NCBI GenBank assembly: GCA_030390025.1 | Contig: JASTWF010000584.1 | Span: 62,001 to 126,000 of the forward strand | DNA from: Squalus acanthias | Taxonomy: Eukaryota | Direction: 5' to 3' | Length of the DNA stretch: 64,000 bases | Shown here: piece by piece, positions 1 to 64,000 of the stretch | Numbering within the stretch: the stretch's first letter is position 1 | Layout of the letters: each line of letters opens with the position of its first letter | Made by a program: the position numbers and the translations under genes | The notes under the pieces: generated by a model | What the model was told of the DNA's origin: nothing | What the model saw: the letters and a program-made list of their open reading frames with translations, nothing else | Databases searched by the model: none

Positions 1-108
1 ACCACTTATAGGAGTGGCGTCTGGTGCTTAACCAATCACTGACTTAAGGAGGGAAGATTGAAATAAAGACTGTGATAAAAACAAACATAGTTAAACCTTC
101 GCACTTAC

Positions 109-205
109 TTTCTCATGCACTTGAAGATTAAGAATCCAGCCAGTTCAACACTCAATATGATCCCAGCTACAAGCAATCTTACTTTACATTTATTGGAGTC
201 TCTAC
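109..205 (-). CDS. Siglec-like gene A, transmembrane exon: (C)RDSNKCKVRLLVAGIILSVELAGFLIFKCMRK
   Basis: Minus strand reads tttttacag|GT AGA...ATG AGA AA|gtaagt. 97 nt, phase-1 start in frame with the upstream C2 exon. An 18-residue hydrophobic stretch is followed by basic KCMRK. Not in the ORF track. Confidence 0.85.
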
Positions 206-389
206 CTGTAAAAACAGCCATTAATTACTGCAGTACAGTTTTAGAACAATGCTCCGATGTACCTCGAGAAGTGAAGCACTCGCTCAATTTTTGGCAATTC
301 ATTCTCGGGATGTGGGCGTCGCTGGCAAGGCCGGCATTTATTGCCCTACCCTAGCTGTCCCTTGAGAAGGTGGTGTTGGGACATCTTCT

Positions 390-1505
390 TGAAGCTGGGG
401 TTGCTCTCCTCAGAGCAGAGAAGGTTGAGAGGAGATTTGATAGAGGTGTTCAAAATCATGAGGGGACTAAACAGAGTTGATAGAGTTAAACTGTTCCCAT
501 TGGCGGAAGGGTCGAGAACCAGAGGACACAGATTTAACGTGATTGGCAGAAGATCCAAAGGCGACATGAGGGGCCAGAAATTCGGTTTTCCGGCTTCCTG
601 CGGGTGCAAGCATCGCGCGCGTACTTACCAACCGTGCCTGCCGTTGTGTTTTGGGCCCACGAGAATTTCGGGTCCTGGGCCTCCTCCAACTTGCGGCGCG
701 CAGTGCTTGCATGTCTCAGGGGCGCAGGAAGACCTGTCAAATCTATGAATTGAAATCGGCCCCAAAACCACACTTAAACTTCAAATAAATTTTTTAAAAA
801 GCATCACATTTTTAAAATAACTATAAGTTAAATAAATTAACTACTTTAAACAAAAATTTAAATTTTTGAAAAAATTAATTATACTTTTTAACGGTGCTAA
901 AAATAAACTTACCTTTCTTTAAAGTATCTAAAAAAGATAAACCTGTTGAAATTTTTTTTAAATTGTAATTAATTAACCACTTACCTTGTGAAAAACGGGT
1001 CCTGCGCCTCCTTTTTAAAAGTGCAGGTTCTTCAATACTTACCTTCCCGGAGAAACCGGAAAAAAAACTGAAGTTCGCTGCGCGCGTGCAGCCTCTCCCG
1101 CACACGCGATTCACCCATGAACCCCTCCCTTCACGAGACCGGAAGTTCCGGTTTCCCGCGCATGCGCAGTGCATGCAGGAAACCGGCACTTCAAGTTGTC
1201 TTACGGGTGAGTTCACAGCGCGTACTCACCTGACAAGCGCCGAATATCTGGGCCGAGGAAAAACTTTTGTACGCAGTGAGTGGTTATGATCTGGAATGCA
1301 CTGCCTGAAAGGGTGGTGGAAGCAAATACAGTCGTGGCTTTCAAAAGGGAGGTTTATAAGTACCTGAAGGAAAAACATTTGCAGGGCTACGGGAAAGGGC
1401 GGAGGATGGGGATCAGCTGAAGTGCTCTTGCAGAGAGCAGACACTGGCTCGATGGGCCGAATTACCTCTTAATGTGCTGTAACAATTCTATGATTCTATG
1501 ATTCC
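390..1505 (+). mobile_element. CR1 LINE 3' fragment split by a MITE
   Basis: EQRRLRGDLIEVFKIM CR1 ORF2 C-terminus and a (ttctatga)n tail. The sequence resumes after the 571-1254 insert. Confidence 0.85.
571..1254. mobile_element. Non-autonomous PIF/Harbinger-type element (MITE)
   Basis: TIRs GGGCCAGAAATTCGG / CCGAATATCTGGGCC (13/15 match), 3-bp TSD GAG, GC-rich ends with an AT-rich core. Confidence 0.85.
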
Positions 1506-2079
1506 ATGAGGTGCTGGTAGCTGGTATGAATCAAACTGAGTGGCCACTTCAGAGGGTAGTTAAGAGTCAACCACGTTGATGTGGCACTGGAGTCACATAT
1601 AGGCCCAGACGGGGTAATGACAGCAAGGTACATTCTCTAAAGGAATATTAGTGAACCATTTTGTATATGTAATATCTATATATGTTTACATATATATAAC
1701 ATTCTTTTCTATGTAACATTTATATATAAAATCAATGTATGTAATATCTATATGTGTAATATCTAAAGATGTAATATTAGTCAGCCTCCAGTTTCTCCCT
1801 ATCTACTCTATCAAAACCCTTCATGATTTTGAACACCTCTATTAAATCTCCCCATAACCTTCTCTGCTCTAAAGAGAACAACCCCAGCATCTCCAGTCTC
1901 TCCCTGTAACTGAAATCCCTCATCCCTGGGACAATTCTGCTCTAAGTGATGCAACAATCGGCTGATTTGTATCAGACAACAACAACTTGCATTTATATAG
2001 CACCTTTAACATAGTAAAACTTCCCAAGGTGCTTCACAGGAGCATAAATCAGACAAAATTTGACACCGAGCCACATAGG

Positions 2080-2840
2080 ACCATAGGAAGGAACATAGGA
2101 ACAGGAGCAGGTCATTCATCCCCTTGAGCTTTTTTTGCCATTCAACGAGATCATGGCTGATCTGTGCCCTACCTCCATATACTTGCCTTGCCCTATATCT
2201 TTAATACATTTGGTTAACAAAATTCTATCAATCTCAGATTTAAAATTAACAATTGACCATTTGCAGAAGAGAGTTCCAAACTTCTACCACCCTTTGTGTG
2301 TGTTAAAGTGTTTCCTAACTTCACTCCTGGAAGGCCTGGCTCTAATTTTTAGGCTATATCCCCTAGTCCTGGACTCCCCAACCAGTGGAAATAGTTTCTC
2401 TCTATCTATCCTATCAGTTCACCGCAATATCTTGAAAACTTCAATCAAATTACCCCTTAACTATCTAAATTCCAGGGAATACAACCCTAGTTTGTGTAAC
2501 CTATCCTCGTAAGATAACCCTTTGATTCCAGGTTTCGTTCTCGTAAATCTACACTGCAATCCCTCCAAGGCCAATATATCCTTCCTAAATTGTGGTGCTC
2601 AGAACTGAACACAGTACTTCAATATAACCCGAGTTTGTGCAGCCTATGTTCACTTTCAATTGACCCCCGAGATCAATATCTCTTTGGGGGAGAGCGTTCC
2701 AGATTTTCACTAACCTTTGTGTGAAGAAGTGCTTCTGACATCACCCCTGAATGGCCTAGCTCTAATTTTAAGTTTATGCCCCCTAGTTCTGGACTCCCCC
2801 CAACAGGGAAAATAGTTTCTCTCTATCTACCCTATCAACT
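2080..2840 (-). mobile_element. Degenerate CR1 LINE 3' fragments
   Basis: Reverse complement of CR1 ORF2 C-terminus and 3'UTR, similar to other copies in the window. Confidence 0.7.
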
Positions 2841-3049
2841 TTTATCGCTGACGTTAGCGAGGGGAAGGTGTCAGGTGAGGTCTCCGGGCGGGTTGGATCT
2901 GGCCACGCAGAAGCAGGTGACACCCTTGGCCGTCCGTGTGCATTCCGACTCCCGGGAAATTTCTGGCTTATCCGAGGGTGTAAGAACAACAAATTAGGCA
3001 ATGTCGTAGCACTGTTAGACCGTAAGATAGAATCCTAACACTGAAACCC

Positions 3050-3630
3050 TCTTGTTACCTCTAGACTTGACTATTCCAATGCAATCCTGGCCGGCCTCAT
3101 ATCTTCCACCCTCCGTAAACTTGAGCTCATCCAAAATTCTGCTGCCCTGTATCCTAACTCGCACCAAGTCTCATTCACGCATCACCCCTGTGCTTGCTGA
3201 CCTACATTGGCTCCCGTCCACTTACACCTCGATATTAAAATTCTCATCCTTGTTTTCAAATCCCTCCATGGCCTCGCCCCTCCCTATCTCTGTAACATCA
3301 TCCAGTTCTACAACCCTCCGAGATCTCTGCGCTCCTCCAATTCTGGCCTTCTGCTCATCCCCGATTTTAACCGCTCCACCATTGGCGGCCGTGCCTTCAG
3401 CTACCTAGGCACTAAGCTCTGGAATTCCCTCCCTAAACCTCTCTGCGTCTTTCTCTCTTTCCTTTTAGACGCTCCTTAAAACCTATCTCTTTGACCAAGC
3501 TTTTGGTCATCTGCCCTAATATCTCCTTATGTGGTTTGCTATCAAATTTTGTCTGATAACGCTTCTGTGAAGTGCCGTGGGACATTTTAGTATGTTAAAG
3601 GCGGTTTATAAATGCAAGTTGTTGCTGTTG
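3050..3630 (+). mobile_element. L2/CR1-group LINE 3' end
   Basis: RLDYSN...ITPVLADLHWLP...RSLRSS...GGRAFSY...LWNSLP motifs across frames. Tail ends tataaatgcaagttgttg. Related fragments at about 5750-6120 and 25390-25550. Confidence 0.75.
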
Positions 3631-3984
3631 TAACGATGCGGGCACCTCACCCAGCATCAGCGCGTTTCGTACAATAATGACCGGGGAGATCGGGTGGGCA
3701 GCGAGACCCCAGCTGGTCCATCAGTTCCCCCCACCCCACCGACCCCCACCCCCAGATGCTCATGATGTCTGGAGCCTCATGTCGAGACACTTCATCCTCC
3801 TCCTTCCCCCCACAGACATGGGAGAGACTTAAAATTCAGAGATAAAAACCCAGGGCCAATAAGGGAAAGAAAATACGCTGGAAAACTCCTCTCTAACACC
3901 CTCAGGTGATCGAAAGCCAGTACAGGAGATCGCAAGGACCGTGCATTATCTGTTAATCCACTTCATCTCTATATGATGAGATCC

Positions 3985-5183
3985 TTGGCTTTATAAATAG
4001 AGGCAGAAAGTACAGAAGCAAGGACGTTATTGCTAAACCTCTGGAAAATCATTGGTTCGGCCTCAGCTAGAATATTGTGTCCAATTCTGGTCACCACATG
4101 CTTTAGGAAGGCCTTAGAGAGGGTGCAGAAGAGATTTACTAACCGAGGCATCGAATATAAGAGCAGGGAGGTTATGCTAGATCTGTATAAAACACGAGTT
4201 AGGCCACAGCTAGAGTACTGCGTACAGTTCTGGTCACCACAATACAGGAACAATGTGATTACACTAGAGAAGGTACAGAGGAAATTCAAGAGGATGTTGC
4301 CAGGACTGGAGAATTTTAGCTATGAGGAAAGATTGGATAGGCTGGGGTTGTTTTCTTTGGAACAGAGAAAGCTGAGGGGAGATTTAATTGTAGTGTATAA
4401 AATTATGAGGGGCCCAGATAGAGTGGATAGGAAGGATTTATTTCCCTTAGCAGCAAGGTCAATAACCATGGGGCATAGATTTAAAGTAATAGAGGGGAGT
4501 TCAGGAGAATTCTTTTCACCTAGAGGGTGGTGGGGGTCTGGAACTCACTGACTGAAAGGGTGGTAGAGGCAGAAACCCTCATCACATTTAAAAAGAACTT
4601 GGATATGCACCTGAACTGCTGTAACCTACAAGGCTAAGGACCCAGAGCTAGAACGTGTGATTAGAGTAGATAGCTCTTTTTTGGCCGGCGCAGACAGTAT
4701 AGGCCGAATGGCCTCCTCTCTGCCGTAAATTTCTATGATTCTATGACTCTATGGTACCAGGGATGAGGGAGTTCCGTTACATGGAGAAACTGGAGAAGCT
4801 GGGGTTGTTCCCCTTTGAGCAGAGACGGTTAAGGGGAGATTTAATAGAGGTGTTTAAATCATGAAGGGTTTTGATAGAGTAAATAAGGAGAAACTGTTTC
4901 CAATGGCAGAAGGGTTTTAACCAAAGGACAGAGATTTAAGGTAGTTGGCAAAAGAACCAGTGGTGAGATGAGAAGAATTTTTTTTCGGCAGTTGTTAAGA
5001 TCTAGAATGCACTGCCTGAAAAGGCAGTGAAAGCAGATCCAATTGTAACTTTCCAAAGGTAATTGGATAAGTATTAGAAGTGTCAAAATTTTGCAGGGCT
5101 ATGAGGAAAGAGAGTGGAACTAATTGGATAGCTCTTTCAAAGAATGGCTTCCTATTGTGCTGTATCATTTTATGATTCTATGA
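3985..5183 (+). mobile_element. Stacked CR1 LINE 3' fragments
   Basis: RPQLEYCVQFWSP and RGDLI motifs, with two (ctatga)n tails. Confidence 0.85.
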
Positions 5184-5416
5184 TCCTTGGCCCAATCAGG
5201 AACCAGTCCAGCATGCAAGAATTAAGTGCTCAGCGCCACCAATGGTGGGAGGGTATAATTACAGTGTGACATTAATATAGGCAGTTACAATTATAACTGT
5301 AGACACCGGACATAACGGGAAAAGCGCACACTGGAAATGTGATGACAGGAAGTAAGCTTTTCACAGACAGGAAGTGCCTGAGTTTAAATAAGAGTCAGAT
5401 AGAGTAAACTACTTAC

Positions 5417-5692
5417 ATTCCACACTCAGGTGTACAATGGTGGATGTGCCGTTACCCAATGGGTTCCTCGCTGTGCAATAGAAACTGGCATCATTCTCCC
5501 GTGTTAGGTGACCGGAGTAGATGGACCGAGCACTTGTGTTTAACTGGGTGGTCGTGTTTCCGTCGACCCTGAACCAGGCGTAACTAGATGCCGGGGGGAC
5601 GCTTTCACTGGAGCAGGTTAACATGATGTTGTTTCCCTCTCTTATTCTGCCCGTGGCTCCGCTGATGGCCACTGTTGTCTCCTTGGGTGGAT
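5417..5692 (-). CDS. Siglec-like gene A, third C2-set Ig exon (intact)
   Basis: ttccag|AT CCA CCC AAG...GTG GAA T|gtaagt. 276 nt, phase 1-1. PPKETTV...LTCSSES...YAWFR...DASFYCTARNPLG shows the C-W-C Ig core. Confidence 0.92.
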
Positions 5693-6311
5693 CTGGAACA
5701 AGACCAGAGGAGAGTCAGCAGGTAATTCCAACTCTCTCCTGGACGGCTCTCCCATCTTCAACCCTCTGTAAACTACAGTTAATCTGAAAACTCTGCTGCC
5801 ACATGTCCTAAGTTCCGCTCACCCATTGCCCCCTGTTGCTCGCTGACCTACATTGGCTCCCAGTCCGGCAACACTTCGAATTTAAAATTCTCATCCTCGT
5901 GTTCAGTTCCCTCCATGGCCCTCGCCCCCTTCCTATCTCTTTAATCTCCTCCGGCCCGACAACCTTCCGAGATCTCTGCATTACTCCAATTCTGGCCTGT
6001 TGTGCATCTACGATTCCCTTCGCTCCACCATTGACGGCTGTGCCTTCAGCCGTCTAGGCCTTAAGCTCTGGAATTCCCTCCCTAAGCCTCTCTGCCTCTC
6101 TCTCCTCCTTTAAGACGCTCAGTCAAAAATTGACACCGAGCCACATAAGGAGATATTAAGACAGGTGACCGAAAGCTTGGTAAAAGAGGTAGGTTTCAAA
6201 GGTCAGCTTAAAGAAGGAGCGAGAGGAGAGACAGAGAGTGTATGAGTATGTTTATATGCGTGATAGAGTGTGTCAGAGGCTTGGTAAATTGCACAGTCTC
6301 CATTAGATATT

Positions 6312-7012
6312 GGCCCATATTTTCCGATGCCTAAGGGTGTGTACGGGCTGTGTACACACCCGTAGGGACATCGGAAATGCCGGTTTCAGGCATGCGAAGC
6401 GCTTGTGCTGAAAACCAGCATTTCCGATCTGTCAAGAATGCTCTAGACAGATCGGACGCCTGCCCTAGAGAAGGGCCTCTGCGGGGGGAGATTTCCGCTT
6501 GCTGCAGAAACTTCGGCCACAGAAAACCCTTAGAAATCTTATGCCTGGAAAAAGCAGGCGTAAAGCCTGCTTTTACCAGCATAAGAGTTGAATAAAAGTT
6601 AAATTTTTTTCCACTTATTTATAATTTTAAAATACTTTAAAAAAGGTAAGTTTATTTTTAGCCCCGTAAAAAACTTTAATTATTTTTTTCAAAAAATTAA
6701 ATTTTTGTTTAAAATATTTAATTTAATATAATTTTAACTCATTTTAAAAACGTGATGGTTTTTTAAAATTTATTTAATGTTTTAGTGTCTTTTTGGGGTG
6801 ATCTCCTTTCATACTTTTGACGGGTCTATCTGTCAAAAGTATGAAGGGAGATTCCCTTCTCCTATTGGCTGGCCTGGTCCACGTAATCCCAGGGATGATT
6901 GTGAACCGCCTGTGCCCCTGGGATACATGGGCCCTGCGCATTTCGACTGTGGAGAGGCCCAGGATCGGAGGTGTCTGGACCTCGGGAGCCCTCAGGTAAG
7001 AGCGTAGATTTT
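6312..7012. mobile_element. Truncated Harbinger-type MITE abutting the damaged Ig exon
   Basis: Starts GGCCCATATTTTCC, with a GC-rich end and AT-rich core like the 571-1254 element in reverse orientation. No second TIR is visible. Confidence 0.7.
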
Positions 7013-7293
7013 TTTCCGCAGTGATGGTTATGGTCCTCTCCACTGCTCCATGTTCATTCTCCGCCACACACTGATAGTCTCCAGCGACGCTGGATGTAAC
7101 ATTAGCAAACTCCAACCACAGCTCATTGTTGGATGTTGTTCTGTTCATTGTGAGACCAAGATGTCACCACGTGAGGTTAGAAGCTGGGATGCTTGTGACC
7201 GAGCAGAGTTTCACTGCAGAATTCCCTTGTTTTATATGATCGATGAATCTTTAATCATATCAAGGGAAGTAATTGAGAGATTCCGTGGTGCGT
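7013..7293 (-). pseudogene. Siglec-like gene A, second C2-set Ig exon, disrupted
   Basis: tttttag|AC GCA CCA CGG (HAPRNLSI). A 1-nt frameshift gives TAA at 7234-7232. The Ig frame continues GNSAVKLCSVTSIPASNLTW*HL...AGDYQCVAENEHG with TGA at 7166-7164. No GT donor follows TITAE. Confidence 0.88.
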
Positions 7294-7344
7294 CTAAAAA
7301 CAAATAAAGATCAGCTAACTGTTATAGCAATGCAACTTCCTTCG

Positions 7345-7650
7345 TCACAAAGCACGTAATCCAGGCAGACAATTTACTGCAGTACTAAGGGAGCACTGAC
7401 CTGTCGGAGCGGTAGTACCAGGGAAATGCTGCACTGTCGGGGGGCAGTACTGAGGAAGTGCTGCACTGTCGCAGGGCAGTACTAAGGGAGTGCTGCACTG
7501 TTTGGAGGTTCCGTCTTTTGCATGACATGTTAAACTGAGGCTCCGTCTGCGCTCTCAGGTGGAAGTAAAAGATCCCGTGACTCTACTCAAAGAAGTGTTC
7601 TCCCCAGTGTCCTGATCAACATTTATCAATAAAAACACATGATCTGGACC
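7345..7650 (+). mobile_element. DeuSINE (SacSINE1-like) fragment with about 4 copies of the 33-bp unit
   Basis: Contains cagtactgagggagtgctgcactgtcgga-type units and the same core as the copies at 26.7 and 54.6 kb. Confidence 0.7.
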
Positions 7651-10600
7651 CTGCAACGTCCTCCTCACTAACATCTGGGGACTTGTGCCAAAATTGGGAG
7701 ACCTGTCCCACCTACTTTCAAGCAACAGCTGACATAGTCATACTCACAGAATCATATCTTTCAGCCAATGTCCCAGACTCCTCCATCACCACCCTTGGGT
7801 ATGTCCTATCCCACCAATAGGACAGACCCACAGTCGGGAGGGAGTGTCCCTGGGAGTCCTCAACATTGACTCCGGACCCCATGAAGTCTCATGGCTTCAG
7901 GTCAAACTTGGGCAAGGAAACCTCCTGCTGATTACCACCTACCGCCCTCTCTCAGCTGATGAATCAGTACTCCTTCATGTTGAACACCACTTTTAAGAAG
8001 AACTGAGGTTCACTAGGGCACAGAATGTACTCTGGGTGGGGGACTTCAATGTCCAGCACCAAGAGTGACTCGGTAGCACCACTACTGAACGAGCTAGTCG
8101 AGTCCTGAAGGACATAGCTGCCAGACTGGGACTGCGGCAGGTGGTGAGTAAACCAACATAAGGGAAAAACCTAATTGACCTCGTCCTCACCAGTCTACCT
8201 GTTGCAGATGCATCTCTCCATGACAGTATTGGTAAAAGTGACCACCACACAGTCCTTGTGTAGAAAAAATCCCGTCTTCATACTGAGGACACCCTCCATT
8301 GTGTTGTGTGGCACTACCATCATGCTAAATGGGATAGATTCGGAACAGATCTAGCAGCTCAAAACTGGGCATTCATGAGGCACTGTGGGCCATCAGCAGC
8401 AGCAGAATTGTATTCTAACACAATCTGTAACCTCATGGCACACCATATCCCTCACTCTACCACTACCATCAAGCCAGGGGACCAACCCTGGTTCAATGAG
8501 GAGTGTAGAAGAGCATGCTAGGAGCAGCACCAGCCATTCCTAAAAATGAGGTGCCAACCTGGGGAAACTGCAACACAGGATTACATGAAACAACGGAAAC
8601 AGCATGCGATAGACAGAGCTAAGCGAAACCACAACCAATGGATCAGATCAAAGCTCTGTAGTCCTGCCACATCCAGTCGTGAATGGTGGTGGACAATTAA
8701 ACAACTAACGGGAGAAGGTGGTTCCATGAATATTCCCATCCTCAAAGATGGCTGAGCCCAGCATGCGAGTGCAAAAGACAAGGCTGAAGCGTTTGCAACC
8801 ATCTTCAGCCAGAAGTGCCGAGTGGATGATCCATTTCGGCCTCTTCCTGAAGCCAGTCTTCAGCCAATTCGGTTCATTCCACATGACATCAAGAAACGGC
8901 TGAGCGCACTAAATACAGCAAAGTCTATGGGCCCACAAACATCCTGGCTGTTGTGCTGAAGACTTGTGCTCCAGAACTAGCCGCGCCTCTAGCCAAGCTG
9001 TTTCAGTACAGCTACAACACTGGCATCTACCCGACAATGTGGAAAACTGCCCAGGTATGTCCTGTCCACACAAAGCAGGACAAATCCAATCCGGCCAATT
9101 ACCGCCCCATCAGTCTACTCTCAATCATCAGTAAAGTGATGGAAGGTGTCATCGACAGTGCTATCAAGCGGCACTTACCAATAACCTGCTTACAGATGCT
9201 CAGTTCACGTTCCGCTAGGACCACTCGGCTCTAGACCTCATTACAGACTTGGTTCAAACATGGACCAAAGATCTGAATTCCAGAGTTGAGGTGAGAGTGA
9301 CTGCCCTTGACATTAAGGCAGCCTTTGGCCAAGTGTGGCAACAAGGAGCCCCAGTAAAATTGAAGTCAATGGGAATCAGGGGATAAACACTCCACTGGCT
9401 GGAATCATACCTAGCACAAAGGAAGATGGTTGTGATTGTTGGAGGTCAATCATCTCAGCCCCAGGACATTGCTGCAGGAGTTCCTCATGGCGGTGTCCGA
9501 GGTCCAACATTCTTCAGCTGCTTCATCAATGACCTTCCCTCCATCATAAGTTCAGAAGTGGGGATGTTCACTGATGACTGCACAGTGTTCAGTTCCAATC
9601 GCAATTCCTCAGATAATGAAGCAGTCCATGCACACATGCAGCAAGACCTGGACAACATTCAGGACAAGGGCTGCAGGCTTATGGGAACACCACCACCTCC
9701 AAGTTCCCCTCCAAGTCACACACCATCCTGACTTGGAAATATAGAGGTGGCTCTGCTGCACAGGACGGGAGGAAAAAGAGGGGTAGAGCTATAGTGATAG
9801 GGGATTCTATTGTAAGGGGAATAGATAGGCGTTTCTGCAGACGCAAACGAGACTCCAGGATGGTGTGTTGCCTCCCTGGTGCAAGGGTCAAGGATGTCTC
9901 AGAGTGGCTGCAGAACATTTTGGAAGGGGAGGGTGAACAGTCAGTTGTCGTGGTGCATATAGGTACCAACGATATAGGTAAAAAAGGGGATGATGTCCTA
10001 AAAGCTGAATATAGGGAGTTAGGAGGTAAATTAAAAAACAGTACCTCAAAGGTAGTAATCTCAGGATTGCTACCAGTGCCACGTGCTAGTCAGAGTAGAA
10101 ATAGAAGGATATTTCAGATGAATACGTGACTAGAGGAATGGTGCAAGGGGGAGGGATTCAAATTCCTCGGACATTGGAGCCGGGTCTGGGGGAGGTGGGT
10201 CAAGTACAAACCGGACGGTTTGCACCTGGGCAGGGCCGGGACCGATGTCCTAGGGGGAGTGTTTGCTAGTGCTCTGGGGGAGGGTTTAAACTAAAATGGC
10301 AGGAGGTTGGGAACCTGAGCAGGGAGACAGAGGAAAGGGAAACAAGGATAAAAGCAAAAGATAGGAAGGAGAAAAACAAAAGTGGCAGTCAGAGAAATCA
10401 ACGGTTTAAATCAAACATGGCCACAGTAAAGAATAATTCTAATAGGTCTAAGAGCGTTAAAAAAACAAGCCTGAAGGCTTTGTGTCTTAATGCGAGGAGC
10501 ATTCGGAATAAGGTGGATGAATTAGCTGCACAAATAGAGGTAAACGAATATGATTTGATTGGGATTACGGAAACATGGCTCCAGGGTGGCCAAGGCTGGG

Positions 10601-13565
10601 AACTCAACTTCCAGGGGTATTCAATATTTAGGAAAGATAGGCAAAAAGGAAAGGGAGGTGGGGTAGCATTTCTGGTTCAAGAGGGGATTAACACAATTGT
10701 AAGGAAGGATATTAGCTCTGATGATGTGGAATCTGTATGGGTAGAACTGAGAAATACCATGGGGCAGAAAACGTTAGTGGGAGTGGTATATAGACCTCCA
10801 AACAGCAATGCGTAGATTGGGGATGGCATTAAAAGGGAAATTAGAGAAGCGTGCAATAAGGGCACAGCAGTCATCATGGGTGACTTTAATCTACATATAG
10901 ATTGGGCTAACCAAATTAGTAACAATACTGTGGAGGAGGAATTCCTGGAGTGTTTACGGGATGGTTTCCTCGACCAATATGTCGAGGAACCAACCAGAGA
11001 TCAGGCCATCTTAGACTGGGTATTATGTAATGAGAAAGGATTAATTAGCAATCTTGTTGTACGAGGCCCTTAGGTCGGAGCGATCATAATATGATAGAAT
11101 TCTTCATTAAGATGGAGAGTAAAGTAGTTGACTCAGAGACTAGGGTCCTGAATTTAAATAAAGGGAACTACGATGGTATGAGGCGCGAGTTGGGTAGGAT
11201 TGATTGGGGAATGTTACTCAAAGGGTTGACGGTGGATAGGCAATGGCAAACATTCAAAGACCGCATGGATGAACTACAAAATTTGTTCATCCCAGTTTGG
11301 CATAAGAATAAAACAAAAAAGGTGACTCAGCCATGGCTATCAAGGGAAATTAGGGATAGCATAAGAACCAAGGAGAGGACAAATAAATTGGCCAGAAAAA
11401 GCAGTAAACCTGAGGATTGGGAGCAGTTTAGGATTCAACAAAGGAGGACAAAGGGATTAATTAAGAAGGGGACAATAGAATATGAGAGTAAGCTTCAGGG
11501 AACATGAAAACTGACTGTAAGAGCTTTTATAGATATGTGAAGAGAAAAAGATTGGTGAAGTCAAGCGTAGGTCCCTTGCAGTCAGAATCAAGGGAACTTA
11601 TAATGGGGAACAAAGAAATGGCTGACCAATTAAATACATATTTTGGTTCTGTCTTCACAAAGGAGGACACAAATAACCTCCCAGAGATGTCGGGGAACAT
11701 AGGGTCTGATGAAAGGGAGGAACTGAAAAAAATCAGTATTTGTAGGGAAATGGTGTTAGGGAAATTGATGGGATTGAAGGCCGATAAATCCCCAGGGCCT
11801 GATAATCTACATCCTAGGGTACTTAAGGAAGTGTACCTAGAAATAGTAGATGAATTGCTGATCATCTTCCAACATTCGATGGAATCTGGAACAATACCCA
11901 TGGATTGGAGGGTAGCTAATGTAACCCCACTATTCAAAAAAGGTGGTAGAGAGAAAATGGGGAATTACAGACCGGTAAGCCTGACATCAGTAGTGGGGAA
12001 AATGCTAGAGTCCATTATAAAAGATGTAACAGCAGAGCACTTGGAAAACAGTGGCAGGATCGGACAAAGTCAACATGGATTTACAAAAGGTAAATCGTGC
12101 TTGACTAATCTACTGGAATTTTTTGAGGATGTAACTGGTAAAATAGATAAGGGAGAACCAGTAGATGTGGTGTATTTGGACTTTTAGAAGGCTTTCGATA
12201 AGGTCCCGCATCAGAGATTAGCATGTAAAGTTAAGGCACATGGGATTGGGGGCAAGGTATTGACTTGGATAGAAAACTGGTTGGCAGACAGAAAGCAAAG
12301 AGTTGGAATAAACGGGTCTTTTTCCGAGTGGCAGGCAGTGACTAGTGGGGTACCGCAGGGATCGGTCCTTGGACCCCAGCTATGCACAATATATATTAAT
12401 GATCTAGACAAGGGAACTAGATGTAATATCTCCAAGTTTGCAGACGACACAAAGCTGGGTGGGCGTGTGTGCTGTGAGGAGGATGCCGAGAAACTCCAGG
12501 ATGATTTGGACAGGTTGGGTGATTGGGCAGAAGCATGGCAGATGCAATATAACGTGGATAAATGCGAGGTTATCCACTTTGGTGTCAAAAACAGGAAGGC
12601 AGATTATTATCTGAATGGCAATAGATTGGGAAAAGGGGAAGTGCAACGAGACCTGGAGGTCCTTGTGCACCAGTCGCTGAAGGTAAGCATGCAGGTGCAG
12701 CAGGCGGTTAAGAAGGCAAATGGTATGTTGGCCTTTGTAGCGAGAGGGTTTGAGTACAGGAACAAGGATGCCTTGATGCAGTTGTACAGGGCCTTGGTGA
12801 GACCACATCTTGAGTATTGTGTGCAGTTTTGGTTGCCTTATCTGAGGAAGGAGGTTCTTGCCATGGAAGGAGTTCAGCGAAGATTCACCAGGCTGATACC
12901 TGGGTTGGCAGGAATGACGTATGAGGAGAGATTGGGTCGATTGGGCTTATACTCGCTGGAGTTTAGAAGAATGAGAGGGGATCTCATTGAAACATATAAA
13001 ATTCTAACAGGGCTAGACAGACTGAATGCAGGAAGGATGTTCCCGATGGCGGGTGAGTCCAGAACAAGAGGTCACAGTCTAAAGATAAGGGGTAAGTCAT
13101 TTAGGACAGAAATGAGGAGGAATTTCTTCACCCAGAGGGTGGTGAACCTGTGGAATTCTCTAGCACAGAAGGCAGTAGAGGCCAATTCATTAAATATATT
13201 CAAGAAGAGTTGGATATATTTCTTAAGGCTAAAGGGAAAAAGGGATATGGGGAGAAGGCAGGTACAGGGTTCTGAGTTTGGATGATCAGCCATGATCGCA
13301 TTGAATGGTGGAGCAGGCTAGAGGGGCCGAATGGCCTACTCCTGCTCCTATCTTCTATGTTTCTATGTTTCTATATCGGCCGTTCCTCCATCGTCGCTGA
13401 GTCAAAATCCTGGAACTCACTCCCTAACAGCACTGTGGGAGTACCTTCACCGCACAGACTGCAGCGGTTCAAGAAGGTTGCTCATAACCACCTTCTCAAG
13501 GGTAATGAGAGATGGGCAATAAATGCTGGCCTTGCCAGCGATGCCCACATCACAGGAACAAATTT
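7650..13565 (+). mobile_element. Degenerate CR1/Jockey-group LINE (second family) interrupted by a nested CR1
   Basis: Endonuclease WVGDFNV and RT NYRPISLLS, FINDL, MFTDD motifs at 7650-9743. The 3' end resumes at 13373-13565. Confidence 0.8.
9744..13372 (+). mobile_element. CR1 LINE (partial ORF1 esterase plus disrupted ORF2), nested insertion
   Basis: IGDSIVR SGNH-type ORF1, LNARSI/GDFN endonuclease, QGSVLGP/FADD RT and a (ttctatgt)n tail. Several stops and frameshifts. Confidence 0.93.
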
Positions 13566-13648
13566 TTTTAAATTGCTGTTTGTGGGATCTTGCTGTGTGC
13601 AATGTAGACAATTATGTGTAATGTAGAATAAAGGATGTCCGTACTTAC

Positions 13649-13942
13649 GTTGCACAGTTAGTGCGAGCGTCCGCTCAGATGAAACAGATGGATAACTGAC
13701 TCTGCAGGTGAGAGTCTGTCCGTGGTGTTTTACTGATGGGATCAGGGTCAGAACAGCAGTATATGTCAGAGTGATGCCATGCTGAGTTACTCTGTTTGAT
13801 ACTGACCCGGGTATGTCAGTGTGATTGACCCAGGTTAAGACAGGTGCTGTTCCCTTGCACGTGGTGTTGAAGGTGCAGCTTACGTCCACACGCTTTCCTG
13901 CAATAATTTCAGCCGGGAATATCGTGGGTTTATCTGTGAAAA
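13649..13942 (-). CDS. Siglec-like gene A, first C2-set Ig exon (intact)
   Basis: tgtgttag|TT TTC ACA GAT AAA CCC (alternative in-frame acceptor cacag| at 13933) to GTG CAA C|gtaagt. VSCTFNTTC carries the extra Siglec interdomain Cys, followed by LTW and HHGQTLTCRV. Confidence 0.92.
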
Positions 13943-14939
13943 CTAACACACAGAGAATGGATCCTTTTAGATAAATATAACATGAAGCATCAGTTCAAAT
14001 AGAAATCATTGTCCCGCAAGTGAAACTATTTTTACAAAGATGATAGCAAAGGTTATAATGATCAGGAAAGACTGAACAGGCTGGGGCTCTTTTCTCGTGA
14101 AAAGAGATGGCTGAGGGGTGGCCTAACAGAGGTCTTTAAAATGATGAAGGAGTTTGATAGAGTAGACGTAGAGAAGATGTTTCCACTTGTTGGGGGAGAC
14201 CAGAACTAGGGGTCATCAATATAATATAGTCACTAATAAATCCATCAGGGAATTCAGGAGAAACTTCTTTACCAAGAGAGTGGTGAGAATGTGAAACTCG
14301 CTCCCACAGGGAGTGATTGAGGCTAATAGCACTGATGCATTGAAGGGGAAGCTAGATAGGTACATGAGGGAAAAAGGAATAGAAGGATATGCTGATAGGG
14401 TGAGATGAAGGACGGTGGGAGGAAGCTCGTGTGGAGCATACACACCAGCATCGACCAGTTGTGCCGAATGGCCTGTTTGTGACTCTCGATGTAACTCTGT
14501 GTAACGCTGTGTTAATCTGTGTTACTCTGTGCAACTCCCTGTAACGATGTTAGAGAAAGTACTTTCCTATTTTCAGGTTTGGCTGAGTGTCTGTCATTGT
14601 GCTTAAAGCACTTTCACTCCGAGACCCTTGAATTGTCAATAATGGGAGGGGGTGGATGAGCAAGTCACACCTCGGATCCTCACTTTCACAATGATCTCTG
14701 CCTTTGTTAAATTATATCCTGTACTCAGCAGGACCGAAACAATTTACATTTATCCCTTAACCGACAACTAAAACAGATGATCTGGTCATTTATCTCACTG
14801 ATGTTTGTGGGAGCTTGTTGTGCACAATTTGGCTGCTGCGATTCCTACATTGCAAGAGTGACTACACTTGAAATGTACTTCTTTGACTGTCAAGCGCATT
14901 GGGACATCCTGTGGTGATGAAGAGCGCTATAGAAATGCA

Positions 14940-17900
14940 AGGATCTCAGCTCGGAAGATCAGGAAGTAGAATCAGTATGGGTGGAGATAAGGAATAACAA
15001 GGGTCAGAAAACACTGGTAGGGGTATTATATAGGCCCCCTAACAGTAGCTATACTGTTGGACAGAATATTAATCAAGAAATAGTAGGAGCTTGCAACAAA
15101 GGTAATGCAATAATCTTGGGGGACTTTAATCTTCATACAGACTGGACAAATCAAATTGGCAAAGGTAGTCTGGAGGACGAGTTCATGGAATGCATTCGGG
15201 GCAGTTTCCTTGAACAATATGTCATGGAACCAACCAGGGAACAGGTTATTTTAGATCTTGTATTGTGTAATGAGACAGGGTTAATTAGCAATATCATAGT
15301 AAATGATCCTCTGGGGCAGATTGATCATAATATGATAGACTTTCACATTAATTTTGAGAGTGACTTGCCTAAGTCCGAAACTAGAGTCTTAAACTTAAAT
15401 AAAGCCAATTTCATAGGCATGAGGGGTGAGTTGGCTAAGGTAGATTGGTAAAATAGATTAAAAGTATGGCAGTAGATAAGCAGTGGCTAGCATTTAAAGA
15501 AATATTTCATAATTCGCAACAAAAATATATTCCATTGAGAAACAAAAACTCCACGGGAAAAGTGATCCTACTGTGGCTAAATAAAAAAGTTAAGGATAGC
15601 ATTAGATTGAAAGAAGAAGCTTATAATGTTGCAAAGAATAATAGTAAGCCTGAGGATTGGGAGACTTTCAGAAACCAGCAAAGGTTGACCAAAAAATTGA
15701 TAAAAATGGAAAAAATAAAATGAGAGAAAACTAACAAGAAATATAAAAGCAGATTGTAAGAGCTTCTACAAGTATGTAAAAAGGAAGAGAGTAGCAAAAG
15801 TAAACGTTGGTCCCTTAGAGGCTGAGACAGGAGAAATTATTATGGGAAATAAGGAAATGGCAGAAACGTTAAACAAATATTTTGTATCTGTCTTCACAGT
15901 AGAAGACACAAAAAGCATACTAAAAATAATGGGGAATCAAGGTTCTAATGAGGGTGAGGTACTTAACATAATTAATATAAGTAGAGAAAAATTATTAGAC
16001 AAATTAATGGAACTAAAAGCCGACAAATCCCCTGGACCTGATGGCCTACATCCTAAGGTTCTAAAAGAGGTGGTTGAAGAGATAGTGGATGCATTGGCTT
16101 GATCTTTCAAAATTCTCTAGATTCTAGAACGGTCCCAAGGGATTGGAAGGTAGCAAATGTAACACCGCTATTCAAGAAAGGAGGGAGAGATCAAATAGAG
16201 AGCTACAGGCCAGTTAGCATGACATCAGTCGTCAGGAAAATGCTGGACTCCATTGTTAAGGAAGTGGTATCAGGCACTTAGAAAATCATAACATGATTAG
16301 CAGAGTCAACATTGTTTTATGAAAGGGAAATCGTGTTTGACAAATATATTAGAGTTTTTTGAGGATGTAACTAGCAGGGTAGATAAAGGGGAACCATTGG
16401 ATGTAATATATTTGGATTTCCAAAAGGCATTCGATAAGGTGCTACATAAAAGGTTATTACACAAGATTAGGACTCATGGGGTTGGGGGTAATATAATAGC
16501 ATGGATAGAAGATTGGTTAACCGACAGAAAACAGAGAGTAGGGATAAAAGGATCTTTTTCAGGTTGGCAGGCTGTAACTAGTGGGGTGCCGCAAGGATCA
16601 GTGTTGGGGCCTCAGCTGTTTACAATCTATATTAATGGCCTAGATGAAGGGAATGACTGTAATGTATCCAAGTTTGCTGATGATACAAAGCCAGTTGGGC
16701 AGGAAGCTATGAGGAGAACACAAAGGGCTGGATTTTACCTGCCGTGACAAGTTGGCGGCGGGACTGCTGTCGTCCAGGTTCTAGTCCCGTCCCCAGCGAC
16801 GTCCGACGCACAGACGCTATTTTCCCCTGATTGGCCTTGTTAAGCCCGCCCTGCGGGCTTGCCGGCCAATTAAGGGAAAGGCGGTGTCAGATGACATCAG
16901 TTGATGACACTTCATCTGCCGGTTTTCTTAAAGGGACATGCAGCATTTATTTTTGACAGAGGATTTGTCAGTGTTTGACAGCATGAGGTGCTGTCAAACA
17001 CTGACCATCACTGTACAAAGGTAAGCCCTTGTACTAAGGCTCTCCATTTACTCTCTCCTTAGGATAAAACAGATGACAGCTGCAGATGAGGTTACAGAAG
17101 CGATCTGTCACTTCTCCCAATGAGGTGAGGCCACACAAACACTTCAAAGCTTGTCACCTACAGGAAAATCTAAACACATTAAAAATGATTTTCCCCAAAT
17201 CTCCTTACCTCTGATACTCACCAGTGTCCCATTGGATCCTTCACACTACTGCTGCAGTTGTCATCTATACACAAACAATACAACAGACCCACAGCACCCC
17301 TCACCTACCCTGACGGGACTCCCCGGCGTCAGGAAGCCCGCAGCAGAAGTCTCAAAATGGGAAAAAGCCTCTGTTAACAGGCAGTTAAGTGGCTATAATC
17401 CTTATCCTGTAGCTAGGAGTCAGGGCCTATTGGGGACCCGACTCCCGGGAAGATTGGTTGGAGCCGGGTTGGGAGCAGGTTCAGGACCCGCTCCCATTCT
17501 TTTTGATTTTACCAGCAGTTCCGCCTCCAAACCCGCCTCCTCAGGGCTGGTAAAATCCAGCCCTAAGAGTCTTCAAAGGGATATAGATAGACTAAGTGAG
17601 TGGGCAGTAAGGTGGCAGATGGAGTATAATGTAGGGAAATGTGAGGTTAATCACTTTGGTCGGAAGAATAGAAAAACAGAATAATTTTTAAATGGTGAGA
17701 AACTTTCAAATGTTGGTGTTCAGAGAGATTTGGGTGTCCTCGTGCAAGAAACACAGAAAGCTAGCATGCAGGTACAGCAAGCAATAAGGAAGGCAAATGG
17801 CATGTTGGCCTTTATTGCAAAGGGGGTTGGAGTATAAGAGTAAGGAATCTTGCTACAGTTGTACAAGGCCTTGGTGAGACCACACCTGGAGTACTGTGTT

Positions 17901-18447
17901 CAGCTTTGGTCTCCTTATCTGAGGAAGGATATACTTGCCTTGGAGGCAGTGCAACGAAGGTTCACTAGATTGATTCCTGGGAGGAGAGGGCTGTCCTATG
18001 ATGAGAGATTGTGTAGAATGGGCCTATACTCTCTGGAGTTTAGAAGAATGACAGGTGATCTCATTGAAACATACATGATTCTGAAGGGGATTTACAGGGT
18101 AGATGCTGAGAGGTTGTTTCCCCTGGCTGGAGAGTCTAGAACTAGGGCGCATAGTCTCAGGATAAGGGGTCGGCCATTTAAGCCTGAGATGAGGAGGAAT
18201 TTTTTCACTCAGAGGATTGTGAATCTTTGGAATTCTCCACCCCAGAGGGTTGTGGATGCTGAGACTTTGAGTATATTCAAGGCTGAGATAGATAGATTTT
18301 TGGACTCCATGGGATCGAGGGATATGGAGATCGGGCGGGAAAGTGGAGTTGAGGTCGATGATCAGCCATGATCTTATTGAGTGGCGGAGCAGGCTCGAGG
18401 GGCCGTATGGCGTACTCCTGCTCTTATTTCTTATGTTCTTATGTTCT
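14940..18447 (+). mobile_element. CR1 LINE (5'-truncated, disrupted), shared by both arms
   Basis: EN/RT motifs and (tcttatgt)n tail. Mirror copy at 60506-64000. Confidence 0.92.
16725..17563. mobile_element. Non-autonomous Harbinger-type element inside CR1
   Basis: 15-bp perfect TIR GGGCTGGATTTTACC / GGTAAAATCCAGCCC. Splits the CR1 RT just after FADD. Mirror copy at 61391-62224. Confidence 0.85.
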
Positions 18448-18730
18448 TTACTTTGTCTATATGTCAGAATTTAAACACGATTAGAGAGATAGATGGGAGT
18501 TGATAACCTGATAACATTGATGGACACAGTCAAGACATTCAATCATTATAATAAAGTGAGTATTAGAGGATGCTTTAGGACTGAAGTGGAAGATATCACC
18601 AGGATATTGGTAATCAGACGCTGCATTATAATAAGCTGTGTTTTATGTTAATATGTAACCGCCACAGTTTATGTTATTTCCCATTGACTGTTGAACGTGA
18701 ATTATTGAGTAATTATAACACAGCACTTAC

Positions 18731-19096
18731 AAGAAACTTGAAGCAGTGTGTCAGGTTTGTAGCTGTAGCCTCCCTTGTTGTCAGAAAATTCTATCCTGAA
18801 ATAATAAGGACCTGCATCTTCCTGTGTGATGTTGTTTATAATCAGTGAACAGTCGCCATCTTTCAGGTCTCTAGACAGCCGGATCCGATGTCGTAACTGT
18901 GGCGACTGATTGTGATACTTGGAGTGAAAGGCTACAGACCATAATATCCGTCTCTCATTTTTATACCAGGTTCCAACTCTTGTTTGGTTTGACAGAATCG
19001 ATGGATAACTGTAATGACATGGAATCTGTGCACACAAACCTTCCTGTGCTTTCACATCTCGTGGAGTGTTGCCTTTCCACTCTTGTGACAATACAG
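18731..19096 (-). CDS. Siglec-like gene A, V-set sialic-acid-binding Ig exon
   Basis: ctcag|CT GTA TTG...GTT TCT T|gtaagt, 366 nt. Siglec signature: GLCAQIPC, E-strand DCSL, no F-strand Cys, and YYFRIE with the essential Arg. Confidence 0.95.
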
Positions 19097-19523
19097 CTGA
19101 GGAGAAAAATATCAATATTTAGCACTGGATGGCTTTTCGCTCCACTAGACTCGATCTTCAGCCCCTCAGCCACTGGCGCACTGTGGCTGCAATGTGTACC
19201 ATCTACAGGACAAACAAAGAACTCACCAAGGTTACTCAGCAGATGAAAGGGAATCATGGATATGGGAGTGGAAAAGTATGTTCTATATTGACTCAAGGAC
19301 CTCAGGACCCTGTTTAGTGAAGCAAGTCTTCAACCCAACACAAAGCCTAAAAGACCCACCAATGGAGATATATTCTGCGCTGAATTACAATGCAGGAACA
19401 ATGGATTGGAAACCATCAGAACTCACGCCATTTTCTCCATTATGAATTACTATTTAAAACCTTCTTGTTTGGTCTGCAACCCATCTGATTGGCTGGGCTG
19501 ATTCAGTCTACTTGGCACACTTT

Positions 19524-21271
19524 GGCTGCGATTTCCCCAACCTCGGCGGGTCCCTGGCGGGCGAGGTAGATGGCGCGTTGTGACCTCGCTGCTGGCTCCA
19601 TCCCAGCCTCCGACATGACTTTCCCCTGATTGGGCATGTTAAACCCGCCCTGTGTGTTTGCCGGCCAATTGAAGGAAGTGGGTCTGATGACATTATTTGA
19701 TGAGTTTCATTATCAGCCAGTTTCCTTAAAGCGATCATGCGCAAATTTACTTTGACATCTGTACTGTCAGTGTTCCAGTGCATTGAGGTGCTGCAAACAC
19801 TGACAAGCACTGCACAGAGGTGAACGGCTGCACCCAGGCTCACCTATGACTCCCTTCATATGCTTATGGAGGGAGTCACAACACACAGGGTGGTTCTCTT
19901 CCCTTCGAATGGGCGGAAGAGACTTCCCCAGGAGACCAACGCAGCCTGGTTGTACATTGCACAGGAGGGCGCAAGTAGGGATGTCATCAGGAGGACCAGG
20001 CTGCAGTGGCTCAAACCTTTCAATTATCTCAATAGATGACAAAACATTACTGCAAAGTCACACTCAACCTCATCCTGCTGTGCCTCTCATCACATCCTAT
20101 TACTCTGCCTACCCTACCCTACTCCTGCACATCCTTACTCACACCAACTTACCTTGCACCTCCACCCATCCCTCTCTATCGACATTATCATTTCCCCATC
20201 TCACTAGACTCCCCTCACACTCACCCTCATCCTCGTCCAATCATACCAACTAACAACACACAAGGGTAGGCACTTGTGTGTTTTAGCCAATTTTCATGTG
20301 AAGTTTCTGTTAATGTGCTGTCAAACATTGAAATCTTTATTTTCAACACTTTGCGTTCTTGAACAGATTTGTGTACACATTTGGAAGTGGCTTAGTGAGT
20401 TGCAGTGAATGGTGAGACATAACGGCACCCCCTGCAATGCTGATCAGTGTGAAAGGAATGGCTTGGGCATTTTAGGGATGCTTTATGGTGTTGGTGTGGG
20501 GTGGTGCCAACCTTGGCGCATCATGTGGCAGCCAGGATTTACAGCATCAAGTGAAGTAAATGCGGCAATGGTGAGGCTATCCCTGGTGTCCCGGGCAGCA
20601 ATGTGGTCGGGTGCTGATGCCCTCTGTCCTGTCAGCATCAGGTGATTGAGGAGAAGGTTGGTGTGTTTGTTCGTGCTGCTGGTGTGCCTGGTGCTGCTGG
20701 TGTTGCGGCTGATTGTGGTCGGATGCTGAGGACCAAGGTGAGACAGTATGAAGGGCTCCCATGTTGATGGAATAGATGGCAGGTGAAGTTGAGATGACAG
20801 AAGCAATCTGTCAATGGTGAGAGAGGTTGTTCTAATGAGGTGACACTGAATAGAGAGTTTGCTACATACACTTGCAACCTGCAAAAAGCTGAATCTGGCT
20901 TCCAAATGCAGTAAGGAACAGCTGCTGAGCTTGGAAAGTAAACAGCTGTGAGATGGGAGCTTTTATAGCACATTTGCAGCTGTCAAGTAATGAGATGATT
21001 CCACGAGCAGCGTGGACCCCACTGGCGAGCTGGTAAATTCTAAAGGTGAGCTCAAAACTGTTGTTAATCCTCTGTTAACAAGGTCATACTGACCTGAATT
21101 GCCTCCCCCGCCGCTACGTGTCGGGTCTGCTCAGCGCTGACAGACCCGACATTTGATAAAGGTGTGTGTCAGCGGGTTGACAGTGGGGTCCCGATCTGCT
21201 GTTTAAAAACACACTTTCCCTCCCGACCCGCCACCGATCGTGCCTGCTGACCCCCCTGGAAAATTCCCCAC
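19524..21271. mobile_element. Internally deleted, degenerate Harbinger element
   Basis: Imperfect TIRs with TTT flanks on both sides and a Myb/SANT remnant (LHMLMEGVTTHRVVLFP...AWL). Mirror copy at 57713-59429. Confidence 0.75.
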
Positions 21272-21274
21272 TTT

Positions 21275-21726
21275 GTGTCTTCATTGTCTAAGGAATCACT
21301 TTGGATCCTCATTGTCTAAGGAATCTCTTTGGATCCTCATTTTCTAAGGAATCTCTTTGTATCCTCATTGTCTAAGGAATCATTTTGGATGTTCATTGTC
21401 TGAGGAATCACTTTAGATCTCCATTGTCTATGGAATCACTTTGGATCCTCATTGTCTAAGGAATCTCTTTGTATCCTCATTGTCTAAGGAATCTCTTTGT
21501 ATCCTCATTGTCTAAGGAATCTCTTTGTATCCTCATTGTCTAAGGAAGCACTTTGTATCCTCATTGTCTATGGAATCATTTTGGATCTTCATTGTCAAAG
21601 GAATCATTTTGGATCTTCATTGTCTGAGGAATCACTTTAGATCTTCATTGTCTATGGAATCACTTTGGATCTTCACTGACTAAGGAATCATTTTGGAGCT
21701 TCATTGTCTAAGGATTATTTTAGATA
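21275..21726. repeat. 28-bp minisatellite, about 16 copies
   Basis: Unit ggatcctcattgtctaaggaatcacttt. Confidence 0.95.
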
Positions 21727-21939
21727 CAAAACCAATGTTGTTGTAGATTGATTCCAATACAGCATTGCAGACTGACTTGTCCCCAAGCTCAGCACTGGCC
21801 CTACTCCAGCAGACACTTTGAAGCACAGTAGCAAAGGGCCTCTAGCCTGAGCTCTGAATGTGTCGGAGATGCAGCTGTGTTGGGTTCATGACTTTCACAG
21901 ATGGACTCACTGCGTGTTTGTTAAAACTGAACTGGGCCC

Positions 21940-22168
21940 TGACGTAAGAAAACTACTAGGCACTTGGTCCGAGTATTAAACAAAGCTTTAATCAACTGTT
22001 TTACAACATGGAGATCTAGTTGTGTCCTTTCCTCGTTCCTGTTAAAGAATGTCCTGAGCAAGCTGGGCCCATGCCCGAGTATTTATACTCTCCCTGGACA
22101 GCGCCACCAGTAGGCCGCCCAGTATTATTTCATAAGTAATTTCCACATGAATGACAAGATTCATGTCA
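21940..22168 (-). mobile_element. 229-bp solo LTR, arm A only
   Basis: TGAC...GTCA ends, 5-bp TSD GGCCC, minus-strand TATAAATA and ATTAAA. Empty site in arm B near 57297. Confidence 0.8.
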
Positions 22169-22223
22169 GGCCCCACCTTAAACAATGATGGCAAACACCT
22201 CGTGTTCCCTGTTCTTCTGCAAT

Positions 22224-24699
22224 TTTAATCTACATATAGATTGGGCTAACCAAATTAGTAACAATACTGTGGAGGAGGAATTCCTAGAGTGTATACGGGA
22301 TGGTTTCCTGGACCAATATGTCGAGGAACCAACTAGAGATCAGGCCATCTTAGACTGGGCATTATGTAATGAGAAAGGATTAATTAGCATTCTTGTTGTG
22401 CGAGGCCCCTTGGGGAGGAGCGATCATAATATGATAGAATTCTTCATTCAGATGGAGAGTGAAGTAGTTGACTTAGAGACTAGGGTCCTGAATTTAAATA
22501 AAGGAAACTATGATGGTATGAGGCGCGAGTTGGCTAGGGTGGATTGGGGAGCGTTACTTAAAGGGTTGATGGTGGATAGGCAATGGCAAGCATTTAAAGA
22601 TTGCATGGATGAACTACAGAATTTGTTTATCCCTGTTTGGCATAAAAATAAAACAAAAAAGGTGACTCAACCGTGGCTAACAAGGGAAATTAGGGATAGC
22701 ATACGATCCAAGGAGAGGACAAATAAATTGGCCAGAAAAAGCAGCAAACCTGAGGATTGGGAGCAGTTTAGGATTCAGCAAAGGAGGACAAAGGGATTAA
22801 TTAAGAGGGGGAAAATAGAGTATGAGAGTAAGCTGTCAGGGAACATAAAAATTGACTGTAAAAGCTTCTATAGATATGTGAAGAGAAAAAGATTGGTGAA
22901 GTCAAGCGTAGGTCCCTTGCAGTCAGAATCAGGGGAATTTATAATGGGGAACAAAGAAATGGCTGACGAATTAAATACTTACTTTGGTTCTGTCTTCACA
23001 AAGGAGGACACAAATAAATTCCCAGAGATGTCGGGGAACATAGGGTCTAATGAGAGGGAGGAATTGAATGAAATCACTATTTGTAGGGAAATGGTGTTAG
23101 GGAAATTGACGGGATTGAAGGCCGATAAATCCCCAGGGCCTGATAATCTACATCCTAGGGTACTTAAGGAAGTGGCCCTAGAAATAATAGATGCATTGCT
23201 GGTCATCTTTCAAAATTTTATAGACTCTGGAACAGTTCCCATGGATTGGAAGGTAGCGAATGAAACCCCACTATTTAAAAAAGGTGGTAGAGAAAAAACG
23301 GGGAATTATAGACCGGTAAGCCTGACATCAGTAGTGGGCAAAATGCTACAGTCCATTATAAAAGATGTAATAGCAGAGCACTTGGAAAACAGTGACAGGA
23401 TTGGACAAAGTCAACATGGATTTACAAAAGGGAAATCATGCCTGACTAATCTACTGGAATTTTTTGAGGATGTAACTGGTAGAATAGATATGGGAAAAAC
23501 AGTGGATGTGGTGTATTTGGACTTTCAGAAGACTTTCGATAAGGTCCTGCATAAGAGATTAGCGTGCAAAGTTAAAGCACATGGGATTGGGAGTGAGGTA
23601 CTGATTTGGATAGAGAACTGGTTGGCAGACAGGAAGCAAAGAGTTGGAATAAATGGGTCTTTTTCCGAGTGGCAGGCAGTGACTAGTGGGGTACCACAGG
23701 GATCGGTGCTAGGACCCCAGTTATTCACAATATATATTAATGATCTAGACGAGGGAACTAGATGTAATATCTCTAAGTTTGCAGATGACACAAAGCTGGG
23801 TGGGCGTGTGTGCTGTAAGGAAGATGCAGAGAAACTTCAGTATGATTTGCACAGGTTGGGTGATTGGGCAGATGCGTGGCAGATGCAGTATAATGTGGAT
23901 AAATGTGAGGTTATCCACTTTGGTGGCAAAAACAGGAAGACAGATTATTATCTGAACAGCAATAGATTGGGAAAAGGGGAAGTGCAACGAGATCTGGGAG
24001 TCCTTGTGCACCAGTCACTGAAGGTAAGCATGCAGGTGCAGCAGGCGGTTAAGAAGGCAAATGGTATGTTGGCCTTCATAGCGAGACGATTCGAGTACAG
24101 GAGCAAGGATGTCTTGCTGCAGTTATACAAGGCCTTGGTGAGACCACACCTTGAGTATTGTGTGCAGTTTTGGTCGCCTTATCTGAGGAAGGAGGTTCTT
24201 GCCATGGAGGGAATGCAGCGAAGATTTACCAGACTGATACCTGGGATGGCAGGAATGACGTATGAAGAGAGATTGGGTCGATTAGACTTATATTCGCTAG
24301 AGTTTTGAAGAATGAGAGGGGATCTCATTGAAACTTATAAAATTCTAACAGGACTAGACAGACTAGATGCAGGAAGGATGTTCCCGATGGCGGGGGAGTC
24401 CAGAACCAGAGGTCACAGTCTAAGGATAAGGGGTGACTGAGATGAGGAGGAAATTCTTCACCCAGAGAGTGGTGAACCTGTGTAACTCTCACCACAGAAG
24501 GCAGTTGAGGCCAATTCATTAAATATATTCAAGAAGGAGTTAGATATATTTCTTAAGGCTAACGGGACAAAGGGATATGGGGAGAAAGCAGGGACAGGGT
24601 ACTGAATTTGGATGATCAGCCATGATCTCATTGAATGGCGGAGCAGGCTCGAGGGGCCGAATGGCCTACTCCTGCTCCTATCTTCTGTGCTTCTATGCT
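22224..24699 (+). mobile_element. Young 5'-truncated CR1 LINE, arm A only
   Basis: About 695 uninterrupted ORF2 codons (ORF 22185-24308) and a 3' tail. Empty site in arm B near 57245. Confidence 0.93.
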
Positions 24700-25732
24700 A
24701 ATATTCATGATTCTAACAGGAAAGAAAATGAGTTGCTGATAAGGAACTTAAATCATGGAATCACGGAATCTTAAAACACTTTGAAGGAGCGATCCAATTA
24801 CTCTCACCCCCCTGCTCTTTCCTCATAGCCCTGCAAATTTTTCCACTTCAAGTGTTTATCCAATTCCCTTTTGAAAGTTACCATTGAATCTGCTTCCACC
24901 GCCCTTTCAGGCAGCGCATTCCAGATCAGAACAACTCGCTGCGTAAAAATAATCCTCCTCACCTCCCCTTGGCTTGGATTGTAATCATCACTGTCGGGCT
25001 ATAGTTGAATTTCTCCACCAAAGAGACAGCACAGGCATGATGGGCTGAATGAACTCTTTCTGCAATATAAGATTCTATGATTCTGTGAAATGTAACTGCA
25101 GAGCAGACCAGAGGCAAACAGTGAAACTCTGTATATTTGAGACCTTAATACATTTCCTGGTATGCCTTTTTCTATCTTTCAGTTATTTTGCACCCTTATA
25201 GTGGTTGCTATCATGGTGAGAATGGGCAGGAAGCTGAACTGCCTGTCTATTCTAAGTGCTGCTGTGTTGTCTTCAGGGCGATTTCTCACTAAAATCAGCA
25301 AAAGACACAAATTTCAGGACTTTGCTATTGGAACTCTAGCATCGGGAGAGATTTCTTCCCTCAGTTTTTATCCCCCTTCTCTCCTCGACCCGTTTCCCCC
25401 TGTGCTCGGTGACCTACATTGGCTCCCGGGCCGGCAACACTTTGAATTTAAAATCCTCATCCTCGATTTCAAATCGCCCCGTGGCCTCGCTCCACTCCCC
25501 ATCTCTGTAACCTCCTCCAGCCCTGCAACCCTCCAAGATGTCTGTGCTCCTCCAAGTGTTGCCAGACTAGAAAATGTATGTCAGCAGGCAGTGGCGTGAT
25601 GGGTGAACGGGACTTGGTGCGAGTTACTACGTTGGGTCACTGCTGAATGTGGTCCCCAATCATTGCTCAATCAGAATGATCTTGAGCAAAGACAATTAAC
25701 CATAAATATGTCCAAGCAGACGATGATATTAC

Positions 25733-25772
25733 CTTGGAGAAGTGACAGGAGGCAGTAAGATATCCTGATCAT
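25733..25772 (-). CDS. Siglec-like gene A, leader (signal peptide) coding segment of exon 25814-25733
   Basis: tttctgtttcag| acceptor, ATG ATC AGG...CAA G|gtaat. Encodes MIRISYCLLSLLQ, which joins in phase 1 to AVLSQEWKG. Confidence 0.88.
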
Positions 25773-25893
25773 TGTCTGCTCCCAGATATTTCTTCAACTT
25801 CTCACCCTCAAGGTCTGAAACAGAAAGGAGTTAATGAGACCTCACCTCTTGCCCAATAGCGCTCAAGAGATCAAAACTGCTTTTAGACAAATT

Positions 25894-26637
25894 GGCCCAG
25901 AAATTGATCTCGCTCTGTTCCCGCGGGGGTAAGGCTTCCCCGCGATCTCTCACCTCGCTTGTGCTTTTTCAGATCCAGCTCGCACGAACTTGATATTCCA
26001 GACATCAGCTGGGCAGTGCTTGCGTATCCCAGCGGCATAGTGAATTCGTGCGAGCTGTGGGATCACGTGACTCAGTTAGAGCCAATGGCAGCACACCATC
26101 TTCCATTCATAAGTTTCACAAAAGTGCTGTGAAATCTATGAATCTTACACCCCCCCAAAATAACAGCTAAACCTCAATTAAATTTAAAAAAAACCCCATC
26201 ACATTAATAAAATAAGTATAGTTAATTAAATTAACCATTTTAAATAAAAAATTAAATTTTTGAAAAAATTTAAAATCTTTTAAAAGGTTATAAAAATAAA
26301 CTTACCTGTCTTTAAAGTCTCTAAAAAAGATATACCTGTTAAAAAAAATTCAAAAAAATACTTAATTCACTACTTACCTTCTTAAAAGTGGGTCTTACTC
26401 CTCCTTTTTACATTTCTAAAATCTTCAGTACTTACCTGCGCGTCCAAAGCATGAAGTGCACAGCGTGCGCGCAGCCTGTAGCGCGCACGCGATGCACCGA
26501 GGAACCGCCCCCTTTTCAAAAGAGCAATTGCCGGTTTTCAGCGCATGCGCAGGGCATGCAGAAAACTGGCAATTGGAGTGGGAATACGCAAGAGTACGCA
26601 GTGCGTACTCTCGCGTCCCGGGATGAATTTCTGGGCC
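25894..26637. mobile_element. 744-bp Harbinger-type MITE, arm A only
   Basis: 12-bp TIR GGCCCAGAAATT. Empty site in arm B near 56027. Same family as 62960-63703. Confidence 0.9.
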
Positions 26638-26714
26638 AATGTCTTCACAGACAAATTGATTCAACGTGGGATGATAGGTGCTCTGCAGTGAGTTACAAGG
26701 CTTTAAGTAAGAAA

Positions 26715-27600
26715 AACTTGCATTTCTATAGCGGCTTTCACTACCTCAGGACGTCCCAAAGCGCTTTACAGCCAATGAAGTACTTTTTGAAGTGTTGTCA
26801 CTGTTGTAATGCAGGAAAGGTGTCAGCCATTTTGCGCACAGCAAGCTCCCACAAATATAATGTGATCATGACCAGGTCATCTGGTTTTCAGTGATGCTGG
26901 TTGAGGGATAAATATTGGCCCCAGGGCATCGGGGAGAACTCCCCTGCTTTTCTTCCAAATAGTGTCATGGGACCTTTTAGGTTCAGCTTAAAGGGCAAAC
27001 AGGGCCTCAATTTAACTTCCCATCCGAAAGACGGCACCTCCGACAGTGCAACACTCCCTCAGTACAGCACGCTAACAGTGCAGCACTCCCTCAGTACTGC
27101 CCTTCCGACAGTGCGGCAATCCCTCAGTACTGCCACTCCGACAGTGCAGCACTCCCTCAGTACTGCCCTTCCGACAGTGCGGCAATCCCTCAGTACTGCC
27201 CCTCCGACAGTGCAGCACTCCCTTGGTACTGCCCCTCCAACAGTGCAACGCTCCCTCAGTACTGCCCGTGCAACAGTGCAGCACTCCCTCAGTACTGCCC
27301 CTCTGACAATGCAGCGCTCCTTCAGTACTGCCCCTCCTACAGTGCAGCACTCACTCAGTACTGCCCCTCCGACAGTGCAGCGCTCCCTCAGTACAGCCCC
27401 TCCGACAGTGCAGCACTCCCTGAGTACTGCCCCTCCGACAGTGCTGCGCTCCCTCAGTACTGCCCCTCCGACAGTGCAGCACTCCCTCAGTACTGCCCCT
27501 CCGACAGTGCAGCGCTCCCTCAGTACTGCCGCTCTGACAGTGCAGCTCTCCCTCAGTACTGGCCCTGGGCACTTCAGCCTGGATCTTGTGCTCAAGTCTC
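26715..27600 (-). mobile_element. DeuSINE (SacSINE1-like) with internal minisatellite expansion
   Basis: Deu-type core and a ...tatagaaatgcaagt tail. Mirror copy at 54598-55950. Confidence 0.8.
27040..27560. repeat. 33-bp minisatellite, about 16 copies
   Basis: Unit cagtactgcccctccgacagtgcagcactccct. Confidence 0.95.
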
Positions 27601-27789
27601 TGGACTTCCCTTGTTCCCTGAACTAGAAAGATGTCCTGTACGACAGACTTCAGCCCTAAGCCCAGATCTCAGTAATAAGTAGAAATCTTGAGAAGGCATC
27701 AATCATTGGAATCTGTCTTTATAAACTCACAACACCAAAAAAGGACGACGTTGTTCATGGAAGTGAATTGCAATCATTCCGTTACTTAC

Positions 27790-27916
27790 CCAGGGTCTGT
27801 CCGACTGCTCACCTGGAGAGTAATTGCTGACACGCAGTGCTGGGCACCAATGACCTCTTCCTTCGCTGCTCTGTCTATTTATTTAGAAAGTGTTGACTGT
27901 AGTCAAATGAGGAAAC
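27790..27916 (-). promoter_or_regulatory. Predicted promoter and non-coding exon 1 of gene A
   Basis: Unique sequence conserved with arm B. Ets/PU.1-like GAGGAA, AATAAATA at the TATA position, donor ccctgg|gtaagt at 27790. Confidence 0.55.
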
Positions 27917-28039
27917 AGGGAATTATTGAGAAAACATCACTTTTTCTTGCGTTCTTGGCAAACCGTTAACCCTTTGTGTCCTGACACTGTGACGATATTT
28001 CTGCTCAAAGCTGGGCAGCCATTGACATGGAGTTTCTAC

Positions 28040-28143
28040 CGTGGCTCAGTGGGTTGTGCACTCACACTTGCCTCTGAGTCAGAAAGTCATGTGTTCAAGT
28101 CCCCACTCCAGAGACTTGAGCCCCATAATCCAGGCCGACACTT
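28040..28143 (+). mobile_element. tRNA-derived SINE head, followed by a Harbinger-type MITE end at about 28145
   Basis: A-box tggctcagtgg and B-box-like gttcaagtcc. Mirror at 54060-54162, where the rest of the SINE survives at about 53550-53720. Confidence 0.7.
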
Positions 28144-28559
28144 CGGGGGTGATTTTCTCAATGGGAAGCTTTTGGAGGCGGGACTCCCACTTGTTGGGTT
28201 TCAGTCCCGCCTCCATCAGCTTCTGGCCAATTAGCGGGATTTTCCCCTGATTAACCTTGTTAAGCCCGCCCGGCGGGCTCAGCAGGCCAATTAGGGCGAA
28301 GCCGGTGGCAGAGCACGTCAATGTGTGACGTGTCATCTGTCAAGAATTTTTGAAAGAAGAAATGTCATCGTTTGAAAGCTCTGTGAAGCTGACAGACACT
28401 GACATTCTGTGTAGTTTGATGAGGTCTTGCATACAAGACCTCATCAACCTTCTTTCTTTTACAGAAATGAGATGTTTGTTGCATATGAGAATGCAAAGGA
28501 CATCTCTCATCTGCAACATGGAGGTGCGAGACTCTCCGTATAGAAACCGACTGAAGCCT

Positions 28560-30117
28560 GCAGGAGATTGTTGGAGATGGTCATTGCCACTTGCCTGGCA
28601 TGAATGTTGCTTGCCACTTATCAGCCCAAGCCTGAATGTTGTCCTGGTTTTGCTGCATGCGGGAACGTACTGCTTCATTATCTGAGGAGTTGCGACTGGC
28701 ACTGAACACTGTGCAATCATCAGCAAACATCCCCACTTCTGACCTTATGATGGAGGGAATGTCATTAATGAAGCAGCTGAAGATGGTTGGGCCTAGGACA
28801 CTGCCCTGAGAAACTCCTGTAGTGATGTCTTGGGGCTGACAGGATTGACCTCTAACAACCACAACCATCTTCCTTTGAGTTAGGTATGATTCCAGCCCGT
28901 GGAGATTTCTCCCTCTGATTCCCATTAACATCAATTTTACTCGGGCTCCTTGATGCCGCACTCAGTCAACTGCTGCCTTAATGTCAAGAGCAGTCACTCT
29001 CACCTCACCTCTAGAATTCAGCTTTTTTTTCCATGTTTTGAACAAGGCTGTAATGAGGTCTGGAGCCGAGTGGTCCTGGCCGGAACCCAAACTGGGCATC
29101 ATTGAGCAGGTTATTGGTGAGTAAGTGCCGCTTGATAGCACTGTTGATGAGACCTTCCATCACTTTGCTGATGATTGAGAGTAGGCTGATGGGTGGTACT
29201 GGGCCAGATTGGATTTGTCCTGCTTTTTGTGGACAGAACATACCTGGGCAATTTTTCACTTTGTCAGGTAAATGCCAGTGTTATAGCTGTACTGCTGGAA
29301 CATGTTGGCTCGAGGCATGACTAGTTTTAGAGCACAAGTCTGAAGATAGCTGGGATGTTGTCAGGGATGATGAAGACTGGCTTCTGTGATGGTGGGGACC
29401 CCAGGAGGAGGCCGAGATGGATCACTCACTCGGCACTTCTGGCTGAAGATGGTTGCAAATGCTTCAGCCTTGTCTTTAGCACTCACGTGCTGGGCTCCAC
29501 CATCATTGAGGATGGAGATGTTCATGGAGCCTCCTCTTCCCGTTAGTTGTCTCATTGTCCACCACCATTCACGACTGGATGTGGCAGGACTGCAGAGCTT
29601 TGACCTGATCCGTTGCTTGTGGGATCACTTAACTTTGTCTATAGCCTGTTGCTTCCACTGTTTAGCATGCATGTAGTCCTGTGTTGTAGCTTCACCAGGT
29701 TGGCATCTCATTTTTAGGTACGCCTGGTGCTGCTCCTGGAATGTTCTTCTACATTTCTCATTGAACCAGGGTTGGTGCCCTGACTTGATGGTAAATGATG
29801 TTACAGATTGTGGTGGAATACAATTCTGCTGCTGCTGATGGCCCACAGCACCTCATGGATGCCCAGTTTTGAGCTGCTAAATCTGGTCTGAATCTATCCC
29901 ATTTAGCACGGTGGTAGTGCCACACAACACGATGGAGGGTGTCCTCAGTTTGAAATGGGAATTTGTCTCCACAGGGCCTGTGCGCTGGTCACTGCTACCA
30001 ATATTCTCATGGACAGGTGCATCTGCAACAGGTAGATTGGTGAGAACGAGGTCAAGTAGGCTTTTCCCTCGTGTTGCTTCTCTCACCATCTGCCGCAGGC
30101 CCAGTCTGGCAGCCATG
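28560..30117 (-). mobile_element. Degenerate LINE of the second family (EN-RT middle part)
   Basis: QGSVLGP, FINDI and MFADD motifs. Homologous to 7650-9743. Confidence 0.85.
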
Positions 30118-30119
30118 CG

Positions 30120-33100
30120 GTCTGCACAGAGTGGTTTTAAACGGAGTGCCCCTAAACAGAGTGTAAAAGTTGGCAATTTGGAGAGAGTGGGAATTTGGTG
30201 CAGCGGGGGAAGGAAGTGTTGCTTCTTGCCTCCAATACTTATCGTGGTTCGTGTTACAGGGAAATATTTAATTTAATCTATCTATAACTTAAACTAGAGC
30301 AAGTAAGTAGTAAAAAAACGAAACTATAAGCTAAGTTAATTAAATACGTCAACTTTAATTAAATAAATAAATAAAACATGGTTGTATGGGGATGGCAGTG
30401 CAGGTGGTGTGCCGCAACTGCAGCATGAGGGAGTTTGTGGCGAGCATTGCGATCCTGGACAATCACTTCTGCAGGAAGTGTCTGCACCTCAACGAACCTC
30501 AGCTCAGAGTTGTTGAGCTCTAGTCCAAGGTGCAGACATTGCGGGGAATCAGGGAGGGGGAGAGTTACCTGAACAGTTTTATGCAGGAGGCAGTCGCTCC
30601 AGTTAGGTTAGGTAGTGGTACAGGTCTGGTTAGTGATCAGGGGCAGGAGGGTGTGACTGCAACTCAGGCAGGTAAGGGGTCTCCAGCTACAGCGCTGGAG
30701 GAGCCTCGGCCTTAGCTCTGATCCGACAGGTATGAGGTTCTGAAATAAAAACAGAAAATGCTGGAAATACTCAGCAGGTCAGGCAGCATCTGTGGAGAGA
30801 GAAACAGAGTTAATGTTTCAGGTCGAAGACCTTTCGTCAGGTACGAGGTTTTTGCTGCCTGTGTGGATGAGGGCAACGTCTGCAGGGTGGATGAGCAAAC
30901 TGCCCGTGGCCCCATGGTACAGGAGGCCATTTAAGTGGGAGGAGAGAAAAGGAATGTTTTAGTGTTAGGGGACAGTATAGTCAGGGTGTCTGAAGGCTGT
31001 ATTGTCTGTCAGGCTTAAGGATCTCTCCGTGTGGCTGGAGAGGAATGTGGAATGGGAGGGGGAGAATCCAGTTGTCATGGTCCCACACAGGAACCAATGA
31101 CATAAGTAGAACTAGGAATGAGATTCTGCTGAGAGAGTTTACAGAGCTAGGGTCGAAATTAAACCACAAAACCTCACAGGTAATAATCACTGGATTGTTA
31201 CCAGAGTCATGCACAAATTGTCACAGGGACAAGTAGATTAGAAGGTTAAACACGTGGCTGAAAGAGTGGTGTGGGATGGAAGGGTTTCAATTCATGGGGC
31301 AATGGCACCAGTCCTGGGGAAAGAGGGAGCTGTTCTGCTGGGATGGGCTCCATTTAAACCGAGCTGGGATCAGTATCCTGGCGAATGCAATAACTAGGGT
31401 GGTAGATAGGGTTTTAAACTAATGAAGCGGGGATGGGAGGATTCAGGAAAGAGTAAATTCAAAAGCAGTAGGAGAAATGTCAAGTCTGAAGAGCAGAGTA
31501 GTGATTTGGGTAAAAATAAGCAGAGTGGGGCAGGAAGGGACAGAGAGCTTAATAAAGGTAATAGAGTATCAGTGATTAAGGTGATATCAGGGAAAAATAG
31601 AAAAAGTTAAAGCTAAAGGGACTATATCTGAATGCGCGAAGCATTCGCAACAAAATAGATGAATTAATAGTACAGGTAGAAATAAATGGGTTTGATCTAA
31701 TATCCATTATGGAGACTTGGTTGCAGAGCTTGAACACAGAGCTTGGAGACAGAGCTGGGAGAATGCAATCGGAGTGGATCGCAAGCAGACTGGAAGAATT
31801 TGGTGAGAGCAAGAATCGGTGGAGAGGAGAAATTTACTGGCAGGTATCAGGTAAGTTAGGTAAATAATCATCAGATTGGAATTTGGCTTTGTCTTGAAAC
31901 ATACATGAAACTGCATGGTCAGTGGCAGTTCGCAGTTAACAGCTATCAGCTGCAGAGTGAAAGAATTTGGTGAGAGCAGGAATTCGGTGGAGAGGAGGAA
32001 GGCGGTTGAGACGTCTAACTGAAAAGGAGGAATGGAGCCACAGAACCCAAGGACTCTAAGTTAATAGGCACCAGAGTGCACCTGCGGGAAAGCGAGAGGA
32101 GCGGCCGCAGATAAAGGTAGGCCCAAGAGCCTGGAGTGCGAGCGTCAGGGAGCGAGATCAAATACATAAAGTGACGTCAGCACAAGGGAAGGAGCTGATT
32201 TGTGAGTAGCTTGTGATTTTTTTTGAAGTCTTGAGTTTATTTCTGTTAAGTTAATTAATAGTCTATTAAGTAGAGACATGGCAGGGCACCTCAGTCCCGT
32301 GGAATGCACATCTTGTGCCATGTGGGAACTCCAGGACGCTTCCCGTGTCCTGGACATCCACATGTGCAGGAAGTGTCGTCAGCTGTAGGAATTCAAGCTC
32401 CAGGTTTCGGAACTTGAGCAGCAGCTGGCGTCACTGTGGTGCATCCGTGAGGCTGAGAGCTCCGTGGATAGCACGTTTCAGGAGGTGGTCACCCCGCAGC
32501 GTAAGAGTGTGCAGGCAGAGAGGGAATGGGTGACCGTCAGACAGACAAGGTGGACCAGGCAGGCAGTGCAGGAGTCTCCTGAGTGCATCTCACTCTCCAA
32601 CCCGTATTCTGGTGAGGGCGATGGAACCTCTGGGGAGTGCAGCCAGAGCCAAGTCCACGGCACCACGGGTGGCTCAGCTGTACGGGTGGGTGGTGGTAGT
32701 GAGGAGGAAGATCGGGAAAATGACAGGAGATTCAATAGTTAGTGGAACAGACAGGTGTTTCTGTGGCCGTAAACATGATTCCAGGATGGTATGTTGCCTC
32801 CCTCGTGCCTGGGTCAAGGATGTAACTGAGTAGCTGCAGAACATTCTGAGGGCGGAGGGTGAACAGCCAGAGGTGGTGGTGCCAGGATCACTGACATAGG
32901 TAGAAAGAGCGATGAGGTCCTGCAAGCAGATTTTAGGGAGCTAGGAAAGAGATTAAAAAGCAGCACCTCAAAGGATGTAATCTCTGGATTACTCCCTGTG
33001 CCACGAGCTAGTGAGTATAGAAATAGGAGGATAGAGCAGATGAATGCGTGGCTGGAGACATGATGCAGGAGGGAGGGCTTTAGATTCCTGGAACATTGGG

Positions 33101-34077
33101 ACCGGTTCTGGGGGAGGTGGGACCTTTACAGGCGGGACGGGTTGCACCTCAACAGAGCTGGGAGCAATGTCCTCGTGGGGTGAATGGGGGGTCGGGGGGG
33201 GTTTGTTAGTGCTGTTGGGGAAGGTTTAAACTCATTTCGCAGGTGGGTGGGCACCAGGATGGAGCATTAGAAAGGAGAAACAAGGTGCACAAAGGATTGG
33301 GAGCGACAGATAGCACTAGACTAAGAAATAGTACGGTTTTAGGTGGGGTCAGACTAAGAGAGGATACAAGAAGATCTAAGACAGGTTTACAGTGCATGTG
33401 TGTGAATGTACGAAGCGTGGTAAATAAGGTTGGTGAGCTGCAGGTGCAGATATCCACATGGGAACATGATGTTGTGGCGATAACAGAGACCTGGCTCAAA
33501 AAAGGACAGGATTGTGTTTTAAATATTCCTGAATATAAGGTGTTCAGGAAAGATAGGGAAGGAAAGAAAGGAGGTGGGGTGGCAGGATTGATTAAGGAGA
33601 ATATTACAGTGTTGGAGAGAGAGAGAGGACGTCCTAGAGGGGTCAAGGACAGAATCTATTTGGTTAGAGTTAAGAAACAACGTAAGCGCCATTACACTAC
33701 CAGATGTATTCTATAGGCCACCAAGTATTGGGAAGGATATAGAGGAGAAAAGTTGCAGTGAAATTACAGAGAGGTGTAAGAACTATAGAGTAGTGATAAT
33801 GGGGGACTTCAGCTATCCTAATAGAGATTGGGATAGTAATAATGTAAAGAGCAGAGAAGGGGATGAATTTCTGAAGTGTGTTCAGGAGAACTTTCTTGAT
33901 CAGTACATTTCCGGCCCAAAGAGGAATGAGGCATTGCTGGATCTCGTCCTGGGGAATGAGATGAGTCAAGAGGAGCAAGTGTCAGTAAGGGAACGTTTAG
34001 GGAACGGTGATCATAGTGTCATTAGGTTTCGATTAGCTATGAACAAGGACAGGGTGCAATCTAGAGTAAAAATACTT
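30120..34077 (+). mobile_element. Two stacked CR1 5' portions (5'UTR, ORF1, start of ORF2)
   Basis: Cys-rich ORF1 N-terminus (CxxC...HxCRKC), GDS esterase motif and NARS endonuclease start. Confidence 0.85.
30742..30840 (-). mobile_element. Short Penelope-like terminal fragment with a hammerhead core
   Basis: Nearly the same as 48450-48545. CTGACGA-stem II-GAAA on the minus strand. Flanked by duplicated caggta(t/c)gaggtt. Confidence 0.75.
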
Positions 34078-37000
34078 CTGGGTAGAGAGAGGGCTGAGGT
34101 CCTGCAACAAGAATTTAGGGAGCTAGGTAGCAGATTAAAAAGCAGGACCTCAAAAGTTGTAATCTCTGGGTTACTCCTGGTTCCCCGTGCTAGTGAGTAT
34201 AGGAATTGAAGGATAGAGCAGATGAATGCGTGGCGAAAGAGTTGGTGCAGGAGGGGGAGCTTTCGTTTCCTGGATCACTGGGTCTGCTTCTGGGGAAGGT
34301 GGGACTTGTACAAGTCGGACGGGTTGCACCTGAACCGGAACAGGACCAACATCCTTGCGGGGAGGTTTGCTAGTACTGTTGGGGGGGGGTTTAAACTAAC
34401 TTGGCAGGAGGATGGGATACGGAGTGGAGCTATAGTAGGGGGTGATGCACAGCCAAATATAGAGGAAAAAACAAGTCAGCCTGGAAGGGAGAGCAAATAT
34501 GTTATGGCACAAGGGAGTATGGCAAGGCTGGATTGCATTTATTTTAATGCAAGGAGTCTTGCGAGTAAAGCAGATGAATTGAAGGTGTTGATGAACACAT
34601 GGGAGTATGATATTGTTGCTATCACAGAGACATGGTTGAGGGATTGGCAGGACTGGCAGCTCAATATTCCGGGGTATAGAATCTTCAGGCAAGACAGAGG
34701 GTTGTAAAAGAGGAGGGGGTATCACAATATTAATTAAGGAGTCAATTACTGCTGCAATGGGGGAATGATATCTTAGCAGGTTCCTCTAATGAGGCCATAT
34801 GGGTAGAACTTAAAAACAAAAAGGGGGCAAGCACTTTGCTGGGAGTGTACTATAGGGCCCAAACAGTCAGGGTGAGATAGAGGAACAGATATGTAGGCAA
34901 ATCTCAAGGAAGTGTAGAAATAATAGGGTAATAATAGTAGGGGATTTCAACTTCCCCAATATTAACTGGGATAGTCAGAGTGTGAAAGGCTTAGAGAGTG
35001 CAGAATTCTTAAAGTGCATCCAGGAGAGCTTTTTGAGCCAGCATGTAAAAAGTCCTACAAGAGAGGGGGCGGTACTGGACCTAATTCTAGGGAGTGTAGC
35101 CGGGCAAGTTGTAGAAGTGTCAGTAGGAGAGCATTTTGGTGACAGTGACCATAATTCAGTGAGATTTAAGGTAGTCATTGAAAAGGACAAAGATAGACCG
35201 GAAATAAATTTTCTAAATTGGGGGAAGGCCGATTTTAATATGATAAGGCAGGATCTGGCCAAAGTGGACTGGGATCAGCTACTTGCGGGAAAAACCACAT
35301 CAGAGCAGTGGGAGTCTTTCAGAAAGGAAATAGAGAGAGTACAACACCAACATGTTCCCATAAAGGTCAAGGGTGGGACCAACAAGCCCAGGGAACTCTG
35401 GATGTCAAGGGATATACAAGAATGGATTAGGAAAAAAAGGGAGGCTTTTGGCAGATACAAAGGACTAAAAACAGTAGAAGCCCTAGAGGAGTATAGAAAG
35501 TGCAGGGGGTTACTTAAAAAAGAAATTAGGAGAGCGAAGAGGGGGCATGAAAAAACACAGGCGGGAAAAATAAAGGAAAATCTCAAGGTGTTTTATAAGT
35601 ATATTAAGGGCAAAAGGATAACCAGGGAAGGAGTAGGGCCCATTATGGACCAAAGTGGCTATCTGTGCTTAGAGCCAGAAGATGTAGGTGAGGTTTTAAA
35701 TGAATATTTTGCATCTATGTTCACTATGGAGAAGGATGATGTAGGCATAGAAATCAGGCAGGGGGATTGTGATATACTTGAACAAATTAGTATTGAGAGG
35801 GAGGAGATACTAGAGGTTTTAACGGGCTTAAAACTGGATAAATCCCCAGGCCCAGACGAGATGTATCCCAGGCTGCTGTGTGAGGCAAGGGAGGAGATTG
35901 CAGGGGCTCTGACACAAATTTTCAGAACCTCTCTGGCCACAGGGGAGGTGCCAGAGAACTGGAGGACAGCTAACGTAGTACCATTATTCAAGAAGGGTAG
36001 TAGGGATAAACCAGGGAATTACAGGCCAGTGAGCCTAACATCAGTGGTAGGGAAATTATTGAGAAAAATTCTGTGGTACAGAATTAGTCTCCACTTGGAG
36101 AGGCAAGGATAATCAAGGATAGTCAGCATGGCTTTGTTAGGGGGAGATCATGTCTAACCAATTTGATTGAATTTTTCGAGGGGGTGACTAGGTGTGTGGA
36201 TGAGGGTAGTGTAGTTGATGTAGTCTACATGGACTTCAGTAAGGCTTTTGACAAAGTCCCGCATGGGCGACTGGTCAAGAAGGTAAGAGCCCATGGGATC
36301 CAGGGCAATTTGGCACATGGATCCAAAATTGGCTTAGTGGTAGGAGGCAGATGATGATGGTTGAAGTTTGTTTTTGTGACTGGAAGCCTGTGACCAGTGG
36401 TGTACCACAGGGATCGGGGGTGGGTCCTTTGCTGTTTGTAGTGTGCATTAATGATTTAGATATGAATGTAAGAGGTATGATCAGTCAGTTTGCAGATGAC
36501 ACGAAAATTGGTGGAGTGGTAAATAGCGAGGAGGGAAGCCTCAGGCTGCAGGACGATATGGACAGGTTGGTTAGATGGGCAGAACAGTGGCAAATGGAAT
36601 TTAACCCTGAAAAGTGTGAGGTGATGCATTATGGGAGGACTAACAAGGCAAGGGAATACTCAATGAATGGTAGGACCCTAGGAAGGACAGAGGATCAGAG
36701 GGACCTTGGTGTGCATGTACATAGATCCCTGAAGGCAGCAGGACAGGTAGATAAGCTGGTTAAAAAGGCATATGGGATACTTGCCTTCATTAGCCGATGC
36801 ATAGAATATAAGAGCAGGGAGGTTATGATGGAGCTGTACAAAACGCTGGTTAGGCCACAGCTGGAATACTGTGTGCAGTTCTGGTCGCCACACTATAGGA
36901 AGGATGTGATTGCATTGGAGAAGGTGCAGAGGAGATTCACCAGGATGTTACCTGGGCTGGAGCGCTTCAGCTATGAAGAGAGACTGGACAGACTGGGGTT

Positions 37001-37400
37001 GTTTTCCTTGGAGCAGAGAAGGCTGAGGGGGGACCTGATTGAGGTGCACAAAATTATGAGGGGCATAGATAGGGTAGATAGAAACAAACTTTTCCCCTTA
37101 GTAGAGGGATCAATAACCAGGGGGCATAGCTTCAAGGTAAGGGACAGGAGGTTTAGAGGGGATTTGAGGAAAAACTTTTTCACCCAGAGGGTGGTTGGAA
37201 TCTGGAACTCACTGCCTGAAAGGATGGTAGAGGCAGGAACCCTCACAACGTTCAAGAAGCATTTAGATGAGCACTTGAAACGCCATAGCATACAAGGCTA
37301 CGGACCAAGTGCTGGAAAATGGGATTAGAATAGACAGGGCTTGATGGCCGGTGCGGACACGATGGGCCGAAGGGCCTCTTTCTGTGCTGTATAACTCTAT
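34078..37400 (+). mobile_element. CR1 LINE (ORF1 3' half plus disrupted ORF2)
   Basis: ORFs 34982-36112 and 36351-37328 carry EN/RT motifs. The tail is split by the Harbinger insertion and resumes at 41862. Confidence 0.92.
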
Positions 37401-37759
37401 GGGGTAAAAATTAGGTCGCGCCCCATTTGGGGCGCAAATATCGTCTGGACGCAAATATTAGCGCCTGGCGCTAATTATCGGCACTGACTGGAAACTTCAC
37501 TTTTACCGCCCTGGGAGGTGAGTGGAGCGCTAAATCAGGCGCTGCACACCTGTCTTAAGGCGCAAAGGCCAAGGAGTGAGTCGCTAACTCAGTGCGCGAG
37601 CGCAGCGCAGCTGCTGCCAGTTAGCGAGGGAACACAGACACACTGGCGCCGGCCACTTCTTAAAGCGGGGGGGGCCAACTTGCTCCCCAGCCACACCCTG
37701 CTCATTGCAGCCTTGAATCTCGGCCTGGAGAGACCTGTGAATCCATTTTGCTGCCAAGG

Positions 37760-39906
37760 ATGGAGAGGGTGAGAGAACACGCTCATCGCTTCACCGAGCG
37801 GGCCTTGGATGCTCTGGTTGGCGCGGTGGAGCGCAGAAGATGTATGCTCTTCCCTGAGAGTGCCAGGAGGCCTTTGCCACGCGAGTTCAGAAGAATGTGG
37901 AGGGAGGTGGCTCAGAGCATCTCCTCCAGGAGCATGGTGCCCAGGACCCATACTCAATGCCGCAAAAAGTTCAACGACCTCACTCGGGTCGTCAGGGTGA
38001 GTGGCTTTTTCTCAATACCTCTCCATCCCTCCATCTCAACCTCACTCTATGGCCAGAGGGTCTTAAAACCCCAATGCACAACACTCATCCAACACCTATG
38101 GCCCTTTCATGAAACACACACACACATTCCACACTTTGCATACAGTAAGGGCTATTCACCTATGGGAGGCACATCAGGCAAGACCATGGCTGCATACAGT
38201 AAGGGCTATTCACCTATGGGAGGCACATCAGGCAAGACCATGGCTGTATACAGTAAGGGCTATTCACCTATGGGAGGCACATCAGGCAAGACCATGGCTG
38301 CATACAGTAAGGGCTATTCATCTATGGGAGGCACATCAGGCAAGACCATGGCTGCATACAGTAAGGGCTATTCACCTATGGGAGGCACATCAGGCAAGAC
38401 CATGGCTGTATACAGTAAGGGCTATTCACCTATGGGAGGCACATCAGGCAAGACCATGGCTGCATACAGTAAGGGCTATTAACCTATGGGAGGCACATCA
38501 GGCAAGACCATGGCTGCATACAGTAAGGGCTATTCACCTATGGGAGGCACATCAGGCAAGACCATGGCTGTATATTTACTCAGATGCTGTCCTTTTTCTT
38601 ACAGGCCAAGCTGGCGCATAATCGGAGACAGCAGCAACGGACAGGTGGAGGGCGGCCTCAGCTGCAACCCCTCAGCGATCTTGAGGAGCGCGTCCACAGG
38701 ATTGTGGCAAGCCGGGTGATCGGTCCCGTCGCCACTGGAGACGCCGACCCTGTTCTGCACAGCAATGGTAAGGTCATCACCTTTTTGTCCTCTCTCCTTC
38801 CACTTGTCCCTCACAACACCAGCCTTTGACACTTTCAATCCAACTTGCTAACTCGCTGCACTTATTCCTCCCTTACTGCCACCCTGTCCTCACGCTAAAG
38901 CCACTCTTGTACCTCCCTGCTTTCAGATGGTGATTCACCAGCTGAGGAGACGGGCCCTGAAGCTGCCACTGGGAGTGATGCTGCAGCTGAGGAGGAAGAG
39001 GAAGCCGGAGCATCAGTGCCACCCTCTCCCGAGGAAGCCCATGCCCACACTGGGAACACGCCTTCCCTGGAGGGGAGCAGGGGGGAAGGGTCTGATGAGG
39101 GTGAAGCTCCAGGACCCAGCGGGCTGCAGCAACGCCATAGGGGGGGTAGGGAAGAACGGGGGCCTTCTCCCCAGAGGGAGAGTATGCCAGACACTCCTAC
39201 TGCAATGGACGCAGAGGAGGAGCGGCTGATCGCAGAAATGAACACCCAGGCGGTGGGCATGCACACTGAGCTCATGGGTGCAGTGGGAAGGGTGCCCGAA
39301 TGCATTGAGTCACTGGCAAGGAGTGTGGAGCACTTCGCTGTAGCACAGGCGGATGCCACACTAACGCTTAGTGCTGCAATTCAGTCACTGGCTGCCGTGA
39401 TCCCATCTCTGACTGCTCTCATACAGACTCAGATTGAGGCCACGCGAGCACAGACTGCTGCCAACCTCGATGGTTCGTGCACATGTCCCCGGGGCTGTCA
39501 CCGCGCCGCAGCAGGCCGGCAATCTGTTCTCCAGCAGATTGCTCCGGATGCTGAAGTGCTGCCCCGTGGGAGTGCCAGTGTGTCGGGCGAGCAGGGAGTT
39601 GCTGTCCTCTCTCACGATGACAGCATTCCTGCTGCCAACACTGTCACTTCTCCACTGCACTTGCCACCGCCTGTAGGACAGACTGCTGCCGCCCATGCAG
39701 AGTTGGTGCAGTCTGCAGCCGGGCCCTCCAGGCCCAGAAGTGGTCGAGGCCGTCCTTCAGGGGCATCTGCAGTGTCAGGGTCTGACGAGCAGCAGCCTTC
39801 CACCAGCCTTGCTGCAGCCACTGAGGTCCCATTACGGAGGAGCAGTAGGGTTAGAAGGGGGGAAGTGCGCAAGGGAAGGAGATCACCCTCGAAGGGCAAA
39901 AAGTAG
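37760..39906 (+). CDS. Harbinger Myb/SANT-like DNA-binding protein, 3 exons (37760-37996, 38605-38767, 38927-39906), about 459 aa, intact
   Basis: RFTERALDALV...WREVA...RTHTQCRKKFNDL and TGGG motifs. Canonical GT-AG introns join the exons in frame to TAG at 39906. Basic C-terminus. Confidence 0.85.
38137..38574. repeat. 54-bp tandem repeat, 8 copies, inside intron 1 of the Myb-like gene
   Basis: Unit tgcatacagtaagggctattcacctatgggaggcacatcaggcaagaccatggc. Confidence 0.95.
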
Positions 39907-40200
39907 GAGGTGTGACAAAATGCTGGTCATTTTTTTATTAAAGGTCGAGGTTCATGGTCCAACTTTTGTTTAGTGTTTTGGACATTATCTCCAGGTTGTG
40001 AGAACCAGTTATGTTATTGACTGTTTTTTTGTGTTTATTTCTATGAGTTTGTCATGAGGAATTGACACACACAGAGTTTGTAAAATAAATAAGTTTCTGT
40101 ATTCAAAATATACATGGTTGGTGGTTGGAATTATTGGTGCCTTGGCCGGCTTAGGGGTTGCATGCTGGGTTCATTAATGTTGTTAGCAATGGCAGGGGCC

Positions 40201-41350
40201 CTAGAAGCGGCTTGCTATTAGCCGTTGACGGACGGCCCTTGCAGTTTGACCATTGTGGGCCGCCCTCCCGCCTTGGTGCTGCTGATGATCATCCTCTGCG
40301 TCCTCTTCCTCCTCCTCCTCTGGTGGTGCTCCAAGGCCTGGTGGCATTGGCTGGGTCCTGAGGATTGCCATGTTATGCAACATGCAGCACACGACTACGA
40401 AGTTCGATACTCGCTCAGGCGAGTACTGCAGGGCTCCTCCAGAATGGTCGAGACAGCGGAACCGTTGCTTCAGCACGCCGATTGTGCGCTCCACGATGTT
40501 CCTGGTAGCTTGATGGCTCATTGTACCGCAGCTCAGCAGGGGTGTTGGGCGTACGGAGCGGTGTCATCAGCCAGGTGCTCAATGCATACCCCTTGTCCCC
40601 GAGAAGCCAACCAACTGGCTGATGCGGTGCCTCGAAAAGTTCTGCCACAGTAGTCTGGCGCAGGATAAAAGCATCGTGGCAGCTGCCAGGATACTGGGCA
40701 TTGACAGCGAGTATCAGCTGTCTGTGGTCACAGACCAACTGGACATTCAAGGAATGGAACCCCTTTCTGTTGCGGAATTCCTCGGCATTCTCACGCGGAG
40801 CACGCAAAGCCACATGCGTGCAGTCAATGGCGCCCTGCACCATGGGGAAGCCCGCTACCCTCGCAAAGCCCAGAGCGCGGTCACGCTGCTTGTCTGGGGT
40901 CATGGGGAAAGAGATGAACTCTCGTCTCCTTTTAAAGAGGGCATTTGTGACCTGCCGGATGCAGCAATGCACCGCGAACTGGGAGATATTGGCGAGGTCC
41001 CCAGCAGCAGCTTGAAATGAGCCAGTAGCGTAAAAGTTCAGAGCCACTGTGACCTTCACTGCCACCGACAGAGACGTCCTGGACCTCAGTTGAGGCTGCA
41101 GATCTGGCTGCAGCAGGTGGCAGAGCTCAGTGACCACCTCCTTGCTGAATCACAGCCTTCGCAAACACAGCTCCTCAGACATATGGATGTAGGAGAGCTG
41201 TTCACGATATACCCTGGGAGGGTAAGCTCTCCTGTACATACGCCTGATGGCCCTCCTCCGTCTGGCCATCATTGCCACTCTCTCTCTGCGTCTCTGTATC
41301 CTCCGATTCAGCTGGAGCAGGACGACGCCCCCAATCAGTGCAGCCCCCAT
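40201..41350 (-). pseudogene. Harbinger (HARBI1-like) DDE transposase, disrupted
   Basis: GAIDCTHV, HDAFIL, LLGDKGY and VERTIG motifs. In-frame TGA at 41152-41150 and a frameshift near 40518. Confidence 0.92.
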
Positions 41351-42421
41351 ATTCTCTTTGCAAGCAAAGTAATGAAGGACAGCAACTAAAGTACCAGTGA
41401 AGTTAGGATCAATAGGCAAAACTACCTCACAAAGCGTTGAGTCAATGTAGAAGTCTCTCTTTCTCTCTCTCCGAATCTCTCTCTCTCTCTCAGAACGAGT
41501 GGTGCAAAAATGTCGACCACAGAAAAAGACAGGAAGAGGCCCCCTTTAAATAGCGCCACCCCCAGCCCCACAGCGATTGATAGCGTTCCAGTCTTCCGGT
41601 CGTTGGATGCGCCAGGCGGTAAGGCAGGGGGCGCCACTCAATTTCCGCTCCGGGGCGCCACAAGGGCGTTGCACCATGGAATGACGTCATAATCTGCGCG
41701 CGCAGGTGGTCGCAGCGGTAAGTTTTAGCGCCGCCGCACAATCTCTAGTTAAGTTCCCGAGCAGCGCAAACATCGCTGCGCCCGGGCGTTAGCGGCTTTG
41801 CGCCCCATTAGCGCCCTCTTAAGGCGCTAACGGGAGGCGCAACCAACTGAATTTTTACCCCTATGACTCTATGACGCTAATGGAAGGGGAGGACCTCTGG
41901 ATGCAGGAGGTTACTGCCTTTACACTTACCTCCTGGATCCAGTGTCCCTGCCTCATCCAACCCCGGCGATAGGAGACCCCTCCACAAGGCATCCTTTCCC
42001 CCCCATGAGGCCTTCGATCACTTTCCCGGACTCCCCCGACAGCAGATGATCTTCAGGCTGGCCCCCAATGTGCTCCACCTCCGCTCCCCCCGATGCTCGA
42101 GTCCTGCCCCCACCCACCCACAGGCCACCTCCTGATACCTCCCTCCCTCTGCCGTAAAAACGCCGGAAATAGGGAGCGCATCGGGAACATAAGAACATAA
42201 GAAATAGGAGCAGGAGTAGGCCAATCGGCCCCTCGAGCCCGCTCCGCCATTCAATAAGATCATGGCTGATCTGCTCCTAACCGCCAATCTACTATCTACT
42301 ATCACAGAACCATCTCCTGCATCTAACAGAATTGCACACACGAAATAGGAGCAGAATCAGGCTACACGGTCCCTGGGCCCGCTCCACTACCCACAGGGCC
42401 ATGACCGATCCGAACCTAGAC

Positions 42422-44670
42422 TCATGTCCAAATTCCTGCCCGCTCCCCGTAACCCTTAATGCCCTTTACTTCTAGGAAACTGTCTATTTCTGTTTTAAAT
42501 TTATTTAATGATGTAGCTTCTACAGCTTTTTGTGACAGCATATTCCATGGACCTACCACCCTCTGAGTGAAGTAGTTCCTCCTCATCTCAGTTTTGAAAG
42601 AGCAGCCCCTTATTCTAAGACTATGTCCCCTAGTTCTAGTCTCACCCGTCATCGGGAACATCCTCCCCGCATCCACCCGATCCAACCCCTTCACAATCTT
42701 ATATGTTTCAATAAGATCGCCTCTCATTCTTCTGAACTCCAATGAGTAGAGTCCCAATCTACACAACCTCTCCTCATATGACCACCCCCTCATCCCCGGG
42801 ATTAACCGAGTGAACCTTTTTTGCACTGCCTCGAGAGCAAGGATGTCTTTCCTTAAGTAAGGACACCAAAACTGTATGCAGTATTCCAGGTGCGGTCTCA
42901 CCAATACCTTGTACAACTGAAGCAATACCTCCCTATTTTTATATTCTATCCCCCTAGCAATGAAAGCCAACATTCCATTTGCCACTTGCTGCACCTGCAT
43001 ACTAACCTTTTGAGTTTTGTGCACCAGGACCCCCAGATCCCTTTGCACTTCAGTACTCTCCAGTTTCTTGCCATTAAGATAATAAATTGCTCTAGGATTT
43101 TTCCTGCCTAAGTGCATCACCTCACACTTTCCAGTGTTGTATTCCATCTGCCAAATCTCTGCCCACTTACTTAGCCTGTCTATGTCCCCTTGCAGGTTTT
43201 TTATGTCCTCCTCACTCACTACTTTCCCTCCCATCTTAGTATCATCTGCAAATTTTGATATGTTACACTTGGTCCCTTCCTCCAAATCGTTAATATAGAT
43301 TGTAAAGAGTTGGGGACCCAGCACTGACCCCTGTGGAACACCACTAGTTACTGATTGCCAGTCTGAGAATGAACCATTTATCCCAACTCTTTGCTTTCTG
43401 TTAGATAGCCAATCCTCTATCCATGCCAGAATATTACCCCCAATCCCGTGATTTTTTACCTTAAGCAATAATCTTTTGTGTGGCACCTTGTCAAATGCCT
43501 TTTGGAAGTCTAAATACACTACGTCTACTGGTTCCCCTTTATCCACTCTATATGTTACTTCCTCAAAGAACTCCAGCAAATTTGTCAAACATGACTTCCC
43601 CTTCGTAAAACCATGCTGACTTTGTCCTATTAAATTATGATTATCCAAATGTCCTGTTACTGTTTCCTTAATAATGGACTCCAAAATTTTACCTACCACA
43701 GATGTTAGGCTAACCGGTCTATAGTTACCAGCCTTCTGTCTACTGCCCTTTTTAAATAAGGGTGTTACATTAGCAGTTTTCCAGTCTGCCGGGACCTTAG
43801 CGGAATCCAGGGAGTTTTGAAAAATTATTACCAATGCATCTACAATCCCTACCGCCACTTCCTTCAAGACTCTAGGATGTAAGCCATCAGGTCCAGGTGA
43901 TTTATCCGCCTTGAGTCCCATTATTTTACTGAGTACCACTTCCTTAGTGATTTTGATTGTGTTTAGCTCCTCTCCCCCTATAGCCCCCTGTTTGTCCAGT
44001 GTTGGGATATTCTTAGTGTCCTCTACTGTAAAGACTGATACAAAATATTCATTCATTGTTTTTGCCATCTCCATATTTCCCACCATTAATTTCCCGGTCT
44101 CATCCTCTAAGGGACCAACATTTACTTTAGCCACCCTTTTTCTTTTTATATAACTATAAAAACTCTTACTATCTGTTTTTATATTTTTTGCTAATTTACT
44201 TTCATAATCTATCTTCCCTTTCTTAATCAATCTTTTTGTTATTTTTTGCTGCCTTTTAAAGTTTTCCCAATCCTCTGTCCTCCCACTAGATTTCGCTACC
44301 TTATATGCCCTTGTTTTTAGTCGAATACTATCCTTAATTTCTTTACTTAGCCACGGATGACTGTCCTTTCTTTTACACCCTTTTCTTTTCAGTGGAATAT
44401 ATATTTTTTGGAAGTTGTAAAATAACTCCTTGAATGTACACCACTGATCATGTGTCGTCTTACCCTTTAATCTATTTTCCCAATCCACTCTACTCAATTC
44501 CGCTCGCATACCTTCATAGTCTCCTTTATTCAAGCTTAGCACGCTTGTTTGAGATCCAACCTTCTCACCCTCTAATTGAATATGGAATTCAACCATGTTA
44601 TGGTCACTCATTCCAAGGGGATCCTTTACTAGGACATTTTTAATTAATCCTGTCTCGTTACACAGGACCA
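42422..44670 (-). CDS. CR1 ORF2, RT-containing part (749 aa open)
   Basis: YLDFQKAFD, QGSVLGP, YINDL and FADD motifs. Confidence 0.9.
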
Positions 44671-45106
44671 TAGAAACATAGAAACATAGAATCTAGGAGC
44701 AGGAGTAGGCCATTCGGCCCATCGAGCCTGCTCCGCCATTCAATACGATCATGGCTGATCATCCAAATCCAGTACCCTGTCCCTGCTTTAATCCCCACAG
44801 TACACATATCCCACCCTACCCCCGTAACCCCACGTATTTAATTCCCCCTAACATATCCCATCCTATCCCCATAACCCCACATATTTAATCCCCCCCCTAA
44901 CACTAAGGGTCAATTTATCATAGCCAAATCAACCTAACCCGCACATTTTTGGACTGTGGGAGGAAACCGGAGCACCCGGAGGAAACCCACGCAGACACGG
45001 GGAGAATGTGCAAACTCCACACAGACAGTCACCCGAGGTCAGATTCGAACCCGGGTCCCTGGCGCTGTGAGGCACCAGTGCTAACCACTATGCCACCGTG
45101 TTGCCC
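44671..45106 (-). mobile_element. V-SINE (HE1-like) with a CR1-derived 3' tail
   Basis: tRNA-like head (tggcatagtgg...ggttcgaatc), V-domain core gtggagtttgcacattctccccgtgtctgcgtgggtttcctccgggtgctccggtttcctcccaca, and a tail matching the CR1 3' ends at 13260-13372 and 24590-24699. Confidence 0.88.
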
Positions 45107-45834
45107 TAAGGTTGCTTGCCCCCTGGTCGGTTCAGTTACATACTGCTCAAGAAACCCATCCCTAATACACTCAATGAACTCATCCTCAAGGCAGCCCTGC
45201 CCCATTTGATTTGTCCAATTAATATGATAGTTAAAATCCCCCATAATTATAGATGTTCCCTTATTACATGCCTCAACTATTTCCTGATTGATACTCCGTC
45301 CAACAGAGTTGCAACTGTTCGGAGGCCTATAGACTACGCCCACTAGTGTTTTTTTCCCCTTATTATTCCTTATCTCCACCCAAACTGTTTCATTATCATG
45401 ATTTTTTGACCCAATATCATTACTCTGTATTACAGTGATTCCTTCCTTTATTACCATAGCCACCCCACCTCCCCTTCCTTCCTGCCTGTCCTTCCTGATC
45501 GTTAAATAACCTGGTATGTTTAATTCCCAGGCATTGTCACCCTGCAGCCATGTTTCTGTAATGGCCACAATATCATAACCATATGTAGTTATTTGTGCCA
45601 TTAACTCATCTATTTTGTTACGAATGCTACGTGCATTCAGATAGAGAACTTTCAAATATGCTTTGTGGCACTTAGTTCCTGCTTTTTCACTTTTTACCAC
45701 TTTACCTTTTACTCCACACACTCTGTCCCTTCCTGCCACGCTCTGATTTGTGATTCCCCTACTGCTACCTATGTCTATGACCCTCTCTGTTGTCATTTTT
45801 ATTTTTTGCTCTCTTGAAACCTCCCCCGCACTAA

Positions 45835-46791
45835 TTAGTTTAAAGCCCTCTCCACAGCCCTAGTTATTCGATTCGCCAGGACACTAGTCCCAGCACTGGC
45901 CAAGTGAAGTCCGTCCCAACGGAACAGCTCTCTCCTGCCCCAGTACTGGTGCCAGTGTCCCAAGAAGCAAAACCCATTTTTCCCACACCAGTCTTTGAGC
46001 CACGCATTCAACTCCCTGATTTTATTTACCCTAGCCAAATTTGCTCGTGGCTCAGGTAGTAATCCAGAGATTATTACCCTCGAGGTTCTGCTTTTTAATT
46101 TGGCCCCTAGCTGCTCAAACTCCCTCAGCAGAACCTCTTTCCTTGTCCTATCTATGTCATTGGTACCAACATGGACCACGACAACTGGATCCTCCCCCTC
46201 CCACTCCAAGTTTCTCTCCAGCCCAGAGGAGATGTCCTTAACCCTGGCACCGGGCAGGCAACACAGCCTTCGGGACTCTCGCTCTTGGCTGCAAAGAACC
46301 CTATCTATCCTCCTAATGATACTATCCCCTACCACTACAACATTTCTTTTTACTCCCCCCACTTGAATGGCCCCCCCTACCACGGTGCTGTGGCCAGGTT
46401 GCTCATCCTCCCTGCAGTCCCCGCTCCTATCCACACAGGGAGTAAGAGCCTCGAACCTGTTGGACAAGAGCAAGGGCTGCGGCTCCTCCAACACTACCTC
46501 CTGGATCCCTGTACCTGCCTCACTCGTAGTCACACCTTCCTGTCCCTGACCACGGGCTACTTCTGAATTAGTTACTCTAATTGGTGTGACTACCTCCTGA
46601 AACACGGAGTCCAGGTAACTCTCCCCCTCCCTGATGTGTCGCAGTGTTTGAAGCTCGGACTCCAGCTCATCAACACGGAGCCGGAGTTCCTCGAGCAGCC
46701 AACACTTACTGCAAATGTGTTCACCGTGAACATCAATGGTGTCCACCAGCTCCCACATATTGCAGCAGTAACACATCACCTGCTCTCCCAT
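45835..46791 (-). CDS. CR1 ORF1p (Cys-rich N-terminus, coiled coil, SGNH esterase-like domain), intact 318 aa
   Basis: CYCCNMW...HICSKC, LEELRLRVDELESEL, VVVGDS, HVGTND and DGLH motifs. Confidence 0.9.
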   Translation of the reverse strand: MGEQVMCYCCNMWELVDTIDVHGEHICSKCWLLEELRLRVDELESELQTLRHIREGESYLDSVFQEVVTPIRVTNSEVARGQGQEGVTTSEAGTGIQEVVLEEPQPLLLSNRFEALTPCVDRSGDCREDEQPGHSTVVGGAIQVGGVKRNVVVVGDSIIRRIDRVLCSQERESRRLCCLPGARVKDISSGLERNLEWEGEDPVVVVHVGTNDIDRTRKEVLLREFEQLGAKLKSRTSRVIISGLLPEPRANLARVNKIRELNAWLKDWCGKNGFCFLGHWHQYWGRRELFRWDGLHLASAGTSVLANRITRAVERALN

Positions 46792-47006
46792 TCTATGTAA
46801 TTAATTAAAAATGTATTATTTTCCCTTCAGTTAATTTATGCCAGCAGTCTCCGCTACACCACAGATACCCGAGAAACTATAAACTATGGAATTGAAGTTT
46901 TGTATAAAAAAAGAGAAATACTCACCAACCAATCACTTACCTGCTTTCTGGTGACGTCACACTTCGATTATTTTTTACCTCTCTCCTGCTCTCGGCTTGG
47001 TGAAAG

Positions 47007-47151
47007 CCTACCTGGTCGCTGCCGCCTTTTACCGCCGCCGCCTCGCCGCTGTTGCTCCACCCAGGTCCGCCGCCTCTGTGGGCCTACCTGGTCGCTGCCG
47101 CCTTTTACCGCCGCCGCCTCGCCGCTGTTGCTCCACCCAGGTCCGCCGCCT
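47007..47151. repeat. Two-copy GC-rich direct repeat (period about 75 bp)
   Basis: gcctacctggtcgctgccgccttttaccgccgcc...gtccgccgcct is duplicated. Confidence 0.85.
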
Positions 47152-47159
47152 ATGTGAAC

Positions 47160-48082
47160 CCGCCATCATCCTGCCGCATCGAGCATTTAACTGGGGCGGC
47201 TTTGAAGGTGCGACACGGACCTGATCCGCAGAGGCGGGCGACCTCATTGAAATCATTAAATGCTTGTTTACAGACCCTTTAGAGTGATTTTAATGCCAGC
47301 TTCTGAGTTGAAATGCAAGAGCACAGGATTCACGGAGGTCGGGTGCCTTGCCTGTCAGGGGAGACGGAAGCTCAGTGGCCATTGGCGAGTTCATTCATTG
47401 AGAGCTGGGAAAAGCTCATAAATGCTGCAACATTACACCTCATTACTTGCCTCATGGAAAGACCCTTGCTCACTCCATTTTGTCCCCAGATTTAGGTGTC
47501 AGCAGTTTGCAGGTCAGTTTTGAAACCTCGGAAGCCACTCTCACCACATTGCTACTCAGTATCAGAACATTGAGGAATTGGCCCTCTCAGCTCCACTTTA
47601 GCTGCCATCTACTACATCAGCATGGGCGCCGCTTATACTGTCTCATCTTGGTTCCTCAAAATCGGACCAAGATGAACCCCACCATCAGCAGCAGCAGCAA
47701 CAGCAAGCACAACAGCAGGCTTCTCCTCAACGACCTGATGTTCTACAGGAGAGAGGGGGCACCACAGGGCTGCAGCGTACCGCAGGCGATACCCCCAACA
47801 CAGGGTGTACAGGCAGAGGATGAGCTTCCTCAACATGACTGAGCAACAGTGCTTCAGGTGGCTCAAGCTATCGTGCCAGGTTGTCGCAGACATTTGTAGC
47901 TTGCTGGAACAAGACCTGCTGCCCAGAGGTCCTGGTGGGCAGTCCTTACCAGTGCTGGTCAAAGTCACCACCGCCCTCAACCTCTTCATCTCAGGCTCCT
48001 TCCAGGGATCTGCAGCAGTCATTTGCAGAATCTTGCCGTCGGCCGCTCACAGATGCATCACCCAGGTGACCGATGCCATTTT
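47160..48082 (+). mobile_element. Harbinger fragment with transposase N-terminus
   Basis: [17 protein letters not shown]...[16 protein letters not shown]...[10 protein letters not shown], homologous to the 41350-40201 transposase. Truncated against CR1. Confidence 0.85.
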
Positions 48083-48439
48083 TCACATCCCCTCTGAACT
48101 TTCTATATTCAACCTGGTTCACACTTGTATTCTCAATGTGACATCTGTCATACGCACGCTTTTTCTGCTTCATCTTACTCTCTATCTCTTTTGTCATCCA
48201 GGGAGCTCTCACTTTGGTTGCCCTACCTTTCCCCCTCGTGGGAATGAACCTAGACTGTACCCGAATCATCTCCCCTTTAAAGGCAGCCCATTGTACAATT
48301 ACAGTTTTGCCTGCCAATCTTTGATTCCAATTTACCCGGGCCATATCCGTTCTCAACCCACTAAAATTGGCCTTCCTCCAATTAAGTATTTTTACCCTAG
48401 ATTGCACCCTCTCCTTGTTCATAGCTAATCTAAACCTAA

Positions 48440-49258
48440 AGATAAAAATAACAACAGAAAACGCTGGAAAAACTCAGCAGGCCAGGCAGCATCCGTGGAG
48501 AGAGAAAGAGAGTTAACGTTTCAGGTCGATGACCTTTCGTCAGAACTGTGAAGAGCCGGAAATCAAATAGATTTAAGGCCAGAGTAAAGCTGGGAAAAGG
48601 GGGAGGGGATAAAAGAACAAAGGGGGAGATGAAGAGACATTAAGAGACATTAAGAGATATGCAAGGCTAGAGGTGGTGTTAATGTGACAGATTAAGGCTG
48701 AAAGAAGTGTGAAATCCACTGGCAGAATGAAGGACAGCTGCCAGCTTCAAGGAGGAAAAAAAAGGTGGGGGGGTCAAATAAAAGGGTGGAAAAAATAAAA
48801 TATAAATGTGATTGGAGCTGAGGTTATGATCTAAAATTGTTGAACTCGATATTGAGTCCAGAGGGCTGTAGCGTGCCTAAACGAAAGATGAGGTGCTGTT
48901 CCTCGAGCTTACGCTGCGCTTCCGTGGAACAGTGTAATAGGCCGAGGACGGTGAGGTCAGAGTGGGAGTGAAGCGGTGAATTAAAGTGACAGGCCACCGG
49001 GAGCTCGGGGTCCCCCTTACGGACTGAACGGAGGTGTTCCGCAAAGCGGTCACCCAATCTGCGTTTGGTCTCCCCAATGTAGAGGAGACCACATCGTGAG
49101 CAGCGAATACAGTATACTAAATTGCAGGAAGTACAAGTAAATCGCTGTTTCACCTGGAAGGGGTGTTTGGGGCCCTGGACAGTGGGAAGAGGGGAGGTGT
49201 AAAGGCATGTGTTGCATCTCCTGCGCGTGCACGGGAAGGTGCCGGGCGAAGGGGAAGG
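48440..49258 (-). mobile_element. Penelope-like element 3' part with GIY-YIG endonuclease, arm B only
   Basis: FTCTSCNLVYCIRCSRCGLLYIGETKRRLGDRFAEH...GLN (ORF 48824-49153). Absent from the arm A counterpart at about 33980-34020. Confidence 0.9.
48511..48547 (-). ncRNA. Minimal type I hammerhead ribozyme motif
   Basis: Minus strand reads AGTT-CTGACGA-aAGGTC-atc-GACCT-GAAA-CG-TT-AACT: stem I, catalytic core, stem II and a palindromic stem III. Confidence 0.75.
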
Positions 49259-50363
49259 GACACTTGCTCCTCTTGACTCACCTCATTCCCCAGAACGAGA
49301 TCCAGCAATGCCTCCTTCCTGTTTGGGCCAGAAACGTACTGATCAAGAAAGTTCTCCTGAACACACTTCAGAAATTCTTCCCCTTCTCTGCTCTTTATAT
49401 TATTACTATCCCAATCTCTATTAGGATAGCTGAAGTCCCCCATTATCACTACTCTATAGTTCTGCGCCTGCAGCTCTCCAACCTTATTTACCATGCTTCG
49501 TGCATTCATACACATGCACTGTAAACCTGTCTTAGAACTTATTGTGTTCTCTCTTAGTCTGACCCCACCAAAACCGTACTATTTCTTAGTCTAGTGCTAT
49601 CTGTCTCTCCCAATCCTTTGTGCACCTTGTTTCTCCTTTCTGATGCTACATCTTGGTGCCCAACCCCCTGCCAAATTAGTTTAAACCTTCCCCAACAGCA
49701 CTAGCAAATTCCCGCACCCCCCCCCCCGCCCCCGCCGCCCTCCCACCTCCCCCCACCCCGCCCCCGCCCACCCCATGAGGACATTGCTCCAAGATCTGTT
49801 GCGGTGCAACCCGTCCTTCCTGTAAAGGTCCCACCTCCCCCAGAACCGGTCCCAATGTTCCAGGAATCTAAATCCCTCCCTCCTGCATCATGTCTCCAGC
49901 CACGCATTCATCTGCTCTATCCTCCTATTTCTATACTCACTAGCTCGTGGCACAGGGAGTAATCCAGAGATTACATCCTTTGAGGTGCTGCTTTTTAATC
50001 TCTTTCCTAGCTCCCTAAAATCTGCTTGCAGGACCTCATCGCTCTTTCTACCTATGTCAGTGATATGGACCACCAACTCTGGCTGTTCACCCTCCGCCCT
50101 CAGAATGTTCTGCAGCTACTCAGTTACATCCTTGACCCAGGCACGAGGGAGGCAACATACCATCCTGGAATCACGTTTGCGGTCAAAGAAACGCTTGTCT
50201 GTTCCATTAACTATTGAAGCTCCTATCATTTTCCCAATCTTCCTCCTCACTACCACCACCCCCCCATACAGCTGAGCCACCTGTGGTGCCGTGGACTTGG
50301 CTCTGGCTGTACTCCCTAGAGGAACCATCACCCTCACCAGAATATGGGTTGGAGAGTGAGATG

Positions 50364-52166
50364 TGTAGGGGGTGGTGTGCGGGGGTCAGCTTCACCTCTG
50401 ACTCAGTGAGTGGTTCGAATCGCTCCCACGCCCCTAGTTCTAGACCTTGGACTTATTTGGGGGTCGTGAACAAAATTGCAGTAGACAACAGGTTTTGATG
50501 AAAGAACTTTAACTTTTATTCAAGAAAAAGGTAAATACAACACAAACAATCTTAAAACATACTTAATACTTAAACACAGGTTGGGGAACATACGGTGCAG
50601 GCGAGGGAGAATTACAGTTTACAAAACCCCTTATCCCTCCCAATCCCACAACCTAGCTAGGTTTGATTTCAGAGGACCAGGGATAATGCTCACCACTCCT
50701 TGACAGTTCTTGACAGTCGAGGTATTTCACGATTTCGGGGTTCAGTGGGGTTTTAGGTTGTTGGGGCCTGCCGTACCCCAGACGTGGTGGAAGACTTCAG
50801 CTTCACTCCAGGTCAGTTTGGGTCTGTCTGCTGATGCGGTAAGGTGCGTATTGGATTGTACCCAATTTTCTTCCGTTAGAGGTAGGGTTTAGAGTTTTTT
50901 AAGGGAAAATCTTACCCAGGGGTAAGTCAGGAATAGTTTGTAGCGTGGAAACTTGCATGTCTTCGGTTTTTCCTGGTGTTGGTCTTTCGGTGGTCGCAGC
51001 GGCCTGGTTTGCACCTGGTTGGTCAGTGTCGTTGTGTTGGTTGGTTCGTGGGGCCTTGGTTGCTGCGAGGCGTTTGGGAACCTTTTTCCCAGTCGGGTCC
51101 ATTGATGACCCCCCCTTACTGTGGCGTGTTGTCCTTGCATGCCTCGGTACTGTTACTAACTTAAACTGCCTCTCTGGACAGCCTTGAACTAACTTTAAGT
51201 ATAGTGTTGTAACAAATCGCACAGCTTGAACAGACACCATCACAGTGTCTCTCGGGTTCCTTGTGTCTTCTTGCCCGTGGCTTTAGGCCTGCCTGTCTTC
51301 CGAAGGTTCTTCTTGTGACTCATTCCTTGTTGCGTGTGTGTTGAGCCTGTGTGGCTCTCTTTCTTCGCTTTAGGCCTGCCTCTCCTTGCTTCTTGGGGGA
51401 ATAGGCCCCCAATTATACTGTTCAGGTCTATTGTGTTTTTCGCGCCAAAACTGCTTTACTAATCGATTTCACGTTAAAGTGATTTAGATTTCAGTTGAGG
51501 CCTGTTTATCTTCGCGCCAAATCTCGTTTCTTTTGTCTTAGGTTTTGGTGGGCTCATTAAGTCTGATGACTTTAACTTAGTGTTAACTTGTCCTGATGGC
51601 TACCGATGTCTTCCATTGAGACAGGGCCTCTATCTACCTGCCAAATCTCGCTTCTTTTGTCTTAGGTTTTGGCGGGCTTGTTAAACTGTTCCTGTCGATA
51701 CTTGGCTAATCGGTTTTGATGGGATGTTGGGCTATGAAACTGTGTACTCAAAGTTTTATTGTTAGGAAATGTTTTCAGACTTCCAGTATCCTGTCTGGAC
51801 CTGGGGATTTCAAAAGGGGTCTTGGTTTATTCATTTTTGAATGTGTTTGTGATGAGGCTCTTCCTCCTTGGTTGGATTGCAGTGCAAACATCTCCCAGAC
51901 AGCTTGACTTGGTCCCAATAGCCTAAAGCTGTCCACTGCCTCACCACACCCCTTCCCGCAACCTGTGATTCTGTGACTGCAGGTTTACCCAATGGCCCTT
52001 TTTAAAAAGGTATCTTCTCATCCAAAAGTCATTTTCCTCAGGTTTTGTATTTTCCTTCCTTAATTCTTGTCAAAATGTCTTAAAAACTGAGGCTTTGACC
52101 TCAAATTCCTTCATCACCCCCTTTAGGGTTCTATTCGAGTTTCTGGGGGATTTTGCGAAGCCTACA
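50364..52166 (-). mobile_element. 1803-bp solo-LTR-like insertion, arm B only
   Basis: TGTAGG...CCTACA termini and 4-bp TSD GATG. Empty site in arm A near 32587. Minus-strand AATAAA about 150 nt from the left end (orientation is tentative). Confidence 0.8.
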
Positions 52167-54100
52167 GATGCACTCAGGGGACTCCTGCACTGCCTGCCTG
52201 GTCCACCTTGTCTGTCTGACGGTCACCCATTCCCTCTCTGCCTGCACACTCTTACGCTGCGGGGTGACCACCTCCTGAAACGTGCTATCCACTTATCTCT
52301 CAGCCTCACGGATGCACCGCAGTGACGCCAGCTGCTGCTCAATCTCCAAAACCCGGAGCTTGGATTCCTCCAGCTGACGACACTTCCTGCACATGTGGAT
52401 GTCCAGGACATGGGAAGCGTCCTGGAGTTCCCACATGGCACAAGATGTGCATTCCACGGGACTGAGGTGCCCTGCCATGTCTCTACTTAATAGACTATTA
52501 ATTAACTTAACAGAAATAAACTCAAGACTTTAAAAAAAAAGAATCACCGGCTACTCACAAATCAGCTCCTTCCCTTGCGCTGACGTCACTTTACATATTT
52601 GACCTCGCTCCCTGACGCTCGCGCTCCAGGCTCTTGGGCCTTCCTTTATCTGCGGCCACTCCTCTCGCTCTCCCGCAGGTCCACTCTCGTGCCTATGAAC
52701 TTGGAGTCCTTGGGTTCTGTGGCTCCACTCCTCCTTTTCAGTTAGACGTCTCAACCGCCTTCCTCCACTCCACCGAATTCCTGCTCTCACCAAATTCTTT
52801 CACTCTGCAGCTGATAGCTGCTAACTGCGAACTGCCACTGACCATGCAGTTTCATGTATGTTTCAAGACAAAGCCAAATTCCAATCTGATGATTATTTAC
52901 CTAACTTACCTGATACCTGCCAGTAAATTTCTCCTCTCCACCGATTCTTGCTCTCACCAAATTCTTCCACTCTGCTTGCGATCCACTCCGATTGCATTCT
53001 CCCAGCTCTGTCTCCAAGCTCTGTGTTCAAGCTCTGCAACCAAGTCTTCATAATGGATATTAGATCAAACCCATTTATTTCTACCTGTGCTATTAATTCA
53101 TCTATTTTGTTGCAAATGCTTCGTGCATTCAGATATAGTCCCTTTGGCACCCCATTCACCACCTTCAACATTCACTCCCTCCACCACTGGCGCACCGTGT
53201 CTGCAGTGTGTACCATCTACAAGATGCACTGCAGCAACTCATCAAGGCTTCTTTGACAACATCTCCCAAACCCGTGACCTCCACCACCTAGAAGGACAAG
53301 GGCAGCATATGCACGGGAACATTATCAGCTCCAAATAGCCCGCCAATTCAGACACTATCCTTACTTGGAAATATATCGCCGTTCCTTCATCGTCACTGGG
53401 TCAAAATCCTGGAACTCCTTCCCCAATAGCACTGTGGGCATACCTTCTCCTCAGGGACTGCAGCGGTTCATCACCTTCTCGATGGCAGTTAGGGAATGCA
53501 ATAAATGTTGGCCTTGCCAACGATGCCCACATCCCATGAATGAATAAATTTGATTGAGGGATAAATATTGGCCCACGACATTGGGGAGAACTCCCCTGCT
53601 GTTCTTCAAAATACTGGCCACAGGATCTTTCACGTCCACCTCAGACGGCAGACAGGGACTTGGTTTAAAGTCTCATCTGAAAGACAGCACCTCCGACTGT
53701 GCAGCACTCCCTCAGTACTTTCAGGGGCGATTTTCTCAGCCACGAGGAGGAGGTATGGAGGCGGTATGGAGGCAAGACCTCATCAAACTACACAGAATGT
53801 CAGTGTTTGTCAGCTTCACAGAGCTTTCAAACGATGACATTTCTTCTTTCAAAAATTCTTGACAGATGACACGTCATACGTTGACGTGCTCTGCAACCGG
53901 CTTTGCCCTAATTGGCCTGCTGAGCCCGCCAGGCGGGCTTAACAAGGTCAATCAGGGGGAAATCCCGCTAATTGGCCAGAAGCTGATGGAGGCGGGACTG
54001 AAACCCGACAAGTGGGAGTCCCGCCTCCAAAAGCTTCCCATTGAGAAAATCACCCCCGAAGTGTCTTCCTGGATTATGGGGCTCAAGTCTCTGGAGTGGG

Positions 54101-54135
<35 letters not shown>

Positions 54136-54284
54136 TGTCAGTGCACAACCCACTGAGCCACGGTAGAAACTCCATGTCAACGGCGGCCCAGCTTTGAGCA
54201 GAAATATCGTCACAGTGTCAGGACACAAAGGGTTAACGGTTTACCAAGAACGCAAGAAAAAGTGATGTTTTCTCACTAGTTCTC

Positions 54285-54413
54285 TGTTTCCTCATTTGAC
54301 TCACAGTCAACACTTTCTTTATAAATACACAGAGCAGCACAGGAAGAGGTAATTGGTGCCCAGCACTGCGTGTCAGCAATTACTCTCCAGGCGAGCAGTC
54401 GGACAGGCCCTGG
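54285..54413 (+). promoter_or_regulatory. Predicted promoter and non-coding exon 1 of gene B
   Basis: Ets/PU.1-like TTCCTC 54288-54293, AP-1 TGACTCA 54297-54303, TATAAATA 54320-54327, donor ccctgg|gtaagt at 54413. Confidence 0.65.
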
Positions 54414-54643
54414 GTAAGTAACGGAACAATTGTAATTAACTTCCATGACCAACGTCTTCCTTTGTTGGTGTTGTGAGTTTATAAAGACAGATTCCAATGA
54501 TTGATGCCTTCTCAAGATTTCTACTTATTACTGAGATCTGGGCTTAGGGCTGAAGTCTGTTGTGCAGGACATCTTTCTAGTTCAAGGAACAAGGGAAGTC
54601 CAGAGACTTGAGCACAAGATCCAGGCCGAAGCACCCAGGGCTT

Positions 54644-55630
54644 GTACTGAGGGAGCGCTGCACTGTCGGAGGGGCAGTACTGAGGGAGCGCTGCACTGTC
54701 GGAGGGGCAGTACTGAGGGAGTGCTGCCCTGTCGGAGGGGCTGTACTGAGGGAGCGCTGCACTGTCGGAGGGGCAGTACTGAGGGAGTGTTGCACTGTCG
54801 GAGGGGCAGTACTGAGGGAGTGCTGCCCTGTTGGAGAGGCAGTACTGAGGGAGTGCTGCACTGTCAAAGGGGCAGTACTGAGGGAGCGCTGCACTGTCGG
54901 AGGGGCTGTACTGAGGGAGTGCTGCACTGTCAAAGGGGCAGTACTGAGGGAGCGCTGCACTGTCGGAGGGGCAGTACTGAGGGAGTGCTGCACTGTTGGA
55001 GGGGCTGTACTGAGGGAGTGCTGCACTGTCGGAGGGGCAGTACTGAGGAAGTGCTGCCCTGTCGGACAGGCAGTACTGAGGGAGTGCTGTACTGTCGGAG
55101 GGGCAGTACTGAGGGAGTGCTGCCCTGTCGGAGAGGCAGTACTGAGGGAGTGCTGCACTGTCAGAGGGGCAGTACTAAGGGAGCGCTGCACTGTCGGAGG
55201 GGCAGTACTGAGGGAGTGCTGCACTGTCGGAGGGGCTGTACTGAGGGAGTGCTGCACTGTCAGAGGGGCAGTACTGAGGGAGCGCTGCACTGTAGGAGGG
55301 GCAGTATTGAGGGTGCACTGCACTGTGGGATGGGCAGTACTGAGAGAGTGCTAAACTGACAGATGGGCAGTAATGAGGGAGCGCTGCACTGTCGGAGGGG
55401 CAGTACTGAGGGAGTACTGCACTGTTGGAGGGGCTGTACTGAGAGAGTGCTGCACTGTTGGAGGGGCAGTACTGAGGGAGTGCTGCACTGTTGGAGGGGC
55501 AGTACTGAGGGAGTGCTGCACTGTCGGAGGGGCTGTACTGAGAGAGTGCTGCACTGTCGGAGGGGCTGTACTGAGAGAGTGCTGCACTGTTGGAGGGGCA
55601 GTACTGAGGGATGCTGCACTGTCGGAGGTG
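54644..55630. repeat. 33-bp minisatellite, about 30 copies, within DeuSINE 54598-55950
   Basis: Unit cagtactgagggagtgctgcactgtcggagggg. Confidence 0.95.
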
Positions 55631-56144
55631 CCGTCTTTCGGATGGGAAGTTAAAGTGAGGCCCTGTTTGCCCTCTTAGCTGAACCTAAAAGGTCCCATGG
55701 CACTAATTGGAAGAAAAGCAGGGGAGTTCTCCCCGATGCCCTGGGGCCAATATTTATCCCTCAACCAGCATCACTGAAAACCAGACGACCTGGTCATGAT
55801 CACATTGCTATTTGTGGGAGCTTGCTGTGCGCAAAATGGCTGACACCTTTCCTGCATTACAACAGTGACGACACTTCAAAAAGTACTTCATTGGCTGTAA
55901 AGCGCTTTGGGACGTCCTGAGGTTGTGAAAGCTGCTATAGAAATGCAAGTTTTTCTTTCTTAAAGCCTTGTAACTCACTGCAGAGCACCTATCATCCCAC
56001 GTTGAATCAATTTGTCAGTGAAGACATTGACTGAAAGCAGTTTTGATCTCTCGAGCGCTATTGGGCAAGAGGTGAGGTCTCATTCACTCCTTTCTGTTTC
56101 AGGCATTGAGAGTGAGAAGTTGATGAAATATCTGGGAGCGGACA

Positions 56145-56184
56145 ATGATCAGGATATCTTACTGCCTCCTGTCACTTCTCCAAG
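56145..56184 (+). CDS. Siglec-like gene B, leader coding segment of exon 56103-56184
   Basis: MIRISYCLLSLLQ G|gtaat, identical to copy A. Confidence 0.88.
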
Positions 56185-57514
56185 GTAATATCATCGTCTG
56201 CTTGGACATATTTATGGTTAATAGTCTTTGCTCAAGATCATTCTGATTGAGCAATGATTGGGGACCAAATTCAGCAGTGACCCAGCGTAGTAACTCGCAC
56301 CAAGTCGCGTTCACCCATCACCCCACTGCCTGCTGACATACATTTTCCAGTCTGGCAACAATTGGAGGAGCACAGACATCTTGGAGGGCTGGAGGAGGTT
56401 ACAGAGATGGGGAGTGGAGCGAGGCCACGGGGTGATTTGAAATCGAGGATGAGGATTTTAAATTCAAAGTGTTGCCGGCCCGGGAGCCAATGTAGGTCAC
56501 CGAGCACAGGGGGAAACGGATTGAGGAGAGAAGGGGGATAAAAACTGAGGGAAGAAATCTCTCCCGATGCTAGAATTCCGATAGCAAAGTCCTGAAATTT
56601 GTGTCTTTTGCTGATTTTAGTGAGAAGTCGCCCTGAAGGCAACATAGCAGCACTTAGAATAGACAGGCAGTTCAGCTTCCTGCCCATTCTCACCATGATA
56701 GCAACCACTATAAGGGTGCAAAATAACTGAAAGATAGAAAGAAGGCATACCAGGAAATGTATAAAGGTCTCAAATATGCTGAGTTTCTCTGTTTGCCTCT
56801 GATCTGCTCTGCAGTAAAATTTCACAGAATCATAGAATCTTATATTACAGAAAGAGTTCATTCAGCCCATCATGCCTGTGCTGTCTCTTTGGTGGAGAAA
56901 TTCAACTATAGCCCGACAGTGATGATTACAATCCAAGCCAAGGGGAGGTGAGGAGGATTATTTTTACGCAGCGAGTTGTTCTGATCTGGAATGCACTGCC
57001 TGAAAGGGCGGTGGAAGCAGATTCAATGGTAACTTTCAAAAGGGAACTGGATAAAAACTTGAAGTGGAAAAATTTTCAGGGCTATGAGGAAAGAGCACGG
57101 GGTGAGAGTAATTGGATCGCTCCTTCAAAGAGCCGACACAGGCACGATGGGCTGATTGAACTCCTTCTGTGTTTTAAGATTCCGTGATTCCATGATTTAA
57201 CTTCCTTATCAGCAACTCATTTTCTTTCCTGTTAGAATCATGAATATTGCAGAAGAACAGGGAACAGGAGGTGTTTGCCATCATTGTTTAAGGTGGGGCC
57301 CAGTTCAGTTTTAACAAACACGCACTGAGTTCATCTGTAAAAGTCATGAACCCAACACAGCTGCACCTCCGACACATTCAGAGCTCAGGCTAGAGGCGCT
57401 TTGCTGCTGTGCTTCCAAGTGTCTGCTGGAGTCGGGCCAGTGCTGAGCCTGGGGACAAGTCAGTCTACAATACTGTATTGGAATCAACCTACAACAACAT
57501 TGGTTTTGTGTCTA

Positions 57515-57712
57515 AAATAATCCCTTGGACAATGAGGATCCAAAATGATTCCTTAGACAATGAGGATCCAAAATGATTCCTTAGACAATGAGGATCCAAA
57601 ATGATTCCTTAGACAATGAGGATACAAAGAGATTCCTTAGACAATGAGGATACAAAGAGATTCCTTAGACAATGAGGATACAAAGTGATTCCTTAGACAA
57701 TGAAGACTCAAA
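57515..57712. repeat. 28-bp minisatellite, about 7 copies
   Basis: Reverse complement of the 21275-21726 unit. Confidence 0.92.
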
Positions 57713-59429
57713 GTGGGGAATTTTCTGGGTGGGTCAGCAGGCACGATCGGTGGCGGGTCGGGTGGGAAAGTGTGTTTTTTGACAGGAGATCGGGACCCTG
57801 CTGTCAACCCGCTGCCACACACCTTTATCAAATGTCGGGTCTGTCAGCGCTGAGCAGACCCGACACGTAGCGGCGGGGGAGGCAATTCAGGTCAGTATGA
57901 CCTTGTTACCAGAGGATTAACAACAATTTTGAGCTCACCTTTAGAATTTACCAGCTCGCCAGTGGGGTCCACGCTGCTCGTGGAATCATCTCATTACTTG
58001 ACAGCTTGAAATGTGCTATAATAGCTCCCATCTCACAGCTGTTTAATTTCCAAGCTCAGCAGCTGTTGCTTACTGCATTTGGAAGACAAATTCAGCTTTT
58101 TGCAGGTTGCAAGTGTTTGGAGCAAACTCTCTCACCATTGACAGATTGCTTCTGTCATCTCAACTTCACCTGCCATCTATTCCATCAACATGGGAGCCCT
58201 TCATACTGTCTCACCTTGGTCCTCAGCATCCGACCACAATCAACCGCAACACCAGCAGCACCAGGCACACCAGCAGCACGAACAAACACACCAATATTCT
58301 CCTCAATCACCTGATGCTGCACAGGACAGAGGGCTTCAGCACCCGACCACATTGCTGCCCGGGACACCAGGGATGGCCTCACCATCGCCACATTTACTTC
58401 ACTTGATGCTGTACACCCTGGCTGTCACATGATGCGCCAAGGTTGTCACCACCACACACCAACACCATAAAGCATCCCTACAATGTCCAAGCCATTCCTT
58501 TCACACTCATCAGTGTTGCAGGGGGGTGCTATTATGTCTCACCATTCACTGCAACTCACTAAGCCACTTCCAAAGGTGTACACAAATCTGTCCAAGAACG
58601 CAAAGTGTTGAAAATAAATATTTCAATGTTTGACAGCACATTAACAGAAACTTCACATGAAAATTGGCTAAAACAAACAAGTGCCTACCCTTGTGTGTTG
58701 TTAGTTGGTATGATTGGACTAGGATGAGGGTGAGTGTGAGGGGTGGCAAGTGAGATGGGGAAGTGATAATTTAGATAGAGAGGGATGGGTGGAGGTGCAA
58801 GGTAAGTTGGTGTGAGTCAGGATGTGCAGGAGTAGGGTAAGGAAGGCAGAGTAATAGGATGTGATGAGAGGCACAGCAGGATGAGGTTGAGTGTGGCTTG
58901 GCAGTAATGTTTCGTCATCTATTGAGATCATTGGAAGGTTTGAGCCACTGCAGCCTGGTCCTCCTGATGACATCCCTGCTTGTCCCCTCCTGTGCAATGT
59001 GCAACCAGGCTGCGTTGGTCTCCTGGGGAAGTCTCTTCCGCCCATTCGAAGGGAAGAGAACCACCCTGTGTGTTGTGACTCCCTCCATAAGCATATGAAG
59101 GGAGTCATAGGTGAGCCTGGGTGCAGCCATTCACCTCTGTGTAGTGCTTGTCAGTGTTTGCAGCACCTCAATGCACTAGAACACTGACAGTACAGATGCC
59201 AAAGTAAATTTGCGTATGATCCCTTTAAGGAAACCGGCTGATAAGGAAACTTATCAAATAATGTCATCAGACCCGCTTCCTTCAACTGGCCGGCAAACGC
59301 ACAGGGCGGGCGTAATATGCCCAATCAGGGGAAAGTCATGTCGGAGGCTGGTTGAAGCCAGCAGCGAGGTCATGACCTGCCACCGATCTCGCCCGCCAGG
59401 GACCCGCCGAGGTTGGGGAAATCGCGGCC
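57713..59429. mobile_element. Degenerate Harbinger element (mirror of 19524-21271)
   Basis: AAA flanks on both sides and a Myb remnant in ORF 58915-59130. Confidence 0.75.
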
Positions 59430-59856
59430 AAAGTGTGCCAAGCAGACTGAATCAGCCCAGCCAATCAGATGGGTTGCAGACCAAACAAGAAGGTTTTAAA
59501 TAGTGATTCATAATGGAGAAAATGGCGTGAGTTCTGATGGTTTCCAATCCATTGTTCCTGCATTGTAATTCAGCGCAGAATATATCTCCATTGGTGGGTC
59601 TTTTAGGCTTTGTGTTGGGTTGAAGACTTGTTTCACTAAACAGGGTCCTGAGGTCCTTGAGTCAATATAGAACATACTTTTCCACTCCCATGTCCAGGAT
59701 TCCCTTTCATCTGTTGAGTAACCTTGGTGAGTTCCTTGTTTGTCTTGTAGATGGTACACACTGCAGCCACAGTGCGCCAATTGCAGAGGGGCTGAAGATC
59801 GAGTCTAGTGGAGCGAAAAGCCATCCAGTGCTAAATATTGATATTTATCTCCTCAG

Positions 59857-60225
59857 CTGTATTGTCACAAGAGTGGAAAGGCAACACTCCACGAGATGTG
59901 AAAGCACAGGAAGGTTTGTGTGCACAGATTCCATGTCATTACCGTTATCCATCGAGTCTGGCAAACCAACCGCGAGTTGGAATCTGGTATAAAAGTGACA
60001 GATGGAATGCACGGTCTGTAGCCTTTCACTCCAAGGATCACAATCGCGAATCGCCACGGTTACGACATCGGACCTGGCTGTCTGGAGACCTGAAAGATGG
60101 CGACTGTTCCCTGATTATAAACGACATCACACAGCAAGATGCAGGTCCTTATTATTTCAGGATAGAATTTTCTGACAACAAGGGAGGCTACAGCTACAAA
60201 CCTGACACACGGCTTCAAGTTTCTG
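59857..60225 (+). CDS. Siglec-like gene B, V-set Ig exon
   Basis: ctcag|CT GTA...GTT TCT G|gtaagt, 369 nt. GLCAQIPC, DCSL and YYFRIE motifs. Confidence 0.95.
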
Positions 60226-60505
60226 GTAAGTGCTGTGTTATAATTACTCAATAATTCACGTTCAACAGTCAATGGGAAATAACATCAACTGTGGCGGTTA
60301 CATATTAACATAAAACACAGCTTATTATAATGCAGCGTCTGATTACCAATATCCTGGTGATATCTTCCACTTCAGTCCTGAAGCATCCTCTAATACTCAC
60401 TTTATTATAATGATTGAATGTCTTGACTGTCCATCAATGTTATCAGGTTATCAACTCCCATCTATCTCTCTAATCGTGTTTAAATTCTGACATATAGACA
60501 AAGTA

Positions 60506-63500
60506 AAGAACATAAGAACATAAGAAATAAGAGCAGGAGTCGGCCATACGGCCTCTCGAGCCTGCTCCGCCACTCAATAAGATCATGGCTGATCATCGAC
60601 CTCAACTCCACTTTCCCGCCCGATCTCCATATCCCTCGATCCCCTGGAGTTCAAAAATCTATCTATCTCAGCCTTTAATATACTCAAAGTCTCAGCATTC
60701 ACAGCCTTCTGGGGTGGAGAATTCCAAAGATTCACAATCCTCTGAATGAAGAAATTCCTCCTCATCTCAGTCTTAAATAGCCGACCCCTTATCCTGAGAC
60801 TATACCCACTAGTTCTAGACACTCCAGCCAGGGGAAACAGCTACTCAGCATTTACCCTGTAAATCCCCTTCAGAATCTTGTATGTTTCAATGAGATCACC
60901 TGTCATTCTTCTAAACTCCAGAGAGTATAGGCCCATTCTACACAATCTCTCATCATAGGACAGCCCTCTCATCCCAGGAATCAATCTAGTGAACCTTCGT
61001 TGCACTGCCTACAAGGCAAGTATATCCTTCCTCAGATAAGGAGACCAAAACTGTGCACAGTACTCCAGGTGTGGACTCACCAAGGCCCTGTACAATTGTA
61101 GCAAGATTCCTTACTCTTATACTCCAACCCCCTTTGCAATAAAGGCCAACATGCCATTTGCCTTCCTTATTGCTTGCTGTACCTGCACGCTAGTTTTCTG
61201 TGTTTCTTGCACGAGGACACCCAAATCTCACTGAACACCAACATTTGAAAGTTTCTCACCATTTAAAAATTATTCTGTTTTTCTATTCTTCCTACCAAAG
61301 TGAATAACCTCACATTTCCCTACATTATGCTCCATCTGCCACCTTACTGCCCACTCACTTAGTCTATCTACAGTCCTTTGCAGACTCTTAGGGCTGGATT
61401 TTACCAGCCCTGAGGAGGCGGGTTTGGAGGAGGAACTGCTGGCAAAATCAAAAAGAACGGGAGCGGGTCCCGAACCCACTCCCAACCCGCCTCCAAACAA
61501 TTTTCCCGGGAGTCGGGTCCCCAATTTGCGCCTGGGACTCGACTCCTAGCGGCGGGAAGTGGATTATAGCCACTTAACTGCCTGTTAACAGAGGCTGTTT
61601 CCCATTTTGAGACTTCTGCTGCGGGCTTCCCGATGTCGGGGAGTCCCGCCAGGTTACGTGAGGCGTGCTGTGGTTCTGTTGTAATGTTTGTGTATAGATG
61701 ACAGCTGCAGAAGTGGTATGCAGGATCCAATGGGACACTGGTGAGTATCAGAGGAAAGGAGATGTTGGGAAAGTCATTTTTAATGTGTTCAGATTTTCCT
61801 GTAGGTTACAAGTTTGGATGTGTTTGTGTGGCCTCATCTCATTGGGAGAAGTGACAGATCGCTTCTGTAACCTCATCTGCAGCTGCCATCTGTTTTATCC
61901 TGAGGAGAGCCTGGGTACAAGGGCTTACCTTTGTACAGTGATTGCCAGTGTTTGACAGCACCTCATGCTGTCAAACACTGACAAATCATCTGTCAAAAAT
62001 AAGTGCTACATGTCCCTTTAAGAAAACCGGCAGATGAAGTGTCATCAACTGACGTCATCTGACACCGGCTTTCCCTTAATCGGCCGGCAAGCCCGCAGGG
62101 CGGGCTTAACAAGGCCAATCAGGGGAAAATAACGTCTGTGCGTCAGGCATCGCTGGGGGCGGGACTAGAACCCGGAAGGCAACAGTCCCGCCCCCAACTC
62201 GTCTCGGCAGGTAAAATCCAGCCATTTGTGTTCTCCTCATAGCTTCCTGTCCCAACTAGCTTTGTATCATCAGCAAACTTGGATACATTACACTCAGACC
62301 CTTCATCTAGGCCATTAATATAGATTGTAAATAGCTGAGGCCCCAACACTGATCCTTGCGACATCCCACTAGTTACAGCCTGCCAATCTGAAAAAGATCT
62401 TTTTACCCCTACTCTCTCTTTTCTGTCGGCTAACCAATCTTTTATCCATGCTACTATATTACCCCCAACCCCATGAGCCCTAATCTTGTGTAATAACCTT
62501 TTATGTGGCACCTTATCGAATGCCTTTTGGAAATTCAAATATATTAAATCTGCCGGTTCCCCTTTGTCTACCCTGCTAGTTACATCCTCAAAAAACTCTA
62601 AAATATTTGTCAAACACGATTTCCCTTTCATAAAACCATGTTGACTCAGTCTAATCATGTTATGTTTTTCTAAGTGCCCTGATACCACTTCCTTAAAAAT
62701 GGAGTCCAACATTTTCCCGACAACTGATATCAGGCTAACTGGCCTGTAGTTCCCTGTTTTTTCTCTCCCTCCTTTCTTGAATAGCAGTGTTACATTTGCT
62801 ACCTTCCAATCGATTGGGACCTTTCTAGAATCTAGGGAATTTTGAAAGATCAAAACCAATGCATCTACTATCTCTTCAACCACCTCTTTTAGAACCCTAG
62901 GATGTAGGCCATCAGGTCCAGGGGATTTGTCAGCTTTTAGTCCCATTAATTTGTCTAATGGCCCAAAAATTCATGAGGAAGCCTTCGTGCGAGGGTAAGG
63001 CTTCCCCGCGATCTCTCACTGCGCGTTGGCTTTTTCAGTTCCAGCTCGCACGAACTTGATGTTCTGGACAGCTGCTGTGCTGGGCTTGCGTATCCCACAG
63101 GCGCAGTTAATTCGTGCGAGCTGTGGGATCACGTGACTCAGTTATAGCCAATGGCAGCACACCATCTTCCATTCATAACTTTCACATAAGTGCTGTGAAA
63201 GCTATGAATACTATAGCCTCCCAAAAGAACAGCTAAACCTCAATTAAATTTAAAAACAAACCCATCACATTAATAAAATAAGTATAGTTAAATAAATTAA
63301 CCATTTTAAATAAAAAATTAAATTTTTGAATTTTTTTTAAATCTTTTAAAAAGTTATAAAAATAAACTTATCTGTCTTTAAAGTCTCTAAAAAAGATATA
63401 CCTGTTAAAAAAAATTCAAAATAATACTTAATTCACTACTTACCTTGTTAAAAGTGGGTCTTACTCCTCCTTTTTTTATGTGTAGAATCTTCCATACTTA

Positions 63501-64000
63501 CCTGCGCGTTGAAACCACTAAGTGCACTGCATGCGCGCAGCCTGTAGTGCGCACGCGGTTCACCGAGGAACCGCCCCCTTTTCCATTCACCAAGTGCCGG
63601 TTTTCAGCGCATGCGCAGTGCATGCAGAAAACCGGCAATTGGAGACAGAATACGCGAGAGTACGCAGTGCGTACTCTCGCGTATCAACACAAATTTTTGG
63701 GCCAATACTTTTTCTCTACTTATATTAATTATGTTAAGTACCTCACCCTCATTAGAACCTTAGTTCCCCACTAATTTTGGTATGCTTTTTGTGTCTTCTA
63801 CTGTGAAGACAGATACAAAATATTTGTTTAACGTTTCTGCTATTTCCTTATTTCCCATAATAATTTCTCCTGTCTCAGCCTCTAAGGGACCAACGTTTAC
63901 TTTTGCTACTCTTTTCCTTTTTACATACTTATAGAAGCTCTTACAATCTGCTTTTATATTTCTTGTTAGTTTTCTCTCATTCTATTTTTTCCCTTTATAT
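60506..64000 (-). mobile_element. CR1 LINE (mirror of 14940-18447) with nested elements at 61391-62224 and 62960-63703
   Basis: RT ORF 62143-62946 and a tail at 60506. Confidence 0.9.
62960..63703. mobile_element. 744-bp Harbinger-type MITE, arm B only
   Basis: TIR GGCCCAAAAATT and TSD AAT. Empty site in arm A near 15995. Confidence 0.9.

What the first reader, a model, noticed from the sequence alone, without database searches (positions are those of the whole stretch)
18731..19096. V domains diverge almost only at replacement sites, clustered around the C-C' loop
Seen, by manual alignment with 59857-60225: about 20 amino-acid changes plus a one-codon indel, against about 3 synonymous changes. 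They concentrate from the BC loop to the D strand (YKNERRILWS vs YKSDRWNARS), while the cysteines and YYFRIEF are unchanged. Known: the C-C' loop sets Siglec glycan specificity, and mammalian Siglec V-set exons evolve rapidly. Inference: diversifying selection on ligand or pathogen recognition.
Basis: partly seen in the sequence, partly recalled or inferred. Interest (0 to 1): 0.7.

Follow-up and report, generated by a model that had tools for sequence, protein, structure and literature searches.

The report
Shark Siglec cluster diversifying its sugar-sensing loops
These are the sensing exons of two head-to-head genes in a large shark family of Siglec-type immune receptors; the two differ mostly at one loop tip, and across the family that domain shows selection to diversify, likely to change what it binds, as in mammals, although this pair alone is too small a sample to show it and one copy is likely decaying.

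Summary
The two exons are real, inverted paralogous Siglec V-set exons (18731-19096 lies on the minus strand) of a cartilaginous-fish cluster with at least 44 V exons, 30 intact. Twenty amino-acid changes and a one-codon indel are confirmed; synonymous changes number 4-4.5. Clustering is real (permutation p 0.0001-0.003; C-C' tip 45% divergent at replacement sites). But 'almost only replacement' is near neutral expectation (83% against 76% of sites): pair dN/dS 1.5, p 0.2-0.3, borderline against introns. The selection inference holds at family level: 28 V exons give dN/dS 1.46 (C2 exon 0.53), with fast sites at the C-C' tip and F-G/G strand; the signal shrinks but survives indel removal, multi-base and rate-variation models and my recombination/CpG simulations. 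It parallels mammalian CD33-related Siglecs; binding and expression are untested. The scan noted shark Siglec clusters before on other DNA of this genome, not this selection test.

The parts
18731..19096 (-). Gene A V-set exon (366 nt, open); three N-glycan sequons; donor -1 base T instead of G
59857..60225 (+). Gene B V-set exon (369 nt, open); no N-glycan sequon; best solved match sialoadhesin V domain
18939..18959 (-). C-C' tip codons 46-52 of gene A (7.5 replacement changes against B)
59994..60014 (+). C-C' tip codons 46-52 of gene B
25733..25772 (-). Gene A signal-peptide exon (ATG to donor)
56145..56184 (+). Gene B signal-peptide exon (ATG to donor)
13649..13942 (-). Gene A first C2-set exon, open
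7014..7293 (-). Gene A third Ig exon, dead: frameshift, in-frame stop, no donor site
5417..5692 (-). Gene A further C2/I-set exon, open
109..205 (-). Gene A transmembrane exon (Glu in the helix, no Lys or Arg in its core); tail exons lie left of the window
15994..21464 (.). Left arm of the inverted duplication that holds the V exon; pairs with 57520-62959 at 93.4% identity
57520..62959 (.). Right arm of the inverted duplication; the rest of gene B (C2, C2, C2, C2, TM, tail) lies right of the window at G000:C3426:128484-156624

Best explanation
The two exons encode the V-set domains of two head-to-head genes in an expanded shark Siglec cluster whose V domains, unlike the next C2 domain, evolve with an excess of replacement changes at the C-C' tip and the F-G/G region, likely because selection keeps altering what they bind around a fixed sialic-acid-gripping arginine. 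Shown: gene anatomy, the cluster, the statistics, a loop block shared by conversion. Inferred: the core site (Trp6, Arg101, Tyr111, Tyr113, aligned to sialoadhesin) still grips sialic acid while the variable tip and, in the A type, three N-glycans change which underlying glycan or microbial protein fits; new loop variants arise by point change and are moved between inverted neighbours by gene conversion; copies then decay (birth and death). The window pair is one snapshot: an A-type against a B-type loop block, plus five changes private to A that may be decay.
For: Siglec V-set by sequence (sialoadhesin E 3e-15) and fold (TM 0.86); Arg101 in 27 of 28 paralogues and 34 of 34 homologues from other sharks and rays. 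Family of 28 distinct intact V exons: M0 dN/dS 1.46, above 1 at p=0.002; 11-gene subclade 3.44, p 4e-6; M1a/M2a 2dL 108, class of 24% of sites at 4.2; M8a/M8 107; 44 after dropping 19 indel-prone columns; 91 with multi-base changes, 24 with site rate variation as well. Control C2 exon (25 distinct): 0.53, no positive class, p=0.3. Null simulations: 19 of 19 nearly neutral runs gave M0 at most 0.59 and 2dL at most 64; 18 of 18 fully neutral runs with CpG decay and recombination gave M0 0.74-1.20, 2dL at most 41; 6 of 6 rate-variation nulls gave at most 13.8 against 25.6. Of 18 sites with posterior above 0.95, 6 are at the C-C' tip and 6 in F-G/G. Within the pair, replacement divergence is 0.078 in V against 0.037 and 0.029 in two C2 exons (p 0.006-0.009). 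Conversion: gene B17a carries the A-type block with the codon deletion inside B-type flanks (10 of 131 diagnostic sites A-like, 8 of them in the exon, run p=0.0002) and has an intact ITIM exon. C-C' loop role in Siglec-7/9 specificity: passage in PMC7165337.
Against: Pair alone not significant. The five-gene clade that holds the pair has whole-domain dN/dS 1.13 (p=0.74), though its site test is nominally significant (2dL 13.9), a value that recombining nulls reach. A third clade gives 1.10 (p=0.68). Thirteen disjoint pairs give a ratio of 1.19 (p=0.14), 1.41 with transition weighting (p=0.011). Synonymous divergence is also raised in the fast segments (C-C' tip 0.127 against 0.183; F-G/G 0.087 against 0.092), and allowing rate variation cuts the statistic from 108 to 24-26, so much of the raw signal is fast change of any kind. 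Recombination alone made many null runs nominally significant, so the p-values overstate. The C2 control has a shorter tree (1.47 against 3.77) and is not the same gene set. The codon models are my own code, branch lengths scaled rather than refitted, and only 6 rate-variation nulls were run. Some 'paralogues' may be alleles on separate contigs. In the pair the selected F-G/G region is unchanged.
Confidence: 0.7

Rival explanations
1. For this pair the divergence is neutral: copy A is a decaying pseudogene and the loops are merely unconstrained, so replacement and silent changes accumulate in proportion to sites.
For: A's third Ig exon has a frameshift, a stop and no donor in all three A copies; its ITIM exon is split by a 6.4-7.8 kb insertion; A alone has Arg at position 76 (Gly in 27 of 27 other paralogues, 33 of 34 other species) and Thr at 42 (aliphatic in all others); 83% replacement against 76% expected.
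Against: Changes are clustered, not scattered; the A-type loop block also sits in an intact ITIM gene; A's C2 exons show dN below dS against B; A's signal, V, first C2, last Ig and TM exons are open with canonical splice sites, so skipping the dead exon would keep the frame.
Confidence: 0.3
2. The fast segments are mutation or conversion hotspots: blocks imported from older lineages raise both silent and replacement divergence, and site models misread this as selection.
For: Synonymous divergence is raised in the same segments; 6 of 26 pair differences are CpG-type; conversion is shown; recombining nulls give 2dL up to 64.
Against: Whole-domain dN/dS of 1.46, and 3.44 in a subclade, exceeds all 43 null runs (maximum 1.20); the signal persists with rate variation and multi-base changes; introns next to the exon are more alike (2.1%) than the exon (7.1%).
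Confidence: 0.2
3. A and B are an activating/inhibitory receptor pair like Siglec-11/16, and the V differences reflect escape of one partner from a pathogen.
For: Head-to-head layout and conversion around the V exon, as described for SIGLEC11/16 (passages of PMC5701461); A copies lack an in-frame ITIM while B2, B17a, B17b and Z keep it.
Against: In this window both genes have the split ITIM exon; neither TM core has Lys or Arg; the TM Glu of A also stands in ITIM-bearing genes Z, B2, B17a, B17b; paired Siglecs are kept alike in V, these differ most there.
Confidence: 0.1

Closest known systems
Mammalian CD33-related Siglec cluster
   Same: Expanded cluster, first Ig domain evolving faster than the second, gene conversion, null copies (passages of PMC6288428); tail with a proximal ITIM-type and a distal Tyr motif in intact copies (the two-motif layout of CD33-related tails is recalled).
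   Different: Cartilaginous fish; at least 44 V exons in this assembly; V domain scores higher to sialoadhesin, and V plus C2 higher to MAG, than to CD33-related structures; orthology not tested. PMC7226832 (passages) states that fish genomes lack inhibitory CD33-related Siglecs; the passages concern teleosts and the text has no occurrence of 'shark' or 'cartilaginous'.
Primate SIGLEC11/SIGLEC16
   Same: Head-to-head genes, conversion over the V exon, a pseudogene allele acting as donor (passages of PMC5701461).
   Different: There conversion keeps binding alike between an inhibitory and an activating partner; here no activating TM residue is present and the V loops differ most.
Siglec-7 and Siglec-9
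   Same: Differences concentrated in a six- to seven-residue C-C' loop with the essential arginine kept (passage of PMC7165337).
   Different: There a loop swap was shown to switch glycan specificity; here binding is untested.
Sialoadhesin (Siglec-1) V domain, PDB 1QFO/1ODA; MAG
   Same: Best sequence and fold matches of the V domain (32% identity, TM 0.85-0.86); MAG best for V plus C2 profile; teleost MAG carries an ITIM.
   Different: These are described as conserved genes, sialoadhesin as not evolving rapidly; this family is multicopy and fast.

Membership tests
Siglec | N-terminal V-set domain followed by C2-set domains, TM and tail (type I membrane protein) | tested here: met
   Exon maps for A and B; A has one dead Ig exon
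Siglec | Essential arginine on strand F | tested here: met
   Arg101 in YYFRIEF aligns with the sialoadhesin F-strand Arg, on strand 96-104 of the model; kept in both copies
Siglec | Odd cysteine pattern: three Cys in V, extra Cys in the first C2 (pattern recalled) | tested here: met
   Cys21, 26, 83 in 28 of 28 paralogues; CTFNTTC in the first C2 exon; the disulfides themselves not tested
Siglec | Binds sialylated glycans | not testable with these tools
   Needs a binding assay
CD33-related Siglecs | Clustered, fast-evolving V domain, conversion, pseudogenes | tested here: met
CD33-related Siglecs | Proximal ITIM plus distal ITIM-like motif | tested here: inconclusive
   Present in Z, B2, B17a, B17b as L[VL]YANI and TEYA.I (ends in Ile, outside the strict L/V signature quoted in PMC7226832); cut off from the reading frame in both window genes
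CD33-related Siglecs | Common descent with mammalian CD33-related genes to the exclusion of Siglec-1, MAG, CD22 | not tested
   No tree with mammalian sequences was built; similarity ranks sialoadhesin and MAG first
Paired activating/inhibitory Siglecs | One partner with ITIM, the other with a basic TM residue | tested here: not met
   No Lys or Arg in either TM core; both window genes lack an in-frame ITIM

The most novel reading that the evidence does not exclude
Sharks run a Siglec arms race of their own: a cluster of dozens of inhibitory Siglecs, expanded independently of or long before the mammalian CD33-related genes, in which the specificity-setting B-C to D block (with its N-glycan sites) is passed as a cassette between inverted neighbours, and ITIM-less or broken copies such as gene A serve as a reservoir of binding specificities for intact inhibitory genes.
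Probability: 0.25. Interest if true: 0.65.

Novelty: new member of a known kind. Interest (0 to 1): 0.38.

Why it matters
Rapid V-domain evolution of inhibitory Siglecs is usually discussed for mammals, and a teleost study says fish lack such genes. A shark cluster with the same evolutionary behaviour would put the sialic-acid self-recognition arms race near the base of jawed vertebrates or show that it arose twice, and the A-type and B-type domains, which share the core site but differ in one block, are a ready natural loop-swap experiment. The pattern itself is the expected one for immune receptor clusters, so it is not a surprise.

Tried and rejected
Pairwise dN/dS as proof of selection: rejected, not significant. 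Activating/inhibitory pair in this window: rejected on TM and tail. TM Glu as a sign of activation: rejected, shared with ITIM genes. Expression: no RNA holder listed; contigs of four runs from related organisms were laid on the B exon, at about 80-95% likeness, and say nothing on these two genes; not used as evidence. Phage search: no match, uninformative. A hydrophobicity scan missed the short signal exons; homologue search found them. and the C2b lines were printed in the wrong frame and redone. Fourteen of 44 V exons were left out as broken and two as identical before the codon models; of 30 C2 loci one was broken and four identical. Broken V exons were not modelled as a neutral control. 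No complex was predicted. Literature: five searches (siglec with cartilaginous fish, shark plus CD33, Chondrichthyes/elephant shark/elasmobranch, teleost, and shark or skate names) listed no paper on shark Siglec evolution; I saw listings of the top 20-25 rows only, and subscription journals are missing, so this is weak. PMC516556 and PMC3015071 are not held; the Siglec evolution review of Bornhofft et al. 2018 was seen only as a reference line and may cover cartilaginous fish. No supplements were read.

Full report
Observation. The two stretches are exact exons with AG and GT at their ends. Copy A (19096-18731) reads on the minus strand and copy B (59857-60225) on the plus strand; they lie in the arms of an inverted duplication, 93.4% identical over 5.5 kb. 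They differ by 20 amino acids in 120 codons, one codon missing in A, and 4-4.5 synonymous changes.

Is the ratio more than chance? No. There are 274 replacement and 86 silent sites, so 76% of neutral changes would be replacements; 21.5 of 26 (83%) are. dN/dS is 1.5, p 0.22, 0.20-0.34 under other weighting. Against 4768 aligned intron bases (5.4% divergent) p is 0.048-0.076; against the 780 bases next to the exon (2.1%) p is 2e-5. The clustering is more than chance (p 0.0001-0.003). On an AlphaFold model (pLDDT 87) codons 46-52 form the tip between strands C and C'; they hold 7.5 replacement changes (45% of sites), the B-C loop 3, the C'-D link 3, D to E-F 5, strands F and G none. Compared with the same two genes' C2 exons (14 replacement, 11 silent changes) the V exon has more replacement change (p 0.006-0.009).

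What it is. The domain is a Siglec V-set: best solved match mouse sialoadhesin (E 3e-15; TM 0.86), with Trp6, Arg101 and the G-strand aromatic aligned and identical in both copies. All 94 homologues at E<=1e-20 are named from sharks and rays, so the genome (3.7 Gb) is inferred to be a cartilaginous fish. Genome searches, capped and so lower bounds, yielded 44 V exons, 30 intact, 28 distinct, on contigs C17, C3, C3542, C1048 and C3426.

Gene anatomy. A: signal exon, V, C2, a dead third Ig exon (frameshift, stop, donor lost; the same in all three A copies), a further Ig exon, TM, tail. B: signal exon, V, four open Ig exons, TM, tail. In A and in B of this window the last exon is split by a 7-8 kb insertion that begins with retroelement-like sequence, ending the frame before the tyrosine motifs; four relatives (Z, B2, B17a, B17b) keep the exon whole with LxYANI and TEYAxI motifs. 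Neither TM core has a basic residue. So this is not a classical on/off pair, and A is either a short-tailed receptor that skips the dead exon (frame would be kept) or a pseudogene.

Where the pair's differences come from. Gene B17a, the inverted partner of an A copy on C17, carries the A-type block from the B-C loop to past strand D, including the codon deletion, inside B-type flanks (p=0.0002): gene conversion, direction unresolved. That block gives three N-glycan sequons in A and B17a against none in B1, B2 and B17b. Five replacement changes are private to A; Gly76Arg and Ile42Thr hit positions conserved across the family and other species and look like decay. The three A copies have identical V exons and introns 0.1-0.3% apart.

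Family-level selection. With my own GY94 codon-model code on 28 V exons: M0 1.46-1.48 (above 1, p=0.002), M1a/M2a 2dL 108 with 24% of sites at 4.2, M8a/M8 107. Fast sites: 9, 33, 40, 42, 46-52, 63, 66, 106-116. The first C2 exon (25 distinct) gives 0.53 and no positive class. Leaving out the pair's own clade, 7 of its 20 differences still fall on the 19 sites flagged in the other 23 genes (p=0.017). Robustness: 44 without indel-prone columns, 91 with multi-base changes, 24-26 with site rate variation. Recombination and CpG decay inflate the test (null 2dL up to 64) but none of 43 null runs reached the observed M0 or statistic. Against: the signal is strongest in one subclade (3.44), the pair's own clade has whole-domain 1.13, disjoint pairs give 1.19-1.41, and silent divergence is also high in the fast segments.

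How it likely works. Shown: a fixed core site and variable rim, conversion, copy turnover. From established Siglec biology: the F-strand arginine binds sialic acid and the C-C' loop sets preference for the underlying glycan (passage of PMC7165337); first domains of CD33-related Siglecs evolve fast, with pathogens a proposed driver (passages of PMC6288428). Inferred: the shark receptors sense self sialoglycans through the core and signal through ITIMs in intact copies; selection from changing host glycans or microbial mimics favours new rims; conversion spreads them; copies lose tails or exons. That N-glycans near a Siglec site can mask binding is recalled, not checked.

Comparison and verdict. 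It works like the mammalian CD33-related cluster; membership in that clade was not tested, and similarity points as much to sialoadhesin and MAG. Passages were read of PMC6288428, PMC13358205, PMC7165337, PMC5701461, PMC7226832 and PMC8455134; none treats shark Siglec selection. Earlier notes of this scan describe shark Siglec clusters on other pieces of this genome, none near this window. New member of a known kind; interest 0.38.

Noticed in passing
G000:C3426:148145-156624 and 59113-51928 (contig coordinates): Last exon of both window genes is split by a 7-8 kb retroelement-like insertion upstream of the ITIM; gene B1's 3' half is A-like (TM 99% to A) while its 5' half is B-like, so B1 looks chimeric.
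   Followed up: partly
G000:C3426 whole against G000:C17:62.17-62.36 Mb: C3426 holds two A-B units about 135 kb apart at 98-99% identity; C17 holds one similar unit. C3426 may be a second haplotype with a tandem duplication or an assembly duplicate.
   Followed up: partly
window 109-205 (-): A glutamate sits in the TM helix of A, Z, B2, B17a, B17b and two named sawshark homologues; B1 has glycine. Role unknown.
   Followed up: partly
G000:C3426:31336, 42331, 167564, 177651: Signal-peptide exon copies in inverted pairs with no V exon found beside them on the fetched contig.
   Followed up: no
window 18731-19096 (-); L004: A-type V block carries three N-glycan sequons; B-type has none; most other paralogues have one at position 88-90.
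   Followed up: partly
window 21269-21725, 57511-57715, 27031-27566, 54637-55634, 38137-38574: Tandem repeats of about 28, 33 and 54 bases; the first two in both arms with different copy numbers, the third inside an open frame at 37664-38479 that resembles a Myb/SANT-like transposon protein (resemblance recalled).
   Followed up: no
G000:C30:6.2-8.0 Mb; C3486; C3542:1.15-1.21 Mb; C17:62.41, 62.49, 63.80 Mb: Further, more distant V-set clusters (28-45% identity to A) appeared in the protein search.
   Followed up: no
L028: One intact paralogue has Lys instead of the essential Arg.
   Followed up: no
G000:C17:63735734-63736015: Third repeat of the C2b exon in gene B17b is open but has lost its GT donor.
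   Followed up: no
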